NCBI GenBank assembly: GCA_012026655.1
Contig: JAAILG010000155.1
Location: 1 to 64,000, forward strand
Length of the DNA: 64,000 nt
Direction of reading: 5' to 3'
Origin: Hydrolagus affinis
Taxonomy: Eukaryota
Shown here: positions 1 to 64,000 of the stretch, piece after piece
Layout of the letters: each line of letters starts with the position of its first letter
Numbering within the stretch: position 1 is the first letter of the stretch
Made by a program: the position numbers and the translations under genes
Notes under the pieces: model-generated
The model's database searches: none
Seen by the model: only the letters and a program-made list of their open reading frames with translations
Told to the model about the DNA's origin: nothing

Positions 1-59
1 CCACCCAAGCCAAGTGGGTAGGAGTAAGAGCAGAAGAGGGTACAGTAAAGATACCTGGA

Positions 60-400
60 AGCTGAGACAGAAAGGTAAGACCCAAGGTGGGCTTTGAGAA
101 TCGGGAAGGAAGCGGTGAGCTGCGAGTGCTCCAGGATGTAATTCCAGAGAACGGGAGCAGAGTGTCTGGAAGGTCACCCACCGATTATTGGGCGATCAAC
201 GTAAGGGACAGAGAGGAAGCAGATGTTCATTGAATGAAGGGGATGGGTGGTTTGGTAGGGTTTCAGTAAGTCTCAGAGGTCAGGTGGAGTGAGGTCATTA
301 AGGGATTTGAAAATGAGGACGAGAATCTTGAATACAATCTGTTGGAGGTGTCGGTGGAGCTGAGTGGGGACGAGGCAAGAGAGATTTGTAAAGGAGAGAC
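60..400 (-). mobile_element. L2 (CR1/L2 clade) LINE 3' fragment, degraded
   Basis: Minus strand ~280-348 translates LQQIVFKILVLIFKSLNDLTPPDL, matching the L2 ORF2 C-terminal motif RIxFKILLLTFKALxxLAPxYL. Confidence 0.75.
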
Positions 401-819
401 ATGAGGTTTGTAAAGAAGGTTTGTGAGAGAAGGGACAAGTCTTACAAGATACTTGTAAATATCGAATTGTTACAGCACATGCAGTTTACAACATACATCC
501 AGAACGCTATGGGGGAGGCTTGTGATACATTATTCTCCAGAAAGTGTGTTCTTGTTCAAAGCACACAGTAAAATTGAATTAGAACGTGTTTATACAACAG
601 AGAAAGAAAAAGCCAATCAAACGCTAATGTGTTTAAGGATGATTAAAGCACCAGTGCTGCTGAGAAGCTTTCATTACTTCACTGCTCTTCCTTTGTTAAG
701 ATGCTGGAACAGCAACGATAAACAGAATGGATACAAAATGCCTATTTGACCATTGAGTAGTTAAGCCACCAGGGAAGTTTATCCCTGGTCTGTGCTGAGT
801 TAGCTCATGATAATGACTC

Positions 820-1010
820 TCGCATCTCTCTCAAACCCACCATCGGCGGATGAACGTTCAGTCACAATAATTTTTTCTCTGGATTTCCCTGTTTGAATCC
901 CTGCTCCTCGTCCCTTCTTCATATATCTTCAAATTCCACCTTAAAACCTACCTCTTCGACCGTGCCTATGGCCACTCCCTCTCCCTCATCTCCTTTGCTT
1001 GGCGTCCAAT
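820..1010 (+). mobile_element. L2 LINE 3' end fragment
   Basis: cccaccatcggcgg...ttcaaattccaccttaaaacctacctcttcgaccgtgcc (FKxHLKTYLF), shared with other L2 3' ends in the window. Confidence 0.7.
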
Positions 1011-1019
1011 CCAGTCATT

Positions 1020-2200
1020 GAGAAATGCTCCTGGATACAAATGGTATTAGATAAATGCTGTTTAGATAAATAGGTGTTGTATTTGCACTTGTGCCTGTGT
1101 ACATGCGCTGCAGGTACATTTGTGAATGCTTGGTTATATGGTTATATCCATGTGCGCCTGCAGTTGTACTAATGAGCCCATTATTGCCAAGCCTCGGAGT
1201 GAAAGTGGCCATCTCCAAAAACTGCAGCGTAGACTGAGTTAAAAAACTTCCTTCATCTGGTGCTATTTAGCCTTAAGATGTTCAAGCTGCTGAAGCGAGG
1301 ATTGGTATTGTGTGCTCTGTCTGCTGTTAAATACTGCATCCCAACGGAGTGCTCTAGCCTCTATGAGATGCAGGAGCACGGGGAACAAGCGGAGAAGAGC
1401 AAGAACCACGCTGTATGAACTGAGCTCTGCTAGAAACCCCACATGGTCTGCAGTACTCAGCGATCAGAAGCTTTGTTCCGTTAGGGTCTATCCTCAATAA
1501 GGTCGGCAGCGCAAAACTAAAGGCTGGTTCACAGAGGTTACAAACATCACCATGTTTGCTTGGTCAGCCAGGTGCCTGATGCATGTGGAAACCCATCATC
1601 GTGCTCAGAGTATCCAAAACCAGCTGAACTCCACATCCCATCTACACATGGAAATTCCTTGCTTGGGACGTCCTCCCGATGGGAAAGGCACTACTTCAAC
1701 GTGTGCACAAAATTGGCGGTCACATTTGTTTACAAATCATACCCAAAGAGGTTAATCTAATGGTTTGTTACAGTGTTTGCTCTGGACCGAAAACTCAGAG
1801 TTGGAGTAATTAAAGTTGTGGATAACTATATCATCGGCAACTCCAGGCAGCATGAACTGGGGGAACGATCGAGCTATAAGGAGATACGCTCTAGCTGTCA
1901 GCTGTTGTGGATCAATGAAGAACAGCAAAAGTGCTTCTGTAATCGGAGTCTCAAATCCCCTCCCCCAAACAAGTACAACAAAATATTGTCAGAATGTATT
2001 CTGCTTTCAAAGAACAGCTTGCTCAATGTGCTGGAAAAATCACTCCTCAGCATCAGGTTTCACAAGACTAGCTCTCTCTCTCAACACATTAGAATCCGTC
2101 TTGCTCGTCAGCATGAAGTATCCGGGTCACTGCAATGGTGTGATAGGATTATGGAACCCTGGGAATGTTGCATGCCATACTGTGCCTGTGGCCACTTACA
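1020..2200 (-). pseudogene. Ancient PIF/Harbinger-like DDE transposase fossil, with frameshifts and stops
   Basis: Minus-strand frames give, in the expected order: IDPQQLTARAYLL..GVADDIVI, EFP..GF..GFPH, VLQTM..SRAQFI, VFGDGHF..TWI*PY..KYNTYLSK. These resemble DDE_Tnp_4/HARBI1 motifs. Shares a 24/25-nt block with 36328-36352. Confidence 0.5.
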
Positions 2201-2485
2201 CCAACATAAATTACAACAATAATAATCCTTGCATTTGCTACAGGGTTTATAACATTGAAATATCTCAAAGAGCTGTCAGGGAGGGTTGCCAACTTTCCAG
2301 TTTCCCTCTGGTTTCTTCCCCTCTGCCTCCCCATTCACGGGAAATAACCAGAATTTTGGTCAATGCTTCCAGCTGGGCACTGTACAATTTCCCTTAAAAC
2401 CAGAAATGCCTACAAATGGAAAGTTGGCAACCTCAGCTCTCAGGCATATAGTGACTGCAGGCATGCCACCATCATCCATGAGGTG

Positions 2486-2700
2486 AAAACTCCCTTCTCT
2501 TTTTCAATGTTGCTGTGGGATCTTTAATGCCCACCTGAAGAATAAAAAGGCCAGACCTCAGATGAACATTTCATTTAATTGGAAGGGCGGCGGCTCTCTA
2601 ATGGTGCTCAACCCTGCGCTAGCTGTGTTGGAATGTCTAGCCTGGACAAAGGTGTCTCAAGTCCTAATATGGCAGATGAGCCAACAACCTCTTAGGACAG
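2486..2700 (-). mobile_element. Old DeuSINE fragment
   Basis: ctcccttctctttttcaatgttgctgtgggatctttaatgcccacctgaa is the reverse complement of the Deu core (caggtggacgtaaaagatcccatggcactattt..gaagaag..ggagtt). Confidence 0.65.
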
Positions 2701-2782
2701 TCAGAAGTGAGATTAGAAACCCTTTTGGCTTTTAGAGGGTGCTGCAAATGTGGAACCTAGTGCCAGGAGACTGAAAAAGTAG

Positions 2783-3098
2783 TAATAATAGCAATAATAA
2801 TCCTTGCATTTCAGATAACACCTTATTGTGTTGTTGAGAAGTCTCAATGCACTTCACAGAATCTTTTGTCAAATGGATTGACTGTATTTTGTGGGTGAAA
2901 CGTGGCAGTCAAAATTGTGCACAACAGTATCCCACAAACAGTCATGAATTATTACCTCCTGTAAGCTGTCTATCAATCGACCAGCAATGGGTTCCTGCTT
3001 ACCGCTATGCAAACAGAGGCAGGTGGAGTAAGGAAACTTGGTCTGTCTGGGAATTGAACCTGGGTCCTCTCACTTGCAAGGTGAGCACGCTAACCACT
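2783..3098 (-). mobile_element. tRNA-derived SINE, longer subfamily, near full length
   Basis: (aat)n-ccttgcattt tail, Deu-like core, gagtaaggaaacttg, and the head gaattgaacctgggtcctctcacttgcaag..ctaaccact. Confidence 0.85.
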
Positions 3099-3711
3099 AT
3101 TTCTTTTCTTGGACTCACTGATCTTGGATATCTTGGACTCACTGATATTCTGGAAAGATTCTGTGGTTCCTCTGCGATGCCCTGAAGCTCACTGAATGAA
3201 TTGTCAGAATATCTATCGAAACCACACCGCTCAGATTATTCAGCCTCACTGCTCTCTCTCTCCATGCGTGACATTTCCTTGATCTCAGTATTTGAGTACA
3301 ATAGAGTATCTCATCATCTCCATCCTACGCTCACCCTCTGCAACCTTCGATCTCATCTCTATCCAGGTATTTAATCACCTCACCCTCTCTCTCTTTAAAA
3401 GGAGTTAATCGACACAGCATTCAGCTCTTTTGTTGAGTCCATCTCATGCCCTAACCACTCGATGGAAGAATAAAACAGCTTGCAATTTTACAGTCTTAAA
3501 TGTGACATTTCAAACGTTCTTCACAGTAATTACCTTCAATTGTAGTGACTGTATTTTGTAGGCAAACCTGACAACCTCGAAGTGCATACTAAGGTAACTA
3601 AGGTACTCCAAACTATTGGTTTGTGAACACCAGCTTAACCCACATTCAACTGAGGCTTTACAGGAGCAGAAAATCCAGCCATGTGATGTAGCATGACATT
3701 CTTTAATAAAA

Positions 3712-4146
3712 ATAATCCATGCATTTGATATAGTACCTTATTACATTGCCCCCATATCTCAAAGTGCTTTAGAGAATATATTGTAAAGTGGAATGAATGT
3801 GTATTTTATGGGTGAATGAGGCAGCCAATTTGTTCACAGCAATGTTTCACTTAAAGCCATGAAGCGAGTGACCAATTTTATTTGGGGCATTGTTGACCAG
3901 GACACTGAAAGAATCTCCCTTCTCTTTTGAAAGTGTCATGGGATCGTGGGCCACTTACACAGTCTCTCTGCTTTATAATATATCCTGTAAAGCATTTTAA
4001 GATAGGGCCTGAGTTTAACTTCCAACAATGCAGCACACCACTAGAACCGCACTGGAGTGTCATCTTAGACAATACAGGTTCCAGGTCCCGACAAAGAATT
4101 TGAACCCATAACCTTCTGATGCAAGTTCTACCTGAGCCAAGCTGAT
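3712..4146 (-). mobile_element. Old DeuSINE (SacSINE1/AmnSINE-like), near full length
   Basis: L2-type tail, gcagccaatttgttcacagc, Deu core gtgtcatgggatc, and a tRNA-like head tttgaacccataacc..ctgagccaagctga. Confidence 0.75.
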
Positions 4147-4855
4147 CCTCAAGCCCTTACCCCAAATCACTGATGTTGGAGTATAATGCCATGTGGAACA
4201 CAAAGATATTTAACCTGGAAAGATCATTTTACATTCTTATATGAGTTATTCTGGTCAGGTCTTAGATGAAGTGCCCAGTATACGCAGGTGCTTAACATTT
4301 AATTGTAGGTGCGGAGGAGGAACCAAAACATAAGGCAATCCACCTACTGAGAGATTCATTTCCTTGTTTGCTAACATTACTCACTTGTAAGAAAGGTCAG
4401 AAAAGGTTTAAACTCAGTGTGTCTCCTGGCCACTGAATGACTGAGTGGAGAGCACGCTGCAATTCAGGCCAGGAGCCCAGGGAACTTACACACAAGTTTG
4501 AAGGTCAAGTGGTTTACGGTCACTGGCAGACCTGACCCCAAAGAAGGAACTGTTGGGCAGCTCCCTGCAGCCTTCCGCATCTGTTATTTTATATACTCTC
4601 TGTGCTATCCAACTAGATTAAGGACATATCCCTCACTGAATATTGTGATAGTGTAGTTGTCGTGTGTCAGTGTTACAGTGCGACTGGAGTAATAGTAAGC
4701 CTTGAATTTGAGATAGCAACTTATCACGTCATTGCGATGTCTCAAAGTGCTTCAAAATATGTACAGGGCCCAGTGCACTCTCACTGTGTCACACATAACA
4801 CTCACATTGTACCATATGACCCACACAACACACACTACACATTATAGTGTGTAGT

Positions 4856-5140
4856 GAGTCCTGTAGCTCAGTGAGAAGAGCACTCGCCTTGCAAATGAGT
4901 GACCAGGGTTCAATTCCAGGCAGGGTGAAATCTTGGGCAAATTTCTTTATTCCACACGCCTGATAATAATTCCTTGAAAGAAAAATAAATTGGTCACTAA
5001 ATCCACGACTGTTTGTAGGTCACTGCTGTGTATGATTGGCTGCCTCGTTTCATGGCCATGAGAGTATATTCTGTGAAGTGCTTTGAGATATTTAGAAGAT
5101 GTGAAAAGCGCTATATCAAATGCAAGGATTATTATTATTA
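4856..5140 (+). mobile_element. tRNA-Ala-derived SINE, full length
   Basis: A box tagctcagtg, B box ggttcaattcc, Deu-like core, tail gtgaaaagcgctatatcaaatgcaagg(att)n. Confidence 0.9.
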
Positions 5141-6284
5141 TACCCTGTGTCCTTTCCTGTATCCTTATTTACTAATTAGCCTTTGATCAACCTGTAATTG
5201 GGATTACAATACCATTGGCAATGGATGACCCCAAATTATTTCTGGAACACAGATCTGGTCCCAGCCTGAGCGGAGAGAGAGGCAAGATGTCTACTCATGC
5301 CTGTCAGGCTTCTCCTTTTCTTGAATTGAACTCTCTTAGTGGAGCATTCTAACCACACTTATTGTGAGCTGGAGCACATTGTAACACCTTCATTCTGAGT
5401 ACCTAGATATTAGAAAACCACTTTGCTTATCTCCAAGTCTCTTTCATTCCTCTCTCAATGTCTACCGCTCCCTTTGTTAAGTGCTTTGAGACATTTCTAT
5501 TGTATGCCTGCTGTATAAACTCTTATGAATACAAATTATGCCTTGCACTGGCCAATATTGAGACACGTTTCCACATAGGATCAGTAAGACAGTCAGCATA
5601 AATAATGAGAAACAAACAATGGCTCTCCCACTGAAATTGCTACACACTGACCTTTCTTTATTGTACAATACAGTAGCACTCGCAAACATCAGCTTTGCAA
5701 TCGGTCATGCATCACTGAAAAGGCCAAGTGCTCTGTCTTTGAATTGTGAGACTTAGAGGGCAATCTTTACAAATGTGAACCATGAGGGTTTATTGTGGTA
5801 ACTTCAAAGTCATTTAGTTCCATCTTACAAGCAATGAAAAATGTTCTCGTCTTGTATACAAATAGTGACCTTTTCGGTGTTTTTTCTTCCTCTTCTAACC
5901 TCTGCTCCTCTTCGAAAGCTGAGCCTATTTCTCTCTTTCTCTCTCTGTTCCCAGACAATAATGTCAATTGTAATACTCCTACTGCTGAGAGCAGCTAACT
6001 CTGCCCAGAACAGGGATTGAACCTGGGATCTTAACTGCAACTGCCGTGTGTCAGTGTTACAATGTAATTGTAGTAATAATAATCCTTGCATTTGATTTTA
6101 AAAAATGTATTTGTTTTAATGCCAACCAGGAAATGTAAATTTTCTATTTAATGACACAGACATTAATTAGAGTGTCAACTTAGCTCAGTTGTGGTTATGG
6201 CACAATTGAAAAAGTGGAGTTTCTCCCATTCTTCTGGCTAACAATCCCCTGTAAACATTTGTCATTCACTTCATGGGTATTTGT

Positions 6285-6633
6285 GGAGTCCTGTAGCTTA
6301 GAGGTTAGAGCACTCGCCTTACAAGAGAGAGACCTGGATTCAATTCCAGGAAGGTTGAAATCTTGGACAAGTTTCCTTACTCCACATGCCTAATAATAAT
6401 AATCCCTTAAAAAAAATACAATAAATTGGTCACTTCAATCCACAACTGTTTGTCGAACACAATTGGCTGTGCGCAATTGGCTGCTGCGTTTCACCCACAT
6501 ATATACAGTCAATTCACTTTACAATATGTTCTGTGAAGCACGTGAAAGGCACTCTATAAATATATTTTGTTGTTAAGATGTCTAGAAGACATGAAAAGCA
6601 CTATATCAAATACTGTACAAGGATTATTATTAT
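6285..6633 (+). mobile_element. tRNA-Ala-derived SINE, full length, with an L2-type tail piece inside its 3' end
   Basis: Same head, core and tail as 4856-5140; extra gtgaaaggcactctataaatatattttgttgtt at ~6542-6574. Confidence 0.88.
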
Positions 6634-6894
6634 CATGCATGTCATTGAGACATGTCAAAGCGCACCACAAGATATACTGTAAAGAGAACAGACTGTATTT
6701 TGTGGAAGAAAAATAGTTGCACACAGCCATTGTGTGTGACCAATTTTATTTGGGGGATTTTTGGCCAGGATACCGTGTATTACATATAATACATGTATAT
6801 GTTGGGAAATAGACAGGAAACATCTTAAGAGTGAACTCGTCGCCAATTCTCTTTCTTTTCTGGTTTCGAAGTACCTTGTCTTCCTGTTCCTAGC

Positions 6895-7165
6895 AATACC
6901 TCAGTCTGATTTGTACCTCAAGTCCAATTACCTGCCTTTGCTCCACATTCCTTGATACCCTGACTTAACAAAAATCAATCCACGTCAGTCTTGAAAATGT
7001 GAATGTATCAGTATCTACAGCCTTTTGAGAGAGAAAGAGTTCTAAATTTCCACTAACTTTGGGGAAAAAATGCTTCCTGATTTAACTACTAAATGGCCCA
7101 AGATTATACCCCTTTACTCTGGATCTTCCACAAGACAAAATAGTTTCTGTTGGTTTCACCCCTTA
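6895..7165 (-). mobile_element. Old CR1 LINE 3' fragment
   Basis: tccaattacctgcctttgctccacattcc..cagtcttgaaaatg..gagttctaaatttccactaac aligns by eye with the CR1 3' end at 16180-16400. Confidence 0.65.
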
Positions 7166-7189
7166 CGGTTGCCGGTGATGTCATTGAAC

Positions 7190-7470
7190 CCATCCCTGCA
7201 GTGTGAGTTCGGGGAATACCGGCTCCATTCAACTCTAACAATCATGGTGTGCGGTGTGATTATCACATCACACACATTTGTTCACCCCTGTATTCCAGAT
7301 CACTGCTCTCGATAGAGGCAGATTGTGGAGGAACATGTAACCAAGGAGGAACCTGGCAAAATTGGCATTGATCAGTTAACTGACTCAGACAGCATCGTTT
7401 TTGTGATATATACACTGGTTTCAGAAAGTCCAGAATATGCAATTAGGAAGGACTCCAACATTATGTCAGC
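7190..7470 (+). pseudogene. Harbinger-like transposase fossil (catalytic region)
   Basis: VCGVIITSHTFVHPCIPDH (cf. CAGAIDGTHIPI.AP), followed at 7387-7425 by RQHRFCDIYTGFR (cf. H.GRFTDIY.GWPG). Confidence 0.4.
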
Positions 7471-8229
7471 TGTGATTGTGATTCATTGCATGTGATTCCA
7501 CCACTTGGGTGTACATTTGTGTTGTGAATAGAACAATGCTCATTGTCGTGATCCATCAGGAAGCATATTTAATGCTACTCCCTCTCCACGCACACGCCCT
7601 TTGAAACTGGTTGCTCATCAGTCTTGCTGCAGATTGAAAGCAAAAAAATCTCGCTCACAGCAAACCTTTCTGAAGCTAAACGTAAAAGAAACTTATAAAT
7701 AATAAATAATCCTTACGTTTGATGTAGTGCCTTTCATGCCAGAAGGACATCTCAAAGTGGTTCTCACAGGATATAGTAAACTGTTGAGACCGCGGTCAAA
7801 CGCGGCAACTAGTTTGAGCACAGCAGAGTTCCACAAACAACTATGAATCATAGAATTATGCAGCACAGAAGGAACTCATTTGGCTCATCATCTCTGTGCC
7901 GACTCTTTGAAAAGAGTTGTCCAATTCAATCCTACGCACCCGCGCTCTTCCAATAGCTCCGATTGAAATGGATTGCCCAATAGCCCCAATGCGTAACTAT
8001 TCTTCTGTCAGGTGACAGTTTTGCAGTTCCCCAGAAGTGAACGGCCAATTTTATTTGGAGGATTGTTGGCCAGGATACTGGGAGAAACTCCCTTCCTTAT
8101 ACTCTGTTGCGTATAGATAGTGGCTTAGGCCTAAAATAAATGTCTTGAAGTACATTCCAAAATAACATTGATTAGAAACTAAGTATTCAAACTATGTCAT
8201 CAAACACATCTCATGCACAAATGAGATAA

Positions 8230-8375
8230 CAATAATAATCCTTGCATTTGATATAGAGCCTAATCAAGTTGCTGAGACATCTCAAAACAGTTTGCAGAAT
8301 ATTCTGTAAAGTGAATTGACTGTATATTTTGTGCGTACAGCAATGTCCCACAATCAGTTGTGGATTGAGTAACCT
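8230..8375 (-). mobile_element. SINE 3' fragment
   Basis: aataatccttgcatttgatata...gaatattctgtaaagtgaattgactgtatattttg. Confidence 0.75.
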
Positions 8376-9316
8376 AATTCTTATTATTACGCATGAAAAG
8401 TGATCCGCCATTCGATTAGCGACCGGGTTCCTAGTTACTGCTTGATAAATTGCTTTGAAAGGGAAGTGGTCTAACGAATACACCACAGCACTCCCATCAC
8501 ATTCCAATGAGGAGGTGAATTGGGATAGCCAGGTATAGGATAGCGTTGAGGAGGGCAATCCATTTCAACACTTGTGCATGTCAGCCACTGCCTCTTGTCT
8601 CTGCTGTCTTGACCAATCCCTCAAATACAAATTGGTAATTTCATGGCTGTTTGTGGGAAATTACCATGAGCAAATTAGCTGCTCAATTACATTTTACAGC
8701 AAATCGTGTGAAGCACTTTGGGATGTCTTGACGAGGTGATCAGGTGTTATGTCAAACGCAACAGATTATTATCCAGAGAAACCCATCACGAGGGACTAAT
8801 GGGGAGGGGGTTTCTGGTCTGCGAAGCCGGAATTTCCATCCAAATGTAATACAATGTTGGTAATGCAACAGCATGCACACTCATTGCCAGAAAAAGTTGC
8901 TATTGGTGTTTGCCAGCATGGCATATGCATTTCTACAACTGTCAACCAAAACGAAGTCGCTCACCCACGGGAACACCAGACTCTAGAGAGATGATGTTGA
9001 GGCGGGAAGCTGTGGGGGATTACATGGGTCGCTCAAGGTGTATATGTGTGCATTAGCAGAGTTGAACTGGTGTGAATCTACACGAGGGTGGGCCCGGGAA
9101 ATTTTTTATAAAAACATTTTGGGGGTTTCGGGCTAGGTTCAAATTCTGGTTACAACAACAAATTAGAATGGTATACTGTTGTTCACACCAGGAGGACATC
9201 CCTGTATTTCGGTTAAGCTGGGCATTTACTTTTGAAGCTACTTAGGGCTTGGCAATTGAACGAGCACACACATGCTGGTGGCCTGGAAGCACACAACCTT
9301 CCCCTTGTGTTTAACT

Positions 9317-9629
9317 TAATAATAATATTAATCCTTGCATTTGATATAGTGCTTTTCACAGCTTCTAGACGTCTCAAAGCGCTTCAAAGAATATACTGTA
9401 AAGTGAATTGACTGTATATTTTGTCGCCAATTGCGCACGGCAGTGTCCCACAAACAGTCATGGATTGAAATGACCAATTTATTATTGTTCTTTTCTTGAA
9501 GGATTATTATCAGGCATGTGTGTGGAGTAAGGAAACTTGCCCACGGTCTCGCCCTGACATGCTGGGAATCAAACCCAGGGTCTCTCACTTGCGAAGAGAG
9601 TGGTCTAACCACTGAGCTACAGGGGACCC
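9317..9629 (-). mobile_element. tRNA-Ala-derived SINE, full length
   Basis: Reverse complement of the 4856 family; head ends ctaaccactgagctacaggggaccc. Confidence 0.9.
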
Positions 9630-11719
9630 AATAGCTCTCTTTTTCTCTGAAGAGAATTTGATTCGAGATAAGTTCCTTTACATAATGTGTGCTAGATGTC
9701 TATGTCAACCCTAGTCGATTGTGGATTGCTCTTCTGGGGTTAATAATATCCTTCTGAAAATAATAATAATCATAATAATAATGATCAGATAAATTAATCC
9801 ACGATTATTTGTGAGACAGTGTTGTGCGCAATTGGCTGCTCAGTTTCGCCCGCAAAATACATAGTGAATTCACTTTGGGGTATATTCTCTGAAGCTCTTT
9901 GAGATGGATCAGACACTATATCAAATGCCAGGATTCTTCTTCTTATTGTTGTGAAAACAAAACCAAATTTGAGGTGAATAAGAACGTGTCAGAAAAACAT
10001 ACACGAGATCAGTGGAGAGCTGCATCCGTCATCGAGCTCAGTCGTATTCCAGCCTCATGCAGGAAAGAATACGATTCCTCCCATTTCAAAGTGATTGCAA
10101 AGGCTCTTGTTTGAACTACAAAACTGTCACAAGACGGGAGAGGAGTTACTCATCAGGTCTGATGGGTGACAACTTGAAAAGGTGTTGCTACCAATTAGTT
10201 TCAGCCGGCAGTAAATGTGCAATCGCTCGGAGCAGAAAAGCAGCTTATGAAATCCAGTCTTTGTTGATTTACACCTGCAATTGCAGTTGCAATACATCAT
10301 GCAGACTCAGCTTTGTAATAGCAGCTTTATGACTGGTGTGGCTCTGGGATTACAATCCTGCGCTATGTTTGCATAGGATTCCAGCTGTGCTTTAATAAAA
10401 CAGCTGGTATCAAAATAATACGTTTCATGCAGTTCATACTCATGGCTTTTAGGACTCTGGTCCGTGCACAGAATAAAAACAGAAATGATCACACAGCATG
10501 GGTGTGAGGCTTTTTACGCAAAATTAAGTGAGATTTAGAGGAAAGTTAAAACAAAACAGAGACATCACGTCACGGGGACTGGCAGAAGCGACGGAATATT
10601 AACAAAAATGATCCTTGCATTTGGTGTGGCGCCTTTCATGTCAGAAGTTCTCTCCAAGCGCTTTCTCGTCAGGAGGTTGTCGTTCAAAGCGCTTCATGGG
10701 ATTTATCTAAAGTGTTAATGACCATGTGTTTCGTAGGCGAACGTGGCAGACAATTTGTGCACAGCAATGTCCTACAAACAGCTGTGAAGTGAGAGATCAA
10801 ATTTGACCTCTCAGGTGTTTATCTGGTTTGCTTTTGAATGATTCTATTAATCCGGCTCGGTAACCACTTGACATCATGAATTTCACACCTCAGTGAACAC
10901 CTTCCTTCTAACTTCCCCTATGATTCATCACAAGACTTTGCCCTAATCATCAGTTTCCTAACCAAAGGACTTTTTTTTCCCTGTGTTCTATCTACCACTT
11001 CAGAATTTGAACAACAATCCTTGCATTTGACACGTTGTTCAAATGTCTCAAACCCTTCCCCGAGGAGAAAAGGTGAGTTGAGCGTTCATAACAGGATGGT
11101 TTTCACCTGGTGTGTGGAAGGAATGGACTTTGATGGTCGCATACTGATTTCATGCTTTTCTCTCATGGGAGCACATGTGGAGATGCACACATAATTTGGT
11201 GTGTCTTTTCCTCCTCCATTCGCTTTGAATTGAGCTGTGGCCCACTTTGATCAAAAGTACACACATACAGGTTGTAAAACAAGGACAAATTGGAATGGGC
11301 AGCGCTGCGGGCAGTAATGACACCCCTGTAGCTAAAGATGATGAAATGTATCAGCCGCAGATCAGTTCTGAACACTGCGGGTCTCTGAAGCATTGCTGTC
11401 TGCTGCAGTGGGGACTTCAATGCCGGCCACACTGATTAGATCATTCCTTGGGCTTTCACTTTCCTCCGTGGCTCAATCCCCACTGATGTCCGAAAATAAG
11501 CAGTCTTGTAAATACAACTCATGGTTCCCAGTTAACAATAATAATAATCCTTGCATTTGATCTAGTGCTTTATCACATCAATAAGAGGTCTCAAAAGCCC
11601 TTCAAAGAATATACTGCAATGTTACTTGACTGTATATTTTGCGGGCGGCAGCCAATCGCACACAGTAATGTTCCAGTTATGGATTGAGTGATTATTAGCT
11701 TTGATGTGCGAGCAAAGTT

Positions 11720-12440
11720 TGCAGGTTACAGAGGTAGCAAGGATCAAGACCGTGGACTGTAAAGTATGTAGAGCTTTAAGGGTGAGGACAAAGATCTTGA
11801 ACTCAATCCTCTGAGAGATAGGGGGGAGCAGTGAAGCCGGGGGAGCATAATCATAATCCTTGCATTTGATACAGCGCTTTTTACATCTTCTAGACGTCTC
11901 AAAGTGCTTCAAAGAATATGCTGTAAAGTGAATTGTCTGTATATTTGTGGGCGAAATGCAATAGCCAATTGCGCACAGCAGTGTCCCACAAACAGTCATG
12001 TATTGAAATGACCAATTTATTAATTGTTTTTTGCCACGGGATTTTATCAAGCATATGACGTAAGGAAACTTGCCAAAGATTTTGCCCTGCCTAGAATTGA
12101 ACGCAGTTTTCTCGCTTGCAAGACGAGTTCTCTAACCACTATAGGATTCCACAATGGGACTGATAGGGTCACTGAGCAGGAGAGGATATGTGTTGTAGAG
12201 TTCTGAATAATTTGCAGCTTGTGGAGGGAAGAGTTGGGAAGTATGGCGAGCAGAGAGTTTGCATAGTCAAGTCTGGACATGATGAAAGCACAGATGAGGT
12301 CTTGGCATCCTGAGGGGAGAGAAAATGGTGGAGGAGGGCGATGTTGCGGAGGTTGGGGAAGGCACAACGGACCATGGCACAGATGTGTGCTTTAAAAGAC
12401 AGTTAAGGGTTGAACAAGTTTCCATAATGGCTTGGTGAGA
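11720..12440 (-). mobile_element. L2 LINE ORF2 fragment split by a SINE
   Basis: ORF 12047-12367 CAFIMSRLDYANSLLAILPNSSLHKLQIIQNS; resumes past the SINE as PPISQRIEFKIFVLTLKALH (ORF 11622-12050). Confidence 0.85.
11847..12150 (-). mobile_element. tRNA-Ala-derived SINE nested in L2
   Basis: Complete tail-core-head of the 4856 family, interrupting the L2 reading frame. Confidence 0.9.
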
Positions 12441-12702
12441 TGCAGAATGTGTCGATGAATAGTGATGCTATCATCAACAGTGCTGCAAACCTGGAACATA
12501 AAGTGCCTGAAAGTGTATTATGGAATACAGATGTCGGTCACCTTATTGAACCGAAGCAGTTTCCGACATCCATCAAAGGGAAATGGGATACATGCCTGTG
12601 TGGATCTCATGCATTCACAGAGCAAGTGTACTACCAGTGGGCCAAGGCCACAGCATCAGTTACACCACAACTCTCAGAGGTTACATCAACCTGCTCTCTC
12701 TG

Positions 12703-13042
12703 AGCTCCTGTAGCTCAGTGGTTAGAGCGCTCTCCTTACAAGCATGAGACCTGTGCTTGAATCAAGGCAGATCAGGGCGAAACCTTGGGCAAGTTTCCTT
12801 ACTCCACACGCCTAATAATAGTCCATCCAAAAAACACCCCCCACAATAATAAAAAATTGTCATTTTAATCCATGATTGTTTGTGGGACACGGCTGTGCAC
12901 AATTTGCCGGGTTTCGTGCAGAAATATACAGTCAATTCACTTTACAGCATATTCTGTGAAGTGCTTTGAGACATCGATAAGATGTGAAAAGGGCGATAGC
13001 AATTTCAAGCATTATTATTATTATTTATTTATTTATTATTAT
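12703..13042 (+). mobile_element. tRNA-Ala-derived SINE, full length
   Basis: ctcctgtagctcagtggttagagcgc head, core, (tta)n tail. Confidence 0.9.
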
Positions 13043-14214
13043 CAGTTCCGGTGTGCCTTGCGGCCTGTTCTTATGCTTTCTGAACCCAGGTTTGAAGAGG
13101 CCTGAAATCATCCATGGTATTTGCCTTAAAGGCTATCGCTGTAAACTTTGAATACAATAATAAGCAGTTTGGGAAAGCTTGTATTATTAAACTTTTAAAC
13201 TCAGTAGCTCAAAACGCTAAGAGCACGGGCATCTGGTGTCAAAATACTCATCTCTGAGCAGAGCTGAACATCCAGCAGCCCAGCCGAAAAAACAATCACT
13301 TACACTACCCTAAAATTCCAATATGTGTTACCAGAAAGTATGTCAGAGGCCAGGACACTGGACTCAGTTAAGACACAGCTTGATGATGTGATGGGAGGAT
13401 GAGATCAGATCAAGACGGGTCTGGAAACAGACCAAGCACTGGATGAGCCAAGAGAGCATTGCTCCCAGTGTGGCCTATCCTGACATTCTGTTCATTCTTA
13501 TTGTACTGTAATGGGTTTTGTTATCGTACCCACAGAGATGGTGTTCGATTGACATCTTGCAAAGCACATCACCTCGTACATGTATAAATGAGTGAATGAA
13601 ATGGTATGCCATCTGGCCACACTATATTTATGCACAAGAGGGTAGCATTCATTTAAATACTAAATGTTATGATTTTAAAAGGGTCCATAAGTGCTCTGCC
13701 TTTAAAAGTTTATGACTGTACTCTGTTCACCATAGAAGTTGCATTGGAAGTGTTGCCCATTTTGATAGCAGAGGACAAGACTGTTGAAGTATGTAATTGT
13801 TTGCAAATGACACTCTGCGAGGCCAATGCAACAGAGTTCTGTGTTTGAGGGGTTGTCTTACCATATCACCATAAACACCATTTCTGACCAAACGCTTCAT
13901 CTGGCTGAATCATTTCTCACCTAAGTGGCCTGTTTCCTGACGTGCTGGATTACAGCAATGAAGAATTACCAGAACGGTCAGACTCACCACTCATTTTAGC
14001 ATTTATCGATTTCAGTTTTTCTTTCTTTCTTCAAATCGACCACAATAAGATTACCAGGGGTTTACGGCTCACCCTGCATTTAAGGGAGGATAACTTTCTT
14101 GTTCAGGAAGTGGACTGCACTTCACAAGATAGTTCTGACTGATTCGGATGTTGAAAGCCACATATCTTTAGTAGAATCACAGAACATTTACAGCCCAAAA
14201 TCGAACCCATGCTG

Positions 14215-14615
14215 GCGCTCACTGCCCTGGAAGTGCTTGGTGCTCCAAACCCTTTCACCTGCTCTTTTCCCATACCCTTTAGGAAAAATGATAATATGGA
14301 GGCAGCAGGTACTGGAGTGGAGAATAAGCAGGAAGGAGAGATAGGGAGGTTCCAGGTCGTGGAAGGGATTTGTAGACGAATCTGAGGATCTTGAAATCCA
14401 TCCATTCTGTGATAGTGGAGCCTGGCAAGGAATGGGGTGATGGGGACATGGAGATTAAAGCGGATGAGTATACGGGTGGCGCAGTTTTGAATTTGTTGGA
14501 TTTTGTTGATAGTGGAGCTGAGGAGACCTGCGAGGAGGGTATTGGAATAATTGAGGTGAGAGGTGATGGGACGTGGATGAGGGTTTCGGCTGAATTGGGT
14601 GTGAGGTACGTAGCA
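14215..14615 (-). mobile_element. L2 LINE ORF2 C-terminal fragment
   Basis: ORF 14103-14636: ITSHLNYSNTLLAGLLSSTINKIQQIQNCATRIL..HVPITPFLARLH. Confidence 0.85.
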
Positions 14616-15477
14616 CAGTTTACAAAAAAAACTCAAATGCTAATATAACAGCCATTTGGCAACTCGCTTACATACTGAAAAATACATTTATCATATACTC
14701 ATGTAATTATTTAAACTAAATAGTGCAATAATAGCTCATGGTTAATGAACTATATTTTTTAAGGTTGATTGGTCTCAGCCCTGATTCTTTAATCTTGCAC
14801 GCCATGCAAGTCAAAGTCTATTACTAGCACTCGATACAGAATTCACACATCATTGTTAGTGGATATTAATGGTGTAATTTCTTACGATACAACGCAATGA
14901 ATAACATTAATGCCTTGCGCTTCAGCTATCTAGTCCTCACCCCACTACCAAAGCACTTATACTGGAGGAGAAATGCTCCACTTTCTCCTCTTGAGGGCAG
15001 GGCACATATTTCCATGTCGTACTATCAGTTGCGTGGCTGGGATGTGCTTTGGAGACTGAATCTGCATTCTCTTGGACAACATTTACTTTCAATGGTATGT
15101 ACGATTTGTTTGTGAATTCTTCTGTGTTTTGTTTAAAACAAATCACAAATTGGGCTGGGGAAAACTGGGCAGCCAATTGCACACAGCAGTGTCCCATAAA
15201 CAATTGACGATTGAGTGACCAACTTTTTTTTGAAGAGGCATATCGTGTAATCACCCACCACCAGAGTGATCTCATTAATGTACCATCAATGTAGATCTAA
15301 GGATATGAATATCTTAACCCATATAAAGTGGCTTGTTTTTAAGCACTAAGTGTTGAGTGCCCAGCTGATAGCTGACCCATAAGCCTGTACTTTTTATTCT
15401 GTGTGAGCTGATTGAAAATATCCATGCTGGGAAACAGAACATTGTTAGTTCTTAAAAGCCTTTCCCTCCCGACATGC

Positions 15478-15590
15478 TCCAGTTCTGATGAAGGGTCATG
15501 GACCCAAAATGTTGACTCACTTTCCTGTCTCTATATTTGCTGCCTGACCTGCTGAGTGTTCCCAGCGATTTCTGTTTTTGTTTTACTTTT
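15478..15590 (+). mobile_element. Penelope-like pLTR repeat with a CpG-decayed minimal hammerhead motif
   Basis: agtt-CTGATGA-agggtc-atg-gaccc-aaaa-tgt-t-gact at 15481-15517, then tgctgcctgacctgctgagtgttcccagc as in 55573-55674. Confidence 0.65.
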
Positions 15591-15642
15591 CAGTACCCCA
15601 TCAACTAGTGCATTCTATCACAGATCCTAAAGGGAATGCAGA

Positions 15643-15770
15643 AATAATAATAATCCTTGCATTTTCTATAGTGCTTTTTACATCTTATTGACGTCTCAAA
15701 GCGCTTCACAGAATATATTGTAAACTGAATTGACTGTATATTTTGTGGGTGAAACGGGGCAGCCAATACA
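15643..15770 (-). mobile_element. SINE 3' fragment
   Basis: (aat)n ccttgc..gtctcaaagcgcttcacagaatat..gcagccaat. Confidence 0.8.
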
Positions 15771-15809
15771 GAGGTTTGAACCTTCACATGGACCTAGCCT
15801 TAAGACCCG

Positions 15810-16960
15810 GTGTCCTGTGGCGCAGTGGTCAGCACGCTCGCCTCACAAGCTACACAACCCAAACCTTAAGCAAGTTTCCTTACTCCACACAACTCTGTTT
15901 ATCTAGCATTGAGTAGGAACCCGACTGTTAGTCAATTCGCAGATTCTTTCCAGGGGTGATAATTCCTAAAAAAAAAAATTGTTACTCAATTCATGACTAT
16001 TTGTGATACACCGGTGTGTGAAAGCGGCTGCTCCATTTTACTCACAAAATACACAAAATCGCTATTCCAGGTGTAATAATACCTCTAAAATAATAAGAAC
16101 ATAAGAGCAGGAGTAGGCTATTGAGCCCCTCGAGCCTGCCCCGACATTCAATAAGATCATGGATGATCTTCTAACCTAATTCCATTTACCTGCTCTATCC
16201 CCATAGCCTTCAATCCCTTAGAAATCTATCAACCTCAGTCTTGAATATGTTCAAGGACTGAGCATCCACAGCTTTCTGGGGTAGAGAGCTTCATAAATTC
16301 AGTATCCTCTAAGTGAAGAAAAGTTTCTTCAACACTATTCAAAAAGGCTGATCCTTAATCTTGAGACTATGACCCCTAGTTTTAGATTCTCCAACCAGGG
16401 AAAACAGTCTCACATTGTCAACTCTATCAAGCCCCTTATAGGTTTCTATAAGATCATCTCTAATTCTTCTGTATTCTAGAGAATATATATATATGCCTAG
16501 TTTACTCAACCTATCCTCATAGGTCAACCCCGTCATCCCAGGAGCCAACCTAGTGAATCTACACAGCAGCTCTTCTAAGGCGAGTATGTCTTTTCTTAAA
16601 TAAGGAGACCAAAAGTGCACACAATATTCTAGGTGTATTCTCACCAAAGCCACACACAATTGCAGGAAGACTTCTCTGCTCCTGTACTCTAACCCTTTTG
16701 CACTGAATGCCAACATGCTGTTAGCCTTTCTAATTGCTTGCTGTACTGGCATACTAACCTTTTGTGACTGGTGTAATAATAGTCATAATAATTTGGTCAC
16801 TGAATCCACCACTGTTTGTGGGACATTGTTGTGTACAATTGGCGTCTGTGTTTAGCCTACAAAATGTGCAGTCAATTCGCTTTGCAGTATATTCTGTGAA
16901 GCGCTTTGAGACGCATTGAAGATGTGATAAGGCGCTGTATCAAATGCAAGTATTATTATA
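15810..16960 (+). mobile_element. tRNA-derived SINE (long subfamily) interrupted by CR1
   Basis: Head gtcctgtggcgcagtggtcagcac at ~15812; core runs to ~16090 and resumes at ~16776, ending in the tail at ~16960. Confidence 0.7.
16094..16775 (-). mobile_element. CR1 LINE, 5'-truncated (ORF2 C-terminus and 3' UTR)
   Basis: ORF 16339-16752 VQQAIRKANSML..LVRIHLEYCVHFWSPYL..TRGHSLKI; aagaacataag tail. Confidence 0.93.
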
Positions 16961-17224
16961 ATAAGGATTATTTTTATTATTCCTTTAGAGTCCAAAGCCG
17001 GCTAACCAGGCACATTGCAGTACTAGCTCAGCCTGTGCTTTGAGAGGCGAATAAAATGCAATCAAGTGTTTCTCTCTCAACAGATTTGCAAGAGAAATTA
17101 ATAGATACTTTGACCTTCAGTGAATCCTGGTTCTTTTTCAAGACAAGGAGCTCCCTGCTTACCATTTTTATTGAGTGCCGCTAACAGCAGGGAGAACGTG
17201 CAGGTTGTGTAACTTTGTGACTGA

Positions 17225-17400
17225 GCACAAACTAGCTGTATGCCTCGTAGCAGACAATTCCAACTATCCTCTGCGTGAAGGTATTGTTTAACCAATCTCC
17301 CCTTTCCATTTCTTTTTGTCATTTCATGAAATGTCTGCCCTTGTGTTACTGAATCAGTGGAAATAATCCACAAGTTGTCAGAATCCATCATCTTGCAGAC
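17225..17400 (-). mobile_element. Very old CR1 3' remnant
   Basis: Reverse complement ..ttatttccactg..acaagggca..cttcacgcagaggatagttggaattgtctgc resembles the CR1 LFPL..TRGH..FTQRVV..WNSL region. Confidence 0.4.
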
Positions 17401-18477
17401 ACACTTTTTAGACCTCGGGTCATCCTTTAACCTGCTCAACTCAATTGGAAAAGCACCTGAGTTCTGATGTCTTTACTCACGTTGAACCCATAGAATTCAC
17501 AGCACAGAAACAGGTCATTTGCCCAACTAGTCACATACCAAATGAGTCTCTGTCCATCCCTATTATTATTACTCTTATTATTATTATCTCTCCAAGCTCT
17601 TTCCAGCTGTCACTTTCCAACCTGCAGAGTGCTTACGATTCTTGCAAAGTGTTAAGAAGCACCTGTTGATCCCACTCACGTAGAAGAAAAGGAAAAACAA
17701 ATTTCCAGTATCCATCTACGCATGTTGATAATAACATTCATTGTCTCGAGACCACATGATCCTCAGGGAACAGGGTGGGGTTATGGGTGGGGAAGGGTGA
17801 GAGGGGGGGGAGAGAGAGTCATTCTTCGGTCAGATTCTCACTGTTATACAAAGCGCAAATCCTAATGCTTTCTCTGTACATTTCCATCAGGGTTTGTAGA
17901 TACTGCTCATCCCTATGGAGCAATGTTCATGACAATGAATAACCTTTCTATATTCAACACAAGCAGCTGAGTCTGCCAGCACCACTCACTCACTGCTCTG
18001 ATTATCAACCCACTGATTCCTCCATCCCTTCTCAGTGAATTGAAGTGACCGGAATAGACAAGACAAAGGAATTTCCGACCTTCCGACTGACTGACTGACC
18101 GACAGACAGCCAGCAGAAACCAGAGACGATGGACAAACAACAAGGATTAGATAGACAGAAAGAGAACTGGCATTAGAAACAGACAAAAGGAATCAGAGTC
18201 AATGGAGAATTACAACAACAACCCTTGCATTTGTTATTGATTGTTTCACACTGTCAGGATGCCTCTACGTATTGTAAAAGATTCACAACAACTTGCATTT
18301 ATATGGCACCGTTCAACTGTAAATTGTAGTGACTGTGTATTTACTATAAAGTGTAATCAATGTGTTTTGTGAACATAGTATTTAGTGGGAGAGTAGGTAG
18401 GCCATATTCCAGCACCTTGGGAAGTCCTTCTGATGTTGAAGGCGCTATACAAATGTAATTTTGCTGTTGTATGTATA

Positions 18478-18507
18478 AATATATTATATATATATATATA
18501 TATATAA
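18478..18507. repeat. (TA)n microsatellite
   Basis: tatatatata run seen directly. Confidence 0.9.
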
Positions 18508-18650
18508 TGTAATCAAACTCACCAGTGAGTTGGAACAACGACAAATGGATGCATAACACTGTGGGCCGCCGAGATTCTAACCTCTGGCATTAGGAGTAGA
18601 GGCTGGTTGGTCTCTGTGTGGAGGTGATATTGAAGTCTCCTGTCTAAACA

Positions 18651-19544
18651 GGATGCAAAAAGATTGCAACGGGATATAGATAGGCTAGGGGAGTGGGCGA
18701 GTAGGTGGCAGATGGAATTTAATGTGGGGAAGTGTGAAATTATTCACCTAGGTAGCAAAAATTAAAAAAAAAGATAATTTTCTAGATGGGGAGAGGTTAA
18801 ATAGTGTTAGTGTACAAAGGGATTTGGGTGTCCTTGTACATCAGTCTCAAAAAGTTAGTTTGCAGGTGCAGCAAGCAACTAAAAAGGCAAACGGTTTGTT
18901 AGCGTTCATTGCAAAAGGTTTAGAGTACAAGAGTAGGGAAGTCTTGCTGCAACTATATAGGGCCTTGGTGAGACCCCACCTAGAGTATTGTGTGCAATTT
19001 TGGTCTCCTTATTTAAAAAAGGACATACATGCCTTAGAGGGGGTGCAGCATAGATTCACTAGGTTAGTTCCTGGGATGAGGGGACTGACCTATGAGGATA
19101 GTTTGAATAAACTAGGGCTGTATTCTCTAGAGTACAGAAGAATTAGGGGAGATCTTATTGAAACATATAAGATTCTTAAGGGACTGGATAAAGTAGACAA
19201 TGAGGGACTGTTTCCCCTGGTAGGAGAATCTATAACCAGGGGTCATAATTTTAAAATTAAGGGTCAGCCTTTTAGAAAAGAGCTGAGGAAACATTTCTTC
19301 ACTCAAAGGGTAGTGAATTTATGGAATTCACTATCCCAGAAGGCTGTAGATGCTCAGTCCTTGAACATTTTCAAGGCTGAGATTGGTAGATTTTTAAAAA
19401 ATAGAGGGATTAGGGGATATGCGGATAGGGCAGGTAATTAGAGTTAGGTCAGAAGATCAGCCATGATCTTACCAAATAGCGGAGCAGGCTTGAGGGGCCG
19501 AATGGCCTACTCCGGCTCCTAATTCTTAGGTTCTTATGTTCTTA
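18651..19544 (+). mobile_element. CR1 LINE, 5'-truncated, relatively young
   Basis: 205-aa ORF 18824-19441 with LYRALVRPHLEYCVQFWSPY, RGDLIETYKIL, TRGH, FFTQRVVNLWNSL; 3' UTR ggggccgaatggcctactcc plus (ttcttatg) tail. Confidence 0.95.
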
Positions 19545-19899
19545 AGGGTTGAACAAGCACCAAGATTCCGTAATGGGTCGGTGAGATGCAGAGTGCGTCA
19601 CTTCCGGGTGCCATTTTTCAAATCCACCAGGGCTAAGAATTATTTTTTATTTTTGCCTTTTCTACGACTTCCTCCTTTTCAAGGTCTCTCTCCTTCCCCT
19701 CTCTCTCACTCTCTGCCTCTCAAACCCTTTTTAATCCTATCATAATTGTCTTTCCCATTATGAGTCCTATTCCCAGCGCTCAAAATTCTCTCATACCCCT
19801 GCGCCAGTCTCCTTAGGCCCGCTATATCAGGAAGCTAACCATGCCTCGCTGCCTCCTAGTCTCAACGTACATGATCATTGGTACTTGACCAGTGACCCA

Positions 19900-20120
19900 A
19901 GTTGCCATCCCCATACTCCTGTGCTGCCCTGTCCCTTCCACATTGCCCTATAAATCATCTGTTCCAATAAATCCGTCTCCAATAAAGCCCTCACTTGTCC
20001 ACGACCTCAATGTCAACAAAAACATCAATATCTTCGCCCTCAATGAAACCCGGTTCGCTCCAGACAACAGCTTTCCTCTCACCAAGGCCACACTTCCTGG
20101 CTCCACATTCAATCTAAAAT
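19900..20120 (+). mobile_element. L2 LINE ORF2 N-terminal AP-endonuclease fragment
   Basis: KPSLVHDLNVNKNINIFALNETRFAPDNSFPLTKATLPGSTF, cf. KxxxIHDLIxDxxIDILALTETWL..EAxPPGY. Confidence 0.75.
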
Positions 20121-20804
20121 AAACATTCAGCTTTTTATAGCACATCGCAGGTGGTTTGCAATTATTCCATTAAACCTGCCTTCAAAGATAAATTAGAACC
20201 TGCTGCAAATTATCCACACCACGGCAATAATGCAAGGAAGCAATGAATTAAGAATTTTCTTCCAAAATACATCTAATTAACTCAACCGAAACTTGCCAGA
20301 GTTACAAGATGAGAGCAATGTATCACTGTCATGCACTTTATCACATGTGAGAACTTAATTGCTAAATCAACTTTTTGTTTTCGAGGAGGATTTTAAACAA
20401 CAAACATCTCAACCAATGTTGGTAGTAATGCCGTTGGGAAAAGAATTTGTGAGGGTTCAGTGTAAATTAATAAATACTCTCTCTGTGTGACGCTCATACC
20501 AGCTTCAGATGTCCAGAGGAGCTGGGCATCTGAAGCTGCCACTGCTCAGAGATGCACCACAAACTGAAAGGACTGGGTGGGTGGAAAGTGTTAGTGGTGA
20601 TAGGGAGATGATTAAACACAGAGTGATTCATCTTCAAACAATGTTAACATGTTTACACAAACAGTACTGGAGGCTCCTGTTCACATAATTCGAAGAACAA
20701 CAACTACTACTACAAATTGGATTCATATCATGCCTTTCACATTGGAAAGATGAACCAATGGTTTAGACAGTTAAGGGTTTGCACCCGAGCTGGGAATTGG
20801 AATC

Positions 20805-21175
20805 AACAACAGCTTGCATTTATATAGCGTCCACCATGCGGGTAATGTCCCAGAGCACTTAATCAAGAGGGTAGAAGTGTAGGGGCAGTGAGGGTTACAG
20901 TGCGGTTGAAGGCATGGTTAAAGGGGAAGGACTCAAGGGGGGTTCTTGAAAGAGGTGAGGGAAGGGGCAAGGTTGATAGATTCGGGGGTGGAGTCCCAGA
21001 GCGTGGGGGCAGAAAGGCTGAAGGTTCGCCCATCAGTGGTGGGCAGGGTAGGTGACATGGAGCAGGTCACTGCCTGCTGAACAGAGGGAGCAGACAAGTT
21101 GGTAACAGGTCACAGAGAAGGAGAGGAACAGGGCTGTGGAGTGCCTTAAAAGTGAGGGCGAGGATTCACTTACCT
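20805..21175 (-). mobile_element. L2 LINE 3' end
   Basis: caacaacagcttgcatttatatagcg tail; gaaggttcgcccatcagtggtggg; ccttaaaagtgagggcgaggat (ILALTFK). Confidence 0.75.
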
Positions 21176-23169
21176 CAGTCTTTGTTTACAACAACAACAA
21201 ACAACAACAAAATTACATGTATAGTGTGCCTTTCACATTGGTAGGACATCCCAAGGCATTGTTATTTACCTTCTTGGTAAAGAAAATCTTTTTAGTGTCT
21301 GTCCTGAAATTGCCACTTTCAATTCTAAATTCATGCCCTCTTGTTCGACTGTTGATGCATCCTAAAGTATTGATCTGAACTACGTTTTCAATCCCATTTA
21401 AAATATTAAATAGTTCTCTGCAGTCTACTGTGAATCAACTTCTTTGAAGACTGAGATGGAGGGAGTGAGGAATGAGGACAAGCTCATAATCAGAAGACAG
21501 AGGATATGGGCTGGCCCACAGGGCGAGAGGAGATGGCATGAGTAGAGAGGAGCAAGCACACAAAGGAATTTGAAGGTCAGGACAGCGATGTGCTTTGAGA
21601 CATCTTGCTAAAGTGACAAAGCGCTGTGTAAAGACAACTGTGGTGCTGGATGCCAGCCAAGATTTGAAATGGTGGTTGTGTAAGCGTTACACTAGTGCGG
21701 AAGGATGGCACAGGTAAAGAGAGCCAACACAGCAGTTTGTGTCATGGACACTGTGTCACTGAGTTCTATCAATAGACTGGAGACAATTAACCGAAACGAC
21801 TTCTGAGGTGTCCATCTATTCAGGGCGATCACCGACTAATTCCACGGGTTACTGATGTGCACACACAGCATGACTGGTCCAGATAATTGCAGGCAAAGCA
21901 CCTATTGTCCCTCGAGGGTCTGAACTACATACTGATGTCTGTGCACTTCTCCCTCTCTGCACTGCTTAGAATGATCCGAAATTCTTATGGAATGTAACTT
22001 GCAAATTGACAAGATGCATTCTGTAATCATAATTTAAAACGCTGGCTGGTTACTTACCGTATGTATAATTGCCAGAGCTGCTTGCTTAATTGGCAAGGTT
22101 TGTTACTTCATTATTTGCAATTGTCAAGGAACATTAGCTAACCGCAGCTGAGAAAGAATATTACGGACCTAAACTTAAGCCTAATAGTGATCTAAAAAAA
22201 ATCTTTGCATTTGACACAGCGCTTTATCATGATGTGAAGACGTCTCAAAGCAGTCCACAAGACTTACTGTAAAGTGGTGCGACTGTGTATATCATGGCTG
22301 AGCAATTTTGAGCTCAGGCAACAACAACAAAAAAAAAGCTGTTTAAAAAAATATATATATCAAACCGTTGGGAGCAGGTCTCAGCTCGAATTGCACAAAT
22401 AGGGCTCACAACCTGTACAAATCCCAAGAGTCTCTGGAACGCTTTATTTCCTGGTTTAACATGAGTAAATGGAACAGCGCCGTCACACAGGATGAGCGAG
22501 GGATTGGACTGAAACACTAACGTGCTTGGCAAGTGGTTCGACACTCACAGACAGGATCTGATATTAATCTGAAATTGGTGCAACAGGGTCGGGGAATATA
22601 CATATGTAGCACAACATCCTAATTGCATTCACAGGAATGAGGCATTTACGTATTTAGAAAGGTCTGCTACAAGTAGGTCAATTATTTTGTGAAGTGTAGA
22701 AGTTGGCACGAGCTGGGGATTTGGGAGCACTGCATGTTACTGTATGCTGTGAGTGGTGGGAGTGTACTTGGTAAAGCATCTAGACTGTTGTGGTCAAGCT
22801 CATTACTCCAGTTCCCTTCATATTAATGGTTATCAACAGCGCAACAGGACTGAACTAAAAAAAAGTGCTAAACCGTTGTAAAGGAGTTTTGGGACCACAT
22901 ACACCACAGCTTACACTTTCATCGCTTTAAATGCTGCCGCCCCCTTGCTTTGTGCTAATTCTCGTGTTGCCAGTCACTGCGTGAAGTGCTCCGAGATGTC
23001 TTCCCGGTGTGAAAAGCACTACATGATGGACGTTGCCGCTTTTTTTTTTACGCGCTTTTGAAGAGTTTCTTTACAAGAGCAGTACCAGACTGCCCTGCTT
23101 GACTAGGCCAGCTGAGGTAATGGGGAAAAAGCAATTACAAGAGCGAACGGTATCTGCACTTCGAAGCCA

Positions 23170-23470
23170 GTGTGCCCAGAGCTCTGGAAAGACACGCGGA
23201 TTGGGTTTCAACGAGTGAATTGTACACTGAAATAGAGTCACAAAATAAGAAAAATAATAATTTGGTGACTCAATCCAAGATTGTTTGTAGGACACTGCTC
23301 CAGCGCTTCGCCCGCAGAATATACAGTCAATTCACTTTATATGTTCTGTTTATGATACGTTGTTTCCTCAGTAACCCACCTCAGGTTCCACCGAGCGATA
23401 CAAGATATCTTGAGGACATGAAAAGGCGCCATAACAAAATGCAAGGATTATGATAATGATGATGATTATT
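23170..23470 (+). mobile_element. SINE (4856 family), degraded
   Basis: ttggtgactcaatcc..atatacagtcaattcacttt..tgaaaaggcgcc..aaatgcaaggatt. Confidence 0.7.
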
Positions 23471-23479
23471 AGTAACGTG

Positions 23480-23970
23480 CTGTCACTAGTCACTTCTTTC
23501 CTGCAATGTATTTAATCAAAGCCGTACTGTTACTGTGCAAACCTCAGACACACACATAACCCATCTCCTGGCTTATTTCCCGTGAATTTCACTAATTACC
23601 AGAGGTGTTTGAATATCATCACCCCTAACAGGCTTGATTACAGTAATCTAGACCACAATTGTCAATACGACTTCCCTCCGCAATGCCAGCAGCGAGCGGA
23701 ATGTGTGTGTTTTCAGACCTGGGAGGACCCATTGTGAGAGAGCGTTCTCTGCAATGCTCTCAGTCCACATCATTATCATCACCATTTGTCAAGCAGATAT
23801 TGTTGATTGAGTCCTGCACGGCCAGTCTGTAAATAAAGCTGATGACAAAACTCTGCTCCTCCTGAATCATCTCCAGTTGATCAGTCCCCCTGGGCTTTTC
23901 CTGACAGGCTCGATCAATGCAGTCAAACCTGTCTCGCTCATCATTGTGCAAGCACATTCCTATTCTCCTG
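23480..23970. promoter_or_regulatory. Candidate conserved non-coding element or enhancer
   Basis: Repeat-free island with retained CpGs, TGATTGA (23804-23810), TGACAG (23902-23907) and TAAT cores; function is inferred only. Confidence 0.3.
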
Positions 23971-24419
23971 TTCTAGTGACAGATATTCCAATCAGAAATT
24001 CTACTACAACAAAATTACATTTATAGAGGTTCTAATCAACTAGGTGGGGGAAGTGGGGGGTGGGTGTTTGTGGAGGATAACCACATATCCAACAATGAAT
24101 TAGCCATGTAGATTTTTACAGCAACATCCTGTCACTTATTTTAGAAGCAAGGATTGTATTTCCTCGTTTCTTATGTTATTACCGACGTCAATTAATTTGT
24201 AGCGCCAGCATGGCAAAGTTCCAAACACAAGCCATGATTTCCCAGGTTTTCCACAGTTAAGAGTCCGTTTGTTAATAGATCTTCCCCACCTCAGCGATAG
24301 GCTGGGAGACTTGATCATCTGACCTTCCACCTGAGGAGGTGTTGCTCACTGACCCTCTGTTATGTTCTTTCCGTCTCTCGTCCTAGTGTGTAACAGCTTG
24401 TATCAACTGGCGAATCTGT

Positions 24420-24825
24420 GTCAGCCTGCCTCAGTTAGTGTGTGTCAGGGTGACTCACTCGGAAGCGCTCTCGCCTCAGTCAAACAAGCCCCTCATTTGA
24501 ACTCACATAGTCTGACACTTCAGCACAAGGGGTGTATTACATTGTTGGGAGTTCTCATCGTTCACATGAGATGCTAAACCGAGGTACCTGTTCAGGTGGC
24601 TGATCCTATAGCACTACAGTACTTTGAAAAGAGAAAGGAGTTTCTCTCAGTGTTCAGGCCAACATTCCCTGCAACTAAAATTTGTGACTCACTTTGTGAC
24701 TAATTGAAGGGATGGTTACATGTGTGTAAATTGGTTGTCACATTTTCCTACGAAAATACATAGTCACTAGACTTACAGTAAAATGTGTGAAGCGCTTTAA
24801 GACATCCTCCCGACATGATTAGTCA
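24420..24825 (+). mobile_element. Old DeuSINE, near full length
   Basis: atgagatgctaaaccgagg..ttcaggtgg..gatcctatagcact..ggagtttctctcagtgttcaggccaacattcc..gtgaagcgcttt. Confidence 0.75.
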
Positions 24826-25109
24826 TTTTCAATAATAGAACACAAGTGATCTTAAACTCGACATCACTCTAATGGATGAATTTAGAATTATATTAAAACA
24901 CACAGTTTCTTGCTTCATGAATTAGAAAAGAAATCTTTCCACAGAAGGATGATTGAAATATGGAATTTTCTGCCACAAATTAATAGTTGAAGCAGAGTTC
25001 ATAAATTCTTTTAAGATAGATACTTAAAGTGAAGGTATATCAGATTAGGGTTAAGTGGAGAAAAAACACCGAACACAGATTTAATAATACCCTATAATAA
25101 TAATTATAC

Positions 25110-25420
25110 TAATAATAATCCTTGCATTTTAGCACTTTTTCACATCTTCTAGACATCTCAAAGTGCTTCACAGAATGTAAAGTGAATTCATTGTATATTT
25201 GTGTGCGAAAAGCGGCACCAATTGCACACAGCAGTGTTCTACGAACAATCATGGATTGAAATGACCAATTTTATTATTTTTTTTTGGAGGGATTATTATT
25301 AGGTGTGTAGAGTAAGGAAACTTGGCCCAAAGTTTCGCCCTGACCTGCCTGACCTGCCTGGATTCGAACACAGGTCTCATATTTGTAAGGCGAGTGCTTT
25401 AACCACTGAGCTACAGGATT
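25110..25420 (-). mobile_element. tRNA-Ala-derived SINE, full length
   Basis: ggattcgaac B box and aaccactgagctacagga A box (reverse), core and tail. Confidence 0.9.
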
Positions 25421-25879
25421 TGTTAAGCTAAAAGTTTTGTTTCCTGCTGATTCTATAATTCTATGTTCCTTTGTCTAGGTTGTTTGCTAATTCTGCTTCA
25501 TGCTGAGATTACGCTTTATGCGATGGACAAGTAAGTGCCCCTTTCCTTGCCAACACATTACCATTAGATGTTCATGTACTCTGAACAGGCCAGAATCATT
25601 TGGAGACTTTGTGCTTGAGAGATTTCAGGCAATGACCCAAGACAAACCAATATATGTGTCTCTTTTGCGAGGTTTCTTATTTCCTCAAAATGATCTTTTG
25701 CTCTGAAGCTTGCGGGGTTGCATGCACCTTCCAAGACTATTGAGGCCAAGACATAACAAGCAATGATTGCTTAGCAATTAGGCAAAGCGAGGTGTTAATC
25801 ACTCTGAGAGGCTACTCTGCGTGGAGGAGGGCTATACAAGTGCAAGTTGTTGTTGTTGCTAACTCCTTGTTCCATTGGA

Positions 25880-26150
25880 GGAGTTGGCATCAACTGTAAC
25901 TGATTTCTAAAGTTCTGTGGTTCCACACAGGTATTAAACAGTACTCCTCTGCACTGTAGTCCGTGTCCCCTTGCTGTCAATTTTGTGACCACATCAAACA
26001 TATCAATGGAGTCCAAAGGATCAAACATTCTTGTAAGTGTAGCTGATGTCGATGTCTGTACCTGACTTCCTACCATTCCACCCAATTGGATACAATGATC
26101 GACCTCCGACAGCACAATTTACGTTGCTGGAGGTCATTGCCAGGACACCT
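25880..26150 (-). pseudogene. Myb/SANT-like (trihelix) domain fossil, Harbinger ORF1-like
   Basis: ORF 25795-26115 SEVDHCIQLGG..QVQ..MFDVVTKLTARGHGLQCR, cf. EVxxLIxLW..VQ..VFExIxxKLxxRGHxRTxxQCR. Confidence 0.45.
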
Positions 26151-27035
26151 TAATATCAGCCGCTTGGCACACAAACCTAAAACACAATACGTTTAAAATG
26201 GCAACAACAACAAAATCACACCAAAGTTAATTTTCCATTTCAATATCCATTACTGACGCGAGTCATGAGAGAATTAAAGCTGGCTGTAGATCTAACCTCC
26301 AGAGCAACATTACGCTGCAATACATAAAGTGCATCGATTTTTCGAAGAAAACATCTGACGACTGGTTTGATGGGATGACAGTATCAATATAGACGGAGAG
26401 AAGCATTCAGTCGAACCATGAACAACAACAGCAACAACAGAATTGCATTTATTGTGCACCTTTCATGTCGGGAGGTCGTCCCAAGGCGCTGAATCACTTA
26501 AAGTGTCCATTACAGGCAGGTTAAGTGACATTAGAGTTCTACCTTCCTACTATGCAAAAAGACCCCACAATTACATAACATGGGCATACACTGTGTCCAA
26601 GCAAAAATGTCAACTTGACCTTTTAAGAAATAATCTATTTGAAAGGGTACTTTTTTAAAAAAAATTATGTTTAACTGATTTCCTTTTTTTCCCAAAAAGG
26701 TGGCTGGAAGCAGAACTCCCAGCCCTATCGCCCACAAAATACATGGTCAATCAATTTTAGAGTGTATTCTGTGAAGCGCTTTGAGATGTCTCAACAATGT
26801 GATGAGGCACTAGATGAAATGCAAGGTGAGTTACTGGAATGCTTCATTCACCTGCACTGTTCAGAAACTATCACTAGGAGGTGCAAAAGAGCAGGCTTCA
26901 GGTGATGGGCTGAATTCAGGATTGATATGGATGGTGAGTGAATGGAGAGTTATCATACAGCTATGAACACAGCATCCCACTTTTTGTAATAAACACAGCA
27001 AAGTAGGAACAGGAGAAGGCTATTCACCCCATTGT

Positions 27036-27303
27036 GGAGTTCTGTAGCTAAGCGGTTAGAGCACTCGCCTTGCAAGCGAGAGACCCGAGTTCAGTTCCAG
27101 CAGGGCGAAACCCTGGGCAAGTTTCCTTACTCTTCACGCTTGATAATAATCTCTCGAAGAAACCAATAATATTTTGGTTATTTCAATCCACGACTGTTTG
27201 TGGGATCCTGCTATGCACAATTGGTTTCCATGTTCCCTTTGAGACGTCCGGAAGACATGAAAACTAGCTATGTCCAATGCAAGGATTCTTCTTCTTATTA
27301 TTA
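27036..27303 (+). mobile_element. tRNA-Ala-derived SINE with an internal deletion
   Basis: Head with anticodon arm ctcgc-cttgcaa-gcgag (TGC); core shortened after ttggtttcc. Confidence 0.88.
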
Positions 27304-28274
27304 TCATATGGTACCTCATGGTTCTATGGGTCTTTCATTCTGTCTGTCTGGAATGGTGGAGTGCTGAATATCTGCTGTAACTGAATCAAGGATCGGGGAG
27401 GCATGACGAGGTGCGTTGAAGCCGTGTCCTAAAGTGGCAAAGGGCAGCCACCAACGCAATGCCTCGTGACATCAAACTGATTTAAAAACACTCCTGAAAT
27501 GTTATGCTTGGTTGTCCCCAGTCTGCGCAGGGCTGCTGTTGACCCAGTGTTAACAGTTAATCCCTTGAAATGCAGGGCTCTTGTGTGACATAGACTCAGG
27601 CAGTGAATCACGACACAAGTGCGCATAATTGAGAATTCAAATTCACAGCCATCCTGTTTTTGAAACACACGGGTCTCATATACAGGAATAGAAAAGTGGA
27701 GCGGCATGACCAGAGGATCATTATCCCAAACACGCCCGACAGTCAGGAAAGGTTGAACGGCAAAGGCTTCAACCCACTTTTCGGCTCTCTGGAGACAGAC
27801 AGACCCACACGGATTTGTAGAGTTGCACAGTAAAGCTAATTAAAAACTGGGAGCAAATCGCAGTTTTAAAACTTTCTCTCTCTCTCTCTCCACCCCACCC
27901 TCTCTCTTCCTCTCCTGCCCCCACTCCGAGCGTTCAGATGGTTCTTAACAATGCTTTTAAGTTTTTTTCTTCGTTGTTTATTTGTTATACGTCATCTGGG
28001 CAAGCACTGCCAACCATCTGTTGCTCCCTCTCGGCACGTGTGCCCACGTCTTTCATACAACGTGAACAGAGGACGCATAATAAAAATCATGCAAAATGTC
28101 CTTTAAAAAGTTTCTTTCATAACGCACTCACGCCTGACATTGTCGCTTGCTCCCGTGTCTTAACATTTCGATTACATCCGCAATATTAGTTAGTCATGAT
28201 TTGTTTGTCAGAATCCTAGCATCGACCCCAGCTCGGGCCTGAAACAATGACTGTCCAGCACCTTTGGACATCCT

Positions 28275-28576
28275 TTCGCCCACAAATATACAATCGGCTT
28301 TCCTGCTCTCCTACCCCGACCCCTCCGCTTGCCATCTTTCCCCCCTTTTTCCCCTAATCCCACTTCCATGACTGTTTGTGGGACACTGCTGTGCGCAATT
28401 TGGCTGCCGCGTTTCGCCCACAAATATACAGTCAATTTTCCTACTCACCTTCATCCTGCACCGAACCCTCCCACCCTGCTCTTGTCCCTACCTGACTGTA
28501 CAGAGCCTTGGGACATCCTCTCGACGTGAAAGGCGCTATATAAATGTAAGTTTTGATTGATTTGATTGATTGATTG
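28275..28576 (+). mobile_element. Composite SINE-like element: repeated Deu-like core, pyrimidine spacer, L2 tail, (GATT)n
   Basis: Near-identical to 53056-53408. Confidence 0.8.
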
Positions 28577-29049
28577 TCTTTGACAGAAATAATTTGAATT
28601 GGGTACCTTTCCCAAGGTATTTCCTTGACCTCAGGCCCCTGATATACAAGATTACAAGATGTGATAATAACAAGAACAATAATCTTCGCAGTTGATAATG
28701 TGCCTTTCACATTGTGAGGACATCGCAAGGCACTTCACTGACTGCATTTCATAAGAACAATAGGCAGCCTCGGGAAGTGTGTATGTTTGGTGGTGGTGGG
28801 GTGATGGGGGGGGGTGGGGGGGGGGGGGGTGACAGCGGGCAAGGACGTGGACGGGAGTTGGGAGAAAGCTCATTAAGAACAGCTTTTCCATGCCAACCTA
28901 TTGTGATCTCCCAATCAGCTTCCTCCATAACACAGCACTCGACTGTCACAGTATACAGTACAGTACTTTGTGCTTTTTATTGTTTGCTTACAAGACGCTG
29001 AGTGGTGTCAGGAGGGAGGGGAGGAATGAGGGTGGGGGGGGTTGGGGGG

Positions 29050-29520
29050 GGGGGTGCAATGTGACGAAGTTGCTACTTAGTCGGGGGTTGTGCGGAGTCA
29101 GAGATTACCAGCTTGCCACAGCCCTTGGTCTCACTGGTACCATCTGCCTCCCTACTCAGTGGAGCCGTACAGGCACAGCAGCTCTGCCCTGTCAAGCCTG
29201 AGACAGTGGCAGTGGAAATTCTGACGTCAGGAGCACTGCACGCCTCATTAAGATCTCACGTTAGGAGCCCATTTGCAAAGTGCTATTAAAGAAACACAAG
29301 TTGGAGGGAGGTTGGGGGGGTTAAACAAGATTTGAAAGAGAATTTGCACGAGGTTTGAAGACAGCAGCTCTGCATGTCTCGCTCTCGCTAACCTTGAAGC
29401 TTTTGTCATGTTGCAGCACGCCAATGACAATGAGATAATAGTGTTCATTTATCTTGCCCAAGGCATCCTGCCGCTAGCCATACTTTAGCCTAGAGCAGTG
29501 GGCAATCAATGCAAACTTCT
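29050..29520. promoter_or_regulatory. Candidate regulatory element with a full CRE palindrome
   Basis: CTGACGTCAG at 29221-29230 in repeat-free DNA, next to G-runs. Confidence 0.3.
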
Positions 29521-29574
29521 GGCTTCTATTTGGAAAACTTACAGGACAAAAGATCAAGAGATACAAAAGTACAG

Positions 29575-29769
29575 AGAGATGTGTGTGTGTGTGTGAAAGG
29601 CAGACAAACAGACACAAACACACACAGTAAGGCAGAAAGGGAGAGAGAGAAGATGTGAGAGAGAATCAGAGAGATGAGAGAGAGACACACACAGGGTGAT
29701 GATAGAAAGAGTTGGCACAGAGCACAGCGAGAGTGAGAGAGGCACACAAATACACACTGATGAGAGAGT

Positions 29770-29807
<38 letters not shown>

Positions 29808-29920
29808 AAAATGAAAGTAACAAAGAAAAAAAGAAAGTTGGAGAGAGGGAGAAGGAGTGAGTGCAAGAGAGAGCGAGAGGGAGAAAAAAGAGGAAAAGAG
29901 AAACAAAAGAAAGAGAATGC
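29575..29920. repeat. Purine-rich low-complexity tract with (GT)n and (AGAC)n
   Basis: (gt)n ~29580-29595, (agac)n ~29771-29805, GA-rich flanks. Confidence 0.9.
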
Positions 29921-30139
29921 CAAGATACAAATACCCAAAGAACATGAAGCTGTCAACTGTGGAGCCCACCTACTGAGTGCTTTTTTAGCATCTTGGCCTG
30001 GTGTTCTGAGTGAACACAGGAAGCTCAGCTGCTCCGCACACAGGGTGAGACTTATGTAACTCACAGAGCTCCTGCACACAAGAAAATATTCACCAAAATA
30101 GGAGATTGGATTGTTCTCTCAAAAGGTTGACAGGATAAT

Positions 30140-30825
30140 CTTATTCAGAGTAGCTGAGCCACGCAGATTGGGGTACTGCTTCTGATCATTATTCAGTGAC
30201 TCCGTGCGGAGTGTGTGAGTGTTTAGATCATACACGGGCCTCTTGGTCAAAAGGTTATGGTTTCAAGTTCCACACTGGGCACTTCATTGAGCTCATAGGC
30301 CAGGCTGATGGAAGCACTGCACTGTTGGAGTTCTCCTTTTGATGAAGCATGTTTAGATGGACATTAAAGATCCCATGGGATGATTTGAAAAGGGGAGTTT
30401 CTCCCCGAAGTCCAGGTTACCAATCGTCCACATAAAATTGGTCATTCACTGTTTGTTGTGCGCAAATTGGCTGCCACATTTACCTTGAGTCACTGTTCTT
30501 TAAAGGAAAACTCAGTGAAGGGCTTTGAGCCATTGACATTATAAAACCTATAGAAAAATGCAAGTACTATTAGTGTGCATGTACCGGTTGTGTGATGGGC
30601 ACGTGGGAATTGAGTTGTATGTGTGAGGTGTGTGTTGTTTGTGTGGCAGGCACAGGGGGTAAGGTGCTTGTTTGAGTGTGTGTGGGGGCATCGGATGAAG
30701 AAAAGGTATAGCTGGGTTTTGATGGACTCACTGGGCTGTGGACACACATTGTCGAGACTCACACACTCAGGTGAGACACATGCGGACAACTAGTTCCTAT
30801 GAAACCATACCCCAAGGAAGGGTCA
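30140..30825 (+). mobile_element. LF-SINE-like relic interrupted by a DeuSINE
   Basis: ctgcttctgatcattattcagtgactcc..gtgtg before the DeuSINE; gtgtgtgggggcatcggatgaag..gacacacattgtcgagactcacac..atgaaaccatacccca after it. Both match the recalled LF-SINE consensus. Confidence 0.55.
30230..30572 (+). mobile_element. Old DeuSINE
   Basis: gatggacattaaagatcccatggg..ggggagtttctcccc..gtgcgcaaattggctgcc..aaatgcaagt. Confidence 0.8.
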
Positions 30826-31011
30826 AAACTAATCGGCAAATTGTTACCAGAGGCACCATTCTGAACATAGATGTTTACTTATAAAATATCTCTTTTTTGT
30901 GAAAACAATTTCTTCTCTTGCACCTGCTCTCCTGAAGGAATTGCTTCATGCTGCGATAAGATACTTTTACAACAGTGTGGAGGGGGCATCATTCATTTTC
31001 TAACCTATGGT

Positions 31012-31140
31012 CTCACTGACCTGGGAGTGTGGACAGACAGTGTCGAGGGAGCTTAACTCTGTCTCTAAACTATGCTGTAGCTGACCTGGGTGAAATTTAT
31101 GGGTGTGGACAGTGTAGAGAGAGCTGTATTCTGTATCTGA
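31012..31140 (+). repeat. Two diverged units of a ~70-bp tandem repeat
   Basis: ctgacctggg..gacagtgtcgagggagcttaactctgtctct / ctgacctggg..gacagtgtagagagagctgtattctgtatct; resembles a repeat recalled from shark genomes. Confidence 0.6.
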
Positions 31141-31569
31141 TGGTGATTGGAGACATCTAACATGGAAAAAACATTCCATTCACATCCCTGGGATCTCTCA
31201 CTTTGATAAACAATAAATTCATGAGGAGAGGCAAACTTATTTTTAATATAAAGAAGTGTGCGTGACCCAGCAGACAGCATTAATCCGCTGTAAATCTCCG
31301 GCACTAGTGAAGTGCCCACCCACACTGTAACTGGCATGTTATTGCTGCAAGGGCCTGAAGGGGTCAAAGCGAATCTCATTGTCTTTTTCACTTGAGCAGA
31401 GCAGGCAGCAGCTTCACTCCTGGGGAGGTAATCTATGGTCCACCTACTGCGGAGGCGGAACGCAATCCATCCAACACCTCCTCTCCAACAGCAAAGCCCT
31501 TCAGATATATCAATCATAACAGTGAATCCAACAGAGAAAAATATTCTCTCCTCCTTAACTCACTCTCAG

Positions 31570-31722
31570 TTCCTCCATAGGTTTCCACACGTAGGGCTTC
31601 AGTTTGTTCGCCCACAAAATAAACCGTCAATTCACTTTACAGTCTATTCTGTGAAGTGGTTTGAGATGTCTCAACAACATGATAAGGCTCGACATCAAAT
31701 GTAAGGATTGTTGTTATTATTA
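31570..31722 (+). mobile_element. SINE 3' fragment
   Basis: ttcgcccacaaaat..gtcaattcactttacag..aaatgtaaggatt. Confidence 0.75.
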
Positions 31723-32389
31723 TATTGGAGCAGTGTTACAGTGAGTATAACCTGCTCAATTCATTGATTAGAGAGGATAATAATAATAAGGAACAATAGA
31801 AGCCACTTCAAACTTTGCAGGGCTATTTTTCCCTTATGGGAATGTTGTGGCATTTTGATAGTTATTGCAATGATGAGGACACAGGTTCTCATTCCCAGTT
31901 TTCCCGCTACTCTGAATGTAGTTAAGTCAGTGAATTTTTTGACAGATTTCCCTGGGCTAACATTGCGTAATGGGTCACCTGTGGAAGGAAAATTGTGGCA
32001 TCACCCACACAGTTTGTCTCGCTCAAAGCAACACTGAGGAGAAGCCTTCAGATGGCAACACTTGCAGCATCCCCATTAAAATGATGGTGAAATGGTAGTA
32101 GAGGGAGAAAGAAGAGTTAAACATTGGGAATGATTGATAGTTACAATGTTGAATTTATCCACACAGACTAAATAAAGGCAGGGTTAAAATATTTTGACAA
32201 CATTCTCAGGAACAGTGATGATTTCACTTTGACTGTTCTATATTGAGCTAGTTAGCCAAGCAGCATCTCTGATCTTCCTGACTCCTTTGCATTGGACAAA
32301 CTCTGAAGCTGCCTCACATCTTAATAGTTATTGGCTGGAGGCCAACTGCGTCTCAGATCTATACTCAGTAGTAAGATGTTTACCAGGAA

Positions 32390-32750
32390 GCTTGGCATGA
32401 AAGCAAGGCAGACGTAATGCAGCTGCTATGAAAGATCTGATCATCCTTCAAACAATACAGGGCCTGTGCACATGGACTGCGAAGACAGCCAGGAGCAACA
32501 GAAGAGAGGCTCGATGACATTGAGCAAAATGTGTAATAAGATTGTAATCACCAAGACCAAGGTTGATTGACAGTGGCCTTGAGGACCACAAAGAGATGAG
32601 AGTTGAACAGAGGTGAGATATGAACTGAAATACACGCAGCTCAAGCTGTACAATAAGAACCTGAGCAACTGAGAAACTCAAGGTGTGCACATTGCTTGAT
32701 GGATTGGTCCACTGGTACTGTAAATGTCAGTACTGGACACCGACATTGTG
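32390..32750 (+). pseudogene. Myb/SANT-like domain fossil, Harbinger ORF1-like
   Basis: Across frames: AWHESKADVMQLL..EERLDDIEQNV..RLIDSG..RVEQR..ELKYTQLKLYNKNLSN..RC..GHRH, cf. W..E...LL..EQLD...N..RL.E.G..R.VEQC..LK..Y...KD.N..SGN..C..LGHRP. Confidence 0.45.
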
Positions 32751-32789
32751 ATCCAGCGGCCTCGAGATGCAATTCAACCATCCATTTTC

Positions 32790-32962
32790 TATCCCCAACT
32801 GTTTGTAAGATACTGCTGTGGGTAATTGGCTGCTGAATTTTCACCCACAGAACATACAGTCAATTCTCTTTACAATATATTCTGTGAAGCGCTTTGATCT
32901 GTCTCAATGACGTGATATAGTGCTATATCAATTGCAAGGATTATTATTACTATTATTATTAT
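32790..32962 (+). mobile_element. SINE 3' fragment
   Basis: actgtttgtaagatactgctgtg..ctgtgaagcgcttt..gcaaggattattatt. Confidence 0.8.
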
Positions 32963-33289
32963 CTCTGTAACATGACCATGCCCGACAATTGGTATGTCTA
33001 CTTTGGGACTGAAATACATTGAACGGAATCATTCTGGGTTGTATTTGGCTGCGAGCACTTTAATCTTTTAGTGTCACAACAGTTCACAAAAGATGATGCA
33101 GCTCAACTGTGCACTTAAACAGATTATTCTGAAGTTTAGGTTACGCCAATAACTCAAGTTTTCACATTGCTTATTTGCACTCTCGGTATCACAGGCTTCC
33201 TTCTTAGGAGCTTAATTAAGTAAACTGACACATACTTTGAACTGAATTGTATCAGAGAGATTTGGATGACTGAATCTATGGTGAAGCTA

Positions 33290-33435
33290 CAGCTAAAGAC
33301 CTTTCTCTTCGACCATGCCTTTGGTCACCTTTCTACCCCTTGCCCCTGGCTCGGTCCCAGGATCTGGTACTGTGAAGCGCTCTGAGACGCCGTTCGGCGT
33401 GGAGAAAGCGATATAAATCAAAGTTGTTGTTGTTG
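33290..33435 (+). mobile_element. L2 3' end
   Basis: ctaaagacctttctcttcgaccatgcctttgg..gcgatataaatcaaag(ttg)n. Confidence 0.75.
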
Positions 33436-34077
33436 CAGTCTGGGGCCTGAAGCAGCAGTCTGGGGCCTGAAGTTCTGCATGGTTTTAGTCTTAAAATCGC
33501 TGTCTTAAAATACAAGACTGTGCGGGATGTTAGAAAACTATTGAATTCAGTATGATTTTAGAAGCTGATGAGAACTTTTTGATGAACATTCGAAAACTGA
33601 CTAAAAAATTCAATTCCGAGTAACTGTTGCTTGAATCAAATAGGTCCTAATCCGGAGTGCCTGGTGCTATTGTGTATGCAGGTAAGTTTATACAGTGGAT
33701 AATGTCCATTAACACGATTAGAAGTATGTCACAGAAAGGAAACAATTTGGTTTTGACGCCAAGCCTTTGTCACGTAATTGCTGCTTATGCTCATTTCCTT
33801 CAATTATTCCCACCAATTTACTCCCTTTACCTCATCTCTCCCGAAGGTACACGCCTACCTGAGGGAGCTATTTACATTGGCCCTGACAGCCCCCAGGTCG
33901 CTTGTTCATGTGGCTGCCCTGGAAGATATTCTCTCTCTTCTTACAGTGGGGGAGTTGAGTGAGGTGAGTGTGGCGCAAGATTGCAACTGACTTTAATGTC
34001 CCACTAACAACAATAACTTGTATTTATACAGCGCACTTCACACGGGCTAGCATCTTCCCGGAAGGCAACAACAGCCT

Positions 34078-34130
34078 GGACAAAACACAAAATACTACAG
34101 ATGTTGGGAATCTGAAACAAAAAAATGCCT
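34078..34130 (-). mobile_element. Penelope-like repeat, 3' tail remnant
   Basis: aaaatactacagatgttgggaatctgaaac is the reverse complement of the tail at 55670-55700. Confidence 0.55.
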
Positions 34131-34350
34131 GGATCCTGATCCCAATCACATGCCAGTGATGGAAAGGTCCGCATGTGAAGATGGGATCGGTCCTGGGATC
34201 AGGATGCCATCTCCCTCTTACATCCAAAGCTTGAACAGCTCAAACACTCACAGGGCTTGGTCCTCATAATAAGAAGAGTGGATGAGGAGCTAGTAGCCCA
34301 TTGTACTGGCCTCCAGCATGAAGGAAAGTCCTCCAGAAAAGAAGAGAGAT
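34128..34350 (+). mobile_element. LF-SINE-like relic
   Basis: ccagtgatggaaag..gggatcgg..gatgcc..cactcac..ccagca..cctccagaaaagaag follows LF-SINE 3'-half motif order. Confidence 0.45.
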
Positions 34351-34594
34351 CAAGAATCTTTCAGTGGGGGGGAGGGGGGTTAAAAGGGTAAGAAAGAACA
34401 CTGCTTGGAAAAACAATCAATTCCATTTCCAACCAAATCTGAGAAATCACAGACAATAAAATCCTGTTGAACAACGGATAAATGCAATAAATCTGCCAAA
34501 CTCCTTCACATTACGTGGGAGAGAAAGTGAGCTGCAGAGTTCACAGTGATTTAAAGCGGAAGGCTAGGAGCTCTGAACAAGATCCAAGTGAAAA

Positions 34595-34830
34595 TTGCTA
34601 AGTCAGGATTGGCTTTTGCATGGCATTGGGATTGTAGACCCTTTGTTGCTCCAGCTGCTTAGGACAGAACTGTGCATAGGTATTTCAACAACAAGTACAG
34701 TAGTTAGTGATCAGACTCACCAGTTTGCGCTGACACCACTTGCAGATACCACACATGGCGACCATTGCGGAGAGACACACAACCACAGCTGCCGAGATCA
34801 GAACCGTGTCTAGGGTCAGCGAGCCTGCAG
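34595..34830 (+). pseudogene. Harbinger-like transposase fossil (HTH region)
   Basis: ELCIGISTTSTVVSD, cf. LFGVGxSTVCxIVxE. Confidence 0.3.
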
Positions 34831-35689
34831 GGCAACAGAGGGCAAAGGGAACCATTAGTATGAAAGAAAGCTGCAGTTCTATAACTCATGCCTGATCGCA
34901 AAGTATCTCAAAGATGTTTACAGTAATTAAGAGTCAATGTAGTAGTGACTTGTTGGCTATCAGCCATGTGGTGAATGCTCAATTTTATCCAGGGGATTGT
35001 TGGTCTGGGGGAAGAGAAACTCCCTTCTCCTTTCCAATTCAGAAATGTTCATATTTTTAGATTTAACATCTAAAAAACAGAGACAGAATCTCGTCAGAGT
35101 GTCGGACCTGCAGTGTGTTCCCAGTGACTTCGTTTTTATGTTGAATTTATTCTTGTAGCCACTTCAGACAGGACCAGTGAGATAGTGTTAGGCAGCAATG
35201 GGAGCTCGCTGACTTGGAACAGACGGTAGCTTCATCTTGAGTGTGTATTGTACTTCAAGGCATACTTTCCTCTGATAACCGAGTGTTGTGGACATGAAGC
35301 TCTGATTAATTAGTTGCTCTCTTGCTTCCTACAGTTGATATGCAGGGACTGTACCCACAGTGTGCTCAGGGACATCTCAGGACAGTATGTAACGCACTAA
35401 AGTAGTTGTGAGCCATTTGAAGCACTAAGAGCTATAATTGCCATGAGCTACCCTCTTTAATAACCTACCTTTGCAGCTGGACAGCTATACCTTGGGGTTT
35501 AGGGGAGGCTTTGTTTGCACTTTAGGCTGTTGTGTTTTGTCCAAGATTAAAATATTGGGATTAATATTGAGAATTGAACCTGTGATTTTAATTATGCAGA
35601 GGAATATGGCATGGAAACAAACCACTCAGCCCAACCAGTCCATGCTGGTATTTATACTCCACATGAGTTCCCTCCCACATGTTCAAATC

Positions 35690-36020
35690 CACTCACTCTC
35701 TGGCATCTACCTGCCTATCCAACCTCCTCATTCCCCAATCCAACACCTGGTGCCTTCGCTTGACTGGCACCTGCCTTCTGCTCGACCCTTGCACCCTCCA
35801 CTCCACCATCAGAGGTCCTACTTTCAGCCACTAGGCTCTGAAACTCTGGAACACTCTCCCTCAATCCCTTCACCTTTCCATCTCTCCTCCCCCCACTTTG
35901 CAAATCCCATCTGAAAACTTTCCTCATTGACTGTGCTTACGGGCATTTCCCCTCAAATCCCTCCAGCACTGTTAATCGCTCTGAGTCATTACCCAGCGTG
36001 GAGGATGAGTTGTTGTTGTT
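35690..36020 (+). mobile_element. L2 3' end inserted into a CR1 3' remnant (35590-36200, minus strand)
   Basis: ctccaccatcagaggtcctactttcagcca..caaatcccatctgaaaactttcctc..(ttg)n; CR1 tail ccactcagcccaaccagtccatgc upstream and cattctgaccaccctttg downstream. Confidence 0.65.
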
Positions 36021-36289
36021 ATACTCCTGTATTCCTCTGTTCGTCACACATGCATCAAGTTTTCTTTTAAATGCATTGATACTTTCCAACCATTGCATCC
36101 AGCAGTGAAATCCCCATTCTGACCACCCTTTGTCTAAAGAAGCTCCCTCCTAAACCCTCAATTACTGTTACTGATGTTACTGATGATCATATTTATGGCC
36201 TATAGTTTTGGACACAGCAACAACTGTAAACAGCCTATAACAGAATAAATTCTATTGTATATATTTTTTTCAATCGAGGAGGGTGAATG

Positions 36290-36620
36290 ATCGAAGCCTA
36301 AGACACCAGACCTCAGTAAGTGTAATGCATCCCACCTACACATGGAAATTCCAGAGATCGATTGTTGGAATAGAATGTGCACATTCTCCCTGAAGGGACA
36401 CAACCCGCCCACACAATTCCAGAAACTATTCGGCGCAGCTTGGCAGAAGCCAAAGGTTGGAGCCCCAGACGGTGTGTTGGGGTAACTGCTGGAGTCTAAT
36501 CAGCTCAAACCATGCAGCGTGCCATTGATATTGTTGCATATGGAAGAAAGTGGTTTTCGACATGAAATTTCGGCTGTGGTTCCATGACGTTGTAACTGAA
36601 GGGAGGTACGACCCAGATTT
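36290..36620 (-). pseudogene. Harbinger-like transposase fossil (N-terminal/HTH region)
   Basis: ORF 36426-36740 W..SRNFMSKTTFFHM..LWLLPSCAE*, then LEFP; cf. W..NFRMSKxTFxYL and LxxLASCAEYR; shares the 25-nt block with 1634-1658. Confidence 0.55.
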
Positions 36621-37199
36621 TTTTGCTGTCGGCTTGCAGTGCAATTTGAGACTGAGTGCCCTGAAACCAACATTCAGCTCAATGAGGAGAAGGAAAAGTG
36701 AGTTCCTTGTTAGGAAGATTACAATGAAATGTGACAACATGTAAACTCCTGAAGAGCAGAATGTCTAATGGCAATGATTACCGTATAATAAGTTCTAACA
36801 GTCGTAATCACATCAGCAGAGTTGCCCATGTGAAGTACATATTGTCTGTCCAGATATAATAGTTCCCCTAAAACAAATGTAACAGGAGCCCACGCTTGGC
36901 AGAAGAGGTGGGCGTGTACTTAATGGTGAACTGTAATACTGTGTGCTCAGCTCACTTCACGGCTAATTAGCTTCTGAAGCCTTCATGACATGAGATTAGC
37001 CAAATTGCCCTCAGCAAACACCTCTTCCTCCCCATAACACAGGATGCCAGCAATCAACTGCACCATCAACGTTTATTTTTCAATGTTTAATAATGATCTG
37101 TAATTTTCTGTTTAACTGGAACGCAATGTCAACGAGTGGTTCTCAGTAGTCATTAAGACCCCCTCCTCTCCTCTTACATATTATCCCTTCCCCTCGTGA

Positions 37200-37470
37200 T
37201 GAGGCTGATTAATCACTGAAATACAATTCCATGGGTGCCCATCATCCTCAGCCCAAGTTCTTCATATACTGTCTGCACAGATGGTTTCAGCGCTTTGGGC
37301 GTCCTCCCGACATGAAAGGCACTATACAAATGTAATTTTGTTGTTGTTATTCGCAGTTTATTCAACAGAACTCAACTCAACTCAGCCCTCACCCAACACC
37401 GCACTTACACACCTTCTGGTAAGGTCATAAGAGAGGACACAATACAATAGGAGCAATACGGAAAACCAAA
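37200..37470 (-). mobile_element. LF-SINE-like relic with a solo L2 tail inserted (~37288-37350)
   Basis: tacaattccatgggtgccc..ttcttcat..ccctcacccaaca..cacttacacaccttc matches the reverse complement of the LF-SINE 3' half. Confidence 0.5.
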
Positions 37471-38944
37471 CTTAACCTTCCTCAATACCCAAGATTCCAC
37501 CTTTCCATTACACCGACAAGCAGTCTGTTGAATGACTCCAGCATTCTATTCTCCACAACCCTCTCTGGGGAACCTGTTAAGAGGTTGATTGTGTGATATC
37601 TGCTGTACTTTAAAGGTCCAACAACAACTTGGACTTATTTAATGTAGTTAAACTTCTAAAAGCACTTTACAGAGATGAGTGGGAGCCTGAACAGGATGGG
37701 AGATAGGGTGGTGTAGGAGGGAGGAGACCAAATGCGTAGTCATTGAGGTAGGTTTTTTAGAAGAGATTTAAACATGAAGACCGAGTGCACAAGGCGAAGA
37801 GATTCAGCAAGAATTTGATTAAGTGAGGACAATAAATTAACCACCGAGTTCAACAGCAAATTATGTAACACCTTTCAAGTGAAAAATAAATGTTTTTCCA
37901 GAAATTAAGATTCTGCTTGTAAGGAGACAAAACATGGCAACTAATTTGCACTAGCAAAAACAACAACAAAATTACATTTCTAGAGCGCCTTTCACGTCGG
38001 GAGGACGTCCCAAGGTGCTGAACCTCCACAAACAGCGATGGGATGAAAAGATGCCTGATACAGTGATGTCTGTGGTTGTTCATTGGGACATTGGATGGGG
38101 CCAGGATCTGATTTGCCTGCTTCTATGCTCCTACTCCCACGGCTTAAACATCAAGCCGACATTTGCTGTCAAATCTCAGACATGAAAAACTGGGTACTCG
38201 GGTGAAAAACAGCTTGGAGAAGTGAAAAGGAAATGAAAGGGAAACAAGACATGAATTATCTTAATTCAGTTTGAGCAAAGTGGATTTTAAGACACCAATT
38301 ATTTCACACATTGGAGAGGAGATGAAATAAGTCTAAAATAAGCTGTTGCTTGTAAATTATTCTCAGCTATAAAGTGCTTTGCTGTGTAAATTAGTCAATT
38401 TGATTCCAACAAGCTGCACGGTATCTGTGAGTAATTCCACGCTGTATAGAGAACCATGTACATCTGGCAGGAGTTAAAATACACACAATACTGAACAAAA
38501 AAATAGAGCTAAACAAGTCCCTTTACTCTCCTGAACCTACAATCCTGTAAACATAACCTGGCAGCTGTGGATGCAGGAATACTTGCAAGCAGGCGAGAAA
38601 TGTGACTGGAAGATTGAGCACCTCTGATAACCTCAGCCACATTAAACCCTCCAACTATTGCTTTGCTCACTGACATTAACCAATATTTTGGGCCATCATT
38701 TGGGGCCATACTCAGGGATTGATGTCTGCCCATCTCTCCCCAAAAACAACATTGAGTCCACTTGCTCTTTAGTGTGTTCAGTTTATGATCCTTACTTAGA
38801 TCTTCAAATTCCTTCATGGTCGTAGCCTCCTTACCATTTAAATCTTTTCCCTCCTGTGCCCTGTGCTCTTCTGTCTCTGGTATATTGCTTGTTCCTCCCA
38901 GGGCCACTCTTTGCAGCTTCCCCATAACATTGCAAGCATTGATT

Positions 38945-39430
38945 TACGTAGAATGTGCGGGGTGGAAATAGGTCATTTGGCCCAACCAGTCTTTGCCAGT
39001 GTTTATATTCCATGAGTCTTCACCCACACTTTACTCCCTCCCATATCCTCCTATTCCCTTGTCCTTCGTGTCAATATCTAGCTTTCTCTTGAATGCAGCT
39101 GCACCATCTGATTCAACACCCACTTCTGACAGTGAGCTCCACAATCTCTACCCTATACCTTTTCTATATTTCTATATTCTCTTTTAGATTCCCCCAGTTG
39201 CTTTCTTATACTGGTGTCCCCTAGTTACAGACTCTCAGTAGGAACAGCCTAACCTGATTTAGCTCCTTTAGATTCTGAACACTTTTATTAACTCCCCTCT
39301 TCTGCAGCAAAGAAAAGTCCGACATGTCCAATCTATTCTGAGAGCAGTAACCTGCCTGGCCTGGGTTCATCCTCATGATTTCAACCTACGCTGTACCCTT
39401 CGCATCACTGCTATATCCTTCTTATAATAC
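38945..39430 (-). mobile_element. Old CR1 3' fragment
   Basis: ggtcatttggcccaaccagtc tail; gacagtgagctccacaatctctacc; gtcccctagtt; cctacgctgtacc. Confidence 0.65.
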
Positions 39431-40678
39431 CTTGCTCTATCTTGTCCCAGCTCCAAATCTTCCCTGTTACCATACATTCAACTCTACATCCTCTACTCCC
39501 TGATCTGTTCTCCCTTTTAACTTTGTGGAGCCCTTACTTGTTCATCCAACGTGAAAGGTGCTACATAAGTACAAATCGTGTTACATCTTTGCGTGTATTG
39601 TATGGTGTAACCAAGACCTCAGAAAGTAAAAAGCTTACCTTTTTTTATTAAGAAAATAAAGTCCTTGAAAACAACTGCTTTGCTCACAAAGCAAAATGTT
39701 ATGATATTCCAATACTACAAGTCAAGTATTGAAATCTCCAGGAGCAGAAAAACCTTAATCTAGTCCAGCCACAGAAAAAAAATTATGTACTCTCTCATAC
39801 CAGTGAATCAGTGTCAGCTGCTCATTACTTCCTCCAAGCCCTTTCAGTGCCACTGCTACAGTTAAAGTAATCGTAAACATTTTACAGAGAATAACTGGGA
39901 GCAATTGCAAGTCACTAACACGCCAGGGGGTTCACTCAAGATCATAAACCATGACAATGCAGCTGAAGCAGTTTTATCATCATCACCTGAACCTTGAGAT
40001 GATGCTGTAGACTTTCAATCACTGCCTTTCATCAGCTGTTTAATAACACCTACTTGGGAGCACAGATGGAAGGGGGAGTTATCCAAAAATGGGCCTGCTT
40101 TTTCTATTGTTAATTGAAAGAAGTGATCCACTGATGTGCAATAATAGTGTACTGAAGTACACTTGACATATCAGAGCTTATGATTATAATAATCAATGTA
40201 AGCTTATGGAGAAACAATCAATTGTGTGAGTCTGCGCAGTGAATGTCAGCTTGACTGTTTCACTCTCGAAGTGGATCCTGATCTCACTCTATGTTTGTGT
40301 CAGTCCGTCTCTCTGCTCCTGCTGCACGCAAACCACACACTCCAGAAAGATTCAATCAATAGCGATCAGGAGTGGGGACCTTGACTGACATTGAAGCCAT
40401 TTGTAGCCGTGATTCAGCACAGATTGCAAACCTTCTGGTATGCAATAGTCCAACGTTATATACCATGTTCCTTAACCAAGAGTGGACAGGGTGGGAAAAG
40501 GGAGGTAGTGTCTTATCCACAATAAATGCCAAATCTGGTTGTAACATCACAATTATATTCAAGCTTTGTTCATGCTACCGTTACTCCTAAGCTTTAAGGA
40601 ATGAAGTCTTGTGTTATGAGACTGAACTAAATATTCTGAATTTAGTTTTCTGAACCAAATGAGTTACACAAAATAACC

Positions 40679-41004
40679 TGGGGTCCTGTAGCTCTGGGAG
40701 TCCTGTAGCTCAATGGTTACAGTGCTCGTCCTCCAAGCAAGACATCTGGGTTCAATTCTAGGTAGGGTGAAACTGTGGGCAAGTTTCCTTGCTCCACATG
40801 CCTGATAATAATCCCTCAAAACAATAATAAATTGGTAATCTCAATCCATTACTGTTTGTGAGACACTGCTGTGCGCAATCGGCTGTCACGTTTTGTCCAC
40901 AAATATACACTCAATTCACTTTACAGTATATTCTGTGAAGCACTTTGAGATGCCTAAAAGATGTGAAAAGCGCTACATCAAATACAAGGACCATTATTGT
41001 TATT
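40679..41004 (+). mobile_element. tRNA-Ala-derived SINE with a duplicated 5' start
   Basis: ggggtcctgtagctc-tg-ggagtcctgtagctcaatggtt, then full core and tail. Confidence 0.9.
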
Positions 41005-42492
41005 AAATTGGGGCTAAAGGAATACTTCCTGACATCTATCCTAAAATTGCCCTCAACACATGAACACACATGCTGTGTTCTACTGTAAATTAAAGTATTC
41101 TGTTTTATTTTTGTCTCAATTCTATTATAGAGACATTAATTCTCAAGAGGGAAGAAAGGGCACATACACAATGTTCACTTGCAAACAAACCCATTTCAAG
41201 CACAACTTTAATTTGATAAACATTGTTGCTCAGTTCACAAACTGCTAATTTATTCACTTCCAATGTTCCTTCTAAGGAGCTACCCCCTCCTTACAACCTC
41301 TGCTACAGAGAATATATAGATTTGAATCTGTTTAAATAACTAATGAGCACTGAGGCTGAATGCTGAGGCATAAGCCAAGAGTCACACTGGAGTCTGTCAT
41401 ATCGTGATTGCTATCAACAGCAATTTTACTGTTGAGCCTTTACAAACTCCATTATAACACAATCAGAAAAGGAAATATTTAGCAATCAGCATATTGATGG
41501 ACCTCCAATATAGCTTTTGTCCAGACCCCAATCAGTATCCCGCACCTCGATGCTATTTCATTGTATTGAAAGGCATGGAGAGTGATGCTCATAATCCAGT
41601 GTTTGTCTGGCTACATCCATCGTTAGAATCAATAGGTGCCTTTCCATTCTCACATTACATAATTGGCCTCCACAATCAATTGCTCTGTGAATATTTTATG
41701 AAATTACGACACATCCCTGGCATGCAGCTAAATAGTAGTTGAGTCGTTTCAGCCGACAGTTGAAAATTATCTGGCCTCATTGATGTGTGGATCTGTACCA
41801 TGGTTGTCCACTTGAGGGTTAGTTCAACTGGGACACACCTCGGTGCCTTTTATGGGTCCCTCACAGATAAGTGAGATGTTACATTTGACCCCCTACCCTC
41901 TCTGCCCCCCACTTCTGAACTGGTGTATACTCTGTCAGCACACACCTGAACCAACAGCCCGGCACATTGAGATGATCAGGAATGAGGTCCAACATGGCAC
42001 GAGGAACGTAAACCCAAATAACATTTAAACCTACAGCCAACGTCCTCCCGTCCTCTGGGAGCACTGTCAAAGTATCTTCATTAGCTCTAATGGGAAGGAG
42101 CACAGGTATACACAAGTGAGAATTTGTGCAGATAGTACATTTACCAGAATTGATCATTCATTTTGTAGCTGTTTGTGGGAGCCTGCTGGGTGCAAAGTGC
42201 TTGCCATATTTACCTACAAAATAAAATATTACTTGACGTGGTATGGTGCTCTGAAAGTTAAAAACTTATTTATCTTACAAATGACCTCACTGGATTTGCA
42301 AAGCAGTGCGACCAACCAAGCCTCATTACCATCAAACATTTTCTTGTACAATAGATTCACGTTGAAGTTGTACACAGTCTCCTCATCCCAACGAAGTGCC
42401 TGTCAATTTTGGGCAGAGGAGCAACCAACCAGTGAATTTCAATGAGCCTGAGGCAGGTGCACAAGGAAACTCATCATTCTGCAGTACAGGCA

Positions 42493-42870
42493 CAACAACA
42501 ACAACAAAATGACACTTGTATAGCACCTTTCACGTCCGGAGGAAGTCTCAAGGCGCTGGACAGTCATTGTTTCAGAGCCAAGCTGGGGTCGGATATGTGA
42601 AGGGTGGAGGGAAATGGGGGGATTTGGGGGGACCGTCGAAGAGGAGGGTCTTGAGGTGGGACTTGAATGAGGCTATGGGAGGGGGCGAGGGGGAACGACT
42701 GCAGGATGGAGTTCCAGAGATTAGGGGCAGAGTGGCTGAAGGCTCGCCCGCCAATATTGGGCGGGTGGGTCAGGGGACATGAAGCAGGCTGGAGCCTGCT
42801 GAGCGGAGGGGGCAGGCAAGTTGGTAGTGGGAGGAGGTCACAGAGGGTGAGGCGAGGCCATGGCGGGCTG
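42493..42870 (-). mobile_element. L2 LINE 3' end
   Basis: (aac)n tail; ORF 42572-42754 ASFKSHLKTLLF. Confidence 0.85.
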
Positions 42871-43419
42871 TCAGATCACATCCTGTTAGGTCATGATTCT
42901 GTTGTTCAGAATTGGATCCAAGGGGAAAGCTAACTGAAGCAAGATCGGAACTGCGCTGACATGTATATCAGATCAGATGTGCACACACAGTTTATGGAGT
43001 ACCAATTCAGATCACTTAAAATAACAACTAATTGCATTTCTATAGTGCCTTTCAAGTCAGGAACACGTCCCAAGGAATATAAGATATTTCTTATATCAAG
43101 AAATAAACCCGAGGGCGAGCCTAATGAGAGGGTACAAATTTGTGGTCATGTCTAGAAGAATTAATAGAGAGGTTCAAGAACAATTCTTCAAACAAAGGGC
43201 ATTTGATAGGCTGAAACTCCCTTCCATATACCAATCTTGAAGTAGGATCCTGTAGAAGTTATTTGAAATGAGAATTGGACAGTTGATTGGAAAAGTGGGA
43301 AATTAAGGGATGTACACATAATGAGCAGGGGTGTGGGTTTTACTCCCAAAAGGGTAATTGAAACAGTTTCTTCCAATGGCATTGTGGGTGATGGCATAAA
43401 ACAGAGCAGTAATGGCCAT

Positions 43420-43660
43420 AGTCACCAGGGGTTCACAGGCTTGAATGTGGTCTGTGTTGCGTTAGTTGATATTAGGTGAGGCAGCCGGGTGGATTTGGTG
43501 CTCTACAATTAGTCTCACTACTGCTGGATTAAGGAGTGAAATAATTAGCCAGGGTATTCACTCCTGATCAGCATCCCCCCACCAATAAGATATACATGTG
43601 AACATAAGGCAACGGCAGGTGGAGTTTGGCTCTGATGGTTCTCATAATCCAATTGTTGAG
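43420..43660 (+). mobile_element. LF-SINE-like relic (5' half)
   Basis: ggtctgtgttgcgttagttgat..ctacaattagtctca..attagccagggtattcactcctgatc matches recalled LF-SINE GGTCTGTGCTGAGTTAGCTGAT..CTACAATTGGCCTCA..ATCAGCCAGGGTTCCCGCTCCTGATC. Confidence 0.65.
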
Positions 43661-45964
43661 GCTCATGCATTCAAATTGACCACTTGTAATCCAGACGATC
43701 AAACAAGGGGAGAGAAGGGAGTAGAGGTGTTTTACAAGCCCATTGCTACCTATGAGATACTGGGATTTGAAAATTAAGGTAAGAATATAATGCTTCACCA
43801 AATAAAAGAGAATTGTACTTGCACTTTCAGCAAACGAGCTCCATAGGATCGACAGTGAGAAAATCTCAGCGCTAAAGTGCATCATTATTTCTCTGGTTGT
43901 ATAAGCACTCAGACAAAAGCCTGAAGTGAGGAGAGCAGAAAGTGGTACTCACTGATATTCAGTGACAATGCTGCCTCTCTGTTCTTGTAAATCATTTATG
44001 AAAGTGTTGCTAATTGAAAACTACAGGAACCACTTCACTTCCTCATCTGACAAAGCGGACATTTGATTGATCAGTTCCAATTGGTTCTCTGGAATGGCAA
44101 CACTTCCGGCTCCAAACACTGGCTCTACGAGCAAATGTGAGGAAATTGAACCAGATTTTAAAGGTAGAATTCCCTGCTTATTAAAATTTCTCACAAAATA
44201 CACAGTCAATCCACTTTACAGCATAGTCAGTGAAGCGATTTGAAACATCTCAATGACGTGATTAGATGCTATGTCAAATGCAAGTATTATTATAATAAAT
44301 TAATGGAACTTTGGACATATGGTTTATATTTTGTTTGGCAAGTGATTCCCACTCCTCCACCACCCCCCCACCCCCACTTCCAATGTACTGTACTATGTAC
44401 TGCGATGTTGCCCAGATTACTGAATACTGGATGTCCTGAGTATAAATTAAGGTGCATGTGAAACAGCAACGGATTTCTGGCTGAATAATTAGTGTATTTT
44501 GGGGATCTGGAGGAACATTGGACAAGGCATTGGTGGGCTAAAGTGGTGTTGTGTGGATTATAGCGATGAGACATGAAATTGTATTGACCAAAGTCTTGTC
44601 TATCTACTCTTCATTTGGATCTTAAAGATCCAATGATACTTGTGGAAAAGATGATAAAGTATCTCTTGCTCCCCAGGCCAGCAATCTCACAGATAAATTG
44701 ATCAGTCACCTTAATTAGCTATTGTGGTACAGTACTTTGTTGTGCGCTAAACGGTTCCTGCATTTGCCTACAAAAAGCCACGCGACAGTAGGTTGCAGAC
44801 ACATATGTTCTCCCCATAGACACAAAGAATGGTCACTGAGACAAGTTGCATTTTAAAAGGCGCCTTATTAAGTCGTTGAGACGTCTCAAAGTGCTTGCCA
44901 AAAGTGGATTGACTGTGTACTTTGAGGGCGGTATGCGGCAGCCAATAGCTCATGGCAATATCCTAAACTGAAGACCTTCCTCTTTGACTGTACGTACGGT
45001 CTCCTTGGCAACAGGCTACACTCATGTTAATCGCTCCAAGATGCTGCCCCAAGTGAAGGGCGTTATATAAATGCACGTTGTTGTTGTTATTATTGTCAAG
45101 GTGCATCTATGAGTGCAAGCTATTCATAATAAGCTACAGTGAGGGGAAACAACGTTGAAATAGTTGGAGTGAGACTCATTCCTGCAGGAGGAAAAGAAAA
45201 TGGGACACCAGATGGGAAGGAAAATGCCTGTCCTCCACATGTCCTCTGAAGCCAGAAAACTCAAAACCTCAAATAAATGCCTGAAGCTAACATTAATTAT
45301 CCATTGAGCCATCACCAACAAAGGCAGCCACGGTTTCTTGATGCAAACAAGCCTTTGCCTCTCTGTATTAAGTTAAGAATCATAATAATAATAATAATGA
45401 TGATACAGCATCTAAAACATCATAACATCTCAAAACACTTCACGGACACAAAACCATTGTCTATTTGTAGGAACGTACGACATACATGTTGTACATGGCA
45501 GGTTCTATGAACAGCCATAAACTAAACAACCAATTTATCTGGAGGATTGGTGTCCAGGAAAATCTACCTTCTCTGTTGCAATAGTATTGCATGACGTTTA
45601 ACATCTCAGTCAACATGCAGATAGATACTTGGTTTCTCAATCACAGGTAGCTGCCTACTCCCTGAATTCCATCCCTCTACAGAGCACATACAGTTGTTTC
45701 TTGTTGAGTCCATTTATACAAGCTGCTTCAATGTCCTATTCTCATAACATTGTTTACAGGTTCACATGTTCGTTGTTCAGAAAATTTCTACCTGACTTTC
45801 CTTTTGAATATTCTACTGTCTAACGAATGTTTCTGTGCTGCTTCAGACTTTCCGGAGGGAATAATGTATTCGGAACATCCTCGTCAATCAACAGTGACAA
45901 CTTTTGTACTTGAAAACTCAATCTGCTACATAGGTTGATGTAGGTTAATGTCGCAAAACATTTC

Positions 45965-46270
45965 TAAAGATGGTGGGGAGCACAGAGCAGCAAGAAAATC
46001 AGTTGGAAATGTGCCCAAACCAAGGTTAAAGATAAGTTATTAAGGCGAGTATTGAAGGCAGGGAGAGAAAGTGCAGGGTGAGGAATTTGGGGAGATAATT
46101 CCAGAGAACATGGCCAGAGACTGAAAACCTGGCCACTGTGGATGAAGAACAAGCAATTGATCTGAATTGGGAGAAATAGTCCCTGTCCCCAGCAGAATGG
46201 AGCTGGAGGAGATTGACGTGAAAGAGGAGGAAGAGATTTGAAGGTCAGGACCAACATCTTCAAAGTCAAT
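45965..46270 (-). mobile_element. L2 LINE 3' fragment
   Basis: ORF 45964-46269 LKMLVLTFKSL..AFNTRL. Confidence 0.7.
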
Positions 46271-47004
46271 CCCCTTCATAATGTTAAACATTTCTTTCAA
46301 ATCAGTTTGCTGTGTCTATTCCAAACAGAACAAGTCCCCACTTCCTTGTCACGTAGATTCCTGAAACTCAGTTTAATTAAATAGTTCTCAGATAGACATT
46401 AGACTGAACCGAAGGCTGTGTGTTCTGGGCACACCATATTGTTTAACAAATGCACCCGGTTTGACCAATTACTGTGTGCAATAGGTAAGCTCCCTTGTGG
46501 ATCACACTCTATTAATACAGCTGGTGTGCAGAGGACTGAGATGTATATTAAATTCAAACCATAGGCTACAAATCCCATTTTCAGATTCAGAGAAATGTTC
46601 TAAACTAAAACGGTGGCGTTTTGCCCGGTTTTCAGGCATGGGGAGATGGCAGCCATTCTTTGCAGCTTCTGCTGGCACCTGTTCCTCTCATTAACTTTTC
46701 ATGATGCCCGATTAATGTTCAGTAATCTCTCTGTGTTATTCATGAACCGTGAGCCGCAAAGCAAAGAAGAGAGAATGAAGCTCGCCTCCCTTGGGTGTCA
46801 GAAACAATACACAGAAAGACGTCAATAGAGACGCTACAAGGGAATTCCTTTACGATCAAAAAGTCGGAATTGTTTCATCTGATTTTGCTTTACTTTTTAG
46901 TGTAGATTTTTTGATGAAGGTTGAAATTAAAGCCAGTCAAAACAATGACTTGCACTTATATTTCACCTTCCACATTTGCTGCATGTTGCAAAGTATCTCA
47001 CTGT

Positions 47005-47300
47005 AACAACAACAACAAAATTAAACTGGTTTAGTATGTTTCACATCAGCAGGACGTCCCAAGGCGCTGGGCAGTCAGGGATTTGGATGCGAATTGGGGG
47101 TTGGGATCAGCAGGTGGAGGCCATGGAGGGTAGGGGTAAGAGGAAGGAGGGTGACCAAAGGTGCAATCGAAGAGGAGGGTCTTTAGACAGACCTTGAAGG
47201 AGGCATGGGAAGGGGGAGGTGAAGGGACTGTTATATGGAGTTCCAAAGGGTGGGGGCAGAGAGGCTGAAGACCCTTTACAACCCGGATCACCAGCAGTGT
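47005..47300 (-). mobile_element. L2 LINE 3' end
   Basis: (aac)n tail, ggacgtcccaaggcgctg, ASFKVCLKTLLF. Confidence 0.8.
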
Positions 47301-48889
47301 GCGCGCATGTGTGTATGGGAGTGGGGTTGGAAATGAGAGTATTGGTGAGAGTCATGGCCAAGGAGCAGGTTTTAAGAAAGATTGGAAGACAGTCACATGC
47401 CTGAAGGATTTACCGAGCTCTGAGGGAATTTGCGAGGGAGTTGAATTGACATGCACAGAGTTGATTTAATTTCAAGGGAAGTCATGCATTGAATATTATC
47501 TGCAATTTTTTTTCCATCAGTGCAGTTATTTTGAAAGTAGAACCACATTACCAGCCTTTGCTTTGTACGTTAAGTGAATAATTACACAGTATTTACCGGA
47601 GATGCAGCTGCCTGTATGATCGGCTCCACAAAAAACTCAAGCAAAACGTGTAATTAAAATATCTCAAGCATCTTCAAGCTGCCAGTTAAAATTATGCAAC
47701 AAATTATTTAATTGCATGCCCTCCATGAGTAATTGTGTCTTTATTCACTCACCAATTAGTCTTTTTTTTTTGCGTGTGGGGGCAAAATAAAATTCAACTT
47801 TTTCCTTGGCTGAGTTATTGCTTATGAAGTGTTTCCAATGAGACGCCTACTTAGGTAAGGAACAGTGCCTAGAAGTTGCAATCAGAACTGGGTGTCCAAC
47901 AAACAACCTACAAAACCAGATCCTGTTGTTGTTGCTGCTACATAAGTTGTTATGGTCTGGAATGCATTGTCTGATGGGTGGTGGAAGCAGATTCAATGAT
48001 AACTTTCAGGATGAAATTGTATATGTATGTATATATATATGGCTAATGAGATCGGAAAGCCATAACATCCGACTAAGTGTGGCTTGGTCTAATTCAGTGA
48101 TGGGAGAGGACTGGCAGGCAGAGGAAAGTATTCTGCCAACAAAGTGTTTATGTACAAATCTTTCCAATGTGTGAGTGTACGCCTCTAGATATAATGAGAA
48201 AAGATTTTCCATGGATTCCCTCCCCCCTTAGCTCATTAATTTAATTGGCATTTCAGGCACAACGGGGAGAAAGGGAAGAGTTTCTGCAGTTTTAACGCGA
48301 CCGGTCCCAATTGGACTGGACCGTCCCACCCATAGCAAATACTCTGCAATTCAACAATAACAACAAATTATATTTGTACAGCTCCTACCACTTTGGGAGG
48401 ACATCCCAAGGTGCTGGACAATCAGGAAATTGGACCCGAGCTGGGGTTTGGGATCGTGAAGGGTGGAGGGCAGGGAGAGTAGGGTCTTGAGGGCCTCAGA
48501 GGATGCTAGGGAAGGGAGCGAGGCAAAGGAACTGTGGGGTGAATTCACCAGCCATGGATGTTTCATGAATGAATGGGATTATACAGACAGTTGCCAGCGA
48601 TAAAATTTGGAAAACGAATGTAGTCAATGATTAGACAATCACAGTCAGCCACACCAGGATGATTTAGCCAACCTGATCCTGACTGTTTCAAGTTGGTTCA
48701 ATCTCTCCCCTCTCAGTTCCAGCCCATTGTCCACTCATCTCTAAAATCATCCAGGAACCCCAGGGAGTCCTGCAATCTTAAACACAATCTCAATTTGAAT
48801 ACTGATTATTTTCTTTTAATGAGATGAAAATAAAGAGCATGAGAATTAAGCAAATTTCAAAATTCTGCTTAATCTGCTGCCACATATAC

Positions 48890-49230
48890 AATTGAATAGG
48901 CCTTTCTACCTATTGGCAATTGCGATGCAAAAACTCTGGTGCATATTAAAGAGGTCGTTGCATGTGTAGAGCAACTTTTGACAAAGGAAAGCTTGGATTT
49001 TCTCAGTGACTGAGTGTAATATAAAGCAGTTTACATTCGTGCAGTGAAGTGCAATAGCTGCGGCAGAAAGGCACGTTAGCCCTTGGCCTAAGGGGTTCAT
49101 AGATCTATCACTGCAAATTCACTCATTAAAAAGTGATATGTTGCAAACGGATTCATTAACAATAAATTGTGAAGCAATCAATGATCAATTACTTTCATCA
49201 TGAAGTGATCAATAGGGAAGTATCAAACTG
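48890..49230. promoter_or_regulatory. Candidate conserved non-coding element
   Basis: Repeat-free; dense ATTA, ATCAAT and AACAAT motifs (attcattaacaataaattg, aatcaatgatcaattac). Confidence 0.25.
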
Positions 49231-49598
49231 CAGCACTGGGACAATGGCACTGTGGTCCAGGTAAAGTAGATACAACAGAACGAAGATCGCAAGAAAGTTT
49301 GGGATGAAGGAGGCTCTTTAGTCTTTTGATACACCCCTCTTTACAATAAATCCTGTAAAGCGCTTTGAGACGTCCCACTGACATGTCATATGCAAGGATT
49401 GTTATTATTGATCATCTCCCAGAATATCCGCCCAACATGGCACTGGGTTAAGGTGCCTTACACAACCCGAGGCCTTGGTCTCAATACTATCTCTCGTAAT
49501 TTGCTCCCATTGCTAATTACTTTCGGTACAAAGAAACACTTGCTGCTGCTGTCTGTCGCCCTTTGGACCCTGTTTCTGTCCATCTGCCTTTGCATGTA

Positions 49599-49874
49599 CA
49601 GGTATCCCTCCCCAACCGCGGGGGATACGTTCCTGTAAACCTTCGTGGTTGGAAAAATCGCAGTTGGAAAATGCAGGGCCCTGTGGGAAACACGGGGATA
49701 CGGGGAGTAAGTTTGAATGCGGTTCCTTGTTTGGAGGAGTGAAACTTGAAAATTTAAACGCGCGGATTTAAATCGCGGATGCGCAAAACGCGGTTTGCGA
49801 GGGTTGTTGCATTAGCAAACCGTGGATGCGTGAGTTTCGTGGTTGGCAAGGCCACGGTTGAGGCGGGATACCTG
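49599..49874. mobile_element. Tc1/mariner-superfamily (Tigger/pogo-type) MITE
   Basis: TA|CAGGTATCCCTCCCCAACCGCGG ... CCACGGTTGAGGCGGGATACCTG|TA; 23-bp TIRs match 20/23; TA target duplication; 276 bp; no ORF. Confidence 0.9.
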
Positions 49875-50547
49875 TATAATATTTTTTCTATGTATAGTTT
49901 ATTTGTTTAAGGATATTATATTGTACATCTCTGTAAGGTTCTCTCCTGCTGCAACTCTTTTGACATGTCTCTTACTGTTCTGTATGGATAATCCCCCCCG
50001 AACTTTCGTCATCACTGCCTCTGGGACCTGCGGAGATCCCTTATGTTACAATGAGCAGTAATGTACTGAGCACTAACTGTGGCCTGAGCGCAGCATTTGT
50101 ACAGCTCAAGATTGAACCGGGGGAGTGCTTGCAAGATTGTAAATTTAAAATCAGAAGAGCAAGGTTAGAGTGATTTGTGACATCAGGACGGACACTAAGA
50201 ATAGATTATAACCTTCAAATCACTGCTCAGTAAATGCAGCTCGTTCAAATTACACTGCCAGCGGGGCTGTTAGCAATCGGATTCTGGCCATTGTGCTCAA
50301 TGCCTTGATGCCCTGATGATACTCACAAGCCATCGCAAGTCAACTCTACAACTTCATCAGGAAACATATGCTGATATGGGAAACAATCCTCCCATTAGAA
50401 GCAACCATTTCAATGCAACACTTCTAATGCAGAAATCACCAGTACCTACGGGGCTTTTTAATCAGCTTGCGTGTTGAGAGTCCTAAAAGTTCAGCCAGAC
50501 TTCCATTTACATCCAAACACTTGCATATTCACCTCCCACTGAACTCT

Positions 50548-50593
50548 CAGTCAATCAGTCAGTCAGTCAGTCAGTCAGTCAATCAATCAATCA
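50548..50593. repeat. (AGTC/AATC)n microsatellite
   Basis: cagtcagtc..aatcaatc seen directly. Confidence 0.9.
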
Positions 50594-51059
50594 GCGGAGG
50601 TGATGCCTGACTCCTAGCTCTAGCCTCACAAACAATGTATACCCAGGTATCAAAGGCAGTTCAGAGAAACCCGGGTATCGTATCCATTGTTATACAATAG
50701 CCAGAAGTGGTCTCCCCTCCTGCTATCACTGTGACAATGGTTTGGTGAGTAAGCCACACAGGCTAGGAAATCCCTGAATCAATTCTGAAGTTAATCGGCT
50801 TCTCAGAGCAGTGCTTCGCACCACTCTACCACCCCTTTGCAAGCACATAGACGTTACAAAGACTGATTCAACAGAATCCTTCAAACGTGAGTCTGTTAAT
50901 CCCAAGAGAGGTCAAATATTAAAGGATGTGGGGAAAGAACTGGAAAGTGGGATAAATATAAAAGGGTGACTTAGGAAGATAAACAATGTTAGAGACACTA
51001 GGGGCCTAATGGCCTCCATCTGTGTTGAAAATGTGTTTCTATTCAATATTCTGGGGCAC

Positions 51060-51405
51060 AAAACCTCATCAGCAGCTCTTCCGTGTCTACCATCAAGTGG
51101 AAGGTGGCTGCCCGCCACACCGCCCCATCATCCCACTCTCCACTGTATCCTTCTCCGTCCCTCACCTCCTTCAAACCTGACCTCAAGGCCCTCCGCTTTG
51201 ACCGTGCTTTCGATCAGCCTCCTTCCCCCTTTGCCCACCACTCTCCCCAATCCATACCCCCAGCTTGAGTCCGGAATACTGTTGGCCCAGTGTCTTGCGC
51301 CATCCTCCAGACGTGAAAGGCGCGATACAAATGCAATTTTGTTTTGTTGTATCAATGATGTACGAAGGCGCAATATCAAATGCAAGGATTATTATTATTA
51401 TTATC
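51060..51405 (+). mobile_element. L2 3' end followed by a solo SINE tail
   Basis: TSFKPDLKALRF; gtgaaaggcgcgatacaaatgcaatttt(gtt); then aaatgcaaggatt(att)n. Confidence 0.75.
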
Positions 51406-52254
51406 AATGATGTTGTTCAAAGGGTGGGTGGGGGAGAGAGGATCAGTAACGGGGTAGGGGGAGAGGAGCAAAGAACGACATCACAGACTCAATTTCACAA
51501 TACAAATCGTATCCACGATCCTATGTTTGCAAACTCACAGAACATTCTGTGCTTGGAATTATTTATAATGAATGAAATTAAATGTCAGCCAGGTTAATGA
51601 AAGGACAAAACTATAAATCTTCATCTCAGTAACACTCTTTGTGCTATGTAAAGTGTTTGATCCACAGAATTAAAATCCCATTGAGAATCCAACACTTACA
51701 AATGTAAGAAAATGCGCAACCACAAAACATTGACACGTTAATAATAATAATCCTTGCATTTGACATAGTGCCTTATCAAATCGTTGAGATGCTTCAAAGG
51801 ACTTCACAGAATAAAGTGAATTGATGCTATATTTTGTGAAACGAGTTACGAGATGGTCGAATCCAGCACGATATCTGGGGGAAGAGACACTCGATCGGAA
51901 GCCGACATCATCACTGAATGGACTCGGTTAATTCATCTTTAATAGTAAAGAGATGGAGGGAGAACAGAAAAGCTCATTCATGAACAACTGACGTTGACTT
52001 GGACCGAAAGCGCCGCATTGGGCCAAAAAAGAATTGTAATGGTAGATGTTTCACTTGATTCAGGTAAATGAAGTTGAGACACTTAAGATTGTTTCCTCAA
52101 GATCTGAAGGAGGGAGCAGTGGAATCCTCTTTACCAAAACTATATATTGAGTGAGAGGTCATTAAAATCTCAAGTACATGTTAAAAGCATATGTGACCCA
52201 TGACCACAGTATTCGCGCACACATACACAGAAGTGCTCAGTGGGTCAGTGAGGA

Positions 52255-52500
52255 GAGGGCATCAATTTAAGATAGTTAGCAAATGAGCATGTTCATGCAC
52301 AGACTAGTTAGGTTATGAAATTATGGAATGCCCAGCCGGGAGCAGTGCTTGAGGCAGAATCCATATTATTATTTAAAAGGAGTAATCTACAGGGGTGTGG
52401 GGAAAGAGCAGGGAAATGGAACTAGAAGGATTGCTCTATAAAAGAGCAAGCATAAAAACAATGTGCCACATGGGGTTCTGCGCTGTAAATTACTGTGGTT
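52255..52500 (+). mobile_element. Old CR1 3' remnant
   Basis: gggcatcaatttaagatag..tggaatgcccagccggg..tgaggcag..gggaaagagcagggaaatgg. Confidence 0.6.
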
Positions 52501-52699
52501 CTAAATGCTGTACAAGGCAGAGAAATAGGGCTAAACTGCAAGTATTCCTCTGGAAGGGAAGCATACATCTTTTGGTAAAGAACATTTATTGCCCTTTTTG
52601 AATTGACCACCAGTAGCCCCTCCCCTCCCGCCAACAACAACAACTTCGATTTATATAGCGCCCTCCACGCCGGACAGCATCTCAGAGCGCTTCGAACCA

Positions 52700-52910
52700 C
52701 CTGTTTGAGCACTGAAAAGGAGTCCCATTCTTCAGGCAATGTGGCCAATACAGGGTTCGTAAACCACCATAGCAGAGAGCAGCGAGAGATTCGCCGTACA
52801 CAGTATTCACCACAGGAAGGCAAAGCGTTTAACAATGTTGCAATAGGCCCATTTAAACCCATATGAAGGCTTTGCCTCATCACTTAAGGCTTCACAAACG
52901 CACTGTCAAA
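52700..52910 (-). pseudogene. Harbinger-like transposase fossil (HTH region)
   Basis: ORF 52422-52883 MRQSL..IATLLNALPSCGEY parallels LWLLPSCAE at ~36430-36455. Confidence 0.35.
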
Positions 52911-52961
52911 TACAATCAACTAAGATTGGGCATCCTGCTGTGTGCCAGTCACTGTTGTTTG

Positions 52962-53516
52962 GAATAAAAACAGAAGTGGCTGGGAACACTCAATAGGTCA
53001 AGCAGCATCTATGGAGAGAGGAAAGTGAGTTAATGTTTCTGACGAGAGGTCATCAACTGTTTGTGGGACACTGCTGTGTGCATTGTGTGCAATTTGGCTG
53101 TAGTGTTTTGCCCACAAATATACAGTCCATTTTCCTGCTCTCCTTCCCCCTACCCCGACCCCTCCCCTTGCCATCTTTTCCCCCTTTCTCCCCTAACCCC
53201 ACTTCCATGACTGTTTGTGGGACATTGCCTTGCGCAGTTTGGCTGCCACGTTTTGCCCACAAATATACAATCAATTTTCCTACTCTCCTTCCCCTGATCC
53301 CTCCCCCTCCTGCTCTGATCCCTACCTGACTGTTCAGCGCCTTGGGACATCCTCCCGATGTGAAAAGCGCTATATAAATATAATGATTGATTGATTGATT
53401 GATTGATTGAAATATTAACTCATTTTCCTCTGGGCACAGATGCTGACTGACCTGCTGAGTGTTCCCAGCTATTTGTGTATTTATTTCGGATTTCCAGCAT
53501 CTGCAGTATTTTGCTT
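52962..53516 (+). mobile_element. Fold-back Penelope-like pLTR element interrupted by a composite SINE
   Basis: Left arm 52962-53038 is the reverse complement of the right arm ~53409-53489, followed by the 3' tail gatttccagcatctgcagtattttgc; CTGACGA at 53039-53045 is separated from GAAA at 53409-53412. Confidence 0.75.
53056..53408 (+). mobile_element. Composite SINE-like element (two Deu-like cores, L2 tail, (GATT)n)
   Basis: actgtttgtgggaca..gcccacaaatatac..ttttcct twice at ~155-bp spacing; same family as 28275-28576. Confidence 0.8.
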
Positions 53517-54204
53517 AACTGTCTTTCGGAAATTCAGCTGAGAGATAAGGTACAATCATGAGTGATCCAAATGATAGACAAAGGTTCGAAGCAAACCCTG
53601 CTGGGATCAAAGCTGTATGATGAGAATCGAGAGGCAAAGACAAGTTCTATTCTCTCCATTCTACAAGTTAATTAGATCAGACTTGGGCTTGGAGGGGAAT
53701 TGCAAACTGCTCACCAACTCAGAGCACAAGTCAGCATCTTCAACAAATAATGACATGCACTTGGGGGAGGATTATTTCCACATGAACTTTGTCGTTCCGC
53801 TGACAGCAAGGAAACAAACCTATACATTGCACATGCTGTTTGCACGGCATATCAGGGAAGTAAAGCACAGGTTGTTTCAACCATTTGACAAGACTGAAGG
53901 AAAGATCTCAGATCCCTTCATCCCTTCCTCTCTTCCCGCCACCCCACCTCCCATCCCACCCTAAACCTCCACCCCACCCCCCTCCTCGACAAGTTGATCT
54001 GATGTGTCCAAAAATCGACCTAAATGGTATCACAGTAATCAACTGAAACCCTTTGTTCAATAAATATGCTTCCGGAGTCCATAGCGTTGATGCATTTGCA
54101 GCTTTTCTGAAGCAAACAGGTCATGGAGTCTGCAATTTTCCTTCAGTCAACCCAAGCGTCTCAGAATTCTTACAGACCTGCTGGATACAAAACCTTGTGC
54201 AATG

Positions 54205-54413
54205 TTCACAAATAATAATTCTTCAAAAAAACCTAATAATAAATTGGTTATTTCAACCTACGACTGTTTGTGAGACACTTCTATGCGCAATTGGCTGCCG
54301 CATTTCACCCACAAATATACATTCAATTCACCTTACAGCATATTCTGTGAAGAGCTTTGAGACATCTAGAAGACGTGAAAAGTCCTACATCAAATGCAAG
54401 GATTATTATTATT
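54205..54413 (+). mobile_element. SINE, 5'-truncated
   Basis: Core and tail of the 4856 family. Confidence 0.85.
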
Positions 54414-55468
54414 AAATTAGATTCAAAACCTCACTGTTCTGGCTCAAACTAGGGACAAGGGACCAAATCAACCACTGATCTGTGCTTAAGCATTTACTGC
54501 ACATCTCAACAAAGTGATAAGGCGTTTTATCAAATGCAAGGATTATTATTATTATTATTAACAGCATTTACAGCAGCTCATAATAGCCTCGACCAGAAAG
54601 AATGAACTGAAATCCTCCGGGCTGACGCATGTAGCCACAATTTGTGACGAAGCGTTAACAGACAAAAGGAAAAAGTTTCAGAAGTTCATATTAAAAACAA
54701 AAGTATATCTTCATATTAGAGGGGATTGGGAGAGGAGGAGTCGCAAGTCGCAGAGCCTGTTGCTCAAAGATAATGAAGTGTTTTTTTGGGTGAACAGAGA
54801 TCTAGGGGAGTTAGCTGTCTATGCATCCATACATTGTTAAATTGCCAACATCAAGCATTCATTCTCAGCACAGCGCGCTGACACTGCTCGCTTTTAACTG
54901 CTGCACAGACGTGCACAGGCTGCTCCCAGGAGTGGGGGCATGAATATAAATCTACGTTATGGTTGCCCAGCAACTGAGAAGATAAACCGTTCACTGAACA
55001 GTTCCTGCACCCAGAATAACTACAGGGAAATGACAGAGGCCAGTTTCTCTGTGCACCTATTCGCTCATTGATTGAAAACCTTAGTTTATTGAGAATCATT
55101 CTCATCTTCACTTTAAAGTGGATAGAGAAGTGAGGCAGATACCAGGTTTCTCTTAGTCACACATTCTGAGTGTGGGTGTGTGTATATATAAATATATACG
55201 TCTGTGTATTTATATATATTTAATAAATATGTGTGTGTGTATATATTATATGCATATGTGTGTGTGTGTAAGTATGTCTTAGTGCATACATATGGGTAGC
55301 GAAGGTATTCAGTTCCACGTAGTGAAGTTATTCCCTAGTCCATACATTATATGATTTAACCACAAATGTACAATTACATTGTACATCCCCAATGTTTTGC
55401 TATTCGGACTTCTAAAATTTATATATTTGGACCCACTAAGGAACAAAAGAAATTTACCAAATGTTATG

Positions 55469-55705
55469 AAACACAAACAGAAATTGCTGGGAACGCTCAG
55501 CAGGTCAGGCAGCATCTATGGAGAAAGGAAAAGTGTACCAATGTTTTGGATCCATGACCCTTTGTCAGGGTTCTGACGAACGGCTGTGGACCTGAAACGT
55601 TGACTAATTTTTCCTTTCTCTATAGATGCTGCCTGACCTGCTGAGTTTTCCCAGCAATTTCTGTTTATGTTTCAGATTTCCAGCATTTGCAGTATTTTGT
55701 GTTTT
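55469..55705 (+). mobile_element. Fold-back Penelope-like pLTR element with two inverted hammerhead motifs
   Basis: ~102-bp inverted arms 55467-55568 and 55573-55674, plus a ~30-nt unpaired 3' tail; possible TSD TGTTATG (55462-55468, 55706-55712). Confidence 0.8.
55569..55605 (+). ncRNA. Minimal type I hammerhead ribozyme motif (putative)
   Basis: ggtt-CTGACGA-acggctgtggacct-GAAA-CGT-T-gact: intact core, helix I ggtt/gact, self-complementary ACGT helix III, degenerate helix II. Confidence 0.55.
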
Positions 55706-55894
55706 TGTTATGGTCGGAGAGGGACATAACTTAGCCCTGGAGAGCTAAATGCACACAATGTTTTAAGTTCTATCATTCTCCTTGGATTTATGGGACCTTG
55801 GTGTATGCAAAATGCGGTTGAGAGCTGGAAGTGCTAAAAAGATGCACTTTGGGATCAGTAAAAGCAAGTTATATAGCCTGATACTCAGTGTGGC

Positions 55895-56215
55895 TGTTGT
55901 AAAGTAATGCAAGTTGTTGAAAAGTTGGTGAGCGAGGAGCAAAGGAGGGGAATTTCAGATCATGGACAAAGGGGATTTTGAAGACTAAGTGGGAGGAAGT
56001 CAAAGGAATTTGAGGAGAGTGTTGCAAGTGGAGGCATAGTGCTTGAGGTCACTGATCACAAGATGGATGATGTGAGGAGCAGACTTGGTTTGGGTGGTGG
56101 AGGGAGTGGGCAGGAGAACAGGACTGGCTTACAGCTAAGGAGAAGGAAGGTTGTGAAGGGGGTTTGAAGGTCAGGGTTTTGAAGTTTATCTGGTGCACTA
56201 CAGGGGGGAAATGAA
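55895..56215 (-). mobile_element. L2 3' fragment, old
   Basis: taatgcaagttgttg; ggtttgaaggtcagggttttgaagtttatctggtg (QINFKTLTFKP). Confidence 0.55.
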
Positions 56216-57227
56216 GCCTACGTTAACAAAAAGACTATTCAAGCAAAAGGTTGCTCAGAGAGTTATTGAAGACAATGTATGCGGTCAATGAAGACCTCCA
56301 GACCCTAAAGAAAAGGTTCACTCCACAGCTCATTCAATATTCTATTATGTTATTTGTTCTTGTTTTTTTCATCAATAAAATGAAAAAAAAATGAGTTTGG
56401 CAGTAAAAAGTGCCCCTCAATAGCACCAATCAACATCCCGGCATTTTCTATAAAATTTGTCAAATTTTTCCCCCAATTCTTGGCAAATATTTCCCCAATT
56501 TTCCATTGGCCCCTGCTTATCACTTATATGGAAGGAGTAAGAGAAAGGAAGAATGCCGAGAAAGAAGACAATGAGTGAGAGGCAAACTGCAATTTTGCAA
56601 AACTCTGGACCACCTCACTCACAGCCAACTCTGTTCATCTGAAACTGAGCTGTGCTTTTCTAAAGATATCTACGGGATTGTGCTAATGGAGATGAGAGGT
56701 GGCAGAGCTGCAAACAGCCCAGCAAAGCTCACAGGGTTCAATCCATAGCCTAGGCTGCGTTAGTGAAGACGTCAGCAGCGCATCGGAACACATCCAAGAG
56801 GAAGCAATAAGAGCCAACAGAAATGCAGAGAAAAATTGGAAAGTGATGAGAGAAAGGAAGTGGAGGTAGATAGTTTGAAATCATCAAGAGGCTGAAATAG
56901 CCAGGGGGTTGGCTGCTTTTTGCTTCGAGGTGAATATGAAATCATTAGGATGTGCAACATTTCTACTGTTTGTAAAGGCACAGTCTGGCTGCATTGTGCA
57001 GATTTTCTATTATTGCTGGTTTACTAATATATCCCATCTTGCAGTATAACCTTTGTTACAGCAGCAGTGATGCAGTGAACAATTCAATATAGTATACTGA
57101 GCTGGTATTTTTAGGTACCCATAGCTGTGTGTTTTTTTATAACCTAGATGTAGGGATGAGTGAACTGAATAAGCTCTGGATCAGATCAATTGAAGCAAAC
57201 TATTCAACTGAACTATACTTTCTACAT

Positions 57228-57259
57228 GATATATATGATATATATATATATATATATAT
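57228..57259. repeat. (TA)n microsatellite
   Basis: Seen directly. Confidence 0.9.
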
Positions 57260-58984
57260 GGAAATTGCTCATTTAAATACAATACTAGGAACCACTACCC
57301 AGTCCTAGGAAACTAATTAAATACTTTCCTATTTTAGCCACCCGATATCTATTACGTTTTGAGACATTCTCCAAATGTGAAAGGTGCTATATCAAATGCA
57401 AAGATTATGCTTATCCATTCACAGGTCAGTTACTACATGTGCTAGATACAAAATAAAACATGATTCCACCCCCCGACCCCACTGGCCTCCACCCTCTCCG
57501 ATCCCAACCCCCAACTCGGATCTGAAACATTGATTGACCAATTGCCTTGGGACGTCCTCCTGACTATACAAATGTAATTTTATTGTTGTTAGTTAGGTAA
57601 GTAGTTAGTTAGTAAGTTAAAGAGTCGTTACTTAGCAGCAAATCGAAAAGTGCTTGGTGGGAACTAGCTGCTGGCTTGTGAGGGCTTGCAGGCTGCCTCT
57701 CTGATTTCCGTCTCTGCCCCTGGTTGTGTAGGCAGCCCAGCAAACTCTGTGACTAACACCTGCCACTGTTTGCCAGCAATAAAAATGTATTTTGTACTTT
57801 ACAGTAATTTTACTTGCAATATTCTGGTGTAATACAGCATTCTAAAAATCAGTCTTTCTATTATAGTAATGTATGTGTTTTTAATAAAATGCAGAATGAC
57901 GCTTCTCCTTTCTTGAGCTATTTCCAGCTTGTTTTGTCAGTCTGTACCACATCGGTGCAAAATTTAATGAGACACCTGCCTCTGGTACGGCTTCACTAGA
58001 GGAGAGCCAGAAGGCTTCAGCCACTTGTCACCTCCCAAGTATATCCAGGCTCTTCATGGCATCTCCTGGAACATTAGAACAGGAGGTAGGCCATTCAGCC
58101 CCATTGAGCCTGTTCCACCATTCTCTTCTGTGAAGTGTTCTGGGTGCAAACTTCCATTGCAACACGCAATACTCAATGGTCTGACACAACTGAGCACTGT
58201 TCTTCACTACCCTGTTTGTCACGAAATAAATAGAAACTGCCAGTAGCAAAATGTGTGTCTTGGCCTGTCTGCCTAACCCCTATCATTATGGCTTCAAACA
58301 TGCTGAGAGTTGCGTTTTGCCCAATTTGATTCCCCCTCTCAAAAGAAACTGAGAAATAATCATAGTAAAAACAAATAATCTACAGTGATGTTTGTGCAGG
58401 ATGCTTGGACTATGATACTCATTGGAATTTATTTGCAAAGATAAGGTTCATCCCACTCAACATTTTAACTGCATTTGTCATTGCTGTTGTCTATCATCGC
58501 AGGCAACTCAATCTATTCCACTACTGAGATCTCCTGACTATTATGATGATGTTTTTCACCTTTAAGTAAAGATCTCGGACCAAATTTTCTTTTTGAGAAA
58601 TCAATGTGAAAGACGAACGTTACTTTGCAAATCATGTGCACATTTGGAATGATCTGAAGGATGTTGCATTGTGTGGGAAAGTCACACGATTCAGAATCAC
58701 ACACTGTTTACTTTATGTACACTTTAAAATCAACATGATTGAGGAGCTCCACTATAACACCTAAATGTTGTTTTATGTGACACCAAATGGCTAAACATTT
58801 AACCTTTCTCTTTAGACTCTACTGTGCCCACTGGCCACTAGATGGTGTGTGAGAATCTTACAGTAATTCTAACCTGGGGAGTGGCTTTGCTATTGATGGC
58901 CTGCTAAACATTACTGACTAAAGGTCTGAGAGAAAGAACTTGCTTTTTTAGACAACCTTATCAGCTCAAAGTACAAAGTACAAT

Positions 58985-59335
58985 TTGATAAGAAGTGCCT
59001 TTCATGCCAGGAAGATATCTCAAAGCATCTCACAGAGCTGACTGGGAATCCGTGTGCCTCAAAACTCTTCACTGATATTTGTTGACAAGTGTATATATTG
59101 ACTTGTAGGCAAACACAGCAACCATTTGTGCCACAGGATCCCACAAGTGAATAAATAACCTTGAGGATTGTTTGCCAGAAAGTTCCCTTTCCATTTTCAG
59201 ATAGCACCAAAGTGGAACATTCTCTTTCCCCAGTACTGCACAGGAGCGCCAGCTTAAACAATGAGCTCAAAGACTTGACGAGGGGTCCGAATCTACAGCG
59301 TTCTGACCCACAGGTGAGAGTGCTATCACCAGGCC
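58985..59335 (-). mobile_element. Old DeuSINE
   Basis: gcagcaaccatttgtgccacaggatcccacaa..ccagtactgcacaggagcgccagc..ttctgac..gagagtgcta. Confidence 0.65.
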
Positions 59336-60419
59336 CAGTAGAGGAATGTCAGTGCCCCCTCACTGCTTGTGCAGAGCTGTGAGTTGGTGTCCACAGCCTA
59401 TCTGCTTGTACTCTGAAGCATTTGACAACACTCCAATGAGATTCCAGTAAGATCCTGCAAAGCACTTCGACATGTTTCAACAACACGAATTACAAAAATG
59501 CAAGGATTGTTGGTATATTATTATACCGCACTTTACAAATCTCCATTCCTGTAGCACAGCTTTCGGTCTAAGACTCGCTATTATAAACCAGTTTATGTCT
59601 TGCTAAGTAACGCAGAGACCTTGAAACACCTTCTCTATAAAGGCACTTTGTGGCTTCCAGGAATTTTGCCTTGTGGAACTCCCACACACTAAAATGTATA
59701 ATCACATTGCAAGGGCAATTGCTCTGGGCACATGCACCAAAAGATTGTCAAAATTGTCCAAGCAAAGTTTTTTTTATAATGCTATGACACACAGTTACTT
59801 GTGTTGTGAGCTACATCTGTAATTTCACATGAAACTCACGACAAAATGTTGCACTTTGTGTTAGCTGGAATTTCATTATTGTCTTTCCACTTTATACTGT
59901 GATTATTTCTTCGCAAATGGATCTTTTATGTGTTTAACTAATTCAAGCAAAACGCTTGCATTTTACCAGATGATTAAGTGACAACACTAACCCAACATAA
60001 ACAAGAGCCACAATCATGGGAGTGTAACGGAAACAACTTTCCCTAATCTAATAAAAAGAAAATTGATTGTTGCTTAAATGCTAAATGGGTGAAATTAAAT
60101 TGCATTAGATGTGATTAGGGAATGGTCATAAATAGTACGTTTGGAGTTTTCGTGTGGGTGATGGATATTGTCCTGGTAGTTGGGTAGTGGATGGATATTT
60201 GACTGGGTTTACTTCATGTGTGAAAGAGCCATAACTTCAGAGTGCCACAGGCATAGTGCCATAGGTAAACAATGGAATCTTCCTTCTTTGCCAATAAAAG
60301 AAATATAGCAATATAGCAACAATCCACAAGACCTGGGGAGGCAGATCATTTTCTGGTATCTCAGCCTCTTCTCGCTCCCTGTTCTCTCCCTGATTTTGAC
60401 TCCCGCTCCAATAACAATC

Positions 60420-60845
60420 CCAGCATACAGAATGCAAGCACTCTGATAAATAACATGCTTGCCTACAGAAACCCTTGAGTCACCTGCAACTGTCTCGAGT
60501 GTGCCAGGATAAGGAAGGGAAAAACAGTCAGGAAATCCCGCTCCTGAATCTCCATCTGGCGAATGCCACCACAGACCAACCTTCCCCACCCTTCCACCAC
60601 CAGCAGCCGACTTCAAACACCTCTCAAACACTTCTGCTGGACAATGGTGTGCAGGAACTGGGCGAGAATCGGATTGGGCACGGCTAAATAGTCCACAACC
60701 AGAAGCTACATGAAAGTCCATGAGTAAGAGCAAGGTGCCACAGGGTGTCCAGAAAAAGCTAAACACTTTTAGTTGAGGAGAATAGAAAATGAACAGAAAC
60801 ATTTTCAAGGGGATAAAAAAGCACCGAATAATGGAGCGACTTCTG
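60420..60845 (+). pseudogene. Possible Harbinger-like transposase fossil
   Basis: ISIWRM / LHLANATTD, ADFKHLSN and IGLGTAK*STT..VHE fall in plausible order (cf. IALWRLA..EY..IS..FGVGKSTV..VHE). Confidence 0.3.
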
Positions 60846-60849
60846 AAGC

Positions 60850-61218
60850 TACAAGATACTCTGTAAAATGTGACCGTGTATTTTGTAGGCAATAGTGGCA
60901 GCCAATTTGTGCACAGCAATGTTTAATAAATAGCCAAGAAGTAAATGGCCAATTTTATTATTCGGTAGATTGTTGGCCATGACGCTGGGAGGAACGCCTT
61001 TCTCTTTCGAATTGTGCCAGGGGATCTTTAATGTCCACCTGAACAGGCGGAATGGATTTCGTTTTAACTTCTCTTGCGAAGGTTGTCATCTCCATCAGTG
61101 CAGTGCAAGCATCGCATTGGGAGTGTCAGCCTAGACTACAAGAGTTCAAAGTCCTGATATGGGGCTCGAACCCACAATCTTGGACTCAGGAGTCGAGAAT
61201 GCTGCCGACTGGGTCAGG
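60850..61218 (-). mobile_element. Old DeuSINE, near full length
   Basis: gcagccaatttgtgcacagc, gtgccagggatctttaatgtccacctgaacagg, gagtgtcagcctaga, ggggctcgaacccacaa. Confidence 0.85.
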
Positions 61219-62351
61219 AGAATGGCACATTTGCTCTTGTTGATCTTAGTGCGTGATCAGCCTCTTAGGTGTTGGCACATTGTGTGGTGTTAAATACTGA
61301 TGGATGTGGAAGATGACAGGTTTACACATTAGTTAAAAATGTCATTTTATGGTGTTAAGGAGACAAATCTGGCTGAAAGAAATCTTACCTCAGTCAATAA
61401 TAGTAACCTACTAGGAACAAAATAAGGCCATTTGGTCTGTCAAGCCTACACCACCATTTAATTACTTCTCAAGGATAGGAGCTTTTCATCCTTCTAATCC
61501 CATTTCACTGTCTTTCTCCATATCCCTTAAAACTCTTCTCAAGTATCCATCTATCTTTTAAACATCTCAATCGATTCACCATAAGTGGCCTATGGGGCAG
61601 TGTGTCCTACATTCTCACATCTGTCTCTAACTCGTCAGTACCTTTTCGAGGAAGGAATATTTATCAGTACTCACACCCCCTTTACGCTAACCTATTTGCA
61701 CTACAGATATTTGATTGTGCCCAGCACTAGAGACTTCATTATATCCCATGCAGCTGGTTCCACCTGACCACCCCAATCAATCGCTGCATCCTCAGACAGA
61801 CAGCCGGTCAAACGATGGCAATAAAACACTCTGTGAGATGCTTCCCTAGCTGGTGTTGGTTAAAGCATGTAAGGGCAGGATGCGTGGAAAAGGAAACGAG
61901 AGTCAACACAACCCATAAAAGCCGAAATATAATAAAACGAACAGCTTTTTAAGCTATTTCCAACTGCATATTCTAGTGAGAAATCATGTCAGTGGCTAAA
62001 TTAGGAATGGACAACAATTTATGGTGCATTGGGCAATGAACACATTTCCATTCCTAGCTGTATCACATACCTCCCGCTCCACCTCTCTTCCCAATGCTCT
62101 CTGCGCTGAGGCAGCGTGGAGAGAGAAAGAAGGGCCTGTATTCTAATTAGTTGGACCCATGGCAACGCCATTAATTCACATATCAATCTTTTACATCCAA
62201 AGCATCGTTCGGCATCCATGCCACGGTAATACATGCCAGGTAATTGGCTCAAATAAAACAGTTAGAGCTCTGGTGGATACACTTTTCTGTGCAGGATATA
62301 TTATACATACTTCAGCAGTAGCAGCCTCTCTAAAGATGGGCATCACATTCG

Positions 62352-62520
62352 CGCCAGTTTGGCTCAGGTGGGTAACCCTCTTGTCTCCTGAGGTACCAGG
62401 CTGTGGGTTCAAGCCCCTCACCAGGTTTGAACCCACAGCCTGATACCTCAAGATTAGAGAATTTACAGTTGAGGCTAACACTGGTGTTGGGGAGTGCTGC
62501 ATTGTCATCCTTTAGATGAC
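62352..62520 (+). mobile_element. DeuSINE 5' part
   Basis: tggctcagg..gtgggttcaagcccc..aggctaacact..gggagtgctgcattgtc. Confidence 0.7.
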
Positions 62521-63487
62521 AAATACTATTTATTGCATAAATGTTTTTTTAAAAAAAGCTTGCCTCTGGTTATTTGCATTTGAAAGTGCAGTGATAATAC
62601 CAGACGGATGTTTTTATTTGGGCAGAGCCAATTAACGGAATACTTAACAGTGAGAAAGGCCATTTCAGACCACTAATTTCTAAATCCATCTGCCCATAAT
62701 CCAGCTATCCCGACAAATCTACCACAGGCTGAAATAAAGTAGCGGAAACATTTTCTATATCCATTAATACAACCCTGTTCACAACGGTTTGTTAACAGAC
62801 ACAATATATACGGGGCTTCAAATCCCTTATGCTTCTGCTTTAGAACAACAAATTACACCTTCAGAGTAAATGGAGCAGTAAGTATCACTTCCCAGTAATT
62901 CTTAGCAGATTGAATCTGGAGCAGTCACCATTGGGAATGTTAGGAATGAGAATTTTAATGAAGAGCATTATTGAGTCACCTCTGCGCCCACAAGCAATAT
63001 ATACCATTTATTCACATGTATATTTGATATATGAAAATAATACAAATTTATATATGATATATATCCACACACACACATAAATATGCATAAATACATGCTC
63101 ATTTGGACACACATACATATACACACGCATTCAAATAAACTGACTTTTTGCTGATCATTTTAAAATAACATTGTAAATTTTGTATTGAAATATAAAGTGT
63201 CCATGGATGAATGGAAATGGTTGAACAACCAGCTGACCACCAACATATTTGGACTCTTTACTTCTTAATGGAATATTCCATCATTGCGAGGTGGTGAAAA
63301 GATGGCTATATAGCGATCAGTTAAAGTACTCCTCCGCTGCCCTTTGTGACTCGGGACAAATAGTTACTTAAGTAAGGTACTGCTATGGAACTTTATAACT
63401 TTACAGGACATTCAAATGGCAAGCAGGGGGCCCCAGCACATTTTGTGAGGCTGTACCAGTGTGCCAATGTAATTTTATTGATGATAA

Positions 63488-63745
63488 ATAATCATTGCAT
63501 TTATATTGCTTACATTTGACTTCAGCTTCTCTAAAGTCTTATCACATTGTCGCATTTTTGGGGATTTACTTTTTGACTGCAAGCAGCGATGGCTTACAAA
63601 CAGCCGAGAAGTAAATGAAGGATTTTATCTATGGGATTGTCAGCCAGAATACCAGCAGAAACCCACTTCTCTTTTCAAATAGCGCCATGGGATCTTTAAT
63701 GTTCACCTTGCAGGCAGAGTCAGGACCTCAGTTTAACTGAAGGAT
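63488..63745 (-). mobile_element. DeuSINE, degraded
   Basis: ttcaaatagcgccatgggatctttaatgttcacc..ggacctcagtttaac. Confidence 0.7.
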
Positions 63746-64000
63746 GAGGATAAAAGCAGCAGTGATGTAAGTCTCAACTATTTTCAATTAATCCATGCTT
63801 TGGAAAGCATGAACACAGAGGCATTCTCCTTTCCTGTGGATTCTTCACAATACAACTAATAGGACTATGGGTTCCCTGCACCATTCTCACAAAGAAGCTT
63901 TGGTTCAACTAGCAGGAAGCAATTATATCCTTCTGCTATTACAGGCTCTAACCTTGGGGGACGAGAGCCACCAGCAGCAGATCGTCTTCCCTCACCCCTC

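Follow-up and report, generated by a model that had tools for sequence, protein, structure and literature searches.

A hairpin in Hydrolagus affinis interpreted as two short 3' ends of a Neptune-type Penelope-like element joined head to head

Inverted insertions of Penelope-like elements and the hairpin at 55462-55712

Insertions of EN+ Penelope-like elements (PLEs) have been described as carrying an inverted, 5'-truncated adjacent copy, a tail of 30-40 nt that is usually present at one end, and a short target-site duplication (TSD) (10.1101/2021.04.23.441226; PMC3846280; PMC8557442; PMC8969392). In the Anolis Poseidon element PAc, two reverse transcription start sites flank the tail, both target strands are nicked and extended, and hammerhead cleavage is not needed for insertion (Frangieh et al. 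2024, PMC11167929). Opposite-strand pairs of minimal hammerhead ribozymes (min-HHR) 100-700 bp apart are mentioned by Cervera and De la Pena (PMC4209133). Non-LTR retrozymes are non-coding units derived from the pLTRs of PLEs that contain a type I hammerhead and are arranged as head-to-tail tandem repeats with intact ribozymes (10.64898/2026.07.22.740005).

The window, by which we mean the whole 64,000-nt stretch of H. affinis DNA that was analysed, contains a fold-back structure that an earlier note had described as a ~102-bp inverted repeat around a 4-nt centre, with a tail of about 30 nt on one arm and a flanking direct repeat, TGTTATG. All of these parts were confirmed. The two arms of 102 nt each are 82% complementary, and the fold-back has a folding energy of -155.8 kcal/mol (z -18.7) that was matched by none of 200 shuffles. 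Its parts are as follows:

55462..55468, + strand: target-site duplication, left copy, TGTTATG, 7 bp; the last 2 nt overlap the end of the left arm
55467..55568, - strand: inverted, tail-less PLE 3' end (pLTR), running from C3 of the hammerhead as far as the internal end point (+100); subfamily B, the older one
55536..55568, - strand: decayed minimal type I hammerhead motif, C3 at 55568
55569..55572, + strand: 4-nt centre, which also serves the right-arm motif as its helix I 5' strand
55569..55605, + strand: minimal type I hammerhead motif of the right arm, C3 at 55573
55573-55579, 55580 and 55594-55597, + strand: core, bulged A and GAAA of the right-arm motif
55581-55585/55589-55593, + strand: helix II of the right-arm motif, 2 of 5 pairs broken
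between 55601 and 55602, + strand: predicted cut of the right-arm motif
55570..55674, + strand: sense PLE 3' end (pLTR), subfamily B; its arm of the inverted repeat is 55573-55674
55675..55705, + strand: PLE tail of ~31 nt, right arm only
55706..55712, + strand: target-site duplication, right copy, TGTTATG, 7 bp

We consider it highly probable that this hairpin consists of two short 3' ends of a Neptune-type PLE placed head to head, which likely arose in a single insertion and are now decaying, and whose hammerheads are both damaged and predicted to be inactive. The window copy has the inverted 5'-truncated copy, the tail at one end and a short TSD (7 bp), as do the published inverted-pLTR insertions, whose TSDs measure about 8-14 bp. 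It differs from them in that each half is shortened to about 100-135 nt, and therefore the whole insertion is a bare hairpin. With 7 bp, the TSD lies near the lower limit of the family range, and a match of equal score occurred in 1.5% of 2000 mismatched flank pairs. As in Anolis PAc, a hammerhead is followed by two putative reverse transcription start sites with the tail between them; the ORF of PAc starts inside the hammerhead (PMC11167929), whereas here the predicted ORF start lies downstream of the tail. With min-HHR the family has in common the core, the additional residue that separates position 9 from 10.1, the G10.1-C11.1 pair, the palindromic positions 15.2-16.2 and a short helix I (PMC4209133); in the window copy, one arm lacks G10.1-C11.1 and the other lacks G8 and G12. 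The supplementary alignments of that paper may already include this family. Like the retrozymes, the hairpin is non-coding, derived from a PLE pLTR and of hammerhead type I; unlike them, it is a single head-to-head pair with damaged motifs, and no direct repeat of the arm was found near it.

By eye, the + strand at 55605-55622 and 55655-55675 has pyrimidine tracts that end in TAG or CAG and look like 3' splice sites, and similar tracts were seen just before the hammerhead core in ORF-linked copies. Such tracts could permit exonisation or mark a PLE intron.

The parent element and its abundance in the genome

Linked RT and GIY-YIG reading frames, which the earlier note had proposed to look for, were found in the same genome. 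The arm is present in sense orientation downstream of the endonuclease match at 18 of 20 lower-ranked GIY-YIG loci that were fetched, the other two belonging to a second, unrelated PLE family, and in a second search 20 of 30 loci had it downstream as well. At locus L144, a single frame of 487 aa contains RT motifs together with a CX4CX2C finger and the first part of the GIY-YIG domain. Its match to PF00078 (RT) has an E value of 1.5e-6 and, with 28.6 bits, is just below the cut-off of 29.6; P0001 matched PF01541 above the cut-off. A search of PDB sequences with the 487-aa frame gave no match, and no fully intact autonomous ORF was found among the family copies examined. A near full-length copy of 3147 bp, L171, has a TSD of ~13 bp and consists of a partial pLTR with tail, the ORF region, and hammerhead with tail, the 5' tail sequence running on into the ORF leader. 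The left arm of the window hairpin is 79.6% identical to the 3' end of L171 over 103 columns, and the right arm together with the tail matches the final 136 nt of L171 at 89.0% identity.

A CX2-5CxxC finger between RT and GIY-YIG marks PLEs of the Neptune or Nematis clades (PMC8557442). Because RT, a CX4CX2C finger and GIY-YIG are encoded, we designate the family Neptune-type, an assignment made from domain order and finger alone, and Nematis shares such a finger.

The best 30 GIY-YIG matches in the genome had been considered as partners of the hairpin and were rejected: they represent a different PLE family that lacks the arm (one weak match, E 0.004). Loci L031-L060 and L080 form a second EN+ PLE family with RT, CX4CX2C and GIY-YIG (for example L047, G000:C36220:3215-6305, minus strand). 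Its 3' region has TAACCC-type telomere-like tracts, and short-period repeat arrays adjoin several of its copies. Tracts of this telomere-like kind are described for PLEs that lack an endonuclease, and targeting in this second family may deserve a look.

When the genome (1.11 Gb) was searched with the hairpin, 6006 first-look candidates were obtained. Forty were scored, and the best matches of the 39 besides the window copy have 82-86% identity. The family comprises two subfamilies, A and B, and hairpins come from both subfamilies of the autonomous element. The ORF-linked copy L180 has a B-type stem and yet an intermediate subfamily score, so that a purely B-type ORF-linked copy is not established. 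For an estimate of abundance, 140 stretches of 10 kb were picked regardless of content, all from contigs longer than 17 kb. The first blind sample (599.5 kb) had 9 head-to-head pairs and 14 solo arms and the second (799 kb) had 6 pairs and 12 solo arms; pooled, the 1.4 Mb contain 41 insertions, of which 15 are head-to-head pairs. Provided that the sample is representative, this extrapolates to ~30,000 insertions genome-wide, about a third of them hairpins. As one of these, and with damaged ribozyme motifs, the single locus matters little. Loci L017 and L024 have identical hairpins and flanks on separate contigs, as expected of a segmental duplication or an assembly duplicate, and were counted once.

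Hammerhead motifs and the host context of the window copy

The two oppositely oriented hammerhead motifs reported by the earlier note are at their positions, and the left one is decayed as it had stated, but the right one is not intact either. The right-arm motif retains the core, GAAA and GUU, while two of the five helix II positions do not pair, the closing G10.1-C11.1 position among them. Its helix I has 4 bp, two of them G-U, and in isolation the pair probability of helix II is at most 0.02. In the left-arm motif all five helix II pairs are kept; G8A and G12A, both CpG transitions, are present, the palindromic dinucleotide of helix III is lost, and the motif has no helix I 5' strand of its own. 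G8 and G12 are required for hammerhead catalysis. The G8C exchange is stated to abolish cleavage (PMC11167929). The two window-copy motifs are both predicted to be inactive.

Folding of the complete fold-back gave a probability of 0 for all nine ribozyme helix pairs on either strand, and opening the hammerhead core costs about 20 kcal/mol. In any transcript of the window copy, the hammerhead would be buried in the 100-bp duplex. As the motifs are on opposite strands, one transcript has one motif and no cis dimer. Self-cleavage by the window copy, which had been put forward as possible, is therefore unlikely, given the damage to both motifs and their sequestration in the duplex.

Folding was also predicted for other copies of the family. 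In the ORF-linked copy L176, the best structure contains helices I and II with pair probabilities of 0.57-0.99; in L180, helix II forms (about 0.74) and helix I does so poorly (under 0.09). Judged by these models, the minimal hammerhead of the family is genuine. All 11 core bases are kept in 17 of 63 subfamily B arms and in 21 of 37 subfamily A arms. Within subfamily B, 47 of the 126 cells at G8 and G12 carry a mutation (37%), a frequency like that of CpG sites generally (31%). In subfamilies A and B together, the 400 cells at A13, A14, A15.1 and U16.1 had no substitution, against 2.3-2.7% at other A/T sites. This is not what pure neutral decay predicts; possible causes are selection acting on the source elements, the sequence context and the alignment of the A-run. 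Among 109 arms, which show little divergence, one helix II pair switches from C-G (60) to U-G (42) between the subfamilies, and double changes are essentially absent. Rfam reported no hammerhead in the window copy, nor in two loci with near-intact family copies; its silence on the latter means that it is blind to this minimal form. Its matches to the window hairpin were all sub-threshold and chiefly to miRNA-type hairpins. The best explanation is that the hammerhead is a property of the RNA of the parent element and was passively copied into the hairpin.

Co-option of the window copy as a functional RNA in a host transcript, through self-cleavage, as an editing substrate or as a small-RNA precursor, must be weighed against these findings. 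The structure would form a stable duplex if transcribed, and the insertion is shared with contig set X1, where it is present at both junctions with flanks that differ by ~2%; an empty site was sought in these contigs and was not found, both junctions being occupied. No RNA run was indexed for the locus itself, which is evidence neither for nor against its transcription or its processing by ADAR or Dicer. RNA was available as three runs (X2-X4) from one sample of organism B, which is not the source species. In this RNA, family reads cover the element throughout and map to the arm in either orientation; neither splice joints nor stacked molecule ends were seen, and the one run that was compared with the locus had no reads on its flanks. 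Against co-option, both motifs are damaged, the window arms differ from their subfamily's majority at 9 and 11 positions, roughly half of these changes being CpG transitions, and none of the 27 window ORFs of at least 120 aa has a Pfam match. An excess of A-to-G changes was likewise absent from the DNA of 100 arms, with a maximum of one per arm, and thus no editing is fossilised there. As the Pfam scan covered long ORFs, the hairpin may be intronic. Taken together, we regard co-option as very improbable.

Since both self-cutting motifs are damaged and predicted to be inactive, the hairpin is an ordinary PLE remnant and a further member of the published 'inverted pLTR plus tail' pattern. Such stubs can pass wrongly for microRNA precursors, MITEs or active ribozymes.

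Ends, centres and possible insertion steps

The end-point statistics of the family inform the question of how inverted PLE ends with a single tail arise. The 3' ends cluster at two points, about +98-100 and +131-133 from C3, and both recur on solo and on ORF-linked copies. They agree with the pair of reverse transcription start sites on either side of the tail in Anolis Poseidon (PMC11167929). Among 32 copies with long upstream sequence, 16 have the tail, 15 lack it and one is of another kind. Exactly one tail was found in 14 of the 15 blind-sample pairs. A TSD score of at least 7 was reached by 28 of 42 hairpins (the duplicate L024 being left out) as compared with 1.5% of 2000 mismatched flank pairs, the best matches being 7-18 nt long, and by three of six in the replication sample.

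These data bear on the idea that the hairpin is a MITE or fold-back DNA transposon that has a hammerhead-like motif in its terminal inverted repeats by chance. Long inverted arms and a high copy number would suit such an element. Its TSDs should be of fixed length and its termini symmetric, but TSD length varies, the ends are asymmetric and the arms represent the 3' end of an element that encodes RT. The linkage to RT and GIY-YIG refutes this candidate, to which we assign hardly any likelihood, and the counter-case considered in the earlier note, DNA-transposon hallmarks with no PLE partner, does not apply.

The earlier note had favoured a PLE- or retrozyme-like origin. The PLE part has held, in that the arms represent the 3' end of an element with RT and GIY-YIG; the retrozyme-like, non-autonomous part is not supported. 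Such a unit, retrozyme- or SINE-like, would be transcribed and reinserted whole by the PLE protein. The great abundance of hairpins, their uniform size among the best matches and the single TSD that encloses the whole unit are compatible with this, and PLE pLTRs are able to mobilise sequence in trans (PMC3846280). However, hairpin centres, that of the window copy included, and arm starts vary from copy to copy, the starts ranging from -26 to +94. A few centres do recur (e.g. in L007, L008 and L018), which can be explained by a 3-nt microhomology. Moreover, hairpins derive from both subfamilies, solo and ORF-linked copies have the same two 3' ends, and the tandem array that defines non-LTR retrozymes (10.64898/2026.07.22.740005) is missing. 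Whole-unit reinsertion is improbable in our judgement, and the inverted ends were probably made anew at each insertion rather than as a retrozyme or MITE.

The 5' ends of the arms pile up just before the core. Of 146 arm matches, 18, 12 and 13 begin at -3, -4 and -5, respectively, and loose ends in X1-X4 stack at the same positions, where the depth of X1 drops about six-fold. Hammerhead cleavage as the origin of copy 5' ends was also considered and rejected, with just 0 of 32 and 2 of 24 arm starts near the cut site.

By analogy with Anolis Poseidon (PMC11167929), we infer the following course for the PLE insertion. The protein of the element would nick both target strands, and each 3'-OH would prime reverse transcription, one at the end of the tail and the other about 31 nt upstream. 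Both cDNAs would be extended to near the 5' edge of the hammerhead and joined at the centre, and filling of the staggered cut would leave the TSD.

In all 29 aligned pairs, both arms belong to the same subfamily class, 24 of these concordant pairs being subfamily B and mostly chosen by similarity to the window copy. Private variants common to both arms are only weakly enriched (13 against a null mean of 7.4; 193 of 5000 permutations). Both observations are accounted for if the PLE origin is the same and the second arm arose by fold-back self-priming of one cDNA, or from an antisense template, instead of by a second target-primed event; L103 and L138 are examples of shared private variants. Fold-back self-priming has been put forward for head-to-head palindromes of rotifer Penelope (PMC3846280). 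On its own it leaves unexplained the stop of the tail-less arm at +98-100, which is also used by solo and ORF-linked copies and which matches one of the two reverse transcription start sites measured for Anolis Poseidon (PMC11167929). We regard this route as possible but rather doubtful.

The lengths of the arms differ as well. In the discovery set of 40 one-tail pairs, a first arm-truncation test found the tailed arm shorter in 12 cases versus 1, and the same test gave 1 versus 0 in the replication sample. When paired differences were taken in both blind samples, the tailed arm was shorter in nine, longer in one and tied in four (p 0.02), a measure that was chosen afterwards and for which the single blind samples have p values of 0.125 and 0.25. 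The extreme is L102, whose tailed side is reduced to little beyond the tail (+94 to +131). The shortening of the tailed arm resembles L1 twin priming.

Tentatively, and with somewhat less than even confidence, we propose that the thousands of hairpin stubs record twin priming on one RNA. The strand begun at the internal start site would be copied unobstructed to a fixed 5' boundary of the RNA, 3-5 nt before the hammerhead core, and the tail-primed strand would displace it, often stopping early. From twin priming would follow exactly one tail, a shorter tailed arm and no 5' ends at the ribozyme cut. No paper on such a mechanism for PLEs was found by title in a literature search whose scope excluded most subscription papers. 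If the twin-priming reading is true, the family is a large natural data set on the PLE insertion cycle.

Elsewhere in the window there are four further partial family matches at three sites. At 52956-53513, a second head-to-head copy is split by a ~370-bp repeat that ends in a GATT run and appears to be inserted within the right-arm hammerhead of that copy. At 15448-15591 there is a solo arm that lacks the tail and has ~38 nt of pLTR sequence upstream, and at 34080-34123 a nearly tail-only fragment. A 699-bp inverted pair with 79.5% identity, at 16094-16775 and 18837-19528, is probably another repeat present in two opposite copies.
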